Positions 1-64,000 of a stretch of DNA of 64,000 nt are shown piece by piece. The DNA is from Eledone cirrhosa. Taxonomy: Eukaryota. The stretch is from the NCBI GenBank assembly GCA_964016885.1, contig OZ024740.1, positions 87,916,001-87,980,000 of the forward strand. Direction: 5' to 3'. Under the pieces are notes generated by a model. That model was not told where the DNA came from and did not search any database. It saw nothing but the letters and a program-made list of their open reading frames with translations. Position numbers and translations under genes: made by a program. Within the stretch, counting starts at the first letter, position 1. The number at the start of each line of letters is the position of its first letter.

Positions 1-454
1 AAAGGTCAACAAGGAAAAAGAATGCTGGAATATATACATACACATGTGTGTATATATATATGTATATATATATACATATATTTGCATGAACATTTCATAT
101 ATGATTCAGTATACAACCCCAGTCATATATGTATATATGCGTGTGTGTGCATAATGTTTTCAAGTTTAGCCCTTAACATGCACTTGCACGATGAAATACA
201 CTGCTAATGCCACCAGATAACACATAGGTGCACTGATCGACGGGAAGCTTTAGTCTGTCCTGCGTCAAGAGACGTCCAATGAAATATGCAATACATACAA
301 TAGATAAAACATTTATACAAAGCAATAAGGAAATGAGACATAGAATAAAAATAAAAATGAAATGAATGAAGACATTAATCAACGAAAGAGAGGTATAAGG
401 GAGAGAGAGAGAGCAACAGACTCTACGCCCCACTCTGAGTGGTATCTGTCAGTT

Positions 455-770
455 GCGTCCTGCGAAAACAATGGTGAAGGTAATGCTATGGAGAACGGCC
501 AGCAACATCCACTGCAACAGCCACGGTGCTCCTTCCTGATGCGGGCAGCTGTTTTTTTCTTTTTTTGATTTTGCGAAGGAAAATGGCAGATCGGGGACCT
601 AGAACACCTGAGGTCTCCACAGCAACCGGTGTGAAAAGGAAGCGGTCTGTCAAACCGTGGTAGTTGACAATTTTTCTCTCCTCTCCTCTGCATTGCAAGC
701 GGCAGTGCCTGGGTTTACTGCCGAAGCGACAAGGCTGGAGGCGGAGAACGAGTCGCACCACACAGCATTT
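455..770 (-). mobile_element. Degenerate C-terminal fragment of an RLE-endonuclease non-LTR retrotransposon (CRE-like)
   Basis: Minus frame reads EERKIVNYHGLTDRFLFTPVAVETSGVLGPRSAIFL, resembling the K..KY..L...F.P.A.ET.G..G motif of CRE-type RLE domains; frameshifted. Confidence 0.55.
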
Positions 771-1465
771 CAAATTAGGGATTCACCTTTCACTAATCAC
801 ACGATATGAATATGTAGTACTACAACAGCCGTATGCTATACATATCTCTTTCTGGCAAAAGCGCTCACCGTAGCTTTTAGTATCTTATATGACTGCAATA
901 AATAATTAAACGTGTAGCTTCTTTATAGTGTTAAACTGTTCAATTCAACAAGATAGATTATATGATATTACATTATTCATGAAAATATTATCATAATTTG
1001 CACATTTTACTTTAGTAATCGGCTTGCCGAGCCTGTATACGAGTTCCCATTTGTTATGTCTTATCATAATGTTGTTTATATTTAAATTAAGTTACATACA
1101 ATTTGAAGTTTAATGCGCTTTATCAAGTAACTTACATGTTACTGCTCGCTTTACAGAAGCGAAAACAACGCTGAAACAATTTTAAATCTAATTATCGTAC
1201 AACGACGATAAACAACGATGTAAAATAAATTATAAATAATAAATTCTATCATTAAAAATGATAAAATACGCTTCAGTGAGCAAGAAAATTTGAGAAATAA
1301 ATTTGTTTTTTAAGCAGACAAGTCTACTAATAAATGTTCTACCGTTAAAGAAGGGGCTTACTTAAAGGGAACCAACTGGAGATTTGTAAGTATCTGAGTG
1401 ATCCAATCCACTACTATATGCATGCCTTCATACATACGTACATACACACATTCATACTTAATATA

Positions 1466-1698
1466 TAATAACTGCATGTACAGGTACAAGACATATATAC
1501 ATGCACACATATTACTTAAAACACATATCCACACATACAATAACATCCATAATTGCACACACACACGCATGCAGACATGCAGACATTTCTACCGAGTTGA
1601 TGTCTAAATTCCAATGAAAGCGTCTTGTGTCTATGTTAGAAATCGACTCTTTCTCTCTTTAGTGGTAAACATTTATAAAATCATACTACCAGAAGAAC
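1466..1698 (+). mobile_element. 3'-UTR fragment of the R4/Dong-like RLE retroelement family
   Basis: Aligns by eye to 15143-15376 and to the reverse complement of 20574-20800; ends ccagaagaa followed by catacata. Confidence 0.75.
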
Positions 1699-2039
1699 AT
1701 ACATAAATACATACATATATACATACGTTTATAACATACACACATGCACACACATATATTCGGGAAAATTCGACAAGGAAAACGAATACGGGAATACACA
1801 CACACACACACACACGTATGTTAGTATCTCAGTGTCCCAGTCCACCACTACATGCATACACACATACATATATACATACCTACATGCATGCACACATACA
1901 TACATACATACATGCACATATATACTTATGTGTGTGTGTGTGTGTGTGTGACAGCTCACACCTATGCAGGTTTAGCTGGCCTCCTCCAAGGTATATCTCG
2001 TTGGAGGTGTCTTGGGTAATTTAATGATAGGCACCCCAG

Positions 2040-2190
2040 TCCTATCATCTCATTTCTACAGCTGAGTAAACTGCATCAACGTGAAATAAAGTATCTTGCT
2101 CAAGGAAACAACACATCACCCGGTCCGAGAATTGAACTCACAACCTTTCGATTGCAAGCCCAATGCTCTAACCACTAAGCCATGTGCCTT
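2040..2190 (-). mobile_element. tRNA-derived SINE
   Basis: Minus strand begins ggcacatggcttagtggttagagc (A-box-like) with gagttcaattc (B-box-like), followed by a non-tRNA core (ccttgagcaag). Confidence 0.7.
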
Positions 2191-2849
2191 CACTTATATA
2201 CATACATAAATACAAACAAGCACATAGTCAAAGCTAACTCTTGCGAGTACGACTACTTCTTATGCACCCCCTACAACCCCCAAACCCAAACAAAACCCTA
2301 TATTGATGTTCCAGCCGCTGATGTTATTTTAGATGACTCTCCAAACCAAGAAGTTACTTTCATGCCATACCACACAATGTCCAGATACGTTTCCCGTCTG
2401 CTTGAGGTTGATTGGCCTGGCTTGTTTTGGATTTATGGAGAAAGAACGCAGCTCCTTAATTCATAAGTTACAAGTCTCCACGATATCATGAATTTTTGAA
2501 ATTTTTGAAACATTCAAAGGATGAACACTTGCACAAGAGACGACGTAGATTTCCCTTTCTTTACGACATTGAAATCAGTAAGGTAGCCGGTCAAGATGAA
2601 CTCAAAATTATGAGAAACAACAGCTAACATACATAATAGATAGATAGATATGTTTCTTTATTAGCCACAGGAGCACAAAAGAAGGGGACAAATACAAAGG
2701 GGGAAGTTTACATACAATAAAAACGTGTAAAATGTTATCACAAATGCAATTTAAAAAATTAGTCGATTTTCCCCAATAGGGGGAGACAGTTTATATGGGT
2801 AACACATACCCCTGAAAAAATGTGCAACCATCATCTCTAGGAGTACAAA

Positions 2850-5800
2850 GAGTTTGTACCCCTTTTCTCCCTTTCTCTTTTTCCTCAACCTACAGGCTGA
2901 TATAGAGAGAAGGCCCATTCACTCGGGCCATTCTCGCCACTTTCACCCACCTTTCATCAAACTAGCTGGGGTACAGCACCTCTCTCTCCATCCTGATTCT
3001 TCTTCCAAAGTGGTATTTGAAAAAAAGAATCAGTAGTTGGCCGGAGAGAAAGGTGTCTGACCTCAGCCCTTTCAACCTTGTCCACCATAAACCTCTTTCG
3101 CCATAGCTATCACACAAAGGAAAACCGCCTCTCCTTCGATTTTGAAGGAGGGTGGCGGTTTGATCATGACAATGGACTCGGTGGTCAACCGGATTGGTCC
3201 CACCCACGACAATAGTCGTTCTACATAGCCCCACAGGTCGGTAACGCCCGGGCAGTGTATGAATGCGTGCGGGACGGTTTCTTCGTCTCGCACGCACCTC
3301 GGACATATCTTTTTCGAAGAATCCCTGCCCGGGCGCCCATGTCTGTAGAGCTTGTCTCGAACTAGTAGAGCTCCTCGGTAGCACTGCCATGCCAGGGACT
3401 TTTGGAAGTTGTCCATCGGTCCCGAGCGGAAGGTCCTACCGAACAGACTGGCCAGTTCGTCTTCCTCTACGCCTAGAGTTTCACCGAGCACGTCGTCGCA
3501 CTTGCTGCGGATCAACCCTCTATAGAATGACGAAGTGGAGTCACCACTGATCGTCGGGTCCGCCTGCCAGAGGGCTGTGAGCGCCTGAGCGCATTCGATG
3601 TGTCAGTCGTCCATTTTCCTCGGTCTTTGCTTGACCCAGGAATGCAGCTCGGTCAGTGAGACGAGTCGTGGGAAGGCTTACCTCACGAACGGGGCCCACA
3701 CCGGTTGTCCGGTGAGGAATACGTAGAGATGCCGCAGCCTGAGCGCGTGTTTGCGCATCGTCAGCCACGGGGTCCCCCAACCCTCCGTTGGAAGGGTGTT
3801 GGCAGCAGATGGATCTTCTCACCAAAGGAGCCCGCCTCTTCCAAAGGAATTGGAAGAGCGCGCGCTCCCTTTTGGTGAACGTTTTGGCTGGACAAGGCAC
3901 GACGGTCAAGCGGTAGTAGATGGCGGACGCTATAAAAGTGTTCGCCACCTCCGCTCGATCTTTCAAGGATAGTTTGCACTCGGCCCACTTCTGGGTGAAT
4001 GCAAACACCTTGGCCGTCACCTCATTCCAGTTCTTCTCCACCTGGAGGCCCGGACCAAGCGAGACCCCGAGCAGCTTTACGGGTCCTTCCATCCAGCGTC
4101 CGACGACGCCATCGGAAGGCATCGGTCTGCCTCTCCACGATCCGAGTTGCAAACAGATGGACTTGTCCCGGTTCAGCTTCGCTCCTGTGAACCTTTCGTA
4201 TTCCTTCAGTAAGGTGCCGACTTCCTTGATTTGCGAGGTGCTCGACACCACTACTCTCACGTCGTCGGCGTAGGCCGACGCCGCTTTCCGCAGTCCCGGT
4301 TCCAGAGGGATGCCGTGCAATAGCTCCAACTTCCGCAGTAGTGGCTCAAGAGTCAGTACGTACAGAAGGGAGGAGAGAGGGCACCCCTGTCGAATGGATC
4401 GCGTGATATGGAACGGCTCCGAGAGGTAGCCATTCACCTTGACCCTTGAGCAGATGTTGCTGTTGTGCATTGCAGCAATCCAGCCCCTGAACACGGGTCC
4501 CAAGCCTGCCGCCTCGAGCACCGCATCCAGGTAGCGATGGTCAACCCTATCGAAAGCCTTAGATTGATCCAAGTTGATCAGGGCCCCACCGAAGCCGAGT
4601 TTACACCCTACCCTCTTTATGATGTATCGCATGAGGTGGAGGTTGTCGTGTATAGACCTGGTCGGGATTGCGCATGTCTGCGCTTCTCCCACCAGGTTTT
4701 CGACGACAAGCGCCAGCCTCTTTGCCATCACCTTGGCCAAAATCTGTAACTCTGTGTTTAGCAGAGTTATGGGCTGGAAGTTGCCTATGTCATCCCCCTT
4801 ATTCTCGTCCTTCCTGACTAGTGTGACTACGCCCCCGATCACAGAACTGGGAATTCTCCCGTTCTGCTGCCAGTTGCAGTAGACCGCTTCCAGGAGACCG
4901 GAGAATAAGTGCGGCATTGGTACGTAAAATTCGTAGGGTAGATCGTCGAGACCTGGAGATTTGCGTTTGCCGCATTGGCTCAGCGCGTCCCCTATCTCAG
5001 CGGCTGAAATCGGCTTTTCGCAGAATGTCGCCTTGCTGTTCGAGAGTCGCGGTAGGCCATCGAGGTATGGACCGAAATCCATAGCCCCTCCCGGCGCGCC
5101 GCCCCGCCCGAACAGTTGAGCAAAGTGCCACTGAAAGACCGCTCACATCTGCTTCGGCTCATGTATCACGCGTCCGTCTTGGTCCTTCAAAGATCGAATC
5201 GGGGACTTGTTGCCACTTTTTGCCTCCGTCACTCGTGCCCAGCTAACAGCTTTGGCTCCCTCGTTTTCCAGAGCACGTATATTGCTTCTGACAACGCAGC
5301 CCCCGTGCTTTGCGTCGAAGAACTGGTCCAAGGCCGTTCTCGTTGCTAGCACGCTGGCTACGTTGCCACTTCTAATTGCCTCTTCTACTTTATCTACCAG
5401 TTCCTTCTCGGTCCTATTTCTATCTAACGCTAATTCTTTACTAAAAACTAACGAGTCTAATCTAACTGCCCTCTTGAGAGAGTACCACCATCTGTTGTTG
5501 ACAATGGCCCCTGTCAAGTGCTGTTTAACTAAAGTGCTAATTCGTCTACTGTAGGCTTTGCTTTTCGGTAACGACAAGTTCAGCTTCCAGTACCGGGTCC
5601 TTGTCTATGGGTTCTATCAAGGTTGACCATGCAGGTCACTAGTTTGCGATCTGAATAGACAACCATGAACATTTGTGGACAGCTTAACATATCCCTATCC
5701 TTATTTCTAACTAGAACCCTAGCTAGGTACGATCTAGATGTTCCGCTACGATTAGTCCACGTCCACAGTGACACAGTCGGAAAATCTAGTCGATATCCAT

Positions 5801-6326
5801 CGGCCAGGTCAAATCGGCCGATTAACTGTTTGAGGTTGTTACACCCTCCTTTATCGGGACATGCTCCCACATAGTCCCAACGTGCATCTAGGATTTCATT
5901 CCAGTCCGCCACTAAAAGCAAGGAGCGGAACGTTCCCAGAAAAGTCTCTAGACGTTTGAAGAAGTCTGGTAGCGGTGTTCCGGATGGGGCATATGCAACC
6001 ACCAGCCTGAAGGCTCCACCTTCACTACCGTCAACGTCTAGGACCACCAGTCGACCCGCCAGGTCAAGATATACCGTCTGTGTTACGAGGGCCAGGTGTT
6101 TCCGCAGCAAAACGGCAACCCCGCCCCCAACCTCCGGCTGACAGAGGGATGCGTAGATCTCAAAGTCATCGAAGATGGGGGCCAGCTGTTGCTCGCTGTG
6201 GATCCTGTATTCGCAAATGGCTACTACATCCATACTCTGCGACCTGAGGTCGTTTAAGAGTTTGCCCTGTTTCCAGGGCATCCCCAGGCCGCGTACATTC
6301 ACAAATCCAACTCTTATATTGGCCAT
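2850..6326 (-). pseudogene. ORF2 (APE endonuclease + reverse transcriptase + zf-RVT) of Tx1-like copy 1, disrupted
   Basis: ORF pieces 5580-6326 (NVRGL, APE), 5143-5577, 3541-5082 (RT, YADD) and 3072-3515 lie in different frames. Confidence 0.9.
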
Positions 6327-6363
6327 GTTGGTTCTGAAAAGTTAAAAGAAGAGAAGAAAACAC

Positions 6364-7908
6364 TCATCTCTTCGTCTCCCGGGGACCAGGCCGCACGATT
6401 TCTATGGGGGTGTTAGAGGGGTTGTTTGGGTCGGTGGTGGTTTCCGGTGGGGTGGGGACGGAGATGTTTGGTGGAGAGGGGGTTTCTGATGGGGTGGGGG
6501 TGTCTGGGGTGCGTGTGTCTGGGGTGAGGGTGGGGAAACTTTTTAAAAGAACGCGGTTAATGTGTTCAACACAAGGATTACCCACGTCCTTAGGAAAGTT
6601 TTCCTTTAAAGACTTATAGGTGTCCGTAGGGACCCTAATCATCTTTAAATTAGGTTTGTCTACAGAGTTCGAAAAAGTTTTTCCTTCGGTTTTGTTTTTA
6701 CTGTTTATGAATGTGTAATGTTCTTGTGTTGCCGTGGTTTTTGTCTGTTGTTCTTGTGGAAGCTTTCGTTTTGTTGTAGGTGTTTGTGTTTGGAGTGATG
6801 TTGTGGTTTTGTTTTCGGGACGGGGTTTTTTGTTTGTAATGTTTGTGTTGTTTGTGTTGGTGGTTGTATGTTTGTAGTGATGTTTGTTGTTTTTTTGTTC
6901 TTGTGATTTCTTTTCTTCTTTCTTTTCGAACGGAGAGGCTCTCCCTGATCGTCACTTGGTGATGATGTGGGGGCCTCGTCCGTTGTGGTGTCTGTGTTAT
7001 TTGGAAGGGGTATGTTTTGGGGAGCTATTGTGTTTGTGGGTGTTTTTGTAGTGGTTTTAGGTGGAGTGGGGTTGGGTGGGACTGTGCTTGCAGGTTGGTT
7101 TGTTGTTCTTGTTTTGGATATGTTTGCGTGTTGTTGTTGTTGTTGTTGTTGTGGTGGTGGTGGTTGTGTTGTTGTTTTGGGTGTTGGCAGTAGTGCCTCT
7201 TTTTTTTTGTAGTTAACTGAGGACAGTAAGCCCTCAGGTGACCACTGCTTAAACAGTGGTAACATGAAGGCCGCCTCCCCTCAACAGAAATGTTTGTGTA
7301 AAATTCCATCCAGAGGCACACGTTGGGGTATTTTAGCTATCCGTTCTGGCCTCATTTGGACCAGAACTTCTATGCTTGTACCATTGAATGTGCCTCTGGA
7401 GGACTTTCCCACCGAAATGATGGTGTCTTCGTAGAAATCGATGAAGCCAGTTAAAATCCAGCAGACATTTACATTTGGTTCAATGTTCGAAATTTTTATC
7501 TTTTGTGTCCTTTTTCCCATATATGTGGGGAAAAAGGTGTAAAGTGGGGACACAATCGGCGATACAGAATATTTTTGTGCCGTCAATTGGTCTTTCAACA
7601 ACACCGAAATGCTTCCAAAAAGTTTCCCTTTTTGGATGAAGGCAATATCCTTCAAGGAATTCTTCACCACCAGTTCAACGTCGTTTTGGGATAATTGAAC
7701 TGGATTTTTCGACACATTTGAAACCGTCCTAAAAATTACTGTTTTTAGAACAGTTTCTCTGCGTAACTGTTGAGGAGAAGTGATGCTGAAAGCAACATTC
7801 TCACCAAAAGTTACATACTGTTTTGCATCGCTTAACATTTCCCTAGCATTGGAAATGTCAAGGTATGTGAACAGTTCCGTCTTTTGGACGGTTTGAGCAA
7901 AGGAAATC
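6364..7908 (-). pseudogene. ORF1 (gag-like, CX2CX4HX4C zinc knuckle, Pro/Thr/Gln-rich tail) of Tx1-like copy 1
   Basis: Pieces 7281-7908, 7025-7321, 6705-7265 and 6364-6642; homologous to ORF1 of copy 2 (LDISNAR.ML, FRTVSN, KI.NI.PN.N..WIL.GF). Confidence 0.85.
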
Positions 7909-8525
7909 GTTTCACCGAGCATGTCGTCGCACTTGCTGCGGATCAACCCTCTATAGAATGACGAAGTGGAGTCTCCACTGATCGTCGGGTCCGCCTGCCA
8001 GAGGGCTGTGAGCGCCTGAGCACATTCGATGTGCCAGTCGCCCATTTTCCTCGGTCTTTGCTTGACCTAGGACTGCAGCTCGGTCAGCGAGACGAGTCGT
8101 GGGAAGGCTTGCTTCACGAACGGGGCCCACACCAGTTGTCCGGTGAGGAATACGTAGAGATGCCGCAGCCTGAGCGTGTGTTTGCGCATCGTCAGCCACG
8201 GGGTCCCCAGCCCTCCGTTAGAAGGGTGTTGGCAGCAGATGGATCTTCTCACCAAAGGAGCCCGCCTCTTCCAAAGGAATTGGAAGAGCGCGCGCTCCAT
8301 TTTGGTGAGCGTTTTGGCTGGACAAGGCACGACGGTCAAGCGGTAGTAGATGGCGGACGCTATAAAAGTGTTCGCCACCTCCGCTCGATCTTTCAAGTAT
8401 AGTTTGCACTCGGCCCACTTCTGGGTGAGTGCAAACACCTTGGCCGTCACTTCGTTCCAGTTCTTCTCCACCTGGAGGTCCGGACCAAACCAGACCCCGA
8501 GCAGCCTACCGGTCCTTCCGTCCAG
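7909..8525 (-). mobile_element. Internal ORF2 fragment of the copy-1 Tx1 subfamily (direct repeat of 3478-4096)
   Basis: Near-identical to 3478-4096 (gtttcaccgagc...ggtccttcc.tccag); abuts (GATA)n at 8529. Confidence 0.92.
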
Positions 8526-8528
8526 ACA

Positions 8529-8588
8529 TATAGATAGATAGATAGATTGATAGATAGATAGAGAGATAGATAGATAGATAGATAGATA
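8529..8588. repeat. (GATA)n microsatellite between the two Tx1 elements
   Basis: Direct reading; similar tracts at 2636-2650 and 14365-14432. Confidence 0.95.
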
Positions 8589-8779
8589 TATTTCTTTATT
8601 TGCCACAAGGGTGCACAAGAAAAGGGGACAATACAAAGACGTGCCGGGGATTTTACATAGTCGTGTAAAAAATATAAAAACAAACAATTACAACAATCGA
8701 AATCCCCAATAGGGGGGAAGCTTCACAAATGGGTTGTTTAATACCCCGTCGATAGAACAACCCTCAACTCCAGGAGCGT

Positions 8780-11700
8780 GTTGTGCAATTGCTCCTTTCT
8801 TCCTTTTGTTCTCTTCTTCAACCTACAGGCTTATAAACAGAGAAGGCCCAATCACTCGGGCCATTTTCGCTTCATTCACCCACCTTTCAGTAAATTTACT
8901 GGGGTGCAGTGCCTCTCTTTCCACTCTGATTCTCCTTCTAAAGTGATAATTAAAGAAGGGAATCAATTGTTATCCGGAGAGAAAGGCATCTGTCCTCAGT
9001 CCTCTCAATCTCGTCCCCCATATAACTTCTTTCACCATAGCCACCGTACAGAGGAAAACCGCCTCTCTTTCGTTTTTGAAAGAGGCTGGCGGTGTGTTCC
9101 TTACTATGGACTCGGCAGTCAACTGGATTTGTCCCATACGCAACAGCAGTTGTTCTGCATAGTTCCACAGGTCGATTACGCCGGGGCAGTGTACAATTGT
9201 GTGCAGGACTGTTTCAATGTCCTGCTCGCATCTTGGACACGTCCTCTTGGAAGGATCCCTGCCGGGCGTCCGTGCCTGTAGAGCCTGTAGATCTTGTCAC
9301 GAACTGGTCAAGCTCCTCGGTAGCACTGCCAGGCCAGGGACCGCTGGAAGTTGTCCATAGGTCCCGAGCGGAAAGTCCTACCAAACAGATTGGTGAGCTC
9401 ATCGTCTCCGAGCACGTCGTCGCCCTTGTAACGTACAATCCCTCTATAGAATGTCGAAGTGGAGTCTCCACTGATTGCTGCGCCCGCTTGCCAGATGACT
9501 GTGAGCGTCTGAGCGCATTCAATGTACCAGGCCCCCTTCGTTTTCGGTCTTTTCTTGACCCAGGACTGCAGCTCCGCCAGCGAGACGAGCTGTGGAAAAG
9601 CCTGTCTCACAAACGGTGCCCACACCGGTTGGGGGTCGGTGAGGAATACTTGGATATGCCGCAGCCTCAGCGCATGTTTGCGCATCATCAGCCATGGCAT
9701 TCCCAGCCCTCCGTTGGTAGGTTGCTGACAGCAGACTGTTCTCCTCACCTGCGGAGCCTGCTTCTTCCACAGAAACTGGAAGAGCATGCGTTCCATCTTG
9801 GCGAGGTGTTCACGGGGACAAGGCACGACAGTCAAGCGGTAGTAGATGACGGACGCTATGAAAGTGTTAGCCACCTCCGCTCGATCTTTCAAGGAGAGTT
9901 TGCACTCTGCCCACTTCTTGGCCGTGACCTCGCTCCAGTTTTTCTCGACCTGGAGGTCTGGACCGAATCAGACCCCGAGCAATTTCACCGGTCCGTCCGT
10001 CCAGCGTCCAACGACGCTGTCGGACGTCATCGGTTTGCCTCTTCACGTACCGAGTTGCAAACCGACAGACTTGTCCGGGTTGCTCCCGTCAGCGTTTCGT
10101 ATTCTTTCAGTAAGTTGCCGATCACCCCGATTTCCGAGGTGCTCGACACCATTACCGTCACGTCGTCGGCATAAGCCGAAGCCGTTTTGCGCAGTCCCGG
10201 TTCTAGATGGATGCCCTGCAACAGCTCTAATTTCCGCAGTAGTGGCTCTAGAGTCAATACATACAGAATGGAGGAGAGAGGGCACCCCTGTCGAATGGAA
10301 CGCGTGATTGCGAACGGCTCCGATAGGTAGCCGTTCACCTTGACTCTCGAGCAGATGCTGGTGTGCATCGCCTCCTCGATCCAGCCTCTGAACACGGGAC
10401 CGAAACTGGCCGCCTTGAGAACCGCTTCCAAGTATCGATGATCGACCCTATCGAATGCCTTAGACTGATCCAAATTGATCAGAGCCCCACCGAAGCCGGG
10501 TTTACTACCCACCCTCTCTATGATGTATCGCATGAGGTGGAGGCTGTCGTGTATGGACCTGGTCGGGATTGCACACGTTTGCGCTTTCCCTACCAGGTTC
10601 TCGACGAAAAGCGCCAACCTCGTCGCTAGCACCTTGGCCAAAATCTTTAACTCTGTGTTGAGCAGAGTTATGGGCCTGAAGTTGTTAATTTCGTCCCCCT
10701 TGTTCTCGTCTTTCCTGATCAGCGTTACTACGCCCTTGCCTGCAGAACTGGGAATTCTCCCGTTCTGCTGCCAATTGCAGTAGACGGCTTCGAGGACGCC
10801 AGAGAACAAGTCCGACATGCCTATGTAAAACTCATAGGGTAGACCATCTAGACCGGGTGACTTGCGTTTCCCGCAGCGGCCCAGAGCGTCCCGTATCTCA
10901 GTGTCCGTGATTGGTCTATCGCAGAACTCGACGTCCGTGTTCGAGAGACGCGGCAGGCCGTGGAGGTATGAACTAAAGTCCATTGCCCCGTTCGGCTCAC
11001 CGTCGTTCTGCTCAAACAGTCGCGCAAAGTGCTGCTGAAAGGCCGCGCACATTTGCTTAGGGTCAAGTAGCACGCGTCCGTTTTGATCTTTCAAAGACCG
11101 AATCGTGGACTTGTTGCCGCTTTTTGCCTCCGCCACTCGGGCCCAGCTGACAGCTTTCGCTCCTTCGTTTCCTAGAGCACGTGTTGTGCTTCTGACCACG
11201 CAGCCTTCGTGTTTCGCATCGAAGAACTGGTCCAGTGACGTTCTCGACGCTCACACTCTAGCCGCGTTGCCTCTTCTAAGTGCCTCATCTACATTGGCTA
11301 CTAGTTCTCTTTCTATTCTGTTTTTCTCTAAGGCTAACTCTCTGCTATACCCTATCGATTCTATTCTAATTGCTTTCTTGAGAGAGTACCACCATCTATT
11401 GTTGACGATGGCTCCCGTTAACTGTTGCTTGACTAGTCTACATATCCGTTCCCTGTAAGCTTAACGTGCCAGCAACGACACGTTCAGCTTCCAGTATCCG
11501 GGTCCCTGTCTATGTATTCTATCACGGTTGACTAAGCAGACGACTAACTTGTGATTTGAATAGGCAACCAGGTGCATTCGTGGACAGCTTAACATCTCCC
11601 TTTCTCTAATGAATAACCTATCTAAATACGATCTAGATGTCCCACTGCGGTTTGCCCACGTCCACTGTGGTGCAGTCGGGAAATCCAGTCGATACCTATC

Positions 11701-12220
11701 GGCCAGTTGGAATTGACCGATTAAAGTTGCACCCCGCTCTACTGGGACATGCTCCCACACAGTCCCATCGTGCATCTAGGATACCATTCCAGTCCCCCAC
11801 TAAAAGTAAGGAGCGAGACGTTCCCAGAAAAGACTCTAGACGCTTAAAGATGTCTGGCCGTGATTGCGATTGCCCGGTCGGGGCATAAACGGCCACCAGT
11901 CTGAAGGCTCAACCTCCAATACTGTTCACGTCTAGGACTACCAGTCTACCCTCCGGGTCCAAGTGTACTTGCTGTACTTCGACGTCCAGGTTCTTCCGAA
12001 ACATGACAGCCACTCCACCTCCACCTCCTGGCTCACAGAGAGATGCGTAGATCTCAAAGTCGTCGAAGATGGGGGTTAGTTGCTGCTTGTTGTCGATCCT
12101 GGACTCGGTGATGGCTATCACATCCATACTGTGTGACCTAAGGTCTTTTAAAAGTTGGCCCTGTTTCCAGGGCATCCCTAGGCCACGCATATTCACGGTT
12201 CCAACTCGTAAACTAGCCAT
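8780..12220 (-). pseudogene. ORF2 (APE + RT) of Tx1-like copy 2, disrupted
   Basis: Pieces 11909-12220, 11696-11896, 11461-11775, 10027-11199 and 9308-9892. Confidence 0.9.
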
Positions 12221-12324
12221 GTTGGTGAAGAAAAGTTGGAGAAAAAGGACGAAAAGTGCACTTACCTTTTCGTTTCCTGGAGATCGGGTTGTTCAATCCC
12301 CATTTGGGTGCTGGATGGGGTGTT

Positions 12325-14062
12325 AAGTGGGGTGGGGAAACATTTTAATAGGACGCGGTTGATGGGTTTGTGGCAGGGGTTGCCCACGTCCTGTGAAAAT
12401 TTATTTTTTTAGGTTATTATAGGTTTCCATAGAAACCCTTATAAGTTTAAGGTGTGGAGACGATTCTGACTTGACGAAACTTTTGCCCTCCGTCTCCACC
12501 TTGGGGTTTTGGGAGATGACCTCCATCAAACTCTTGTTGTTTGTGTTGATGTATGCGTATTGTTGTTTGTGTTTTTGTTGTGTTATTTTAGTTTGTTGTT
12601 CGTCCGGAAGTTTTCTTTTTATGGTGGGTGCTTGTGTTTGGGGTGATGTTGGTGCTGGTTTTGCTGATAGGGGGATGTTTGACTGTGGTGTTGTTTGTGT
12701 TGTTGTTTGTGTCTGTGGTTGTGTGTTGGTGTTGGTGATTGGAGTTTTGGGGGTTTTGTGGTGTGTCTTTTTTTGTTTTTTAGATTTCCGCGGTTCTCCC
12801 TCTTCACTTAAAGAAGGAGAAGCAACTTCATCCGTCGATGAATAATCATCGTCAGGTGTGTGGGGTAGGGGTATGTTGTGTGGTGGTGGTGTTTCGGTGT
12901 GTGTGTTTGTGGTAGTGTTTGATGGAGTGGGGCTGTGTTCTTCAGGGTGTTGTCTCTGTTTTTTCTGTTGTTGTTGGTTGAGTGTCTGTTTGTTTAGGTG
13001 TGGTTGCTCGTTTCATCTGTTGTTGTACTTGTGGTGGTGGTGGGGGTTGTTTTGGTGTTGGTGTTGGTAATAGTGTTTTTTTAATGATGTTGTTGTTGTG
13101 TGTTTGTGGACAAGAGGCTTTTAGGTGTGCTGTGCTACCACAGCGAAAGCAATGACATTTTCGTCCGTCTACCGAAATGTTTATTTTGTTGTTATTATCG
13201 ATGACGATTCTTTCGGGTATTTTGGATATTCTCTCCGGTTTCATTTACAACAGAATCTCCAAATCAGTACCCGCCCACCTTTGTCGAATAGATTTTCGTA
13301 TCGAAAGAATCATATCAGTTTCTGGCTCTACGAAGCCAGCCAAGATCCACCAGATGTTAATGTTTGGGGGTATGTTTTTTATTTCTATTTTTTTGTGTCC
13401 TTTTTCCCATGTATGTAGGGAAAAAGGTGAATGCTTTGACACCATTGGTGTCACAGAATGTTTTTAGGCGAGTGCCTCGCTTTTAAACAGTACGGAAACA
13501 CTTCCGCTGGAGAAACTCGATATTTGCTAGAATTTCCTTGAAAGTAGCTTCTATATCTGCTTGGCTAACAAATGTCGGCTTTCTTGTGGAATTTGACACA
13601 GTCCTAAAGGTGACTGATCTGCGAATTGTGTCTTCCTTTATTTCAAGGGGTGAGTTAATTCTAAACCCATCTTTTTCTTCGAAAGTTACAAATGTTCTCC
13701 CTTGCTGGAGCATATCTCTTGCGTTGGAGATATCAAGATTTATAAAATCTTGTTTTTTGTTCACTGTTTCAGCGAAAGACATTTCCTTTTTTTGTGTGGT
13801 GTTGCTGTTGTTGTTGTTGTTATCGTTGTTAGCCTCGGTGTTGGAAATCTCAGTTCCTTGTCGAGGTGAAACATTATGTGTCAATGTATCTGTAGAGTTG
13901 TTGATGTCTTTTTCATCTGTATGTATGTTAATGGGTTTAATTCCTGTGTTTTCCTGTGTGTTATTGTTATTTTTCTCCGCTTCGACGGTAGAAATTTTAA
14001 AATCTTCAAGTGGTAAATATTTTTTTCTCTTTGTTGACAGTCGTATCTATGGCGACGTCCAT
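12325..14062 (-). pseudogene. ORF1 of Tx1-like copy 2, disrupted
   Basis: Pieces 13483-13884, 13245-13454 and 12942-13244 (zinc knuckle); candidate ATG at 14062 lies in a shifted frame. Confidence 0.8.
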
Positions 14063-14393
14063 AGTAGCAGAAGCAGATATAACGTTAATATTGCCTCTTT
14101 CTCTCTCTTTTCTCTATTGACGTTCTCCAGCGTTCTTGTGTTGCTCAAGTTATTTAGTTTGTAAAATCTGATATTTTAAAACAATTTTTAAAATAAAATT
14201 TTCGCCCCTACAGGGGGGAAAAATGGGATTGCCACCCAGCTGACAATTCAGCTTGGGGGTTAATCTACAAAATGTTATGTTTTTTCAAACAATTAGTTCG
14301 GTTTTTTGCATAGAAATTAACAAAAAAGCTTACCGGCGATGTTCCACGCGTCAGACAGAAAGAGAGATAGATATATTTAAGAGAGATAGATAG

Positions 14394-14424
<31 letters not shown>

Positions 14425-14436
14425 GATAGATACATA

Positions 14437-14732
14437 TACCCGTGATTTTAGGGGCTCTGGGATATGTCACTAACGGCCACAGTACAAATCTTGAGAAGCT
14501 GGGCTTCAAAGAATCAGAAAGAACACGACTAGTTAGGAAGTTACAAGTTCAGTCTATTAACGACATTTCTGCATGTAATAACTGCATATACACTTATATA
14601 GATACAAAACAAATGCACGTGCACACATATAACCCAAAACATACAGATCCACACATACAATAACATCAATACCTGCACACACACATGCATGCAGATATAT
14701 TTACCTAGCTGATGTCTAAATTCCAATGAAAG
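14437..14732 (+). mobile_element. 5'-truncated R4/Dong-like element (RLE C-terminus + 3' UTR)
   Basis: Encodes PVILGALGYVTNGHSTNLEKLGF...RKLQVQSI; homologous to 20574-22344; flanked by tacata/TACA repeats. Confidence 0.85.
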
Positions 14733-14747
14733 AATACATACATACAT

Positions 14748-15376
14748 ATGCATAATATGAAAGAGTACTGGTGGAATGTTCCAGTAAAAACCCCAATAAA
14801 ATACAGGTATAACAGACCAGATATAATGATATGGGACAGGGAAAAGAAGGCATGCACAGTAGTGGAAGTTAGCTGCCGAGCAAAATAACATCAAAGATTA
14901 GCGAAAAGGAGAATATTTATGCAGAACTAATGAAAAATATGCAGATACTCCACCCTGAGTATACCTTCAGATTTATACCTGTGATTATTGGGGCACTGGG
15001 ATATGTTAGCAACTGCCACAATACCAATCTTGAGAAGCTGGACTTCACAGAAACAGAAAGAACACAACTAGGTAGGAAATTACAAGTACAATCCATTAAT
15101 GGAACAGTAAAAATATGTAAAACATTCCCAAATCTTTGCATCTAATAACTGCATATACACATGTACAGATACAAAGTGTATGCACATGCACACATACAAC
15201 TCAAAACATACACATTCACACATACAATAACATCCATACATGCACACACATGCATGCATGCAGATACATCTACCTAGTTGATGTGTAAATTCCAATGAGA
15301 GAGTCTTGTAACTATGTTAGAAACCGACTCTCTCTCTATTGGCAAAAATTTGTGAAATTATAAAAACCAGAAGAAC
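14748..15376 (+). mobile_element. 5'-truncated R4/Dong-like element (RLE domain + 3' UTR)
   Basis: EYWWNVPV...NRPDIMIWDREKKACTVVE...FIPVIIGALG; (TACA)n on both sides (14735-14747, 15377-15520). Confidence 0.9.
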
Positions 15377-15520
15377 ATACATACATACTTACGTACATAC
15401 CTACATACATACATACGTACATATATACATACGTACATACACACATACATACATACATACATACATACATACATACGTACAAACCTGCATACATACATGC
15501 ATACAGACATACATACATAC

Positions 15521-15975
15521 ATGATGGCGGCAAGCTCTACTAAGAGTATTGCAATCACTTGTCTATCATAGAGTTTGGTGCCCCTTTAGGCTACGGCCAG
15601 CCACAAGAACCTGTAACATATCCTGGACAAGCAATGCTGTGCTTTGAAGGTTTTTTAAAGTGGGGAAAGACCTACCCGATAAGGAGAACTTGTCAACATC
15701 ATCGGATGCTTCCGAAGCCACAGGTTTGTTTTCAGAGTTTCCCTCTCCTAGAAAGGTGTTGTGACAACACTGGGGGCCTTTCACTCCCAGGTGAAAAAAA
15801 AGTACTATTTGGATGGCCGTTGACTCAGTTGAGTTCCTCCGCCCTTTGCCGGGTCTTATATTTCATCCCACAGGGTGTCCAAATATCACCCTCCTCACCA
15901 AGCAAGCTTGGTGGGGTTGCCGACAACCCGACCATGTGACAGGTTGTACTGGATTACCAGTAGCACTCGAGAGCG
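15521..15975 (-). mobile_element. Non-autonomous or internally deleted RTE-like element with (GTAT)n tail
   Basis: Minus-strand 3' end gagcttgccgccatcat(gtat)n resembles 20500-20525; its distal part (15820-15950) is homologous to 17490-17620. Confidence 0.5.
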
Positions 15976-17102
15976 ACCTGACATAAACATGCATACATAA
16001 AAGAAACATACATATGAGAGTATTGTAGTTTGCTTGAAGGATTGTGGTATATGAAGACTGGGTATGGAAAAGAAGCCGCTATAATGCAGACGGGGTTGTA
16101 ATAAGATCCGACAAGAGAGGTAAGGTTGAACGGAAAAAAAAGAAAGGGGAACGAGAGATGCTGTTACATTTGTAATATTTATTATTCCCAATATATTCAG
16201 ATATATTTGTCAATTCACAAATAGGTTGAGCTTGGTTGTCTGTTTTTGCTGGTTTAGTTTCGCAAGATAGTTGCCGCTCAGCAGGCAGTTGTTAGACGCA
16301 TCTTCAATATAACCTAGGGACTAAGCCAGGTTTCACTATTCGTTAGGCTGAAAAGGGCAAACTATCGAAATATCGGTCACTCTCCTATAGGTTTGTGGTC
16401 GACGTCCGACTTTCTTGGGCGCTGAACGACATTTCTACACTCTACTATCAGGGCGGAGTTGGTCACCCACAGAAGCGAGCCACGCACAGTGGTATGGCTA
16501 TTACAACACATCTTTCTCGCCATTCTCCGGGGAAAATTTTTCTCTATTCTGTCCGCTGGAACACCGAGGCGGCTTGCACAAGGAATCTCAAACAGCAAAA
16601 AATGCTTCCCCACTCCGTTCGGACCGGCACCACTAGGGCAGCGATGCTGAGTCGGTCAATTGTAAAAACATTTGTTCGTCTTAATCCCACGCCCATTTAT
16701 CTATTTGTTTGGAATAATTAATAAGTTTCAAAACTAGATTCTAATGCTATGTTGAATTAACTTGGATATATGTCCATATGTTTAGAAAGTTGCAAAAGAT
16801 GGTCCGCTTCTGAAATAGGTCTCGTCTGAATAGTGCTTTCACAGTGACTCATATAAACTATACAGTATTACACACATATTAATTGTATGATATTTGTTTG
16901 TTCTCTTCCATTATGAAACCTAGTTATTCACTAGTACAGAGCAGCCCTGGTGAAGCAGACATCATAAAAAGCTTCACAGTCATGACCATCTCCACTTTAC
17001 ACTATCCAGTCTGTTCTATCCTTTTCGATACATATACGGACAAACACAAACAAAACACATGCATAAAGCACTTTTATAGTCTCACACATACATATATATA
17101 TA

Positions 17103-17620
17103 CATGGTGGCTGCCAACTCGTTTTCGAGTACGGCCACTACTGTATATCCATATAGGAGAACCCCTACCGATGCGCTGAACGAGTGTGACTTTTTAGTCC
17201 AGCCAGCGACTTGATAACTCTGGTACAAACACTACACTTGTGACAATTATTTACACATAGTGCTGGGCCCTTGGTACCATGTGACGACAAGTGCAGAGAA
17301 ATCTCCAGATATAAAGCAATGCCTGTGCCGTGAAGCTTTTATAGTGAGCAAAGGCAGTGCACAAAGCCAGTCCCACTCTCTTAACCAAGATGATATTTAC
17401 CAAAAAGAAGAACAAGTCAACATCATTGGATACCATCAGGGTTGCAGGTGTTATCATCTCTCCCGGTGATTTTGGATGGCTATTAACTCTTAAGAGCTCC
17501 TTTGCCCTTTGACAGGTTTTGTTTTTAGTCCTGCAGGATGTCCAAAGTCACCCTCCTCACCAAGAAACTTTGGTGGGGTTGCCAGTTTAGTCGCCAACGA
17601 CCCGACCATGAGACAGGTTG
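17103..17620 (-). mobile_element. RTE-like element fragment (3' end plus 5'-UTR-like block)
   Basis: 17103-17280 is the reverse complement of 20347-20525; 17490-17620 matches 15820-15950; TACA/TA flanks. Confidence 0.6.
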
Positions 17621-17630
17621 TATATAAATA

Positions 17631-17661
<31 letters not shown>

Positions 17662-17735
17662 TTACACATATACACGTATATACATAGCTAAATACATACA
17701 TCCACGCACACTCATATATATCTAAATATATATAT

Positions 17736-17781
<46 letters not shown>

Positions 17782-18424
17782 GAACATATATACGTGTAAT
17801 GTATATCTGTACAATTACGTTCTAAACTAATTTTATCTCTCAAGTCACTGCACCTTTACCATCAATTATGTATTTTTTGGGATATATATTCATCCGATTT
17901 ACTCCGAAGTTGATCCGTTTAAAAATTCTCCAGTGGTGAATATACGACAAAAGATGTCTGCTGCGTTTTACTCAAATGTTATCTAAAAATCTTCTGACTC
18001 TTGTGAAAGATCTATATATAGGCGAATATTGTTAAATTTACGACAGACGAATACTAAAAAAGAAACTAAAATCAAAGGAAACTAGATTGAATTATGTATT
18101 TTAAGTTTTGGAACTTTTAGTCTGAGTGAATGGGTAAGTGAGGGAGTAAAAGATGAAGGGAATGTATGTGTGAATGTGTGTTTGAATGTAACGTTCATTT
18201 TTTTTCCTCCATAAGAGCATAGTATTCTTGACGCTACAAATTCGATGCTCTTATGGGATATAAACAAAATAACTGAAAATTGTGAACTAGGTCTCAGGAT
18301 TCTTCATGTTTGAACAACAATGCCACTCATGGAAACAATCATAATTTTGTGGCGGGTTTGTTGTTGTTGCAGGATTATTATTATTATTATTATTGTTATT
18401 GTTATTCCTTGAATCTCAGTCATT

Positions 18425-18425
18425 G

Positions 18426-18461
<36 letters not shown>

Positions 18462-18601
18462 GTTATTGTTATTATTATATTATTTCTTCTTCTTCTTCTT
18501 CTTCTTCTTCTTCTTCTTCTTCTTCTTCTTCTTCTTCTTCTTCTTCTTCTTCTTCTTCTTCTTCTTCTTCTTCTTCTTCTTCTTCTTCTTCTTCTTCTTC
18601 T
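18425..18601. repeat. Compound (ATT)n-(CTT)n trinucleotide microsatellite
   Basis: Direct reading; about 40 perfect CTT units. Confidence 0.97.
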
Positions 18602-18827
18602 CTGGATGGACACGATTTTTAAACCCATATTTATATATCATTATTGATAAAGAATAGTTCCTGTAGAGGTTTACAACGAGCTCATCACTGATTCACTATA
18701 TTTCTGATGTCATCGTGAGTTACAAGGTAGTGCTTTTAACTTAATGTAGAGCAGGTATTTTAAAGGAATTTATCGAAGGATATCAATTGTGTTCATATCC
18801 CTACCGATATACATTATTAAAGCAGGC

Positions 18828-19012
18828 AGTGGGCGGTGAATTGGCAGTATCGGTAGAGGGTCGGACATGCTTTCCAGCGTAGTTACGCCCCTTTACGATG
18901 TGAGTTCTAATCCCGCCGAGGTTAACTTTGCCTTTCATCCTTACGGGGTCGATAAAATAAAGTACCAGTAATGTACTGGGTATTTGCTGGCCTTGTGCCC
19001 AAAGTAGAAACA
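18828..19012 (+). mobile_element. tRNA-derived SINE of the most common local family
   Basis: ggcggtgaattggcag...gagttc.aatccc...gcctttcatcc...gggtcgataaaataaagtaccag; related copies near 32490-32705, 42125-42285(-), 48905-49040, 50165-50330, 58705-58840, 61965-62115(-), 63655-63850(-) and 63865-64000(-). Confidence 0.75.
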
Positions 19013-19064
19013 ATTATTAAAACAGACAGACACACACAAAAACACATACATACACACACACACA

Positions 19065-19640
19065 GAGTCCGTAATATTGGAGCTGTGATCTCTCAATTCG
19101 TAGAATTAGCGGCTCTACCTGCAGTAACTCCTTGATGACTGAACTACACATTCTATCGAGTAATGTTACTCCAAAGACCTATCAAAGGAACCCTATTTTC
19201 TTCCGGTTACTACGTAAGAGTTATGACCATTTGTAATGGTTGGCACGGACACCGAATTGAAGACAGCGAGTTGGGTTTTTACAATTACCTCCCTTCTTCT
19301 GATTACCGAATGCTGAAGCTGGTGCAATACTGCACCAACTCCTGCAATTTTTGCATTTTATTCAGCCTCCTGCCTTACATCAATCGTGAACACAGTCCCG
19401 AGATACTTGAACTTCTTCACCTGCTTCAGTGGAATTCCACTCATATATAGGGTGCACTGCGTAACTCCTCCGCCATTGAGTGGATGAGTGTTTCATTCTT
19501 TGCAGCACTGTTTTTCCGTGCTTTCGTGCAGCACTCGGCAGCAAACCTATCAAGTATATGTCAGATATCACATTCCCACGAGTTAAGCAGTACCCTACCG
19601 TCAGCAAATTTCAGTCGACTGATCCTACAGCTACCAGTCT
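19065..19640 (-). mobile_element. Degenerate RTE-clade LINE fragment (RT C-terminal region)
   Basis: Minus frame LKQVKKFKYLGTVFT...AKIAGVGAVLHQL; distal part matches 45445-45475 (attgagagatcacagctcc.atattacgg). Confidence 0.7.
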
Positions 19641-20266
19641 TGATACAACATCCAACTTGCACCACGCACAGATACCTTTCTTTCAGACTAAGCTTCAAGA
19701 GGCAAATGCTGCCACACATCTTTGGTCTACCCTATTCATTCATGCATACCCACATTCGCATACACATACATACACATATACATACACATACACAACACCA
19801 CTAATAAATTTATACTTATGTACAAAAAATTATATTTCATCATATTCTTACATGACGAAGATGTTTCAGCAATGCCTGTATTTGCTAAGCCTCATCAGGG
19901 ACAAATTTTAGTCGCTTAGAGTTGAGAGGTTCTGTTCAGTCATCGCTGCGTAATCGTAGAGTAGTTCTGCATCCATGAATATTGATCTCATTTAGAACAG
20001 TGGAAAAATGAGAAAAAATATCCTTTTCCATATATAGTCGTTAGTGAGTTGGTTACGAATCGATAGCATGTGAAGTTGTCATTTTAATACTGGTTTTCAG
20101 TCAGTCACTCAAAACTCTGATAAAGCTTAACCAATGTACAGTTTTCTGTCAGGCAGTGGCTATATTTTAAGAATATGAATAAATATACAATACTCTGATA
20201 TTAATATTGACTATCACGATCACCTGATTCAAATCCTACAAACACACACATATATAGATAGATGTG

Positions 20267-20298
<32 letters not shown>

Positions 20299-20346
20299 TG
20301 TATGTATGTATGTATGTATGTATGTATGTATGTATGTATGTATGTA

Positions 20347-20525
20347 TGGTACCAAGGGCCCAGCACTATGTGTCAATAATTGTCACAAGTGTAGTGTTTG
20401 TACCAGAGTTTTCAAGTCGCTGGCTGGACTAAAATGTCACACTCGTACAGGGCATCGGTAGGGGTTCTCCTACATGGATATAAAGTAGTGGTCGTACTCG
20501 AAAACGAGTTGGCAGCCACCACCAT
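20347..20525 (+). mobile_element. RTE-like LINE 3' end with C2H2 finger, embedded in (GTAT)n
   Basis: Encodes CSVCTRVFKSLAGLKCHTRTGH (CX2CX12HX4H), then a short UTR and a (GTAT)n tail; (GTAT)n also upstream at 20268-20347. Confidence 0.7.
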
Positions 20526-20573
20526 GTATGTATGTATGTATGTATGTATGTATGTATGTATGTATGTATGTAT

Positions 20574-22344
20574 GTTCTTCTGGTTTTATAATTTCACAAA
20601 GTTTTATCAATAGAGAGGGAGTAGGTTTCTAACGTAGACACAAGACTCTCTCATTGGAATTTACACAACATCAACTAGCTAGATATATATGCATGCATCT
20701 GTAGATATGGATGTTATTGTATGTGTGGAAGTGTATGTTTTGAGTTGTATGTGTGCATGTGTATATGCTTTGCATCTGTACATGTGTATATGCAGTTATT
20801 AGATGCAAAATATTTGGAATGTTTTACATATTTTTACTGTTCCATTGTACTTGTAATTTCCTAACTAGTTTGTTCTTTCTGTTCCTGTGAAGCCTAGCTT
20901 CTCAAGATTTGTACTGAGGCAGTTACTAACATACCCCAGTTCCCCAATAATCACAGGCATAAATCTAGAGTTGTAATAAGGGTGGAGTATCTGCAGATTT
21001 CTCATCAGTTCTGCATAAATATTCTCCTTTTCACTAATCTTTGATATTATATTGGCATCTGCTGGGCAGCTAATTTCCACCACTGTGCATGCTTTCTTCT
21101 CCCTGTCCCATATCATAATATCTGGTCTGTTATGCCTGCATTTTACTGGGGTTTGTACTGGAACATTCCACCAGTACTCTTTCATATTATGTACATGGAT
21201 ATCTTCCACATTGATTTTAATGTGTTTATTATCGGGGCTATCTTTTTTACGAACTGCATTGTACAGTGTTTTGGCCACTACATCATGCCTCATAGGTAGA
21301 TAGTACCGTGATGACATCTTTGGACAGCTGCTGATGACATGGGTGATATCCTCGATGTTAGTCCTGCAGACTCTGCACTTGTTATCACATCTAGGTGTTT
21401 TGCCTGCATCCCTATCTCTTTTGTGAATCAGGTATTTCGTGTTAATCTCTTGTTCTTGGATTGCAAAAGCGTATCCTTCAAAGTGGGAGCCAATATAGCA
21501 GTTGTTGGTCCAAGATAGACTACTTTCCTTATCTATATTACTCTCACTCTGGAGCTTCCTGCCAACATACCCATGCATGATTTTTTGCTGATAAGTATGC
21601 AATTTTTCATCCATGGATTCACTGTGATACTGCTGAGCGACTTCCCTGTGTGTGAGTTTTTGATCATCACACTGGGAATATCTCTCGAGGAGTTCCTTCT
21701 CATCTCTCATGATCTTATCTGTTTCATGCAGATAGACTTGCTCGAGAAACGGGCTCCTACGCTTCGCGGTTCGTAGATGTTGTCGGAGAGATATGATGCG
21801 ACATTCAAATGTTGTCTAGACTGATGTTAGGCCTCTGCCTCTCTGCTTATGTTTCAAGTAAAGGCGGTCTATGTCACTGTTGATGTGGAAGTTTCCGGTG
21901 TTATTTAGTATTTTTCGAGTTTCAACATCAACTGTTCGGATTTCGTCTATCGTCCAATTGAGTATTCCAAACGTTGGTGTTAGGGCAGGCACAGCAAACA
22001 CATTGTGAGCCACTGTTTTGTTTTGCGCAGAGAGTTCCGATTACCAGATCTTTCTTAATCGGGTGTAGTATTCCCTGGTTACGCGTTCTTTATTACAGAT
22101 ACCATTATAGGATATGTTCTCATCTATCCCCAGGTATCTGTAGCAGTCCTCATAAGATATCGGTGAAACAGTTAGGCCATTGATGACAATGTTGCTAGAT
22201 TGGGTTGTTGTTTTTCCTCGCTTTACAGTCATGTATGAGCATTTATCTTGTCCAAACTCCATTCCTATATCCTTTGAGAACGTTGTAACCAGGTCAAGAT
22301 TTGTCTTTATCCCATCCATGTTCTTGGCATAGAGTTTCAGATCG
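20574..22344 (-). mobile_element. 5'-truncated R4/Dong-clade RLE non-LTR retrotransposon
   Basis: DLKLYAK...YRYLG, RLYL...GRGL, CRVC...EDITHVISSC, RHD, NRPDI...VEISCP, PVIIG; (TGTA)n at both ends (20525-20573, 22345-22425). Confidence 0.92.
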
Positions 22345-22436
22345 TATGTATGTATGTATGTATGTATGTATGTATGTATGTATGTATGTATGTATGTATG
22401 TATGTATGTATTTATGTATGCATGTAAATACATATA

Positions 22437-22785
<349 letters not shown>

Positions 22786-22813
22786 ATGTATATATATTAT
22801 AATATATATACAT

Positions 22814-22887
<74 letters not shown>

Positions 22888-22889
<2 letters not shown>

Positions 22890-23077
22890 CGAAGGAAATG
22901 TGGTAAGGAACCAGGTGGACCATAACGCACCAAAGTACTCAATACTTGAGGTAGTAGAGTGGGTAATAGGAACCAGTAAGACCCCGACAGCTGAGCTCAA
23001 GCCGTTTCGACGGCTAATTCTGGTCCAGAATTAGCCGTCGAAACGGCTTGAGCTCAGCTGTCGGGGTCTTACTGGTT

Positions 23078-23081
<4 letters not shown>
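22888..23081 (+). mobile_element. (TA)n-embedded fold-back element with perfect 54-bp-arm hairpin (22970-23078)
   Basis: Perfect inverted repeat centred on 23024; relatives at 33935-34022, 42948-43150, 57527-57670 and 62950-63000. Confidence 0.85.
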
Positions 23082-23155
<74 letters not shown>

Positions 23156-23742
23156 CAGAGAGAGAATGAAAAAAGAAGAGAATGAGATGGAGCGTATTTT
23201 CCATTGAATCATCCTAAATACATATTTGATATTTAGGGAGATATTGAGAATTGTGGAGTGAATGTCGAAGTCGACTTCAGTGGAATTTCAAACTCAGATT
23301 ATAGAAAGTTGATACTAAATACTGGAAATAATTAAAACCTGATGCTGTGTAGCATTTCTGCATCATAATCACCTTCAGCTTTCGACATTAAAAACATGAT
23401 ACAATATAATTCTGTCCACGAGGTTGTTGAATTTGCTAGAAAGAGTAGCGATATTCCACTTAAATCACATCATATTATCTTACGAAACACCAGTCACATT
23501 AAATAATGTAACACCACATACACTGGTTTAAAATAAGGTTAGATAGTCATAGCTTAGCTCATATGTCTACATGATCAAAGCAAACCTGGGACTAGACAAC
23601 GTCAACAATAAAAACACTGAACATGTTTTTACTGCCGAAATACAAGGTTATCTGTATGATCGATCCAGGGTGGATAAATATCAAATTCGAAACCGATGAG
23701 AATCGAGCTGAGGGACATCAGTAGATGAACAAATATGTACAA

Positions 23743-23842
23743 TCAGACCGATGCCATGCTTGTAATAGATTCAATCCATATGTAAATTACAGACCCGTGC
23801 CATACTTGAAATCGATTCAGTCCATATGTAAATTACAGACCC
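23743..23842. repeat. About 43-bp tandem duplication
   Basis: cagacc..tgccat.cttg.aat.gattca.tccatatgtaaatta occurs twice, plus a partial third unit. Confidence 0.8.
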
Positions 23843-23959
23843 CTAAAGCTAGTAACAGGCTTATACCAGCTGTGAAAAGTAAAACCCATAAAAAAACTCA
23901 TTAAGTATTTTAGTAATTAGAGCAAAATATATATAATTTATATATGGCTTACAGGTATG

Positions 23960-24163
23960 TACGAGTGTTGGTTGAAAAGTTCTCAGGCTGACCAAGATAC
24001 TCTCATAGAGTGACCAAATGCGGCTTATTTTTCAACATAGTCCTTGGAAAGAAACAATGCAGTTATTAATATGAATATTTGAAATTCATGAATGCAAGAT
24101 TTCACAGCTCTAGCATCACTCCTTCATAGTCAGCCTATGAACTTTTCCGTCGACCATCCTATA
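23960..24163. mobile_element. Degenerate mariner-like MITE
   Basis: Imperfect TIRs tacgagtgttggttgaaaagttc..aggctgac / gtcagcct..gaacttttccgtcgaccatccta. Confidence 0.55.
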
Positions 24164-26924
24164 TACGTAGTGGATATCATGTTAGAAGTAACAGAACAGA
24201 ATAAAAGAACTAAAGCTTAAAGCAAGTAAGGCCCCCTCTGATTTGGAGTGTGTCCGAGTAGTGTAATACATTTTTCTGTCTGGGGAGATTAATGTTAGCG
24301 TTTATCTTTGATGAGTTGAAGAAATTTTAAAGTCAGAAACAAACTATTCTTTCTTAGAGAAAAGGGAATATTTGATTTTGTGGATAACATAAATTTCAAT
24401 GGTCCCAATTATGTTTATAGCGTAGAGGAAAACATTCAGCAACCATGATCTTTAGTAAGGCTCTCAACAATGTTTTTAACTGTTTAGTCTTGGGGGAACG
24501 ATTGCACTCATGACCATTTATTTTTCGTGGCCCTCTGAGATTATAACAGAATTGCTCGTAACAGAGAAGCCTAAATACTGGAAGCCCAACTTCATTCAAA
24601 AAATGTGAACCAACCTAACGTTATACTAGAATACGCTTGGTCAAAATGGGACACAGTGGAATCGAACCAGGTATACCATGATTGAGAAACGAATTTGTAG
24701 TTTTTTGTGCATATTATATAGGAAATCAAGAATTAAAAGCATCTCTAGAACGAGACATCTTAAAAACTACTTCATGTAATCACTAATATAGCAGTTCATT
24801 TATCTTCTTTTATTCAAGACGATTAACGAAAAGCACACTACTTTGTTTCAGATTGTGTACTTTATGAATAGAATAATACTTAATAGTTCGAAGAAAAAGA
24901 ATACTAAAATAACAACCGTGGTGTGAAAAAATGTCAAGATCTTAGCAGATCATATTCATTTTTATGAAGAAATATTTAAGGTAATGTATTGTATATATAA
25001 TCATGATATAATTTACAGATCGCTTATTTTATTTTTCTGACAGAGAAGAATCACCTCAGTAGGATACTACATTGTTAAAATATAAAATGGCGTCTCTCAC
25101 TAGTTTTGAGTTAAAATCACAATGGCTGACACTAGTGTATCAAATATTCAGTATTCAGCTTTTTTTTTATTTTTCGTTGTATTGTATGAATTTTAGAATG
25201 CCTAGCTAAGTAAAGAATGATGCTTGTTCTTGCCTTCGGAATCGACCTTCACTGTATCTGTTTTGTCATTAGGTTGAACAATCAAGACAATTTTTTAAAG
25301 TAAAAGAAATAGAAATGTAGATGTTTAAGATAGGAATATCGATTTTATCAGAGTACTTTTTCTGTTGAATGAGAAAATCTATATCTGCATAAATTATATC
25401 TAGTTTCACTCACAATTAAGATCTTTACTTTTGCTTTCGTTTTTGAAAAATTTGAATTTTGAAAGAATTGTAATTATAGAGCAATATATACTTTTTTTTC
25501 GTGGAACAGATTATTTGAATATATGTAAACATTGTAATCTTTATAATCAGCTTTATTAATAGAAAACTATTAACCGGTAACGCTTAACTGTTCGAGTCAA
25601 ACTTTGACTGAAAATCTACTTCAATCAGTAAGGAAATAAAATATTTCCTTCTGCAAGCTATCTCTTATTCACGTGATACAAGCAAATGGAATTAGCCATA
25701 TATTTTCCTTAGCTTAAGTCAGTTCGTATTTATTTATTTCTCTGATAGTATGTAATATCTGACATGAATGCTAAATAAAGGATTCGCTATTTCGCTTCAA
25801 TTTAGTTTACGTCTTTTATCTAGTGTCATATTTCTGTTGAAACGCCTGACACCGAACTCGGCTTAAACGGCTTCACCTGCTTTTTAAACCTATTTCAAGT
25901 ATACAGCTGATGGCAGCTAGTAATGGCTACTGTATGCAACCATTCTATCTCAAAATCTTTTTGTCAATGAACTAGCTCTTTCAAGTTTCTGGCAGTGCTT
26001 TTAATGGCAACCATATATAACCGTGTTAACTTTAAATCCTATTGTCAATCAGCTAAACTTATTCAAGTTCACATTCACTGCTAGCGCCTGCAAAGCTTAC
26101 TATATATAGCGTTTTCTCCTGTAAATCCAGTTGTCACTGAGTTAAACCCTTTCAAGTCCCCAATTGCTGGAAGCATTTGAAATGGTTACTATATTTAACT
26201 ATTCTACTCAATAAATGCTGTTGTTCGAACGATAAAAGTAAAAGACGAGAAACATAAACATAAAAATACACGAAAAGAACGTTGTGGCTATAACAACTAA
26301 AATAAGGATATTAGTCCAACTATATCAGTGTGTATAATATGGAAAGAAATATATTTAGAAAACTATTTGTCAGGGAATTTTAAGCAATTTCTAAATTTTG
26401 AACGCTGCTAGAGTAATTCTGGTTCTGAAAAAGTTTAAAGTCTGGCGTAAATTCTTCAAATACAGTATAATGATGTGCCATACTATGGCATCTAATGAGT
26501 AAATAATGTTTAGAAAATAGAATATATAAACAACTGACTTATTTAGTATAATATTTTATTGTATGTCTGAAATACTAATGAGACATTTAAAAAATAATAA
26601 AAGTTAATAACAACAGCAATAATGATGCCAATGCCTCACAGTGCTTTCACTGTCACTGACGTTGATGCTACTTCTATTACTGATAATCAGGTTACACTGG
26701 CATGGGAAATCAAATTGTATTATGTCTATAATGAGACTAGTTAAATAAATTATTGTGTGTGTGTGTGGAGGGGGAAAAGAGAGGTGTAGGGGTGAAAGAT
26801 GAGAGAAGAGAGAGAGAAAGTGAGAGAAAAAGAGATAGATAGTAAGACAGAGAGAGGGGGAGAGACAGGGGAGAAAGTGAGAGGGAGAGAGTGAGGGAGA
26901 GAGAGTGAAGGAGTGGGAGTGAGT

Positions 26925-27004
<80 letters not shown>

Positions 27005-27321
27005 ATGGATATATATATATATATAATATATATAAATCGAGAGAGAGAGAGAGAGATAGATAGATAGAGAGAGAATGTCAACATATCTTAAGATGCCTTA
27101 GGACGAAATGTTTAATTCTAAATTACAATGATCTGATGTCTCTGCGATGTTACTGAAAATATAATAGAAAAACATCTCGCAGTATGATTTAAATATTTAG
27201 TTAAATTCGCTATAAAGGAGGTTAGTTGTCGTCGTGAATTAACGTCAGTGATCTATAGTGTTAAATATTTATAGTTACATTAGTATTAAAATATTTTTAT
27301 GCAGATAATATTACCAAGTTG

Positions 27322-27386
<65 letters not shown>

Positions 27387-27627
27387 ATGTATTCATATAT
27401 ATATGTGACTGGGGTTGCATATTGAATCAGATTCAAAATGCTCATGCAAACAAACATTTTTGTAGCCTCGTTAAGAATATTACAAGCAGTGATTAATTCG
27501 CCACTAGTCTTTAGAAAACAACAGAGAGCATCTTTGACGGCGCCGTTTTTGGTTTTTTAAGAGAGTCTAACTTCTTGGATACTAAAACGAAAATAAGCTA
27601 AAATATATATATATATATGTGTGTATT

Positions 27628-27675
<48 letters not shown>

Positions 27676-28988
27676 GTGAGAAAAATATAACATTATTCAA
27701 CGACTAACTATCATTTCAATAAATTTCGGCAAGTATGGGAGATAACTACAGAAACCATGTGGGAGAAATGTCATATAGAGCCTGCATGGGATTCAAAGCT
27801 CCATCCTGTTACAGTTATGTCACATTGATCCTGACTGGAAACGGCATTCAGGACCATTTACACTATATTTCAATGAGTAGACAGCTCAGTTGATCAAGTA
27901 ATTAAATACTCATCGTCAAATCCGTCTGAAATCCATTTGTTTAGTTTGTCATAGCTATCAATGAAATAATATCATTAGTAAATTGCGATAGACATTCGAA
28001 TATGCAGAACGATTCAGAACGAAAGAATTGTTAACTGCACGTGGGATCTCTTCTGTCCCCCGTTTCCCCACCCCCACGTGTCCTGCGGTTGGGGTCGTCG
28101 GTCCTGGGGTGGTTAGAGTCACCCCTGAGACTTCTACTCATATTGGGTTTCATCTCATGGTTAAGCGTACCCGTGTGGTGGTGTCGGGCACATGGTGCCT
28201 ATTTGTTTCTGCTCTGCCTGTATTGTTAGGGTTCCACTCCCCCCTCCCCGAGCAACGCAGGTGTGGGTGTCCGTTGGGCCATCCCCATCCCGGTGTTTCG
28301 GACTATATGTTATATTTTGGCCATGTGCCGCTTTATTTAGAGCTGCGTTGTATATAACACAAACACATTTTAATTTACATGATTTCTGATTTTCAACTTT
28401 CAATTTTAAATCTTGATTTCTCTTTATTAATTTGTTATTTGTTTTCTGTTCTCTTCACTGTATCACCTTATATTTATTTTTAAGTTGAGATTGATTATAA
28501 CACAAACACATTTTGTTTGATTATCTTATTTTAACATCTTGTTCCTCATACCAATCTATCCAACATATTTCTGACCTTGAGATTGGTTATAGCACACACA
28601 CACTTTATCCTACTTTATTTGAATCTTCATTTTATGTTTCACTTCTCCATATTCATTTTCTTTACTTTTTCACCAATTTTTCATTTATTCTTTATTCTCT
28701 ATTTATTATTTATATTCTGTTTTCTTCATTTATTGCCTTATATTTCTTCATATACATGTTAATGTGGATGTACATTTTTAACTTAATTGTTTAAGCGTCA
28801 GTCATACAAAAGTGAGTTACAAACGAAACGAAATTTTATTTCGTTTCGTTATTTGTTTTTATCGTCTCCGTTGAACCGGTACGTACTCACGCTCTATGCA
28901 AATTAGTCTGCCCACTACTAATTTTCATAGAAAAAGCATATAACGATATGTGCTTTTACGATTCTCTAGAAAGGCCGGAAGATAGGTA

Positions 28989-29033
28989 AATATTGCTGAT
29001 GAGATGTAACAACATCGAAACTAGTTCAATATT
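28989..29033 (+). ncRNA. Minimal type I hammerhead ribozyme motif (family H1)
   Basis: aatattg-CTGATGA-gatgt aaca acatc-GAAA-ctagt-t-caatatt: 7-bp stem I, stem II, palindromic stem III ACTAGT, GUU triplet. Confidence 0.85.
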
Positions 29034-29248
29034 CCTTGTCTGGCTTTCTGGAGAATAGAGGAAAGGTGTTTCCTCAAAAACCAGTATGACTCTAAAAACC
29101 GGTTTGTCTGTGTGTTTACATACAGAATAGCTGGACACTCACAGTAAAGTGACCAGTGAAAAACTCGGTACATCTACATATGTATACGTGTGTGTATTCA
29201 TATGCATACTAGTATTTCAGTATACATATGTGGATGTACATTTTTAAC

Positions 29249-29325
<77 letters not shown>

Positions 29326-29564
29326 GTATATAGTATATATATATATATATATATACATATATATAGTGACTAGTATATACATATATATATATATATATAT
29401 ATTGTTATACTTTGGGAGGGTCATGTTGCCAATAAGAAACACACGCACCAGTTGCTTTCACTTCAATTTATTATATATTTATAAATTTATAAATTTACAA
29501 ATTTACAAACTTATAAATTTCTGGTTGGTTGGTTGGTTCCACAACCAGATAGTTGTTTATATAT

Positions 29565-29609
29565 AGTCATAGTCCTTTCGTCACACACTCTGTGACCTCT
29601 TCAGTGACT
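29565..29609 (-). ncRNA. Hammerhead ribozyme motif (family H2) in the PLE pLTR, sense to the RT
   Basis: Exact reverse complement of 31199-31243. Confidence 0.8.
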
Positions 29610-29869
29610 GGGGATTCCTTTCTTCGTTTCTGTGCCTTTCCTTTCTTCTATCCTACGCCATTTTGTTTCTTTGTGTGTGTTGTGTGCTCAGTTTGCGCAT
29701 GCGCCACATCCGGGTGTCTGTGTGTGTTTGTGTTCATTTATCTATTTGTTTATTTATTTATTTATTTATTGTTGGTTGGTTGTTTGTTCTATGTGTGTGT
29801 GTGTTTTCATTTTGTCCTGTGTGTGTTTTCATTTTGTGTGTGTTTTCATTTTGTCCTTAATTGTAAGTT

Positions 29870-30749
29870 GGAGGTACCAGGTCTTTCTACTATCTTAATA
29901 TTGAGATTATGTTTATTTAGGGCCCTTCTAAATTTGTAGGCTAGTTCGCCTCTAGGGGTTGTATTGATGAACATTACACTCTGGTATTTATTGCTATCAT
30001 ACCATGAGTTTATTCTATTGGCCTTGTTCCTAGTTCTTTCTATTCTATTCCAAAATTTGCTCCTATACAAGGGGCAGGTCCCATTTATGTCATTATTTAC
30101 CATTTTTTCCCATTTGGTTCTGGCTCCTTTATACACTCTGATTCTATCTCTCTGATTGTAGCCAGAGAACTGCATACGGTGGATGAAGTGTTGTATGTGT
30201 CTCTCTAGTTCTTCGGGGTTGCACATGCGGGACACATTTTTCATCACCCGTACCAAATCCGCAATCAGTATGTTGATTTTGGTATGGTCCGAAATGGCCG
30301 AGTTTCGGTGGATCAGATGTTTGGAAGTCATGGGTTTGGCATAATGGGAATGGAGGATTTGTTTTTGGTTGTTAATGGTATCTAACCAGAGCTCTGTGTC
30401 TAGTACAGGTAATCGATGGTTGGGGTGTCTACTTGGGTAGTCTATAGTAACTCTAATGCTCTGGTGGATGGAGTTTGCTATTTTCTGGATGCTTTCCATT
30501 GTGTTTTTCTCTAGTTCCTGACTGTTCTTAAGTGGGGGTGTCTTAACTACGATGATTATATCATCTACGTAGCGGGAGTACATTATCAGGGTTAAGCTGT
30601 CTTCTAATTGTTCATTAAGTTTTTGTTTAAGTCTACTGTCCCACCATACCATGAATAAGTTAGCTATGTCGCCTGCAATGCTAACACCAATGGCTGCTCC
30701 TTCCTCTTGGGCATATGTTTTACCATTAAATTTGAACATATGTTCCTTA
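29870..30749 (-). pseudogene. Penelope-like reverse transcriptase, C-terminal part and thumb (endonuclease deleted)
   Basis: From KEHMFKFNGKTYAQEEGAAIG to IVERPGT; the first 47 aa of the ORF-track protein come from the inverted segment. Confidence 0.9.
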
Positions 30750-30989
30750 AGGGGAACGAATAAATGAACACTGGCGAGACCTCCAAGATAATAAAGAATC
30801 ATCTGTGCTCTACCAACATGCTTAGATAGAACACAGGGGTAGATTAGAGAGCATAGAAATAAAAATAGAATCCACACACAGAAAAGACGCAATGTTTAGG
30901 CAAATTACAGAGGCAGTAAGCATAAAAGAATTAAAACCAAAATTAAATAGAAAATATGAGTGGAACAGCAACATCACAACTTACAATTA
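30750..30989 (+). pseudogene. C-terminal half of the PLE GIY-YIG endonuclease within the inverted pLTR
   Basis: Plus frame GERINEHWRDLQDNKESSVLYQHA*IEH...DAMFRQITEAVSIKELKPKLNRKYEWN, matching the R..EH / H / RQI.EA..I / LN.K.EW pattern of PLE endonucleases. Confidence 0.85.
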
Positions 30990-31198
30990 AGGACAAAATG
31001 AAAACACACACACACATAGAACAAACAACCAACCAACAATAAATAAATAAATAAATAAACAAATAGATAAATGAACACAAACACACACAGACACCCGGAT
31101 GTGGCGCATGCGCAAACTGAGCACACAACACACACACAGAAACAAAATGGCGTAGGATAGAAGAAAGGAAAGGCACAGAAACGAAGAAAGGAATCCCC

Positions 31199-31243
31199 AG
31201 TCACTGAAGAGGTCACAGAGTGTGTGACGAAAGGACTATGACT
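31199..31243 (+). ncRNA. Hammerhead ribozyme motif (family H2)
   Basis: agtca-CTGAAGA-g-gtcac...gtgac-GAAA-ggact-a-tgact: 5-bp stem I, 5-bp stem II, short stem III, CUA triplet. Confidence 0.8.
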
Positions 31244-31718
31244 ATATATAAACAACTATCTGGTTGTGGAACCAACCAACCAACCAGAAATTTATAAGTT
31301 TGTAAATTTGTAAATTTATAAATTTATAAATATATAATAAATTGAAGTGAAAGCAACTGGTGCGTGTGTTTCTTATTGGCAACATGACCCCCCCAAAGTA
31401 TAACAATATATATATATATATATATAAAAACAAATAACGAAACGAAATTAAATTTCGTTTCATTTGTAACTCACTTTTGTATGACTGACGCTTAAACAAT
31501 TAAGTTAAAAGTGTACATCCACATATGTATACTGAAATACTAGTATGCATATAAATACACACACGTATACATATGTACATGTACCGAGTCTTTCACTGGA
31601 CACTTTACTGTGAGTGTCCAGCTAGTCTGTATGTAACCAAACAGACAAACCGGTTTTTAGAGTCATACGGGTTTTCAAGGAAACACCTTTCCTCTATTCT
31701 CCAGAGAGCCAGACAGGA

Positions 31719-31761
31719 ATATTGGACTAGTTTCGATGTTATTACATCTCATCAGCAATAT
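31719..31761 (-). ncRNA. Hammerhead ribozyme motif (family H1, canonical GUC site)
   Basis: Minus strand atattg-CTGATGA-gatgtaataacatc-GAAA-ctagt-c-caatat. Confidence 0.88.
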
Positions 31762-31975
31762 ATACCCATCTTCCGGCTTCTCTAGAGAATCGTAAAAGCA
31801 TATATCGTTATATGCTTTTTCTATGAAAATTAGTAGTGGGCAGACTAATTTGCATAGAACGTGCATTTATACTATAATTGTTTATATATATATATATATG
31901 TATATACTAGTCACTATATATATGTATATATATATATATATATATACTATATACTATATATGTATATATATATAT

Positions 31976-32012
<37 letters not shown>

Positions 32013-32028
32013 CATACCTATGCATACA

Positions 32029-32148
<120 letters not shown>

Positions 32149-32171
32149 TGTATAGGTATGTATATATATAT

Positions 32172-32311
32172 ATACAAGTTAATATAAATGAATATATGAT
32201 AAACACCTAAGTGTTTGTATTGTGAAAGACAAAAGTTAGCTAGCTAACTTTTGTCTTTTACAATACAAACACTTAGGTGTTTATCATATATTCATTTATA
32301 TTAACTTGTAT
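32172..32311. repeat. Near-perfect 140-bp palindrome next to (TA)n
   Basis: atacaagttaatataaatg...gttagctagctaac...catttatattaacttgtat. Confidence 0.92.
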
Positions 32312-32381
32312 TACACGGCTCGGAAATGCTTCTTTCTTTGAGCTAATTAATTGTAAATGACTCTTTGAGTGTATACTCTAA

Positions 32382-32440
<59 letters not shown>

Positions 32441-33562
32441 CTATATAAACATATGTGTATATGTATATATAAAATGTTATTTAATGCTTAGAGTGGTGGA
32501 TTGGCAGAATTGATAGAGCATTGGATAAGCTGCCTTGCCATTCTAGTATTTGTTCTAGTATACATTCCACTGAGGTCAATTTTGTCTTTCATCTTTCTGG
32601 GTTCAATAAAATAAAGTACCAGTCAAGAACTGGAGTTGATTTAATTCACTTCGCCCTCTTCCTACCAAAACAATTTCTTGACCTTTTGCCTAAATTAGAA
32701 ATCAATACATGTAATGGATATTTGGAGTCTAAGAACGCAGCATGTCCAAATAGTTAAGAAGCTCGCATCTTAATCATAAGATATTGGGTTCTATCCCACT
32801 GCACTCTATCTTGGCCAACTGTAATTTATCTCAGCCTTTAGGGGGAAATTTGGTTAGATGAAAGCTTGTCAGACGCTCTGTGCCTGTTATTCAAACGACT
32901 ACAGTGTAAAACGCTGGACCACACTGAAAATGACGCTAAAACTACACGTGTCTGTGGAATCCACGTACACATTAACTTAACGAGTAGTTGATCGAAGAAC
33001 TGGAATACTCGTAATCGAAAGCAACGGAGATCCATTTACTTTTACTTTATTTGTAGCCTGTTATCTATTTACTCTGTATGGTGGACATCACCATCCCGAC
33101 TTTTTCTATATCAAGGACTACATTATATTATCCTCCGTTTCTAAAAGATGGTATGGCTTTTTTTGGCAATTGTTTCTAACTGGTTGAACGACGGTGTAGT
33201 GGTTTTGTTGTAGGCTTGTTGATGTTGTTATAAGAAGAAGTATTTGTTCATGCACATAACAACATACATATACCACATCTATGTTTAAGTTCGTATACGT
33301 AGCAACAAGCATACACAAACACACACACATACACACACACAAACACATACAAACATACACGCACACATATACGCACCACATCTATCTATATATATATATA
33401 AATATATGTGTAAATAAATATATATATATATATATGTAGGAGGTGAGTTTTATTGTAGTACAATAAAGCAATGCAGATATCGGATAAGTAGCACTCTACA
33501 GTTTGTAGGACTGGAGTATAAATAATATATAAGATCAAAAGATGGTTAAAAGTGTTCCATGT

Positions 33563-33631
33563 ATTTTATTATGCGCATTTCAAAAACAAATATCATCATG
33601 CAATAACATTTGTGTTTTCGTCAGATAAAAT
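33563..33631 (-). ncRNA. Hammerhead ribozyme motif (family H3)
   Basis: Reverse complement of 33751-33819 with two stem II differences. Confidence 0.78.
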
Positions 33632-33750
33632 AGGGAGACATGATATGAAGGTTAAAACACACTTGTGAATAGTACAGTTTTAAATCAACATTATTGATTT
33701 AAAACTGCACTATTCACAAGTGTGTTTTAACCTTCATATCATGTCTCCCT

Positions 33751-33819
33751 ATTTTATCTGACGAAAACGCAAATGTTATTGCATGATGATATTTGTTTAT
33801 GAAATGCGCATAATAAAAT
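33751..33819 (+). ncRNA. Hammerhead ribozyme motif (family H3)
   Basis: attttat-CTGACGA-[extended stem II]-GAAA-tgcgcat-a-ataaaat: 7-bp stem I, palindromic stem III ATGCGCAT, AUA triplet. Confidence 0.78.
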
Positions 33820-33850
33820 ACATGGAACTCTTTTAACCATCTTTTGATCT

Positions 33851-33936
<86 letters not shown>

Positions 33937-34387
33937 AGGAACGAATAGGACCCCGACGGCTGAGCTCAAGCCGTTTCGACGTTATGGTCCACCTGGTTCC
34001 TTACCACATTTCCTCCGTTATATATATAAGTAGAAGGGATATTTAATTTGTTGGAAATTCAACAAATATAAATGTTTATAACTGATTCAGAGCACTCGAC
34101 AAGTTTCTGGAGTAAATATTGCTTTACCAAATTTCTGTAAATTGTGTATTGAAGAAATTTTTTATATAATTAACTGTCAAAAGTCTATTAATCTCAGGAC
34201 AGAATTATTTAATTCTTGCAGACATCGCCAAAATTATACATTCAGAACTATGTGTAATTTATAATATCCCTATAAATCTTCAAAATGATCCTATCTTTTT
34301 TAACAATTTAAATTTTTAATATATTAATAACTCTAAATCATAATATCTCTAATATTTGTAGTACTTTCACCTTTCAGCAAAAATTTC

Positions 34388-34433
<46 letters not shown>

Positions 34434-34440
34434 TCTCCAC

Positions 34441-34520
<80 letters not shown>

Positions 34521-34553
34521 TCTCCACCACTCCCCTACACACCTTTTGAACTC

Positions 34554-34590
34554 TTACCTGAAGAAGGGCCTATGCCCGAAACGTCGTCCT
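34554..34590 (+). ncRNA. Hammerhead-like motif (family H4), stem I weak
   Basis: CTGAAGA-a-gggc ctat gccc-GAAA-cgt-c: palindromic ACGT and GUC triplet, but only about 2 bp of stem I. Confidence 0.55.
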
Positions 34591-35677
34591 CCACCTACCC
34601 CCCACTCTCCTGAGCGTGAATCTAATAAACATTTGTCGTACTGCCTCTCTGTTCTGTCCCTGTTCAATTTTTTATTATATATATATATATATATATATAT
34701 TTATTTATATATATATGTGTATATATATTTATATATATTTATGTATATCTATATCATTTTAATTTTAATTTTAATTTTTTAATTTTTTAATTCTTTATTT
34801 TTCCAATGACACCCTCTAAAGCTATTTTTTTAAACGTAGATTAATAACCATTAACTGACTTTAGGAAAATGTATCCTATTCAAGACGATGTTTAAACATT
34901 CATATTTCTTTCGACTAAATAATTAATTAATCTCTCACTAACTCTTAAAAAAATGTATCGATTAACAAACAAAATTGGAGTTATCTTTCCTTTCTCAATC
35001 ATATAAACTTATTATACCTAACTCCGTTAATTTAAAACATTCGCAAAGCCGAACAAGTTATCTAAATATATAAATTCATAATTTTAACTACCTATTTATT
35101 TACATAAAATACAAAATCAACTTCCTCGTAACTCATATTAAAAGCAACCACCTAAAACTTGAACTACCTATTTATTTATTTATTTATTTATCTACATAAA
35201 ATACAAAATCAACTCCCACGTAACTCATATTATAAACAACTAATAATTGCAAATTATCTTTTTAATAAAAATACATATGCTATTATTAAAATATATATAG
35301 ATATTTATATATTTAACCCACAACAATATTATAAGATAAATACTTACAAACATAATTCTCCATACATAATATAGGTAAATATTCAAATTTATTTCCCCCA
35401 AATTAACGTATATAAGTGGTCTTCTTTTTCCTTTTCCTTCTTCTTCTTTTTCCTCTTTTTCCTTTTTTCTTTTTTCTTTCTTTCTCTCTTACTAATATAT
35501 CTAAACTTTCCATAGCGTTTAAAATAACGGTTTTTCAATCTCAACATTATTTACATATTCATTTGCATACTCATCCATAAGTTTGAAAAATCCGTTCTTT
35601 AATCTCAATACCCAAGGAAAATTCAGCTGATAAGGTATGTTTCCTTGGCTATGTCAAAATTTATAAAACACTCTTTG

Positions 35678-35741
35678 TATTTTATCTGATGAAAGCGTAC
35701 CAAAGTTTTTGGTACCCTTGAAATATATATATAATAGAATA
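35678..35741 (+). ncRNA. Hammerhead ribozyme motif (family H5)
   Basis: tattttat-CTGATGA-aagcgtaccaaa gtt tttggtaccctt-GAAA-tatatatat-a-atagaata: 8-bp stem I with one G-U pair, long stem II, (AT)n stem III. Confidence 0.78.
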
Positions 35742-35780
35742 AATATGGTTTTATAAATATAGTTTCCATTTATTTAATAT

Positions 35781-35838
<58 letters not shown>

Positions 35839-36097
35839 ATATATGTATTCTTGCAGATATCAATATGCATATATATATACATGTATATATACATGTATAT
35901 ATATATATGTATATATACATGTTCAAGTACATAACAACATCCATGACACACACACACACATACATCCATGTATATATTTGTGTACAAAGCAATATGCAGA
36001 CACCACATGTTTTTATGCATATGTTCGTGCAAATAGTACACGTATACACCACATCCACATGTGTATTCGAGTTAATAGCAACATGCACGCACGCACG

Positions 36098-36150
<53 letters not shown>

Positions 36151-37229
36151 CGCATTCCTATATACGGTTACCCACATAGCAACACACCCCATCCACGTAT
36201 GTAATTTTTCGCGCATATACACATCCTTGCATACAGTTACTCATCTGCATCATATCAATGTATGCATGTCACTGCTGGTATGATCAAATGTCTTTTAGGT
36301 TTGCTTCACAACGATGAGTTTCCGGGTTCGATCACACATCAATGTCATCTTGGGCAAGTGTCGTTTAGGATATATATCTAAATCTTGTGAATAAAACCGA
36401 GTAAACTGAAATTGTATGGAAGCTCATACATTGGATTATGCCAGTAATTTTATAGACCACTCTTACTAAATATTTTGTGACGTTGACTCAATCTAAGGAT
36501 AAAACATAAAAACAACACTTAACTAATAGTGGAAAAGACTCATTCTCTCTTATATACATATATATAAACCAGGTATGAACTCAAAGGAACCAAATTCCCA
36601 CTGTCACAGCCTCCATCTCTCCCCCTTTCCCCACCTCTCACTATTGTGAGCAAATGGGGGCTCACGCGCTGGTCGCCCTGCGGCCCCCGCGGCCCCGGCG
36701 GACAGAATAGAGAAGGTGTTTCCCCGGAGGTTGATAAAAGAGACGCGCTGGAAGAGCCATTCCAGCTCGCTTACATTAAAAGAACACATGTCTATGGAGT
36801 ACTAGGCCACACGTTAATTTCACAACTATGTAGTTCAGTTAATCGAAACTCACAAAGATTCCATCGAAGCCGTTATAGCCGTTATAGCCGTCGCTAATGC
36901 ATTGAATAGCCGTAACTCCAAAATTTTATTTTTCTAAAACAAAATTAAGTATATGTATCTGAACGTTAACTGAAAATCTAATCAAATTTAGGAGTACATT
37001 AATTAGAGGTTTGGTATGATTTTAAAGAATTACAAATTAAGAATATTTAAACCTGAGAATGTTCGAGCAAGTGTAATCAGATAAACTGTGGACATTTAAC
37101 TATTTCAATATATAAAATGTCTTCGAATTTCAGATTTAATTACATAATGTATATACAAACAATAATTTTTAATATATGTAAAATTTTATACGACTTTTAG
37201 TCTTTGGCTTCTTTGGTTTGTACATAGAA

Positions 37230-37600
37230 AGTATTAGGTGTAAGGGCTTTTAGTAAATGGACAAAATATCTTTTTCTTCGCCTTCGAAATACTTAACAGT
37301 TGTTCTTGCTGTTGCTCTATGTGACTGGGGCCATCGTGTGTAGAGCCGAAAAAGGAGCAGTTGTTCTGAAATTATTTTCTTCATCTGCAATACTCTGACA
37401 TCTTTTTTTTTATTTTGATTCCATGAAAATAGATTCATCTGGTAAGATACAAACTATTCAGATATGTGAACTTGTGACTTCAATGTGTTAATCGGTTTCT
37501 TCTTATTTATAGTTTCCTGGGAAAGATATGCGGTATCAATGATTAGAGTTTGGTCCAATTCAATTAACTTGCATATCCTCTTCTTCGGGACACTACGAAT
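37230..37600 (-). mobile_element. Highly degenerate Tc1/mariner transposase fragment
   Basis: Minus strand resembles QDGAPSH.A..TV.YF followed by an SP.L.P-like motif; many frameshifts. Confidence 0.4.
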
Positions 37601-37730
37601 AATGGTGTCCTACAGTTTCGAAATTAAAATCGTCCCTATCACAGCATGTAGTCTGTAGAGCCCTAGCGGTAGGAGCGCTGTTGCTTTGCATTGCGTTCGT
37701 AGCGGGAAGGCAATTCGTATTCATAGTTCG

Positions 37731-38207
37731 TATTTCATTTCATTTCATTTCATTTGAGTTTGAGTCCATGCTCAGGCCAAGTCGAAGACTCCACCCTCAG
37801 AGTCTGGTGTGGTTGCCAGGTTGTATTCTCTGTTTAATTTTGACATGTGTAGGAGCGAGTTTGAGTCAGTTTGTGCTCGTTGTGTATATCCTGGGAGATG
37901 GGGTTCATCTCTAATGGTGCTTAAGTATCTATCCAGCTGCAATTTGAATGATTCCACACTGCATCCTGATAGATTTCAGACATGTACCGGAATGGAGTTG
38001 AATAGTTGTGCCCCTCGAACCAACAGACTTGACTCTCGCAGGGTTTTTGCTGCCTGGCCAGCCTTTTTGTTGATTGGTGGTAGCTGGCAGCGTCTTCCGT
38101 GGCGCAGTGAGTGGTAGGTTTTGATACCAAAGTTTGGCACCTTTTGCTCTATCATTTTCCAAATGTATATAATTCGGTATCGCTCAAATCTTCTTTCTAT
38201 TGAGTAT
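37731..38207 (-). mobile_element. CR1-clade LINE 3' fragment with (TGAAA)n tail, antisense inside the RTE 5' region
   Basis: YSIERRFERYRIIYIWKMI...RHGRRC...RGAQLFNSIP...FKLQLDRYLSTIRDEP...SNSL; (TTTCA)n at 37732-37755. Confidence 0.85.
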
Positions 38208-38600
38208 TTGTAGGATTCATGGAAGAAGTGTCATGGGAGTAGTGAATTCACAAGCGGTCCCCCAAAATCCCGCATGTATATCTCGAACGAGGGGAAAACA
38301 CGTCCTGTTTGCTGCAGATTCTCCACAGACGCAGGGACAGAAACGACCCGAAGCCGCCGGTTACCGGAACAGACACCTCTTGGATTTTCACCAGAGCCCC
38401 TTTTGCCGGGATGCAGCCCTAGTACCGCTGGGTGCCAGACTAATCCGCCTTAGGTGGCCCTACCAGGAACCGGAGTTCCCGACGGCATAGCTCTGACACT
38501 ACCCGTTGCCACCGTCCTGCCACGTTGAGGAGGGGTTGGACTTTAGGTTGGAATTACTCCCGCAGTAGTCCCGCTCTTTAGACGAAGGAAGGAATTAAGG

Positions 38601-41546
38601 GTGGCGTGCTGGAACGTCCGAACACTTCGTGACGACGGTGTCCAGGCACTTACAATGAAGGCTCTGCACAGGTACTGCGTTAGTTTCGCTTGCCTTTCAG
38701 AAGTTCGACTTCCCAATGTTGGTCATCTTCCGATCAAAGTTCCTGGCGAGGAAATCTCCTACCACTTGTACCATAGTGGCGTGACTGACAACAGTGGCGT
38801 TCACGGGGTCGCTGTAGCGCTCAGCCCCGAAGGATCAGCGGCTCTGCTGGCGTGGCAGCCGATCTCACACCGACTCGTGCTGGTTCGATTGAAGGGTAAA
38901 AATCTCCAACGTCAGCGTAGTTGCCGTCTACGCTCCCACAGTCAATGCGGACAAGGCGGACAAGACGCAGTTCTATGCCGATCTCCAAACAACCGTGGAT
39001 GGCGTCCCCTGCCGTGATGTTCTCATTGTTGCTGGGGACTGGAATGCGCGGAAGGGGCCGGCTGATGATACAACACGGCATATTCTAGGACGCTTCGCCC
39101 TAGGCGTACACTCTGACAATGGTGAACGGCTCGTGTCCTTCGCGGATGCCAATCATCTTATCGTCATCAACACCCGGTTCCACCATCCTTGGCGTCACCT
39201 CGTCATGTGGCGATCCAATGACGGAAGAACGGCCAATCAGATTGACTACATCCTGGTCAGATCTCGGTGGGCCAGCTCAGTGATGGACTCGCGTGCTAAT
39301 CGGGGGGGGGGGGGGGGGGGGCTTATACGGGAAGTGAGCATGGGTCAGACCATAGTCTTGTTCGAGCAACCCTTCGTCTGCGGCTGCAGGCGAAGCCTCC
39401 TCCCAACCGCCAGAAAAGGATCGACATCTCGCGACTCAAGCTCGATGCTGGAAATTCTTTCCGGCTAGAGCTGCGAAACCGATTCAAAATGCTGAGTAAC
39501 GAAGTGGAACAGCAACCGGAGCAGGAGTGGAACGCGCTCAGGGCGGCGACGGTTGAGGTGGCCAGGGAGCATCTCGGGTCGACCAAAAGACGCGATCGGG
39601 ACTGGATCTCGGGCGGCACTCTTGAACTCGCGAAGAGGGCGAGAGTGGCCCGACTGGAGAGTGCACCCAATCTTCGAGATCTCCGACGTCGCACATCTCG
39701 GGCTATTCGGACCGATCGGAATGCACACTGGCGCGAATTTTCGGGGCAGACGGAGAGGGCAGCAGCCAGTGGTGACTCGCGCAAGCTCTACCAACTGGTG
39801 AAGCGGGCCAGCCGAAACAGTACGGGTATCAGCGAGACGATCCGTGATCGGAACGGGGCGGTCATTACCAGTCTTAATGACCGGCTAGTCCGATGGCGGG
39901 ACCATTTCTCTTAGCTGCTCAACCACCCGCCACCACCCAGGCCAACCTACGTGCAGCCTTCCGGAGAAGAATACAGGTGCAGCACTGCCCCTCCAACGGT
40001 CGAGGAGGTACGTAGTGTCCTGACACATCTCCGGAACAACAAGGCGCCGGGCGAAGATGGCGTTCCAGCTGAGGTCTACAAGACCCAGCCTGATGTCTTC
40101 GCAGCTTGGCTCCATCGAGTTTTCTCCTCGGTGTGGGCGATGGAGCGGTTCCCTGGTGACTGGAGCGAGCAACTCTCCTACCCTTCTTCAAAAAAGGCGA
40201 CAGGAAACTGTGTTCCAACTACAGGGGTATCAGTGTAATTGACGTTACTGCCAAAACCTTCGCAATTCTTCTGCTGAAGAGGTTCCAGGCCATCCGTGCT
40301 GTCCGTACCTGTCCTTCTCAGGGCGGATTCCGTCCGGGGAGGGGGTGCGTTGATCAAATCTTCATTCTCCGGCGTGTCCTGGAACAACGGTGGGCACATC
40401 AACAGCCTACCGTCCTCTGCTTCATCGACTTTGCAGCTGGCTTCGACTCGGTAGATCGGGAAGCCCCATGGCGTATAATGCAGGCGGACGACATCCCAGT
40501 GAAGCTGCTTCGTCTCATACAAGGCTACTACCGGTCGACTCGGGCCCGAGTGAGGGTCTCTGGTGGGGAGACGGAGTCGTTCGATGTTGGGACCGGTGTT
40601 CGGCAGGGGTGTGCGCTATGGCCAACTCTCTTTAACTACGCCATTGACTACACTCTCAACACAGCACTCCGGGATTACCCGGACGTAGAGGTCGGGAGAG
40701 GGGTCGTGGTGACGGACTTGGCCTACGCGGATGACATCATGCTGATGGGCGCTAACGGGACAGATGTACAAAGTGCTCTCGAAAGGGTGCACACTGTAGC
40801 CGCCGCTGTTGGTCTACGAATCAATGCCGCCAAGTCGGAGGTCTTGGCAGCCGATATCTCTCGAGGGCGTGGACCTGGAGGATGTGGAGTCCTTCGTTTA
40901 CCTGGGCTCAACAGTGGTTCCAAAGGGACAGGGCGCAGCTGAAGTCAAGCGTCGCATAGGTGCTGCCAGATCCGCTTTTGGGCGCCTCCAGCGGTGTCTG
41001 TGGAACAGAAGAGAGATCACCTCGGCGACCAAAGAGCGAATCTACCAGGCCCTCGTTCGCACTATCCTCCTCTATGGCTGTGAAACATGGCCTATGAGGG
41101 TAGTCGATCAACGAGGGCTGGAGGTCTTCGACAATGACTGGCTCCACCGTATCTTTCGCTGCCGACGCGTTGATCGGGTACCTACCACCAGTCTTCGTCT
41201 TCGCCTGAATCTTCGACCCATTACTTCAGTGCTTTTGCAACGGCGCTTGAGATGGTTTGATTACGCAGCCCGGCACCCTGAGGGTGAGCTGATCCGCGAT
41301 GTTCTCCTCCCACCTCCACTCCCTAACTGGCGCAAGCGCGTTGGCGGGAAGCTGAAGACCTGGGCAACGACGATCAAAGAGGACCTCTCCGAACTCTCAG
41401 GTCCGCAAGTGGTCGGGCTGTGCCGATGGAACCGTGACTGGCTCGCTATCTCCAGTGACCTAGCCCGGGACCGTCGTGCGTGGGCTGCCATGGTTCGGGA
41501 TGCCGTCAGGGCAAGGGAAGAAGCCGGCTCAACCCGTCCAGGGTGA
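38601..41546 (+). pseudogene. RTE ORF (APE endonuclease + RT), frameshifted
   Basis: Pieces 38601-39017, 38995-39468, 39489-39914, 39951-40238, 40478-40942 and 40809-41546; 20-nt G run at 39302-39321. Confidence 0.92.
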
Positions 41547-42947
41547 ATGTCGACGCAAGTACAAGTACAAGTAAAGCTATCACAGCATGTACCTTGTCGT
41601 TCTCAGTCTGACTATTATCTGTTAAAAATATATCATTGATTGATATCCTTCAAGCTATTCGGTTCAGAATTCAAAACCTAGGAGAACAAGTCTACAACAT
41701 TCCATTTGTAAAATGGAATGACTTTGCATGGGTTGCTTGTGAACCTTTGTATATCACAAAAGTTAATATTCATAAAAAAATAATCATAACTCCTAATTAT
41801 TTCTACTAACTTAACAAAATTACTTTGAAGTTACAACAGTTTATTACCTTTAAAGCTAAATATCGTTGTGGTATATATCACATCTTCATGCAAACAAACA
41901 AGAGACCTTAAACATTTACAATAATACACAGTGGACTTGGAAAGTATTAGCAAATACGACTATTCAAATTGTTGGAGTCTTAGGGGCACCGTATTGGCAT
42001 ACGGCGTTTCCTGGGCATTTTAAAGATTGGCGGAGCCCATCTCTCTCCAGGTCTGAATACAGCTCATTCATTTCAGTGATAGAGAGAAGGTGATAGAGAG
42101 GAAATGAGAAAGAGATGTAGAAGAAGAATCGACCCCAGTACTAGACTGGTACTTTTTTTATCGACCTCGGAAAGATGAAAAGTAAACTTGAGCTCAGTGG
42201 GATTTGAACTCTGATAATCAGAACAAATACCGCAAAAGTATTCTCTCCGACATTCTAACCACTCTGCCAATTCGCCGTCATTCAAATTATTAACAACGCT
42301 GTATTTCTTGATTATTGTACTTGCTTCTGTTATTGGATTGTAATTGTTGTTTACTCCCAGCTAAGGCCTGCCTGAGGAAATCTTATGGTTAAAGGTGTAT
42401 CAGCTGTAATCATTCCATTTTTTGTATATCTAGGATAAATCACTTAACCCGACCCCCTTTATATGATGTGTAATTTGAAGGAAATTTGTTTTTATTTCTA
42501 GCACGTTGAGGGATCATGGATATATGTTTTATTTGACAGAAATTAGAGATTTAGAAAACCTTTGGAGTACAGTTATTATAAAATCAATAAATCATTTTAT
42601 TTCAATTTTGTTTTGTTTGCTACTGTGTATTATAAATGTATTGGGATCATGTTGAAGGTGTTTTCACCGCTCCATCTTCAGTTTCTGTTTGGTCAGTCAG
42701 AGGTAAATGTTTATCACGCGAATGTTCTGATTCTTTACGCTAACTTGTCAATGAACAATCCCTGGTGACATACATGACAAGTACGGTATGTTTACATGGA
42801 ATTTTGTGTGAAACTGCAAAGGCGGCTTCTTATTGCCTTCCTTTAGCTGTTTGTTTCTTTAAATATATACTTTAGGAGAGGGGGAGGGAGAGAAAAAGAA
42901 AGAGATAGATAGACCGAGAGAAAGAAGAGAAATATATATATATGTAT

Positions 42948-43146
42948 ATAGGAAAAGGTTCAGGACCCCGCCGGCGGAGCTCAAGCCGTTTTGACGGCTA
43001 TTTCTAGACTCTAGAAATAACCACCGAAACGGCTTGAGCTCTGCTGTCGGGGTCCTGAACCGCTTCCTATTACCCACTCTACTACGCAAAGTATCGAGTA
43101 CTCTGGTGCGTTATGGTCCACCTGGTTCCTTGCCACATTTCCTTCG

Positions 43147-43150
<4 letters not shown>
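42948..43150 (-). mobile_element. Copy of the (TA)n-embedded hairpin element
   Basis: Reverse complement of 22888-23081 with a different but still palindromic centre. Confidence 0.85.
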
Positions 43151-43192
<42 letters not shown>

Positions 43193-43367
43193 TTCAAGAG
43201 TAATCAATCTTAAAGAGAGATATGGAGATAGGAGAGGAGATATGAGAGGAGAGATTGGTGAATTAGTTAGAAGCAAAAGCGTAAAGGCATGTGCTCAATG
43301 TGCAATATGCAGTAGAAAGCAGCTAGGTGGCTCGGTTCATGCAGAAGTTAGGTGCGCAGAGCTGGAA

Positions 43368-43750
43368 ATATTCATTAGTTAAGCAAAGCAAGACCACACA
43401 TTTCACAAGGAAGATATTATTAAAAGATTGTCAACATATTTTAGTTTGATGTAAGGAATGTATAGAATAATAATAATAATATTAATAATAATAATGTCCG
43501 TTTACAATTGTTTCGCTACTCCATATAATATTTCTGGATCAGATGACTATATATCATAATTGATCTGGTTCAGTTGAAAATAATTAACATATTTAAAAGA
43601 CAGAGCGGCTCATCGGAACTTCAAAGATGAGAGAATGTTACATAATATAATGTTCCATATATTGGTTTTTACTATGGTGTCTTGGTTGCATCAGTTGTCA
43701 GCCATAATCAAGCAGTATTCATCTGTCGAGGCTGCATTGTGTGAGATCTG
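43368..43750. mobile_element. Dispersed repeat (also 50684-51105 and 52031-52430) containing a hammerhead-like variant on the minus strand
   Basis: atattcattagttaag...gaggctgcattgtgtgagatct is shared among three copies. Confidence 0.85.
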
Positions 43751-44584
43751 CCTATGGGTAACAAGATGGCTGCCAAAGGGCATATTTACCTTACAAATTC
43801 TCCTAGAGAGATTAGAAATTGTGGGTGTTTAGAGTTAAGCGCTAATTTAAAAATTGTTTTAATTGAGAGACAACATAGGGGAGGTATCTTATAATTATCT
43901 AAGTTGTTAACTTGCGAGATGTTGATCATTGCACAAACACGTGTACCAACACCGAAGTTCTGAGAGAATATCAACGTGATACAATTGGTCCTTTGAATTA
44001 CATGCTCAACTCCTCGCTAGCTAAGTGCACACAACGCGCTGCCGGGAATCGAACTCCTGACCTTTGGATCATGGACCACACACTTTCACATACATGATTA
44101 CGAACACACACACACACACACAAAGAGCCACACAAACGTATATATTTGCGAATGTAAAGAGGAGATATATGTATATTTATATCAGTGTGTACATTGGTAT
44201 GTGTATGTGTGTGTGTGTGTGTGTGTGAGTCACGCGCTTTCATATATATGTATACGAACTTCCACACACGTTTATATTTGCGTGTTTAAGTAGGACATAC
44301 ATGTATATTTATACATAAGTGATTAAGTTGGTGGCTGTGTGTGTGAATGTGTGCATGTGCCCGCACATGTGAATGTGTGTATTTGTCAGTATATGTGTAT
44401 ATACATAACTGTCTTGGTACCTGTCTAAAATATCTCCCGTAGCTTCGGTAACGTATCGGAATATTTAAAATATTGAATTAAATAATTTCCAGCATTAGCA
44501 GAATGTCATACATTAAATTACAATAATTAATTGAATATACTCTCACACAGACACGGCACACTTGAGTTTATGTATATGTACACT

Positions 44585-44645
<61 letters not shown>

Positions 44646-44672
44646 CACATAAACACACACACACAACACACA

Positions 44673-44725
<53 letters not shown>

Positions 44726-45156
44726 CTATTTCAATTTTGCTTGTACACTAGGTTATACAAAACACACACACACACACATACACACATATATATATATGTA
44801 TGTGTGTGTGTGAGTTGTGTATATATATATATATATATGTGTAATTTACTGTACAAGTACAATATATACATATATGTGTGTATGTGTGTGTTGTGTATGT
44901 GCACATGTTTCTAATTGGCTGAATACATTGTTATAGCTGAATTTCATCAGATGGCAGTCATGACACGTAGATATAAAAGATTGTATAAGAATACATATTT
45001 CACACAGGCTAAACCTTAATAACGTTTTAGGGGAGGAGAAACTGATTTAAGTAATTGGACAAAGACATTAGCTCACATACTATGGTCAAAGCGAGATAAA
45101 TAAAGTAAATGAACAATTAATTGAATAAATATATTTCTATCTATCTATCTATCTAT

Positions 45157-45575
45157 CGAGTAACGTTACTCCAAATACCCTTCGGAAGAAACCCATTTCG
45201 GTCGCTTGCATGCACGATCGTATTCTTGCGGTTATTAACCAAGATTCATGACCATAAGTAAGGGTTGGCACATATACCGAATTGAAGATAGCGAGTTTCA
45301 CTTTTATACCTACTTCTCTACTTCGGATGACTGAATGTTGACGCTGGCACATTACTGCACAAGCTCGGGCAATTTTTTGCACTTAATTCAGCCTCACGTC
45401 TAGGAGATCAGAGAGTTGTTCCAGGTAGATCCACTACTTCACCAAATTGAGAGATCACAGCTCCCATATTACGGGCAAGTGGTTAGAATGTCCAGGAAAG
45501 AATCGCTGGACAGATTTTGCGGGCAAAACCAATTGACAGAAACCAAGGAGTAGATTATGAGCAAGATCGTTCGAT
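45157..45575. mobile_element. RTE-clade fragment with 5' inversion
   Basis: 45157-45395(-) encodes KLAIFNSVYVPTLTYGHESW...FRRVFGVTLLDR; 45400-45575(+) encodes the continuation EIRELFQVDPLLHQIERSQL..YGQVVRM. Confidence 0.85.
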
Positions 45576-46687
45576 AACATCCCTGTGTATATCTATCTAT
45601 ATATATATATATAAATAAATAAAGGGAAGATGGGCATTGTTTGGTGTTCCGAACTTGCATGCTACACCGTTCATCAAAAAAAAATTCATGAAACCTCACA
45701 CATATATAAAACTCAACGCGTAGAGTGGAATAGGCTACTTGAAATTTTTGAAAAATCGATAATAGGGCTCTATGACAGAATGTTTTTCGATTCCAATGAA
45801 ATTTTATGTGAATTCGAACACAAGAACTCTTAGTTTACATCTGGCGCAATAAAAATAATTTTCATATGCCCATATAAGGACGTGTGTTATTGAGTGGACG
45901 GCCTTGTCTTCCCAGCTGTCTCAGTAAACGACCGACCATTAAAGAGTTTACCTTTTCATATTCCACCTTATTCAAGTGGAAATACAGTATTATCCCTATC
46001 TGAAAAGGGAACCAAATTTAATGGTGTCTTTTGTGATGCTAAAAGCTGTGAGTAAATTTTCAAACAGTCTTAAATAATCATGCTTTTTAAAAAAAAAAAA
46101 TTACTAAATAATACGTTGACCAAGTTGTATTGTACACACACAAAGTTGTAAAAAATGTTACGTCCGTACCAATGTTTTCCTTTTTTAAACAAAAGATTCT
46201 AAAAAAATTACTTAATTTATAATACAGTCTTTTGCACAGGAAGTGAGTAACTTTTCGGGTCTTTAAATGTAAGTTCACCAGGGTTTGTGTCTTCATTATT
46301 AGCCCACCTCTAATGGCCTTTTTTGTTCTGCTTACGACTAAATGTTATGAGCGTATTTGCAATTAATTGCGCACACGTGCACACCTGCATGCAGATAGAC
46401 ACTGACAGCCAATAAAAAATCGATAACTTGCTTATTAAGATATCGGTCAAAAAGAGAGATTGAATGTACTTTAGAACATTTTTTTGAATATATTGTTCTT
46501 TTTGGCATGATATGTCATAAATTTAGCTACTATACACTTTGGTTACTTTTTGTAACTAAAAAACGCTTCCTTTTGGGTGGATACTTAACGAGAAAAATCC
46601 TAGGGTTTTGGACAAGTTTGTTTCAGGCGCTGTATAGACGCCTATTTTGTCACACCTTGGTCATGAATTCGTATTCTTTTCCAATAG

Positions 46688-46943
46688 ATATTTTCCGCTC
46701 TATAAGGCTCACCAGGATATAAGGCATATCATTTAAAATCATGTCCGCGCAACGGCGTGTAAGGCCAACCAGGAAAATGTTATCTTCTTTACTTTTAGTC
46801 TAGATCTATTACTTCTGTTAGAGCCGTGATTGATTACCATTGTATTATTTATACATAAGGCTCACCGGAGTATAAAGCGCAGAGCTATTTTTTGATTAAA
46901 TTTAATTATTTTAAGTGCAATTTATAGACCGGAAAATTCGGTA
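46688..46943. mobile_element. pogo/Tc1-mariner-like MITE
   Basis: TIR-like ends attttccgctctataa / ttatagaccggaaaat(tcggta); internal repeat taaggctcacc.g..tataa. Confidence 0.6.
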
Positions 46944-47989
46944 AGTTATTGTAATCATATTTCCAAACCTTCCCATTCACCAGTAACCACGCTAACGAAT
47001 CTGGTGTTGTCTCTCTCTGTATTTAATCACCTCTCTCTAACCTAACAGCTTCGTTACACGTCGTTATGCCCACACGGAAACGTTCAAGACTTACCTCCAA
47101 AAAAGGTACAGTTACTTCTTTGAGACAACGAATTAGCCGTTCTCAGGTATGAGTTCATTCACAATTGATTAATCTTTTATGCAATATTCTCCCTTAATGT
47201 TAGCAAGTACTGCGTTTATCCTAACTGTCACCACTTTTAAGCAACTACAACATTCTAATCGTAGTTATATTAAATGTATTGTCTTACCTTGATTCCCTTT
47301 TGTTCATGTTAGACTTTTCTCATTTACTATTGACACTGCCATTGGCTTAGCTAACCAGTAGAATTAATTAATTTTCTCTAGGAAACACCTGCTGAGCGCG
47401 AATCTCGACTCGCTGATAGACGTCTTTCCCGGCTGGTTGAGTCACCAACATCACGTACGACAAGGCATGCTGATGTTCGCCTTCGTCGCCAACAAGCGCT
47501 GACGGAGGAATCACCAACATCCCGTCAGACGAGGCTTGAGGCTGTGGCAAAGGGCAATAACCCTAGATACAATTTTGATCAACTTTTTTTCACCTATAGC
47601 AAATTTACCGGGACAGGTTTTTAGCTACTCAAATCTACTTCAGAGATCACGCATTGATGTAAAAAATCAATAAAACTGAAGCGGGGCTCGACTTTGCGCA
47701 AAAGAACAAGGCAAAGGGAAAACCTTTTACAGGAACGTCCTATATTCTTGAAAACTGTCACAAAAGACTCGCCATTATGCCGCGGTTAAGATAAAGGCCC
47801 TTTTAATTCTTCTTCTGCACATGTGAGCGCAACAATTGTAACCCCCCCCCCCCCCTGAAAGTAATCGACATTTTCAACCTGCTTTAAATTAACTGAACAT
47901 TCAATATCAAGCGATTTTGACTTCCGTCAGTCGTGCAGAGAACAATTTCAACGATACACCACTTCCACTATATATATATATATATATTA

Positions 47990-48127
47990 CACACGTGCGT
48001 CTACTAACCTATTTCTTTTCATTGAAGTTCAAAGTTTTGAACCTGTGATGCGCGGGAAGTAACTTTCACACATTCTAACAGACCAAAGGTCGACTTACAC
48101 CCGGGCAACGCCGGGTATTTCTGCTAG
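47990..48127 (+). mobile_element. Helitron 3' terminus (5' boundary uncertain)
   Basis: GC hairpin acccgggcaacgccgggt (48099-48116) followed 7 nt later by CTAG and then T. Confidence 0.75.
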
Positions 48128-48158
<31 letters not shown>

Positions 48159-48375
48159 AGTATTACACACACAGACACACACACACACATGTATGTATGT
48201 ACACAGCACAAACTGCTTATTATGAACATACTGGAACGGAGCCTGTCAAATAAAAAGAACCAGCTGAAAACATTAAGTAGAAGAGTTAATAATATTGTAA
48301 GCGTGATTGGGAATCACTAATTTTGTTAACAATAACCGTTTGATGACATTATACGTCATTATAATACACCACTTC

Positions 48376-48453
<78 letters not shown>

Positions 48454-49359
48454 GCACACACATACACTCACATATATAGTTCACATACTTGAGAAGAAAC
48501 GTTGGTGAATTTTATTAGCTTTACGAACGGAAATTGAATAATTGCCGTGTCTTTGAATGCCAAACTGCTGCACTATAGCGACTTCGTACAAGTGTGCGAA
48601 GAAGAAAGTTTGAGTATGTGAAAGTACTCTCCAGTCCACTTATTCATTGTCCCTTGTTGACCAACGTTTGGATATCGATCTTGAAGTATTTCCAAATCTA
48701 TTTAATTGCATATATTTCTCATCAATGTTTCTCAGTATTGGTCTATAGAGTATAAGTTGTTCTTGTTTCTCTACATGAGCTGACTGATAGCGAAATATTT
48801 ATTTTCAAAGTCTTCCCAGTAACTATATCAGGTCTGAGCTAATAGCAAACGTAGAGGTCTGCATTAATAACTGGTATTTTCAAGTCAAAATAGGTACAAA
48901 ACAGTGAATTGGTAGATGAGTTAGGACATCGGCTGTAATATCTTGCGGTATGCCTTCTGGAATTTTGTGCTCAGCCGTCAAATCTCGCAGAGGTAAAGTT
49001 TGACTTTCATGCTCTCGGAGTTGATAGAGTAAAGTACATGTTCAGTATTTTTGTCGAATATTCACTTTTCTGTCTGGCTGTTTATCACTCTTTCAGTTTG
49101 TGTATCTGTCTATTTCTCTCTCTAGAATAAATTGCTAAGTTTAAAAATACCCAAACTACACCATGTCTGGAAGAAGCTCGTCCGATTACAATCGGAGTTG
49201 AGGGCTGAAAACAAGACAAACTAGACACAAGTATAGCTGAATGGTTAATATGTTTGCTTTGTAATCAAGTGCCACCATGTTATATTTCATTCCCTAGCAG
49301 TGAATACTAACTTAGACAGAACATTCTTACAACTAATAGGTAAGCACTTCACATCTCAA

Positions 49360-49830
49360 CATAGGTATAAGATATATAACAGCCCATCGATGAAGTAAAA
49401 ACTAACAACAAAAAGCACAGCAGAGGACAACCCAGGATGATTATGTAGGAAAAAAGATAATGCCTTCTACAACAAAAATGTAACACAAAATCAGTAGTCT
49501 ATGAAGCCACGATTATACCATCTTGCAAACGGCCAACCGGCCGCAAATGAACGATGTGTAGATATAACAAAAAAAACAACAACAAAAAAAAAAAAATAAA
49601 TAAAAACATTTTAAATAGCAACATATGAGAAAAAAACGACATTGGCCACCCAAGTATGTGAGATTAAAGACAAGAATATACCATACTAGAATGGAGTAAC
49701 TAGGAGACGAGAAAGCCCTACTTTAAATGAACCAAAAGGTGTTCATTTTGTATTAGTGAGAAACACAGAATATTACAGGGTTTGAAATCCTCCACCAAAT
49801 ATCTGAACAATATATCCAAGAAAATAACCA
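49360..49830 (+). mobile_element. Degenerate PLE GIY-YIG endonuclease fragment (Naiad-like pattern)
   Basis: Frames give KCNTKSVVYEATI, YEKKTTLATQVCEIKDKNIPY, EWS and KRCSFCISEKHRIL. Confidence 0.6.
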
Positions 49831-50354
49831 CGCATTTACTCTCTGCATGGGTCAGTAGTATTACAAACCTATAACCACCTTAAATAATAACACCCCAAGA
49901 TCCGAATAATTGCATATACACATACATACGTTTCGCAAACACAATTTAATATTATAACAATAAGTTTAAAAGGCGCAAAATTAGCAAGAATTATTCCACC
50001 CGAATAATAATAATAAAAAAGTTAAGGTATAGAGTTACTCTCCTTTAAACGAATGAGATCTCATGTTATTAAGGTCAGCCATCTTTGCTTTAAAGTTGCA
50101 TGAAGGAACTCCTCGTATGCGGAAGCTAAGCGAAATGCGGGATTGGAAACCAATCGTAGCAACGAAACTGGTGAATAGGCAGAGTCGTTAGAACGTCGGA
50201 TCGAATGCTGTATGGTATTCGTTACAACTCTCCGCTCTGTGAGTTCAAATCCCACCGACATTAACCTTGCCTTTCATCCTTTTGAGGTCGATACAAAAAG
50301 TACCAATCGACCAAGGGTCGATTCTTCCTCTCTCTGGAAGAAATCTACTGTACT

Positions 50355-50628
50355 CAAGCCTGGAGAGGGATGGGCTCTACCAGGCTTAACATACCCAAGG
50401 AACACCATATGATATTACGTCACACCTACGACTCTATATCTCTATAGTGGGACTATAGAGATATATTAGATATGTCTCATTTGAAATAATACAGCCAATT
50501 TTCCACGCAATACTTTTAGTTAGCACCCCTAACACATAATTGGGAATATAATCACTTATTTCCTAATGTTTGTTGAGTGAGTTGGAATTTGGCCGGAGTA
50601 TCGCTAAAAAGCTTTCTCCGATATTGTA

Positions 50629-50688
<60 letters not shown>

Positions 50689-51997
50689 TTAGTTAAGTAA
50701 AACAAGACCACAAATTTCACAAGGAAGACGTTATTAAAAGATTGTCAACATATTTTAGTTTGATGTAAGGAATGTAGGGAATAATAATAATAATATTAAT
50801 AATAATAATGTCCGTTTACAATTGTTTCGCTACTCCATATAATATTTCTGGATCAGATGACTATATATCATTATTGATCTGGTTCAGTTGAAAATAATTA
50901 GCATATTTAAAAACAGAGCGGCTCATCGGAACTTCAAAGGAATATAAATTAAAATAAGGAGAGAATGTTGCATAATGTAATGTTCCATATATTTGTATTT
51001 CACTATGGTGTCCTGGTTGTATTTCACTATGGTGTCCTGGTTGTATCAGTTGTCAGCCATAATCAAGCAGTATTCATCTGTCGAGGCTGCATTGTGTGAG
51101 ATCTCACATCTCCTCTCCTATCTCCATCTCTCTCTTTAACATTGGTTACTCTTGAACTGTGTATCTTCTATGTTTGTTTACTTGTTTCGCTCACTTTACG
51201 CGATTTACTCGTCCCAATAGCTTTATTGGATTTTTAAAGCGATGAAATACCAATGAAGGTTGGAAAATCACTGATGAAGGACTATTTTTACCATATGTAA
51301 CCCATGTGCAACCACGCAGTATTCATTCTTCTCATGTTTTTTATATATATATTTTCCCCAACTGCGTTTGTCTGTTACTCTCTTACTGCTTCTCTCGCTC
51401 TCTCTGTTTCTCTCACCTTCTTTCGCCCCCTCTGTCAGTTACACTTTCTCTCGACTGGCCTCTTCCTCGCACTTCCACACACTCACTCTCTGCTTCTCCC
51501 CTTCTCACTTCCTCCCGTTTGGCCTGAACTGGGGTCCTTTCTTGCTCACACCTCACTCGCGTCGCACGGTCTGTTGTCTCTCGCCCATGAAATCCACACA
51601 GCTTAAGCTGATCGGACTCCCATGTGCTTGTTTTTTTCCTATCTTTGCGTTGCTATCCTTCTATGTTTGTTTACTTGTCTCGCTCGCTCTACGCGATTTA
51701 CTCGTCCCAATAGCTTTATTTAGCTATTGCTCGCACCAACTTGAGGTATATGATTTTAAAAGCGATGAAATACCAATGAAGGTTGGAAAATCATTGATGA
51801 AGGACTATTTTTACCATATGTAACCCATGTGCAATCACGCAGTATTCATTCTTCTCATGTTTTTATATACTGCCGTATATATATATATATATATCAAGCC
51901 TGGAGAGGGATGGGCTCCACCAGGCTTAAAATGCCCAAGGAACACCATATGATATTACGTCACACCTACGACTCTATCAGGAGTTACGGCGGTGGGA

Positions 51998-52036
<39 letters not shown>

Positions 52037-52519
52037 TTAGTTAAGTAAAACAAGACCACAAATTTCACAAGGAAGACGTTATTAAAAGATTGTCAACATA
52101 TTTTAGTTTGATGTAAGGAATGTAGGGAATAATAATAATAATATTAATAATAATAATGTCCGTTTACAATTGTTTCGCTACTCCATATAATATTTCTGGA
52201 TCAGATGACTATATATCATTATTGATCTGGTTCAGTTGAAAAAAATAATTAACATATTTAAAAACAGAGCGGCTCATCGGATCTTCAAAGGAATATAAAT
52301 TAAAATAAGGAGAGAATGTTGCATAATGTAATGTTCCATATATTGGTATTTCACTATGGTGTCCTGGTTGTATCAGTTGTCAGCCATAATCAAGCAGTAT
52401 TCATCTGTCGAGGCTGCATTGTGTGAGATCTCGCATCTCCTCTCCTATCTCCATCTCTCTCTTTAAGATTGGTTACTCTTGAACTGTATATATATATATA
52501 TATATATGGTCCCACTGCC

Positions 52520-52557
<38 letters not shown>

Positions 52558-52567
52558 TCCCACTGCC

Positions 52568-52607
<40 letters not shown>

Positions 52608-52708
52608 AGCCTGGAGAGGGATGGGCTCCACCATGCTTTAAATACCCAAGGAACACCATATGATATTACGTCACACCTATGACTCTATCAGGAGTTACGG
52701 CGGTGGGA

Positions 52709-52769
<61 letters not shown>

Positions 52770-52922
52770 TACGGGGGATAGAAAGTGACTCTGATTCTGA
52801 ATATCTAAAAGCAAGACCAATATAATAAACACATAAACATAGAGTCGTAGGTGTGACGTAATATCATATGGTGTTCCTTGGGTATTTAAAGCCTGGTGGA
52901 GCCCATCCCTCTCCAGGCTTGA
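50355..52922. repeat. Cluster of locally duplicated (TA)n-bounded modules
   Basis: Module M at 50355, 51895, 52605 and inverted at 52839-52922; module N at 50684 and 52031; module P at 51165 and 51657. Confidence 0.85.
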
Positions 52923-53512
52923 TATATATATATATATATCAAAGGTATATATTGAGTTAGGAACTCAAAATAGTCTCTTACAACAAAATAGCTCTAAGAA
53001 AGAGATATTTCCGAGCCGTATATTATAATTGAATATAAAAGAAAAATTATATATATATATAGTCCTGTAGAAGTCATCTATAATAATTATAAAACAGTAG
53101 TTTTTCTGTTTGTACGTTGACGGCTAATAACAATAAATAGAATTGGAAATAGTTAAGGTTTTTCGTGTTTTTTCAATTAATCTGACCTCAGAAATGCTCG
53201 CCATCGACCTTTTCTCCGAAATCGGAATGAGGCGGGTAAATTTTACTGCAATTTCTAGCAAAGAGAATCTGTGGCAGGTACTCTTGCTGGATTATACATT
53301 CATATAACTTCTCTCTATCTATATCTTACTCGGTTTCTCTCTATCTAGCTATCTCCCTCAATGTCTCTCTATTTGTTTTTACGTCTCTCATTTTCTATTT
53401 CTCTTTCTCTCTTAACTTTTCTCTATCTCTTTATTTCTATGTGTCTTTCTCTCTATTTATATATATGTATTTCTCTATGTATCTCTTCTTTCTATATATC
53501 TATCTATTTTTC

Positions 53513-53586
<74 letters not shown>

Positions 53587-54422
53587 ATATGTCCCTCTCC
53601 ATGTCTCACTATCTCTCTTACTATCTCCCTATATATCTTTGTCTGTATATATGTTTCTTGACCTTCGCCCACTTGATTCTGCGGAACTTCCAGGAGGTCG
53701 AAGCTAGAAAGTGTGAGTGGTGCATCAGCTCTGGGCAGCTACTTTCTTTATCTACTCAGAAATATTAAATGCGAAGAATATTCCCCCCCCCCCACATATA
53801 TATATATATACGTATGTATATATGAGTGTGTATGTGTTTGTATGTATCCCTGTCCATGACTACGTTTGTGCCTGTTTTTGTGAATAATAAAAGAATTTAA
53901 AAATATCTTTTGTTAGAAATATGGTAACGAATAGGTTAAACCAAATATATTTTCATATAGTGTTTTAAAGACATTTAAAATTAGAATGTAGTCGAAAAAT
54001 TGGCTTCACGATAGTGAGCTCTTGACAAGTCATTATCAGTGCCTCTGGATATGACTGGCAAACGGATGCATGCAGAGATAAAACTGCATCCTACGGACGA
54101 AATCGATATTTTGAACTGTTTTGGTGTTTTAAGAATGTAACAGTATGTATGGAATTTTGACAGGTAGACTGGCATGTTACTTCTGGAGATGGTCAAACGC
54201 ATATGACATATATATTTAGACTCTGGTCGTATTGTTGCAAAATTTGTTTTAGATAGTTTTGAATCAAGGAGAAAATTCTGCTGACTATTATGGAAGAATT
54301 GCTGAGTAAAGTTGGTGACACAATGCATATGTTTTCTATAGCTACATTGTGGTTTTATCTTTATGTGTTTATTATATTGGTCTTGCTCTTAGATATTCAT
54401 AATCAGAGTCACTTTCTATCTC

Positions 54423-54518
<96 letters not shown>

Positions 54519-54615
54519 TTGTGTATGTGTGTGTGTGTGAGTGTGTGTGTGTATATATATATATGTATATATTTACATGTATATAATGGGTTTATAGTAT
54601 TTTTCCATCTCCCAT

Positions 54616-54654
<39 letters not shown>

Positions 54655-55531
54655 TGCTACCCAGAAAAGGGGAGCTTAAAACGACAGTGATGATGATACA
54701 CATATAATGGGTTTATAGAAATGTGTTGAGCTGAAACGCAGAAATAACTGTCAAACAGCCGGTTGCTACAAATAATCATAACCTAGAAATTCGAGTAAAA
54801 TACCATGGAGATGGAAAAGGGTGAGCAACGAGCGCCAACAAACTGAAAGCCTTTTAGAAACGTCAGCGAGTGGCCATGAGAAAAGAAGATGAGGGAGAAG
54901 TTAAGCGAGAGAGAGAGAGAGAGAGAGAGAGATTATGTCATCAACTTCCAGCTATCCGAACGGTTTCGTGTGGTGAAATATTCTTCGTTGTTTATGTCTA
55001 GTAAGATGAAACAGGCTCCTTACTTTCACTAGTTGCCTTTAAAGATCAGATTCACTCGAATCTGTATTGTCTATATACACATATGCGTTGTTGTTAATGT
55101 CACAGTTGTTGTCGTTGCCTTCCTCTTGTTAATGGTGATGGTAGATGAAACTGCTTCCAATTTGGGCTGCCAGGCAGTATGCTGAGGCTCGAGTGTCTTT
55201 TCGATCCACTAACGTTATAGTTAACTCCTTTGCTTTTCTTCTTAAAACGTTGACATCGATAAAATATTTTATACTATATTAAACACTCGAAACCTTTACC
55301 TATTCGTATCTGTATTCGGTATGCAGAAGTTCTGAGGTATTTTCATTCAGCCAAATACTTAATATCAATTATCTTGATATTACACACACAAACTTACATG
55401 TATATATATATTTATATATATATATACAAATATATGTGTCTGTGTGTGTGTGTGTGTGTGTGTGTATGTATATTTATACATACATATACATATATATATA
55501 TGTATGTATGTATATATATATATACATACAT

Positions 55532-55603
<72 letters not shown>

Positions 55604-56580
55604 CAAAGGCGGTGCCTCAGCTGGATGGCTGGAACAAGTAAAAGAGTAAAAGAGTATACAGTAATATTAGAAAGTTATCACACCAAGTTTTAAAATGTTA
55701 TCGAAAGTAATATATTCCATAGATTATTTATTTTCAAGTTCCACCTTATACGAAATAATCCTTTTAAGATCATACACTGGGACACCAGTTCGCTTCCATG
55801 TCTGAAAACCGAAGTTCATTTTTCTGAAGTTCTCGTTCTGAAGGCCGTTCAATTCTACGTACAATTTCATTCGATTTTAGGTCGTCTTTAAATTTCTTGC
55901 GAAGTTCAAAGCACACGTAAAAATGTCAATAATTTGACCGAGTATCAAGACACGAAGGAGAACTTTGCATCAATACAATGCAAGGTTCAGGAATTCCGTG
56001 AACATACCCTAAGAGATTCCACCACTAATTCCAATCACGTGAGTGAGTTGAAGGATTCTTGCACAATCACCCACGTTTTACTAGTGAGTGGTCGTCATGA
56101 ACATTCATCTTACACTGACACTCAACCCACTTCGGAACGTGCATGACACACAAAAATCTGTGTTCGGGTGAAAGACTTTTTCACCCAAAGCAAGACGAAG
56201 TATTTTGAGGGCCTCGGTTGTAGATTTGCCCAGTTCCATTTAATATTTGATGCACATCTTGCTCCAAATGGTCAGTTATTGTAGAAATTGCAAAGCCGTT
56301 GTTAACACGACGTTATAAAATCTCACGTAATACTGGAACACGCATAGGTAGCATGAAGTCTATATGAAGATTAAGTCGGTAGGCTCGGCTACCAGTGAGA
56401 GTCAGCTGCACACACAATTTAGTTGAGTGGTGCTATTACAACACATGCCATCAGTAAACATTTTAACAAGGCCTCATGTAGATATAAACACATTCACAAA
56501 TATACAGACACAAACACATAGACACAGATACAAATACACACACACACACACATACACACACACGCGTGCACACAAGAATA

Positions 56581-56625
<45 letters not shown>

Positions 56626-57156
56626 ACCAAAGGAATATACATCCTCAACTATATACTGTATAGTATTGAATACTCAATTGAAACGGTCCTGTTACCCTTT
56701 AGCAAGAAAAGACAATAAATGTACAAACACGCATTAAACTGCCATACCCCTTATTTATATATGTAGTGTTTTCCAGATATTAAAGAAACATAGTACACAC
56801 ACACATGCACATGGATATATATATATTGATGTATAAGGGAACACAGAATCAGTGTTGCATCATACATATTTAATTACATATTACATATGTTTCACTGTCG
56901 ATCAGTTCGAGGCACGATCTATTAATTATCGAACCTGACTCTGGAATCGGAAGCTCTTCAGATATGTGTTAACATGTAGACTCGTGCTTCGAACTGATCG
57001 ACAGTGAAACATATGTAATATGCAATTAAATATGTATATGATCCAAGACTGATTCTTTGTTCCCTTGTATATTAATACTACCGATACACTGCTCGCCAAG
57101 AGCATCGAGTGCTCATTCGGCATACCGCCCACGGACGCAATTTGCACCTTCAATAC

Positions 57157-57300
<144 letters not shown>

Positions 57301-57490
57301 ATATACGTACATACGATTTTATATAGAAATTACTTCTACAAGACTAGAAATGTTTCATTCGTATGAAATCATCACGAATTCTAGTTCAATAGATGTCATT
57401 TCTATATAAAATAACCAATGTCTATACACTACCAATGTATTGAGTACCTTTTGTAACTTGGTTAGCCCCCAACACAACTCTGGAATCTAC

Positions 57491-57528
<38 letters not shown>

Positions 57529-57711
57529 ACGAAGGAAATGTGGTAAGGAACCAGATGGGCCATAACGCACCAAAGTACTCAATACTTAGGGTAGTAGATT
57601 GGGTAATAGGAACGAGTAGGACTCCGAATTGGCCGTCGAAACGGCTTGGGCTTGGTCCTACTCGTTCCTATATATATATATATATGCTTATGTATTTCTT
57701 CTGCAAGATTC

Positions 57712-57746
<35 letters not shown>

Positions 57747-57884
57747 GTGCATATGTGTATACTACGTTTCTTTAATATTTGGAAAACACTATATTCATAT
57801 CTGAATATGTCAAAAGAATTATCCTTCTATTTTTCTCCTTCCCCCGTTCTCTGCCTACTGATTTCCATCATTTTCTACTTCCAC

Positions 57885-58065
57885 CTCGTCGTCATTGTCC
57901 TACGTTGTGATGGCCTTTATCGTCGTTGTGATGGCCTTTGTCGTCGTTGTGATGGCCTTGTCATCGTTGTGATGGCCTTGTCGTCGTTGTCGTCGTCGTC
58001 ATTGTCCTACGTTGTGATGGCCTTTGTCGTCGTTGTGATGGCCTTGTCATCGTCGTTGTCGTCGC
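57885..58065. repeat. 20-21-bp minisatellite (gtcgtcgttgtgatggcctt)
   Basis: At least six gttgtgatggcctt units. Confidence 0.9.
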
Positions 58066-58392
58066 AGGCATTTACATTTAGTAGTTTCTGTTGCCGTCGT
58101 TATCGTCATTGCTTCTTAGTCGTTGTCGTAGTCACCGGTGTCCTCATAGTAGTCATCATCATACAAGAATTACTAGACTCTAGGTTATCATCGAAGGCCA
58201 TATATCAGTGGATTTTTAGCTGGCGATTCAAGTGTCTCTGAGTGTGGCACGTTTATATCAACAACGTCCACAAGTCTTTCGAAATAATATTCAGACATAA
58301 ATCATAGCAATGAAAATGCATGGATGAATTTAATGAAGAAATAACAAAGGAACGAAGAACGAAGTGGAAAGGGAAATCAAATTAAATAGTGC

Positions 58393-58551
<159 letters not shown>

Positions 58552-58559
58552 CACATATA

Positions 58560-58651
<92 letters not shown>

Positions 58652-59172
58652 CTGTGTATAAATACATACAGACATACACACAAACACACACACATATATA
58701 TTTATGGCAGAATGACAGAGTAGTTATAACGTTTGGTAGTATGTCTCAGAGTGTTCGTTCGTGATCTCTGTGCTTTGATTTCAAATCCTTCCTAGGTTAA
58801 ACTTTGTCATTTATACTTTCGAGATCGATAAAGTACCCGAAAAAAATCGTTTGTGGTCTACCCGATGAGTGTATATATGTATACATATATATATATCATA
58901 AAACATGTCTATAGAATCACCAGATAAAATATATACCGTTTCCTCTCCCAATTAGCATAATTAACCATATAAACAATCAATTAGACCAAGCTAAAAGAAT
59001 AAAGGCTCCTATGAAGAAATCTCCGACAAATAACCGAAAGCAGCCCCTTCGCGGCGGTTACGACGGAGTATTTATCGAATATTTTGACAGCATGTATAAA
59101 TCGACCAGATATACAGTCAACTAAACAGAATTAGGTGTAAAATAAACTAGAAGAAATGCGTACTTATTTATT

Positions 59173-59252
59173 TACCTCTACCATGGTTTCGTCCGCATTT
59201 TAAGACATCCGATAACATGGGATATCTAGAGCTTCGGATTCTTCAGGAGTTA
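59173..59252 (-). ncRNA. Hammerhead-like motif with enlarged stem II loop (family H6)
   Basis: taactc-CTGAAGA-atccg...cggac-GAAA-ccatggt-a-gaggta: palindromic ACCATGGT, GUA triplet. Confidence 0.68.
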
Positions 59253-59835
59253 TCTCAAATTTAGACAATTAATTTTCCAAAGTGATCGCACCGATTCTAT
59301 TTAGTTGACTGTATATCTGGTCGATTTATACATGCTGTCAAAATATTCGATAAATACCCCGTCGTAACCGCCGCGAAGGGGCTGCTTTCGGTTATTTGTC
59401 GGAGATTTCTTCATAGGAGCCTTTATTCTTATAGCTTGGTCTAATTGATTGTTTATATGGTTAATTATGCTAATTGGGAGAGAAAACGGTATATATTTTA
59501 TCTGGTGATTCTATAGACATGTTTTATTATATATAGCTCTGATTATTTAATTTATTAATTCTTCATTGAGCCACAACGTGACCCGTTGCAAAACACATAT
59601 ATATCTATGACTTTATATATATATATATATGTAACACTTTATATGTAATACTCTCCCGTTAGGTTGAGATACAATTTGGCTGTATTGGGCTGCGCTTTCT
59701 AACAAAAAGCCTACCAGCCGTAACCAACTAATCACATCCTTTCTAACTTGACTGCTGCCACGTCACGATTCTTAGCCATTTTTGAATGTATTCTTGGCGC
59801 GATCACTTTGGAAAATTAATTGTCTAAATTTGAGC

Positions 59836-59915
59836 TAACTCCTGAAGAAACCAAAGCTCTAGATATCCCATGTTATCGGATGTTTTAAAATGCGGACGAA
59901 ACCATGGTAGAAGTA
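59836..59915 (+). ncRNA. Hammerhead-like motif (family H6), more mutated copy
   Basis: taactc-CTGAAGA-...cggac-GAAA-ccatggt-a-gaagta; stems I and II weakened. Confidence 0.55.
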
Positions 59916-60308
59916 ATTAAATATGTACGCATTTCTTCTAGTTTATTTTACACCTAATTCTGTTTAGTTGACTGTATATCTGGTCGATTTATACATGCTG
60001 TCGAAATATTCGATAAATACTCCGTCGTAACCGCCGCGAAGGGGCTGCTTTCGGTTATTTGTCGGAGATTTCTTCATAGGAGCCTTTATTCTTATAGCTT
60101 GGTCTAATTGATTGTTTATATGGTTAATTATGCTAATTGGGAGAGGAAACGGCATATATTTTATCTGGTGATTCTATAGACATGTTTTATGATATATAGC
60201 TCTGATTATTTAATTTATTAATTCTTCAGCAAGCCACAACGTGACCGGTTGCAAAACACATATATATCTATGACTTTATATATATACATATATGTAAACC
60301 TTTATATG

Positions 60309-60392
<84 letters not shown>

Positions 60393-61912
60393 CATATAAA
60401 TACACACACACACACACATATATATTTACATAAATACACATACACACACACATATATATATATATAAGTATGATGTGTAACTCTGTTCGATTCTTTTGCT
60501 TGTCATAGAATTTCACATCTACTAATGCTTAGTAAGTGAATCCCGCCCCCACCAATCCATGAATTCCTTTCCTTCATTGCTCATTATAATTTAATAACCT
60601 GTCTCTCTTTTACAGTTAACAGCAATAAATTAACATGAACAAATCTCTACAATGGATTATTTACCACAGTTTATGATGATTCGTGGCTTTATTTATTTAC
60701 CACGAACGCCAGCAAGAGACGCCTGTGTCTGGTCGAACAATTTGTTGGACATAACAGTCAAATATCATGCAAATCCTATTATAACACTTTGAAAAGAAAA
60801 GAAGAATTGTCTATCCTGAGTAATATAATCGTGGTTCTCTATACGTTAGAGATAGACCGAATGATGACAGTTTGAATGACTTCGACCATAGGTGTGTTCA
60901 ATCAGAACTGACCTGGGGTTAAATCATGAGGACGATGTCAATGATAACGGCATATCTAGGATTACATTATCTAAAGTGTTCTTCCTCCTTAACGTTTTTG
61001 AAAGAAAGCCGGTAAGCTGTGATTTGATTAAGATTAACTTTCTTGTAAGATGAGTTCTCATTTGAAGACTTCTTCAATCGTTTCAATAATATCAATTATA
61101 ATATTAATTATTAAAAATTCTATTGAGTCACGCATTTGTAAATGAGGTGCATTTATCGTATCAACACTGGAAAAATTTGAATTAAAAGACATAAAGAACG
61201 AAGATAAATATGATACAACTATTGGTTTGGGCAATATGTCTTTTCAGTTTTTAAGTGAGAATAAGACACGTTTTAAACACAAAGGCATTTATTCAAACAA
61301 TGATGTAATTAATGTTTCGTTGCAGTATCTTCTGTCAACTTGTGGGCAGATCCATTATTTCATGCTCAAAGGACTTTTAGTTTTTATTGCCTTAAAACTC
61401 TTTCAGGTAATTTTTTATCCTTTCAAAGTTGAAGAACTGTCCATTCAATAAAATTCGAAGAGACCGAAACTGGTAAAAATCTGAAGGTGCAAGGTCAAGT
61501 GAATTTAGAGGGTGCAGCTAAATTTCCCAGCCAAGGCCCAGTAACTCCTGCAACGTCTACAAAGAAATGTGCAGTCTTGCATTGTCATGATGTAAGACAC
61601 TGCCACTGCGATGGCAAGTGCTAGACACGTCTGGCGTTGTCGCTTTTATAAAATAGATAGTGTTAATGGACATAACTATTTTTGGCGGTTGTTATACATA
61701 CAATATATCAATACAATATATCTATATTTATTTTTCCTTCTGTACATTCGTTGCATGCTGTATTGTACACGGACCGTCCTTGCTTGTTTCAAATAGCATA
61801 TCATTTCACTGAGAAAAACATTACTGAGCTCCTCACATATCTGGTGAATTGGACACTATGAATTAATTTCCACTAAACCTCCCACAGCATAACATAACGG
61901 ATTCTAAAGGAA

Positions 61913-61943
<31 letters not shown>

Positions 61944-62677
61944 AAGAGAGGAGGTAGACTGAGAGAAGAATCGACCCACTATTTGATTGGTAGTTTATTT
62001 ATCGACCCCATGATGGATGAAATGTAAAGTTGAACTGAGGAGTGATTTTAAACTCAAGACATTCTATCGCAAGGTAGTGTAGGTGCGACCTAACGATTCT
62101 ACCCCCTGATTCCACGCCTTTATCTACATATAGTAACATTTACCATTTATTCAAAGCTGTGCTGTAGAAAACTGATCAGAATAAAAAAAAAAGCTTAACA
62201 AAAACAGAATCAGCTTTCTCCTTTATTACGCTAAAGTGAAAGTATAGTGGACATTTTATTTTCCCCGATTGCCTGATGAGAAGACATTAGCAAAAACTAT
62301 TTATAGCTCCGTATTTGTTTGTTTGTTTTAGTAATATTTCGTTGTTCTACATAATCGTCCATGAATAATTTACACTAAGCGAAACTGATCTAAATTCCCA
62401 ATTATTAACGATAAAATTGAGACACATCATTCAAAACACACACACCCACACCCACACGCTCAAATACACGCACACATACGTTCGCATGCACACATATTCT
62501 ACCTGTTGATTGAATATATTAATTTCATTACCTTTGGATTTGCAGGTGGTAATTAGGTCAATTGGAATACATCGACTCTTGTTGATTGATTTCTTTCGTC
62601 TGCCATTATCAAAGCTATTTCGTCCTCTAGCATAATAACATCCCTATGCGAGCTTAGCTTAGATTTCTTCTTTACGT

Positions 62678-62835
<158 letters not shown>

Positions 62836-64000
62836 CTGTCTCTCTATCGATCAATCAATCTATTTATCGGTTTATTTGTCTGCCTGTCTATCAATCTCTC
62901 TCTCGCCCCCCACCCTTTCTCTCTCTCTCTATATATATATATGAAAATGCTCAAGACCCCGACGGCAGAGCTCAAGCTGTTTCGACATCTATTTCTGGAC
63001 AAATATATTTATGTTTTGTTATAATCCTTTATTATTCATTCATTCCTATATTATTCTCAACTCAGTAAAATATGCTCCACTAGGGAAAAGGTAAGGAGCC
63101 AATCGTGAGACCGAACCAAGGAAACAATGTTTTCATTAGTCTTTCTATTGCTGATAATGTCTGCCGGTCGCCTCTCTTGGTGAAATGAACAACTTACAAT
63201 AAAGTATTTTGCTAAAGAGCAGAACACACTGACTGGTCCATGAATCGAACAGTCCAGCACCTTAAACAATAGGCTCCGTGTCTTTACTAAGGAGGTTTAA
63301 TAAGACCGTAAGGTGTCCTTTGCTTCTTTCATCAGTTGGCTTTATTTAAACTTAAAGCTACTCCAGACTGCATTGTCTGTGTCAGGTTTAACCTGGAACT
63401 GCACAACAACAACAACAACAACAACAATAACAACACATCATCATCAACAATAACAATGCCATTAAATAGAATAATGTAATTATGAATATCATGCAATTTC
63501 TTTTGTAGAAAATTAGCTGGAAATAATAAAAGAAATGGAAGTGGCAGAGAAAAAAAAGAAGCCTAAATTAGTTCCTATCAGATATTTTATGTTTCTGAGG
63601 TCAACATTCTATTATGCGGGAATTGTTGGTTTAATATCCTCACTGTATGAAGTAAATAATGGTTTCTGATTTAGGCACAAGGCCAACAATTTGGGTGAAG
63701 AGGAAAGTCGATTAAATCGACCGCATCGCATTACTGGTACTTTATTTTATCAACCCCGACGGGATTTGAACTCAGAATGTAAAGGACCGTAACTCAATGC
63801 CTCAAAACATGTTATCCGACGCTCTACCAATTCTGCCAATTCACCACCCTTGGAATAAATAATGGTTTCTTATATAGGCAGAAGGCTAGCAATTCCAATT
63901 CTTTTGGGGGGGGGGGGGGGGTAGTCGATTAAATCGACCCCAGTGCGTGACTGGTACTTTATTTTATCGACCCCATAAGGATGAAACGCAAAGATAACCT

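What the first reader, a model, noticed from the sequence alone, without database searches (positions are those of the whole stretch)
2636..14432. Two diverged Tx1-like LINE subfamilies stacked head-to-tail in (GATA)n: apparent GATA/TATC microsatellite-specific retrotransposon
Seen: both 3' ends read AATAAAGAAA(C/T)A(TATC)n with no poly(A), and both 5' junctions (8526, 14357) also abut GATA repeats, each through a cagaca motif. The copies differ clearly (ORF1 only partly alignable) yet share orientation and target. Known: several Tx1-clade elements are sequence-specific for simple repeats or small-RNA genes (Kibi, Koshi, Keno, Mutsu, Dewa). I do not recall a (GATA)n-specific one. Inference: an APE endonuclease that recognises (GATA)n, with each tail renewing the target for the next insertion.
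Basis: partly seen in the sequence, partly recalled or inferred. Interest (0 to 1): 0.72.

Follow-up and report, generated by a model that had tools for sequence, protein, structure and literature searches.

The report
Jumping gene that targets GATA repeats
This is a stack of three broken copies of a very common jumping gene that sits, in one direction and at one step of the repeat, inside GATA short repeats across this likely octopus genome, likely because its enzyme cuts that repeat; repeat-seeking relatives are known, and I found no paper on this particular target.

Summary
The target claim holds; the anatomy needs correcting. The region holds three broken pieces, not two: B (near full length), C (617-bp 5'-truncated A-type fragment, the real source of the 8526 junction) and A (5' end lost). 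'cagaca' is B's own head, not a junction motif. Genome-wide, 12,994 of 16,792 exact 3' ends are followed by NN-TATCT, only 3 by an A-run. Duplications that include unique breaks in the repeat (15 of 55, shuffled mean 1.4) show TATC is duplicated target DNA, not a tail. ORF2 groups with Xenopus Tx1. Sister families use (ATT)n and a 72-bp repeat, the latter with an unchanged endonuclease hairpin. Endonuclease recognition is inferred, not shown. It works like Kibi/Koshi with a target I found in none of seven searches (Repbase unchecked). The scan has already reported this family several times, in this and another genome.

The parts
2636..2650 (-). (TATC)3 target tract at the 3' junction of copy A; unique DNA beyond
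2651..2892 (-). 3' UTR of copy A; AATAAA at 2662-2657, then GAAACA, no poly(A)
2893..6326 (-). ORF2 of copy A (APE endonuclease, RT, zf-RVT), broken: 4 frame pieces, 4 stops
   Evidence: Pfam; tblastn against an intact relative
6367..7908 (-). ORF1 remnant of copy A; the N-terminal ~95 codons and the 5' UTR are missing
7909..8525 (-). Piece C: 5'-truncated A-type fragment (late RT/thumb region), 3' part lost, fused to A's ORF1 with at most ~4 nt (GAAA) shared
   Evidence: 95.5% to 3478-4096; 96.6% to the nearest other copy; ORF1-side parent sequence in L150/L042
8526..8588 (-). (TATC)~15 tract between the 3' end of B and the 5' truncation point of C
   Evidence: TRF 8530-8588
8589..8825 (-). 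3' UTR of copy B; AATAAA at 8600-8595, then GAAATA, no poly(A)
8826..12220 (-). ORF2 of copy B, broken: 4 frame pieces, 7 stops; 93.8% nt identical to L143, whose two frames are open
12265..14046 (-). ORF1 of copy B, broken; the open relative (611 aa) has one C-X2-C-X4-H-X4-C knuckle
   Evidence: Pfam zf-CCHC weak (E 0.03) on the ORF1 of L120, none on L143
14047..14363 (-). 5' UTR of B, opening with the repeat-like head TCTTTC-TGTCTGACGCG (source of 'cagaca')
   Evidence: 30 of 30 full-length copies start here
14364..14436 (-). (TATC)n target tract at the 5' junction of B
   Evidence: TRF 14353-14436

Best explanation
These are three dead copies of an abundant Tx1-clade LINE family that sits in one orientation and one phase inside (TATC)n/(GATA)n repeats with short target-site duplications, likely because its endonuclease nicks the GATA strand at AGAT^AGAT and the RNA's 3' end likely pairs with the freed end to start reverse transcription. 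Shown: position, strand, phase, duplications of about 7-17 bp that start at the TATCT after the 3' end, absence of poly(A), stacking of different subfamilies. Inferred: the nick at a T^A step (two sister families fix this position unambiguously; the T at +3 stays when the repeat is absent); transcription running past AATAAA into the repeat so that poly(A) is added downstream and never copied; the duplication leaving TATC on both sides, which later copies re-use. A single TATCT can suffice as a landing site.
For: 3' ends: 12,994 of 16,792 exact ends followed by NN-TATCT, 3 by an A-run. 5' junctions of truncated copies: 38 of 55 TATC on the same strand, 0 of 55 opposite strand, RTE control 0 of 15 (Fisher p 8e-7), background 1.2-2.0%; 9 of 13 in a position-ordered sample; full-length 11 of 12 and 30 of 30 (by eye, includes the window copy). 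Duplications that carry a unique departure from the repeat: 15 of 55 against shuffled mean 1.4, max 5 of 500 shuffles. L119 landed in (TA)n and has no TATCT at its 3' end, so TATC is not RNA-made. Lineage-specific flanks: TATC copies 0 of 55 on ATT or the 72-bp repeat; ATT family 13 of 13 heads after (ATT)n; 72-bp family 20 of 20 heads and 30 of 30 ends in that repeat. Open ORF2s keep the residues aligned with human L1 E43, D145, D205, H230 (L1 numbering recalled). Endonuclease swaps change target in SART1/TRAS1 (PMC7265360, introduction).
Against: 17 of 55 truncated copies fail the TATC test (several are TGTC or TA variants or look secondarily deleted; some, e.g. L058, L117, L127, have plain flanks); 3,798 of 16,792 ends lack exact NN-TATCT, of which 354 are the 72-bp sister. 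40 of 55 have no informative duplication. The endonuclease beta-hairpin thought to read the target is identical (T-NRSGTSRS) in TATC subfamily A and the 72-bp family, so the switch does not map to that loop. No biochemical or RNA evidence.
Confidence: 0.75

Rival explanations
1. The endonuclease is only loosely T^A-preferring, and the choice of repeat comes mostly from base pairing between target-derived bases carried on the RNA (3' read-through, and a repeat-like 5' head) and the nicked DNA.
For: No poly(A) at junctions and AATAAA only 6-7 nt before the repeat; all three sister groups share NN then a T^A-type junction; identical hairpin in TATC-A and 72-bp families with 80% identical endonucleases; occasional extra TATC unit before the duplication (L115, L121). 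PMC1950540 (passages) names RNA-target pairing as a possible extra requirement.
Against: 5'-truncated copies, which lack the head, still have TATC at the 5' side, and single TATCT sites are used (L011, L044); strays in (TA)n were not seen to found families in the samples read; the ATT family's endonuclease is only ~60% identical with a different loop; endonuclease swaps redirect SART1/TRAS1.
Confidence: 0.2
2. TATC is only a tail that the element writes, insertion is random, and stacks arise by tandem duplication or template jumping.
For: 18 of 55 truncated copies lie within 160 bp of another element's 3' end. The C-A join could be one event: A's matching segment has C as its best match (95.5% against 94.8% for the next).
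Against: 24 of 37 non-stacked truncated copies still have TATC 5'; informative duplications; copies in other sequence have no TATC tail; A and B are 78% identical, so not duplicates; C is closer to other copies (96.6%) than to A.
Confidence: 0.03
3. Copies insert anywhere and survive preferentially in microsatellite-rich, low-recombination DNA (as proposed for Drosophila Waldo-A/B in PMC3812793).
For: The genome is very rich in microsatellites.
Against: Fixed strand (0 of 55 opposite) and fixed phase; the RTE of the same genome shows 0 of 15; sisters show other, equally fixed flanks.
Confidence: 0.02

Closest known systems
Kibi (TC)n and Koshi (TTC)n of teleosts; crocodilian Tx1 families on (TTCC)n/(TTTC)n (PMC4494074 passages; PMC3812793 passages)
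   Same: Tx1-clade APE LINEs that insert into a pyrimidine-rich microsatellite.
Xenopus laevis Tx1L (YTX2_XENLA, P0313), inserting in the piggyBac-derived Tx1D
   Same: Same domain order; 313.7 bits against 167.4 for human L1 ORF2; its clade is sister to this lineage at 97/90 support. The 72-bp sister family also lands inside a TTAA-flanked inverted-repeat element.
   Different: 30% identity; target is a transposon, not a microsatellite.
SART1/TRAS1 (telomeric repeats) and Waldo/Mino (ACAY, AC) of the R1 clade
   Same: Strand- and phase-specific insertion in short tandem repeats; SART inserts at a T^A step (PMC7265360).
   Different: Different clade; they end in poly(A), which this family lacks at the junction.

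Membership tests
Tx1 clade non-LTR retrotransposon | ORF2 with N-terminal APE endonuclease, RT and C-terminal cysteine motif | tested here: met
   Pfam Exo_endo_phos, RVT_1, zf-RVT on open copies L143 and L120 and on window pieces
Tx1 clade non-LTR retrotransposon | Separate ORF1 with zinc knuckle | tested here: met
   611-aa ORF1 with one CCHC motif read from the sequence; Pfam support weak, E 0.03 below cut-off, on L120 only
Tx1 clade non-LTR retrotransposon | RT phylogeny groups with Tx1 rather than L1 | tested here: met
   Sister to the clade holding Xenopus Tx1 ORF2, 97/90; 313.7 vs 167.4 bits. Caveat: no named L1-clade row was in the tree (one search returned none), and the outgroup branches are long
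Microsatellite-specific Tx1 (Kibi/Koshi type) | Same repeat on flanks in more than 20% of copies (criterion in PMC4494074) | tested here: met
   77% of 3' ends; 69% of truncated 5' junctions
Microsatellite-specific Tx1 (Kibi/Koshi type) | Branches with Kibi/Koshi and the Tx1-1_Crp group | not testable with these tools
   No named Kibi/Koshi sequence was returned; Repbase not available; supplement not readable
Kibi or Koshi families proper | Target (TC)n or (TTC)n | tested here: not met
   Target is (TATC)n
Site-specific APE retrotransposon | Endonuclease cleaves the target specifically in vitro | not testable with these tools
   needs a nicking assay
L1 clade (mammalian type) | poly(A) at the 3' junction and TTTT/AA targets | tested here: not met
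   3 of 16,792 ends have an A-run

The most novel reading that the evidence does not exclude
Target choice in this lineage is set mainly by target bases carried on the element's own RNA rather than by the endonuclease, so a copy that lands in a new repeat can found a family aimed at that repeat; this would explain a TATC-to-72-bp switch with an unchanged recognition hairpin, and would make a compact APE-type LINE re-aimable through its RNA ends.
Probability: 0.17. Interest if true: 0.75.

Novelty: new member of a known kind. Interest (0 to 1): 0.43.

Why it matters
It adds (GATA)n to the known microsatellite targets of Tx1 elements, with well over ten thousand copy ends in one genome, which means that many GATA microsatellites there (a class used as genetic markers) are flanked by repeated DNA. 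More usefully, close sisters with open reading frames aim at three different repeats (TATC, ATT, a 72-bp unit; ORF2 78-85% identical between TATC and 72-bp families), a ready-made set for asking how APE retrotransposons choose and change targets, which the papers read here call unclear.

Tried and rejected
cagaca as a recognition motif: rejected. A 7-nt microhomology at the C-A join, my first reading: reduced to about 4 nt once the ORF1-side parent was seen. Metagenome relatives were 24-43% identical and served only as tree rows; their flanks were not analysed. Cluster look-up gave no useful names; the Atlas gave only generic RT/APE clusters; a search for a named L1 reference returned none. 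AU test did not reject TATC families as one clade (p 0.153) although branch support nests the 72-bp family inside them, so the direction TATC to 72-bp is likely, not shown. 5' junction calls for older ATT copies were unreliable because references were too distant; only head-anchored counts are used, and almost no truncated ATT or 72-bp copies were sampled. No structure was predicted. Literature: searches showed no GATA-specific Tx1; Kojima and Fujiwara 2004 and the 2025 Nature survey of site-specific retrotransposons were not held; the supplement of PMC4494074, which lists targets, could not be read; Repbase/Dfam entries were not checked and may already hold this family.

Full report
Observation. 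The window lies on C1 of a 3.0-Gb animal genome; I take it for an octopus from size and repeat content, which is a guess. On the minus strand 2636-14436 reads: (TATC)n, copy B (14363-8589), (TATC)~15, piece C (8525-7909), copy A (7908-2651), (TATC)3. A and B are 77.6% identical over 3.85 kb and about 63% in ORF1. Both long copies are broken by frameshifts and stops. The 'cagaca' motif is B's own head at 14357 (30 of 30 full-length copies) and a chance match at 8526 (1 of 55 other junctions).

Family size and 3' ends. The exact end GTGGCWAATAAAGAAA occurs 16,792 times (reversed control 7). 12,994 are followed by two bases and TATCT, 354 by two bases and ACTCT, a sister family, 3 by an A-run. 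So the 3' junction has a fixed phase and no poly(A).

The decisive test. I took the 40 best matches to each 3' end (chosen without regard to flanks), fetched more DNA where needed and followed each copy to its 5' junction. Of 80, 13 were unresolved and dropped, 12 were full length, 55 truncated. TATC lay directly 5' of 38 of 55 truncated and 11 of 12 full-length copies, on the element's sense strand; the opposite strand scored 0 of 55. Among truncated copies with no other element end within 160 bp, 24 of 37. An RTE family from the same window gave 0 of 15 resolved junctions (15 of 30 unresolved), random positions 1.2-2.0%. A position-ordered sample gave 9 of 13 resolved (17 of 30 unresolved, 12 of them the 72-bp sister). 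Against: 17 of 55 failed; some are TGTC or TA variants or secondary deletions, a few have plain flanks.

Target, not tail. In 15 of 55 truncated copies the 5' flank ends with the same string that follows the 3' end, including a unique break in the repeat (7-17 bp, with up to 4 bases of microhomology); shuffled pairs gave 1.4 on average, never above 5 in 500. L011 and L044 used a single TATCT; L119 landed in (TA)n and shows no TATCT. Duplication leaves target on both sides, which explains the stacks: 18 of 55 lie right behind another element's end. A and B are too different to be duplicates; whether C and A were two insertions with a later deletion or one template-switch event is open.

Identity. 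Copies with open frames exist (L143: ORF1 611 aa, ORF2 1,096 aa with a short internal gap and an early stop; L120: ORF2 1,145 aa) with APE, RT and zf-RVT domains. The L120 protein scores 313.7 bits against Xenopus Tx1 ORF2 (found) and 167.4 against human L1 ORF2. In an RT tree the lineage, with unnamed ~40%-identical relatives, is sister to the clade that holds Xenopus Tx1 (97/90); no named L1, Kibi or Koshi row was available.

Sister families. Following a lead from earlier notes I confirmed an (ATT)n family (30 of 30 ends in ATT-type repeats; 13 of 13 recognised heads after ATT; ORF2 about 65% identical), and found independently a very young family in a 72-bp repeat inside a TTAA-flanked inverted-repeat element (30 of 30 ends, 20 of 20 heads), which earlier notes also describe. 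TATC copies never abut those targets (0 of 55). The 72-bp family nests among TATC subfamilies with strong branch support, but TATC monophyly is not rejected (p-AU 0.153). Its endonuclease hairpin equals that of TATC subfamily A.

Mechanism. Shown: strand, phase, duplication, no poly(A). Inferred: in the two sisters the element ends in C and the target begins with A after a genomic T, which puts the bottom-strand nick at T^A; in TATC copies the third base after GAAA is T in 142 of 146 ends, and in 12 of 12 ends that lack ATCT once the three A-run ends are set aside, consistent with a nick at AGAT^AGAT, though T-rich targets weaken this. With AATAAA 6-7 bases from the junction, cleavage would fall inside the repeat, so the RNA likely carries UAUC units that pair with the primer (by analogy with R1Bm read-through, recalled, not read here). 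How much specificity comes from the enzyme and how much from this pairing is the open question; I put about 0.75 on enzyme recognition aided by pairing and 0.2 on pairing-led choice.

Comparison and novelty. PMC4494074 (passages) and PMC3812793 (passages) list Tx1 targets (TC)n, (TTC)n, (TTCC)n/(TTTC)n, U2 and Tx1D, and R1/R4-type targets ACAY, AC and TAA; neither main text gives GATA as a target. PMC13282606 (first third and passages) counts 13 recently active L1-Tx1 families in Octopus vulgaris and has no occurrence of 'target'. PMC1950540 and PMC1919474 (passages) and PMC7265360 (abstract, introduction) give the endonuclease background. Seven searches showed no GATA-specific Tx1, but Repbase, the 2004 survey and one supplement were out of reach. 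It works like Kibi/Koshi, meets the Tx1 tests that could be run, and is neither Kibi nor Koshi. Verdict: real, a new member of a known kind, already noted several times by this scan; interest 0.43, carried mostly by the three-target sister set.

Noticed in passing
L313:586-6497 and G000 C1 4.229-4.259 Mb (L290-L295, L311-L314): Very young sister family (copies 99%+ identical, most sampled full length with a 1,152-codon open ORF2; 354 exact ends) at one base of a 72-bp repeat inside a TTAA-flanked inverted-repeat element; six head to tail here. Parallels Xenopus Tx1L in Tx1D.
   Followed up: partly
L322:1017-7024; L391-L410: Sister family in (ATT)n with at least two different 5' halves on a shared ORF2.
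   Followed up: partly
L108, L150: Mosaic copies with A-like and B-like parts, suggesting recombination or template switching between TATC subfamilies.
   Followed up: no
L058:~966 (+): A 70%-identical relative ends AATAAATGAAA-CCATCCCGCC, in neither TATC, ATT nor the 72-bp repeat: possibly a fourth target.
   Followed up: no
window 38547-41575 (+): Broken RTE-type LINE with a (CAAGTA)n tail; 281 first-look candidates; used as control.
   Followed up: yes
window 20865-21815 (-), with related pieces at 14435-14500 and 14974-15039: 316-codon frame with CCHC and PD-(D/E)xK-like motifs, likely the restriction-like endonuclease end of an R2/R4/Hero-type element (motif reading recalled; no Pfam hit).
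   Followed up: no
window 29846-30895 (-): 349-codon frame with a weak RT hit, likely a Penelope-like fragment.
   Followed up: no
window 62679-62868: A 190-bp (TCTA)n tract with no match to this family beside it: an unoccupied target.
   Followed up: no
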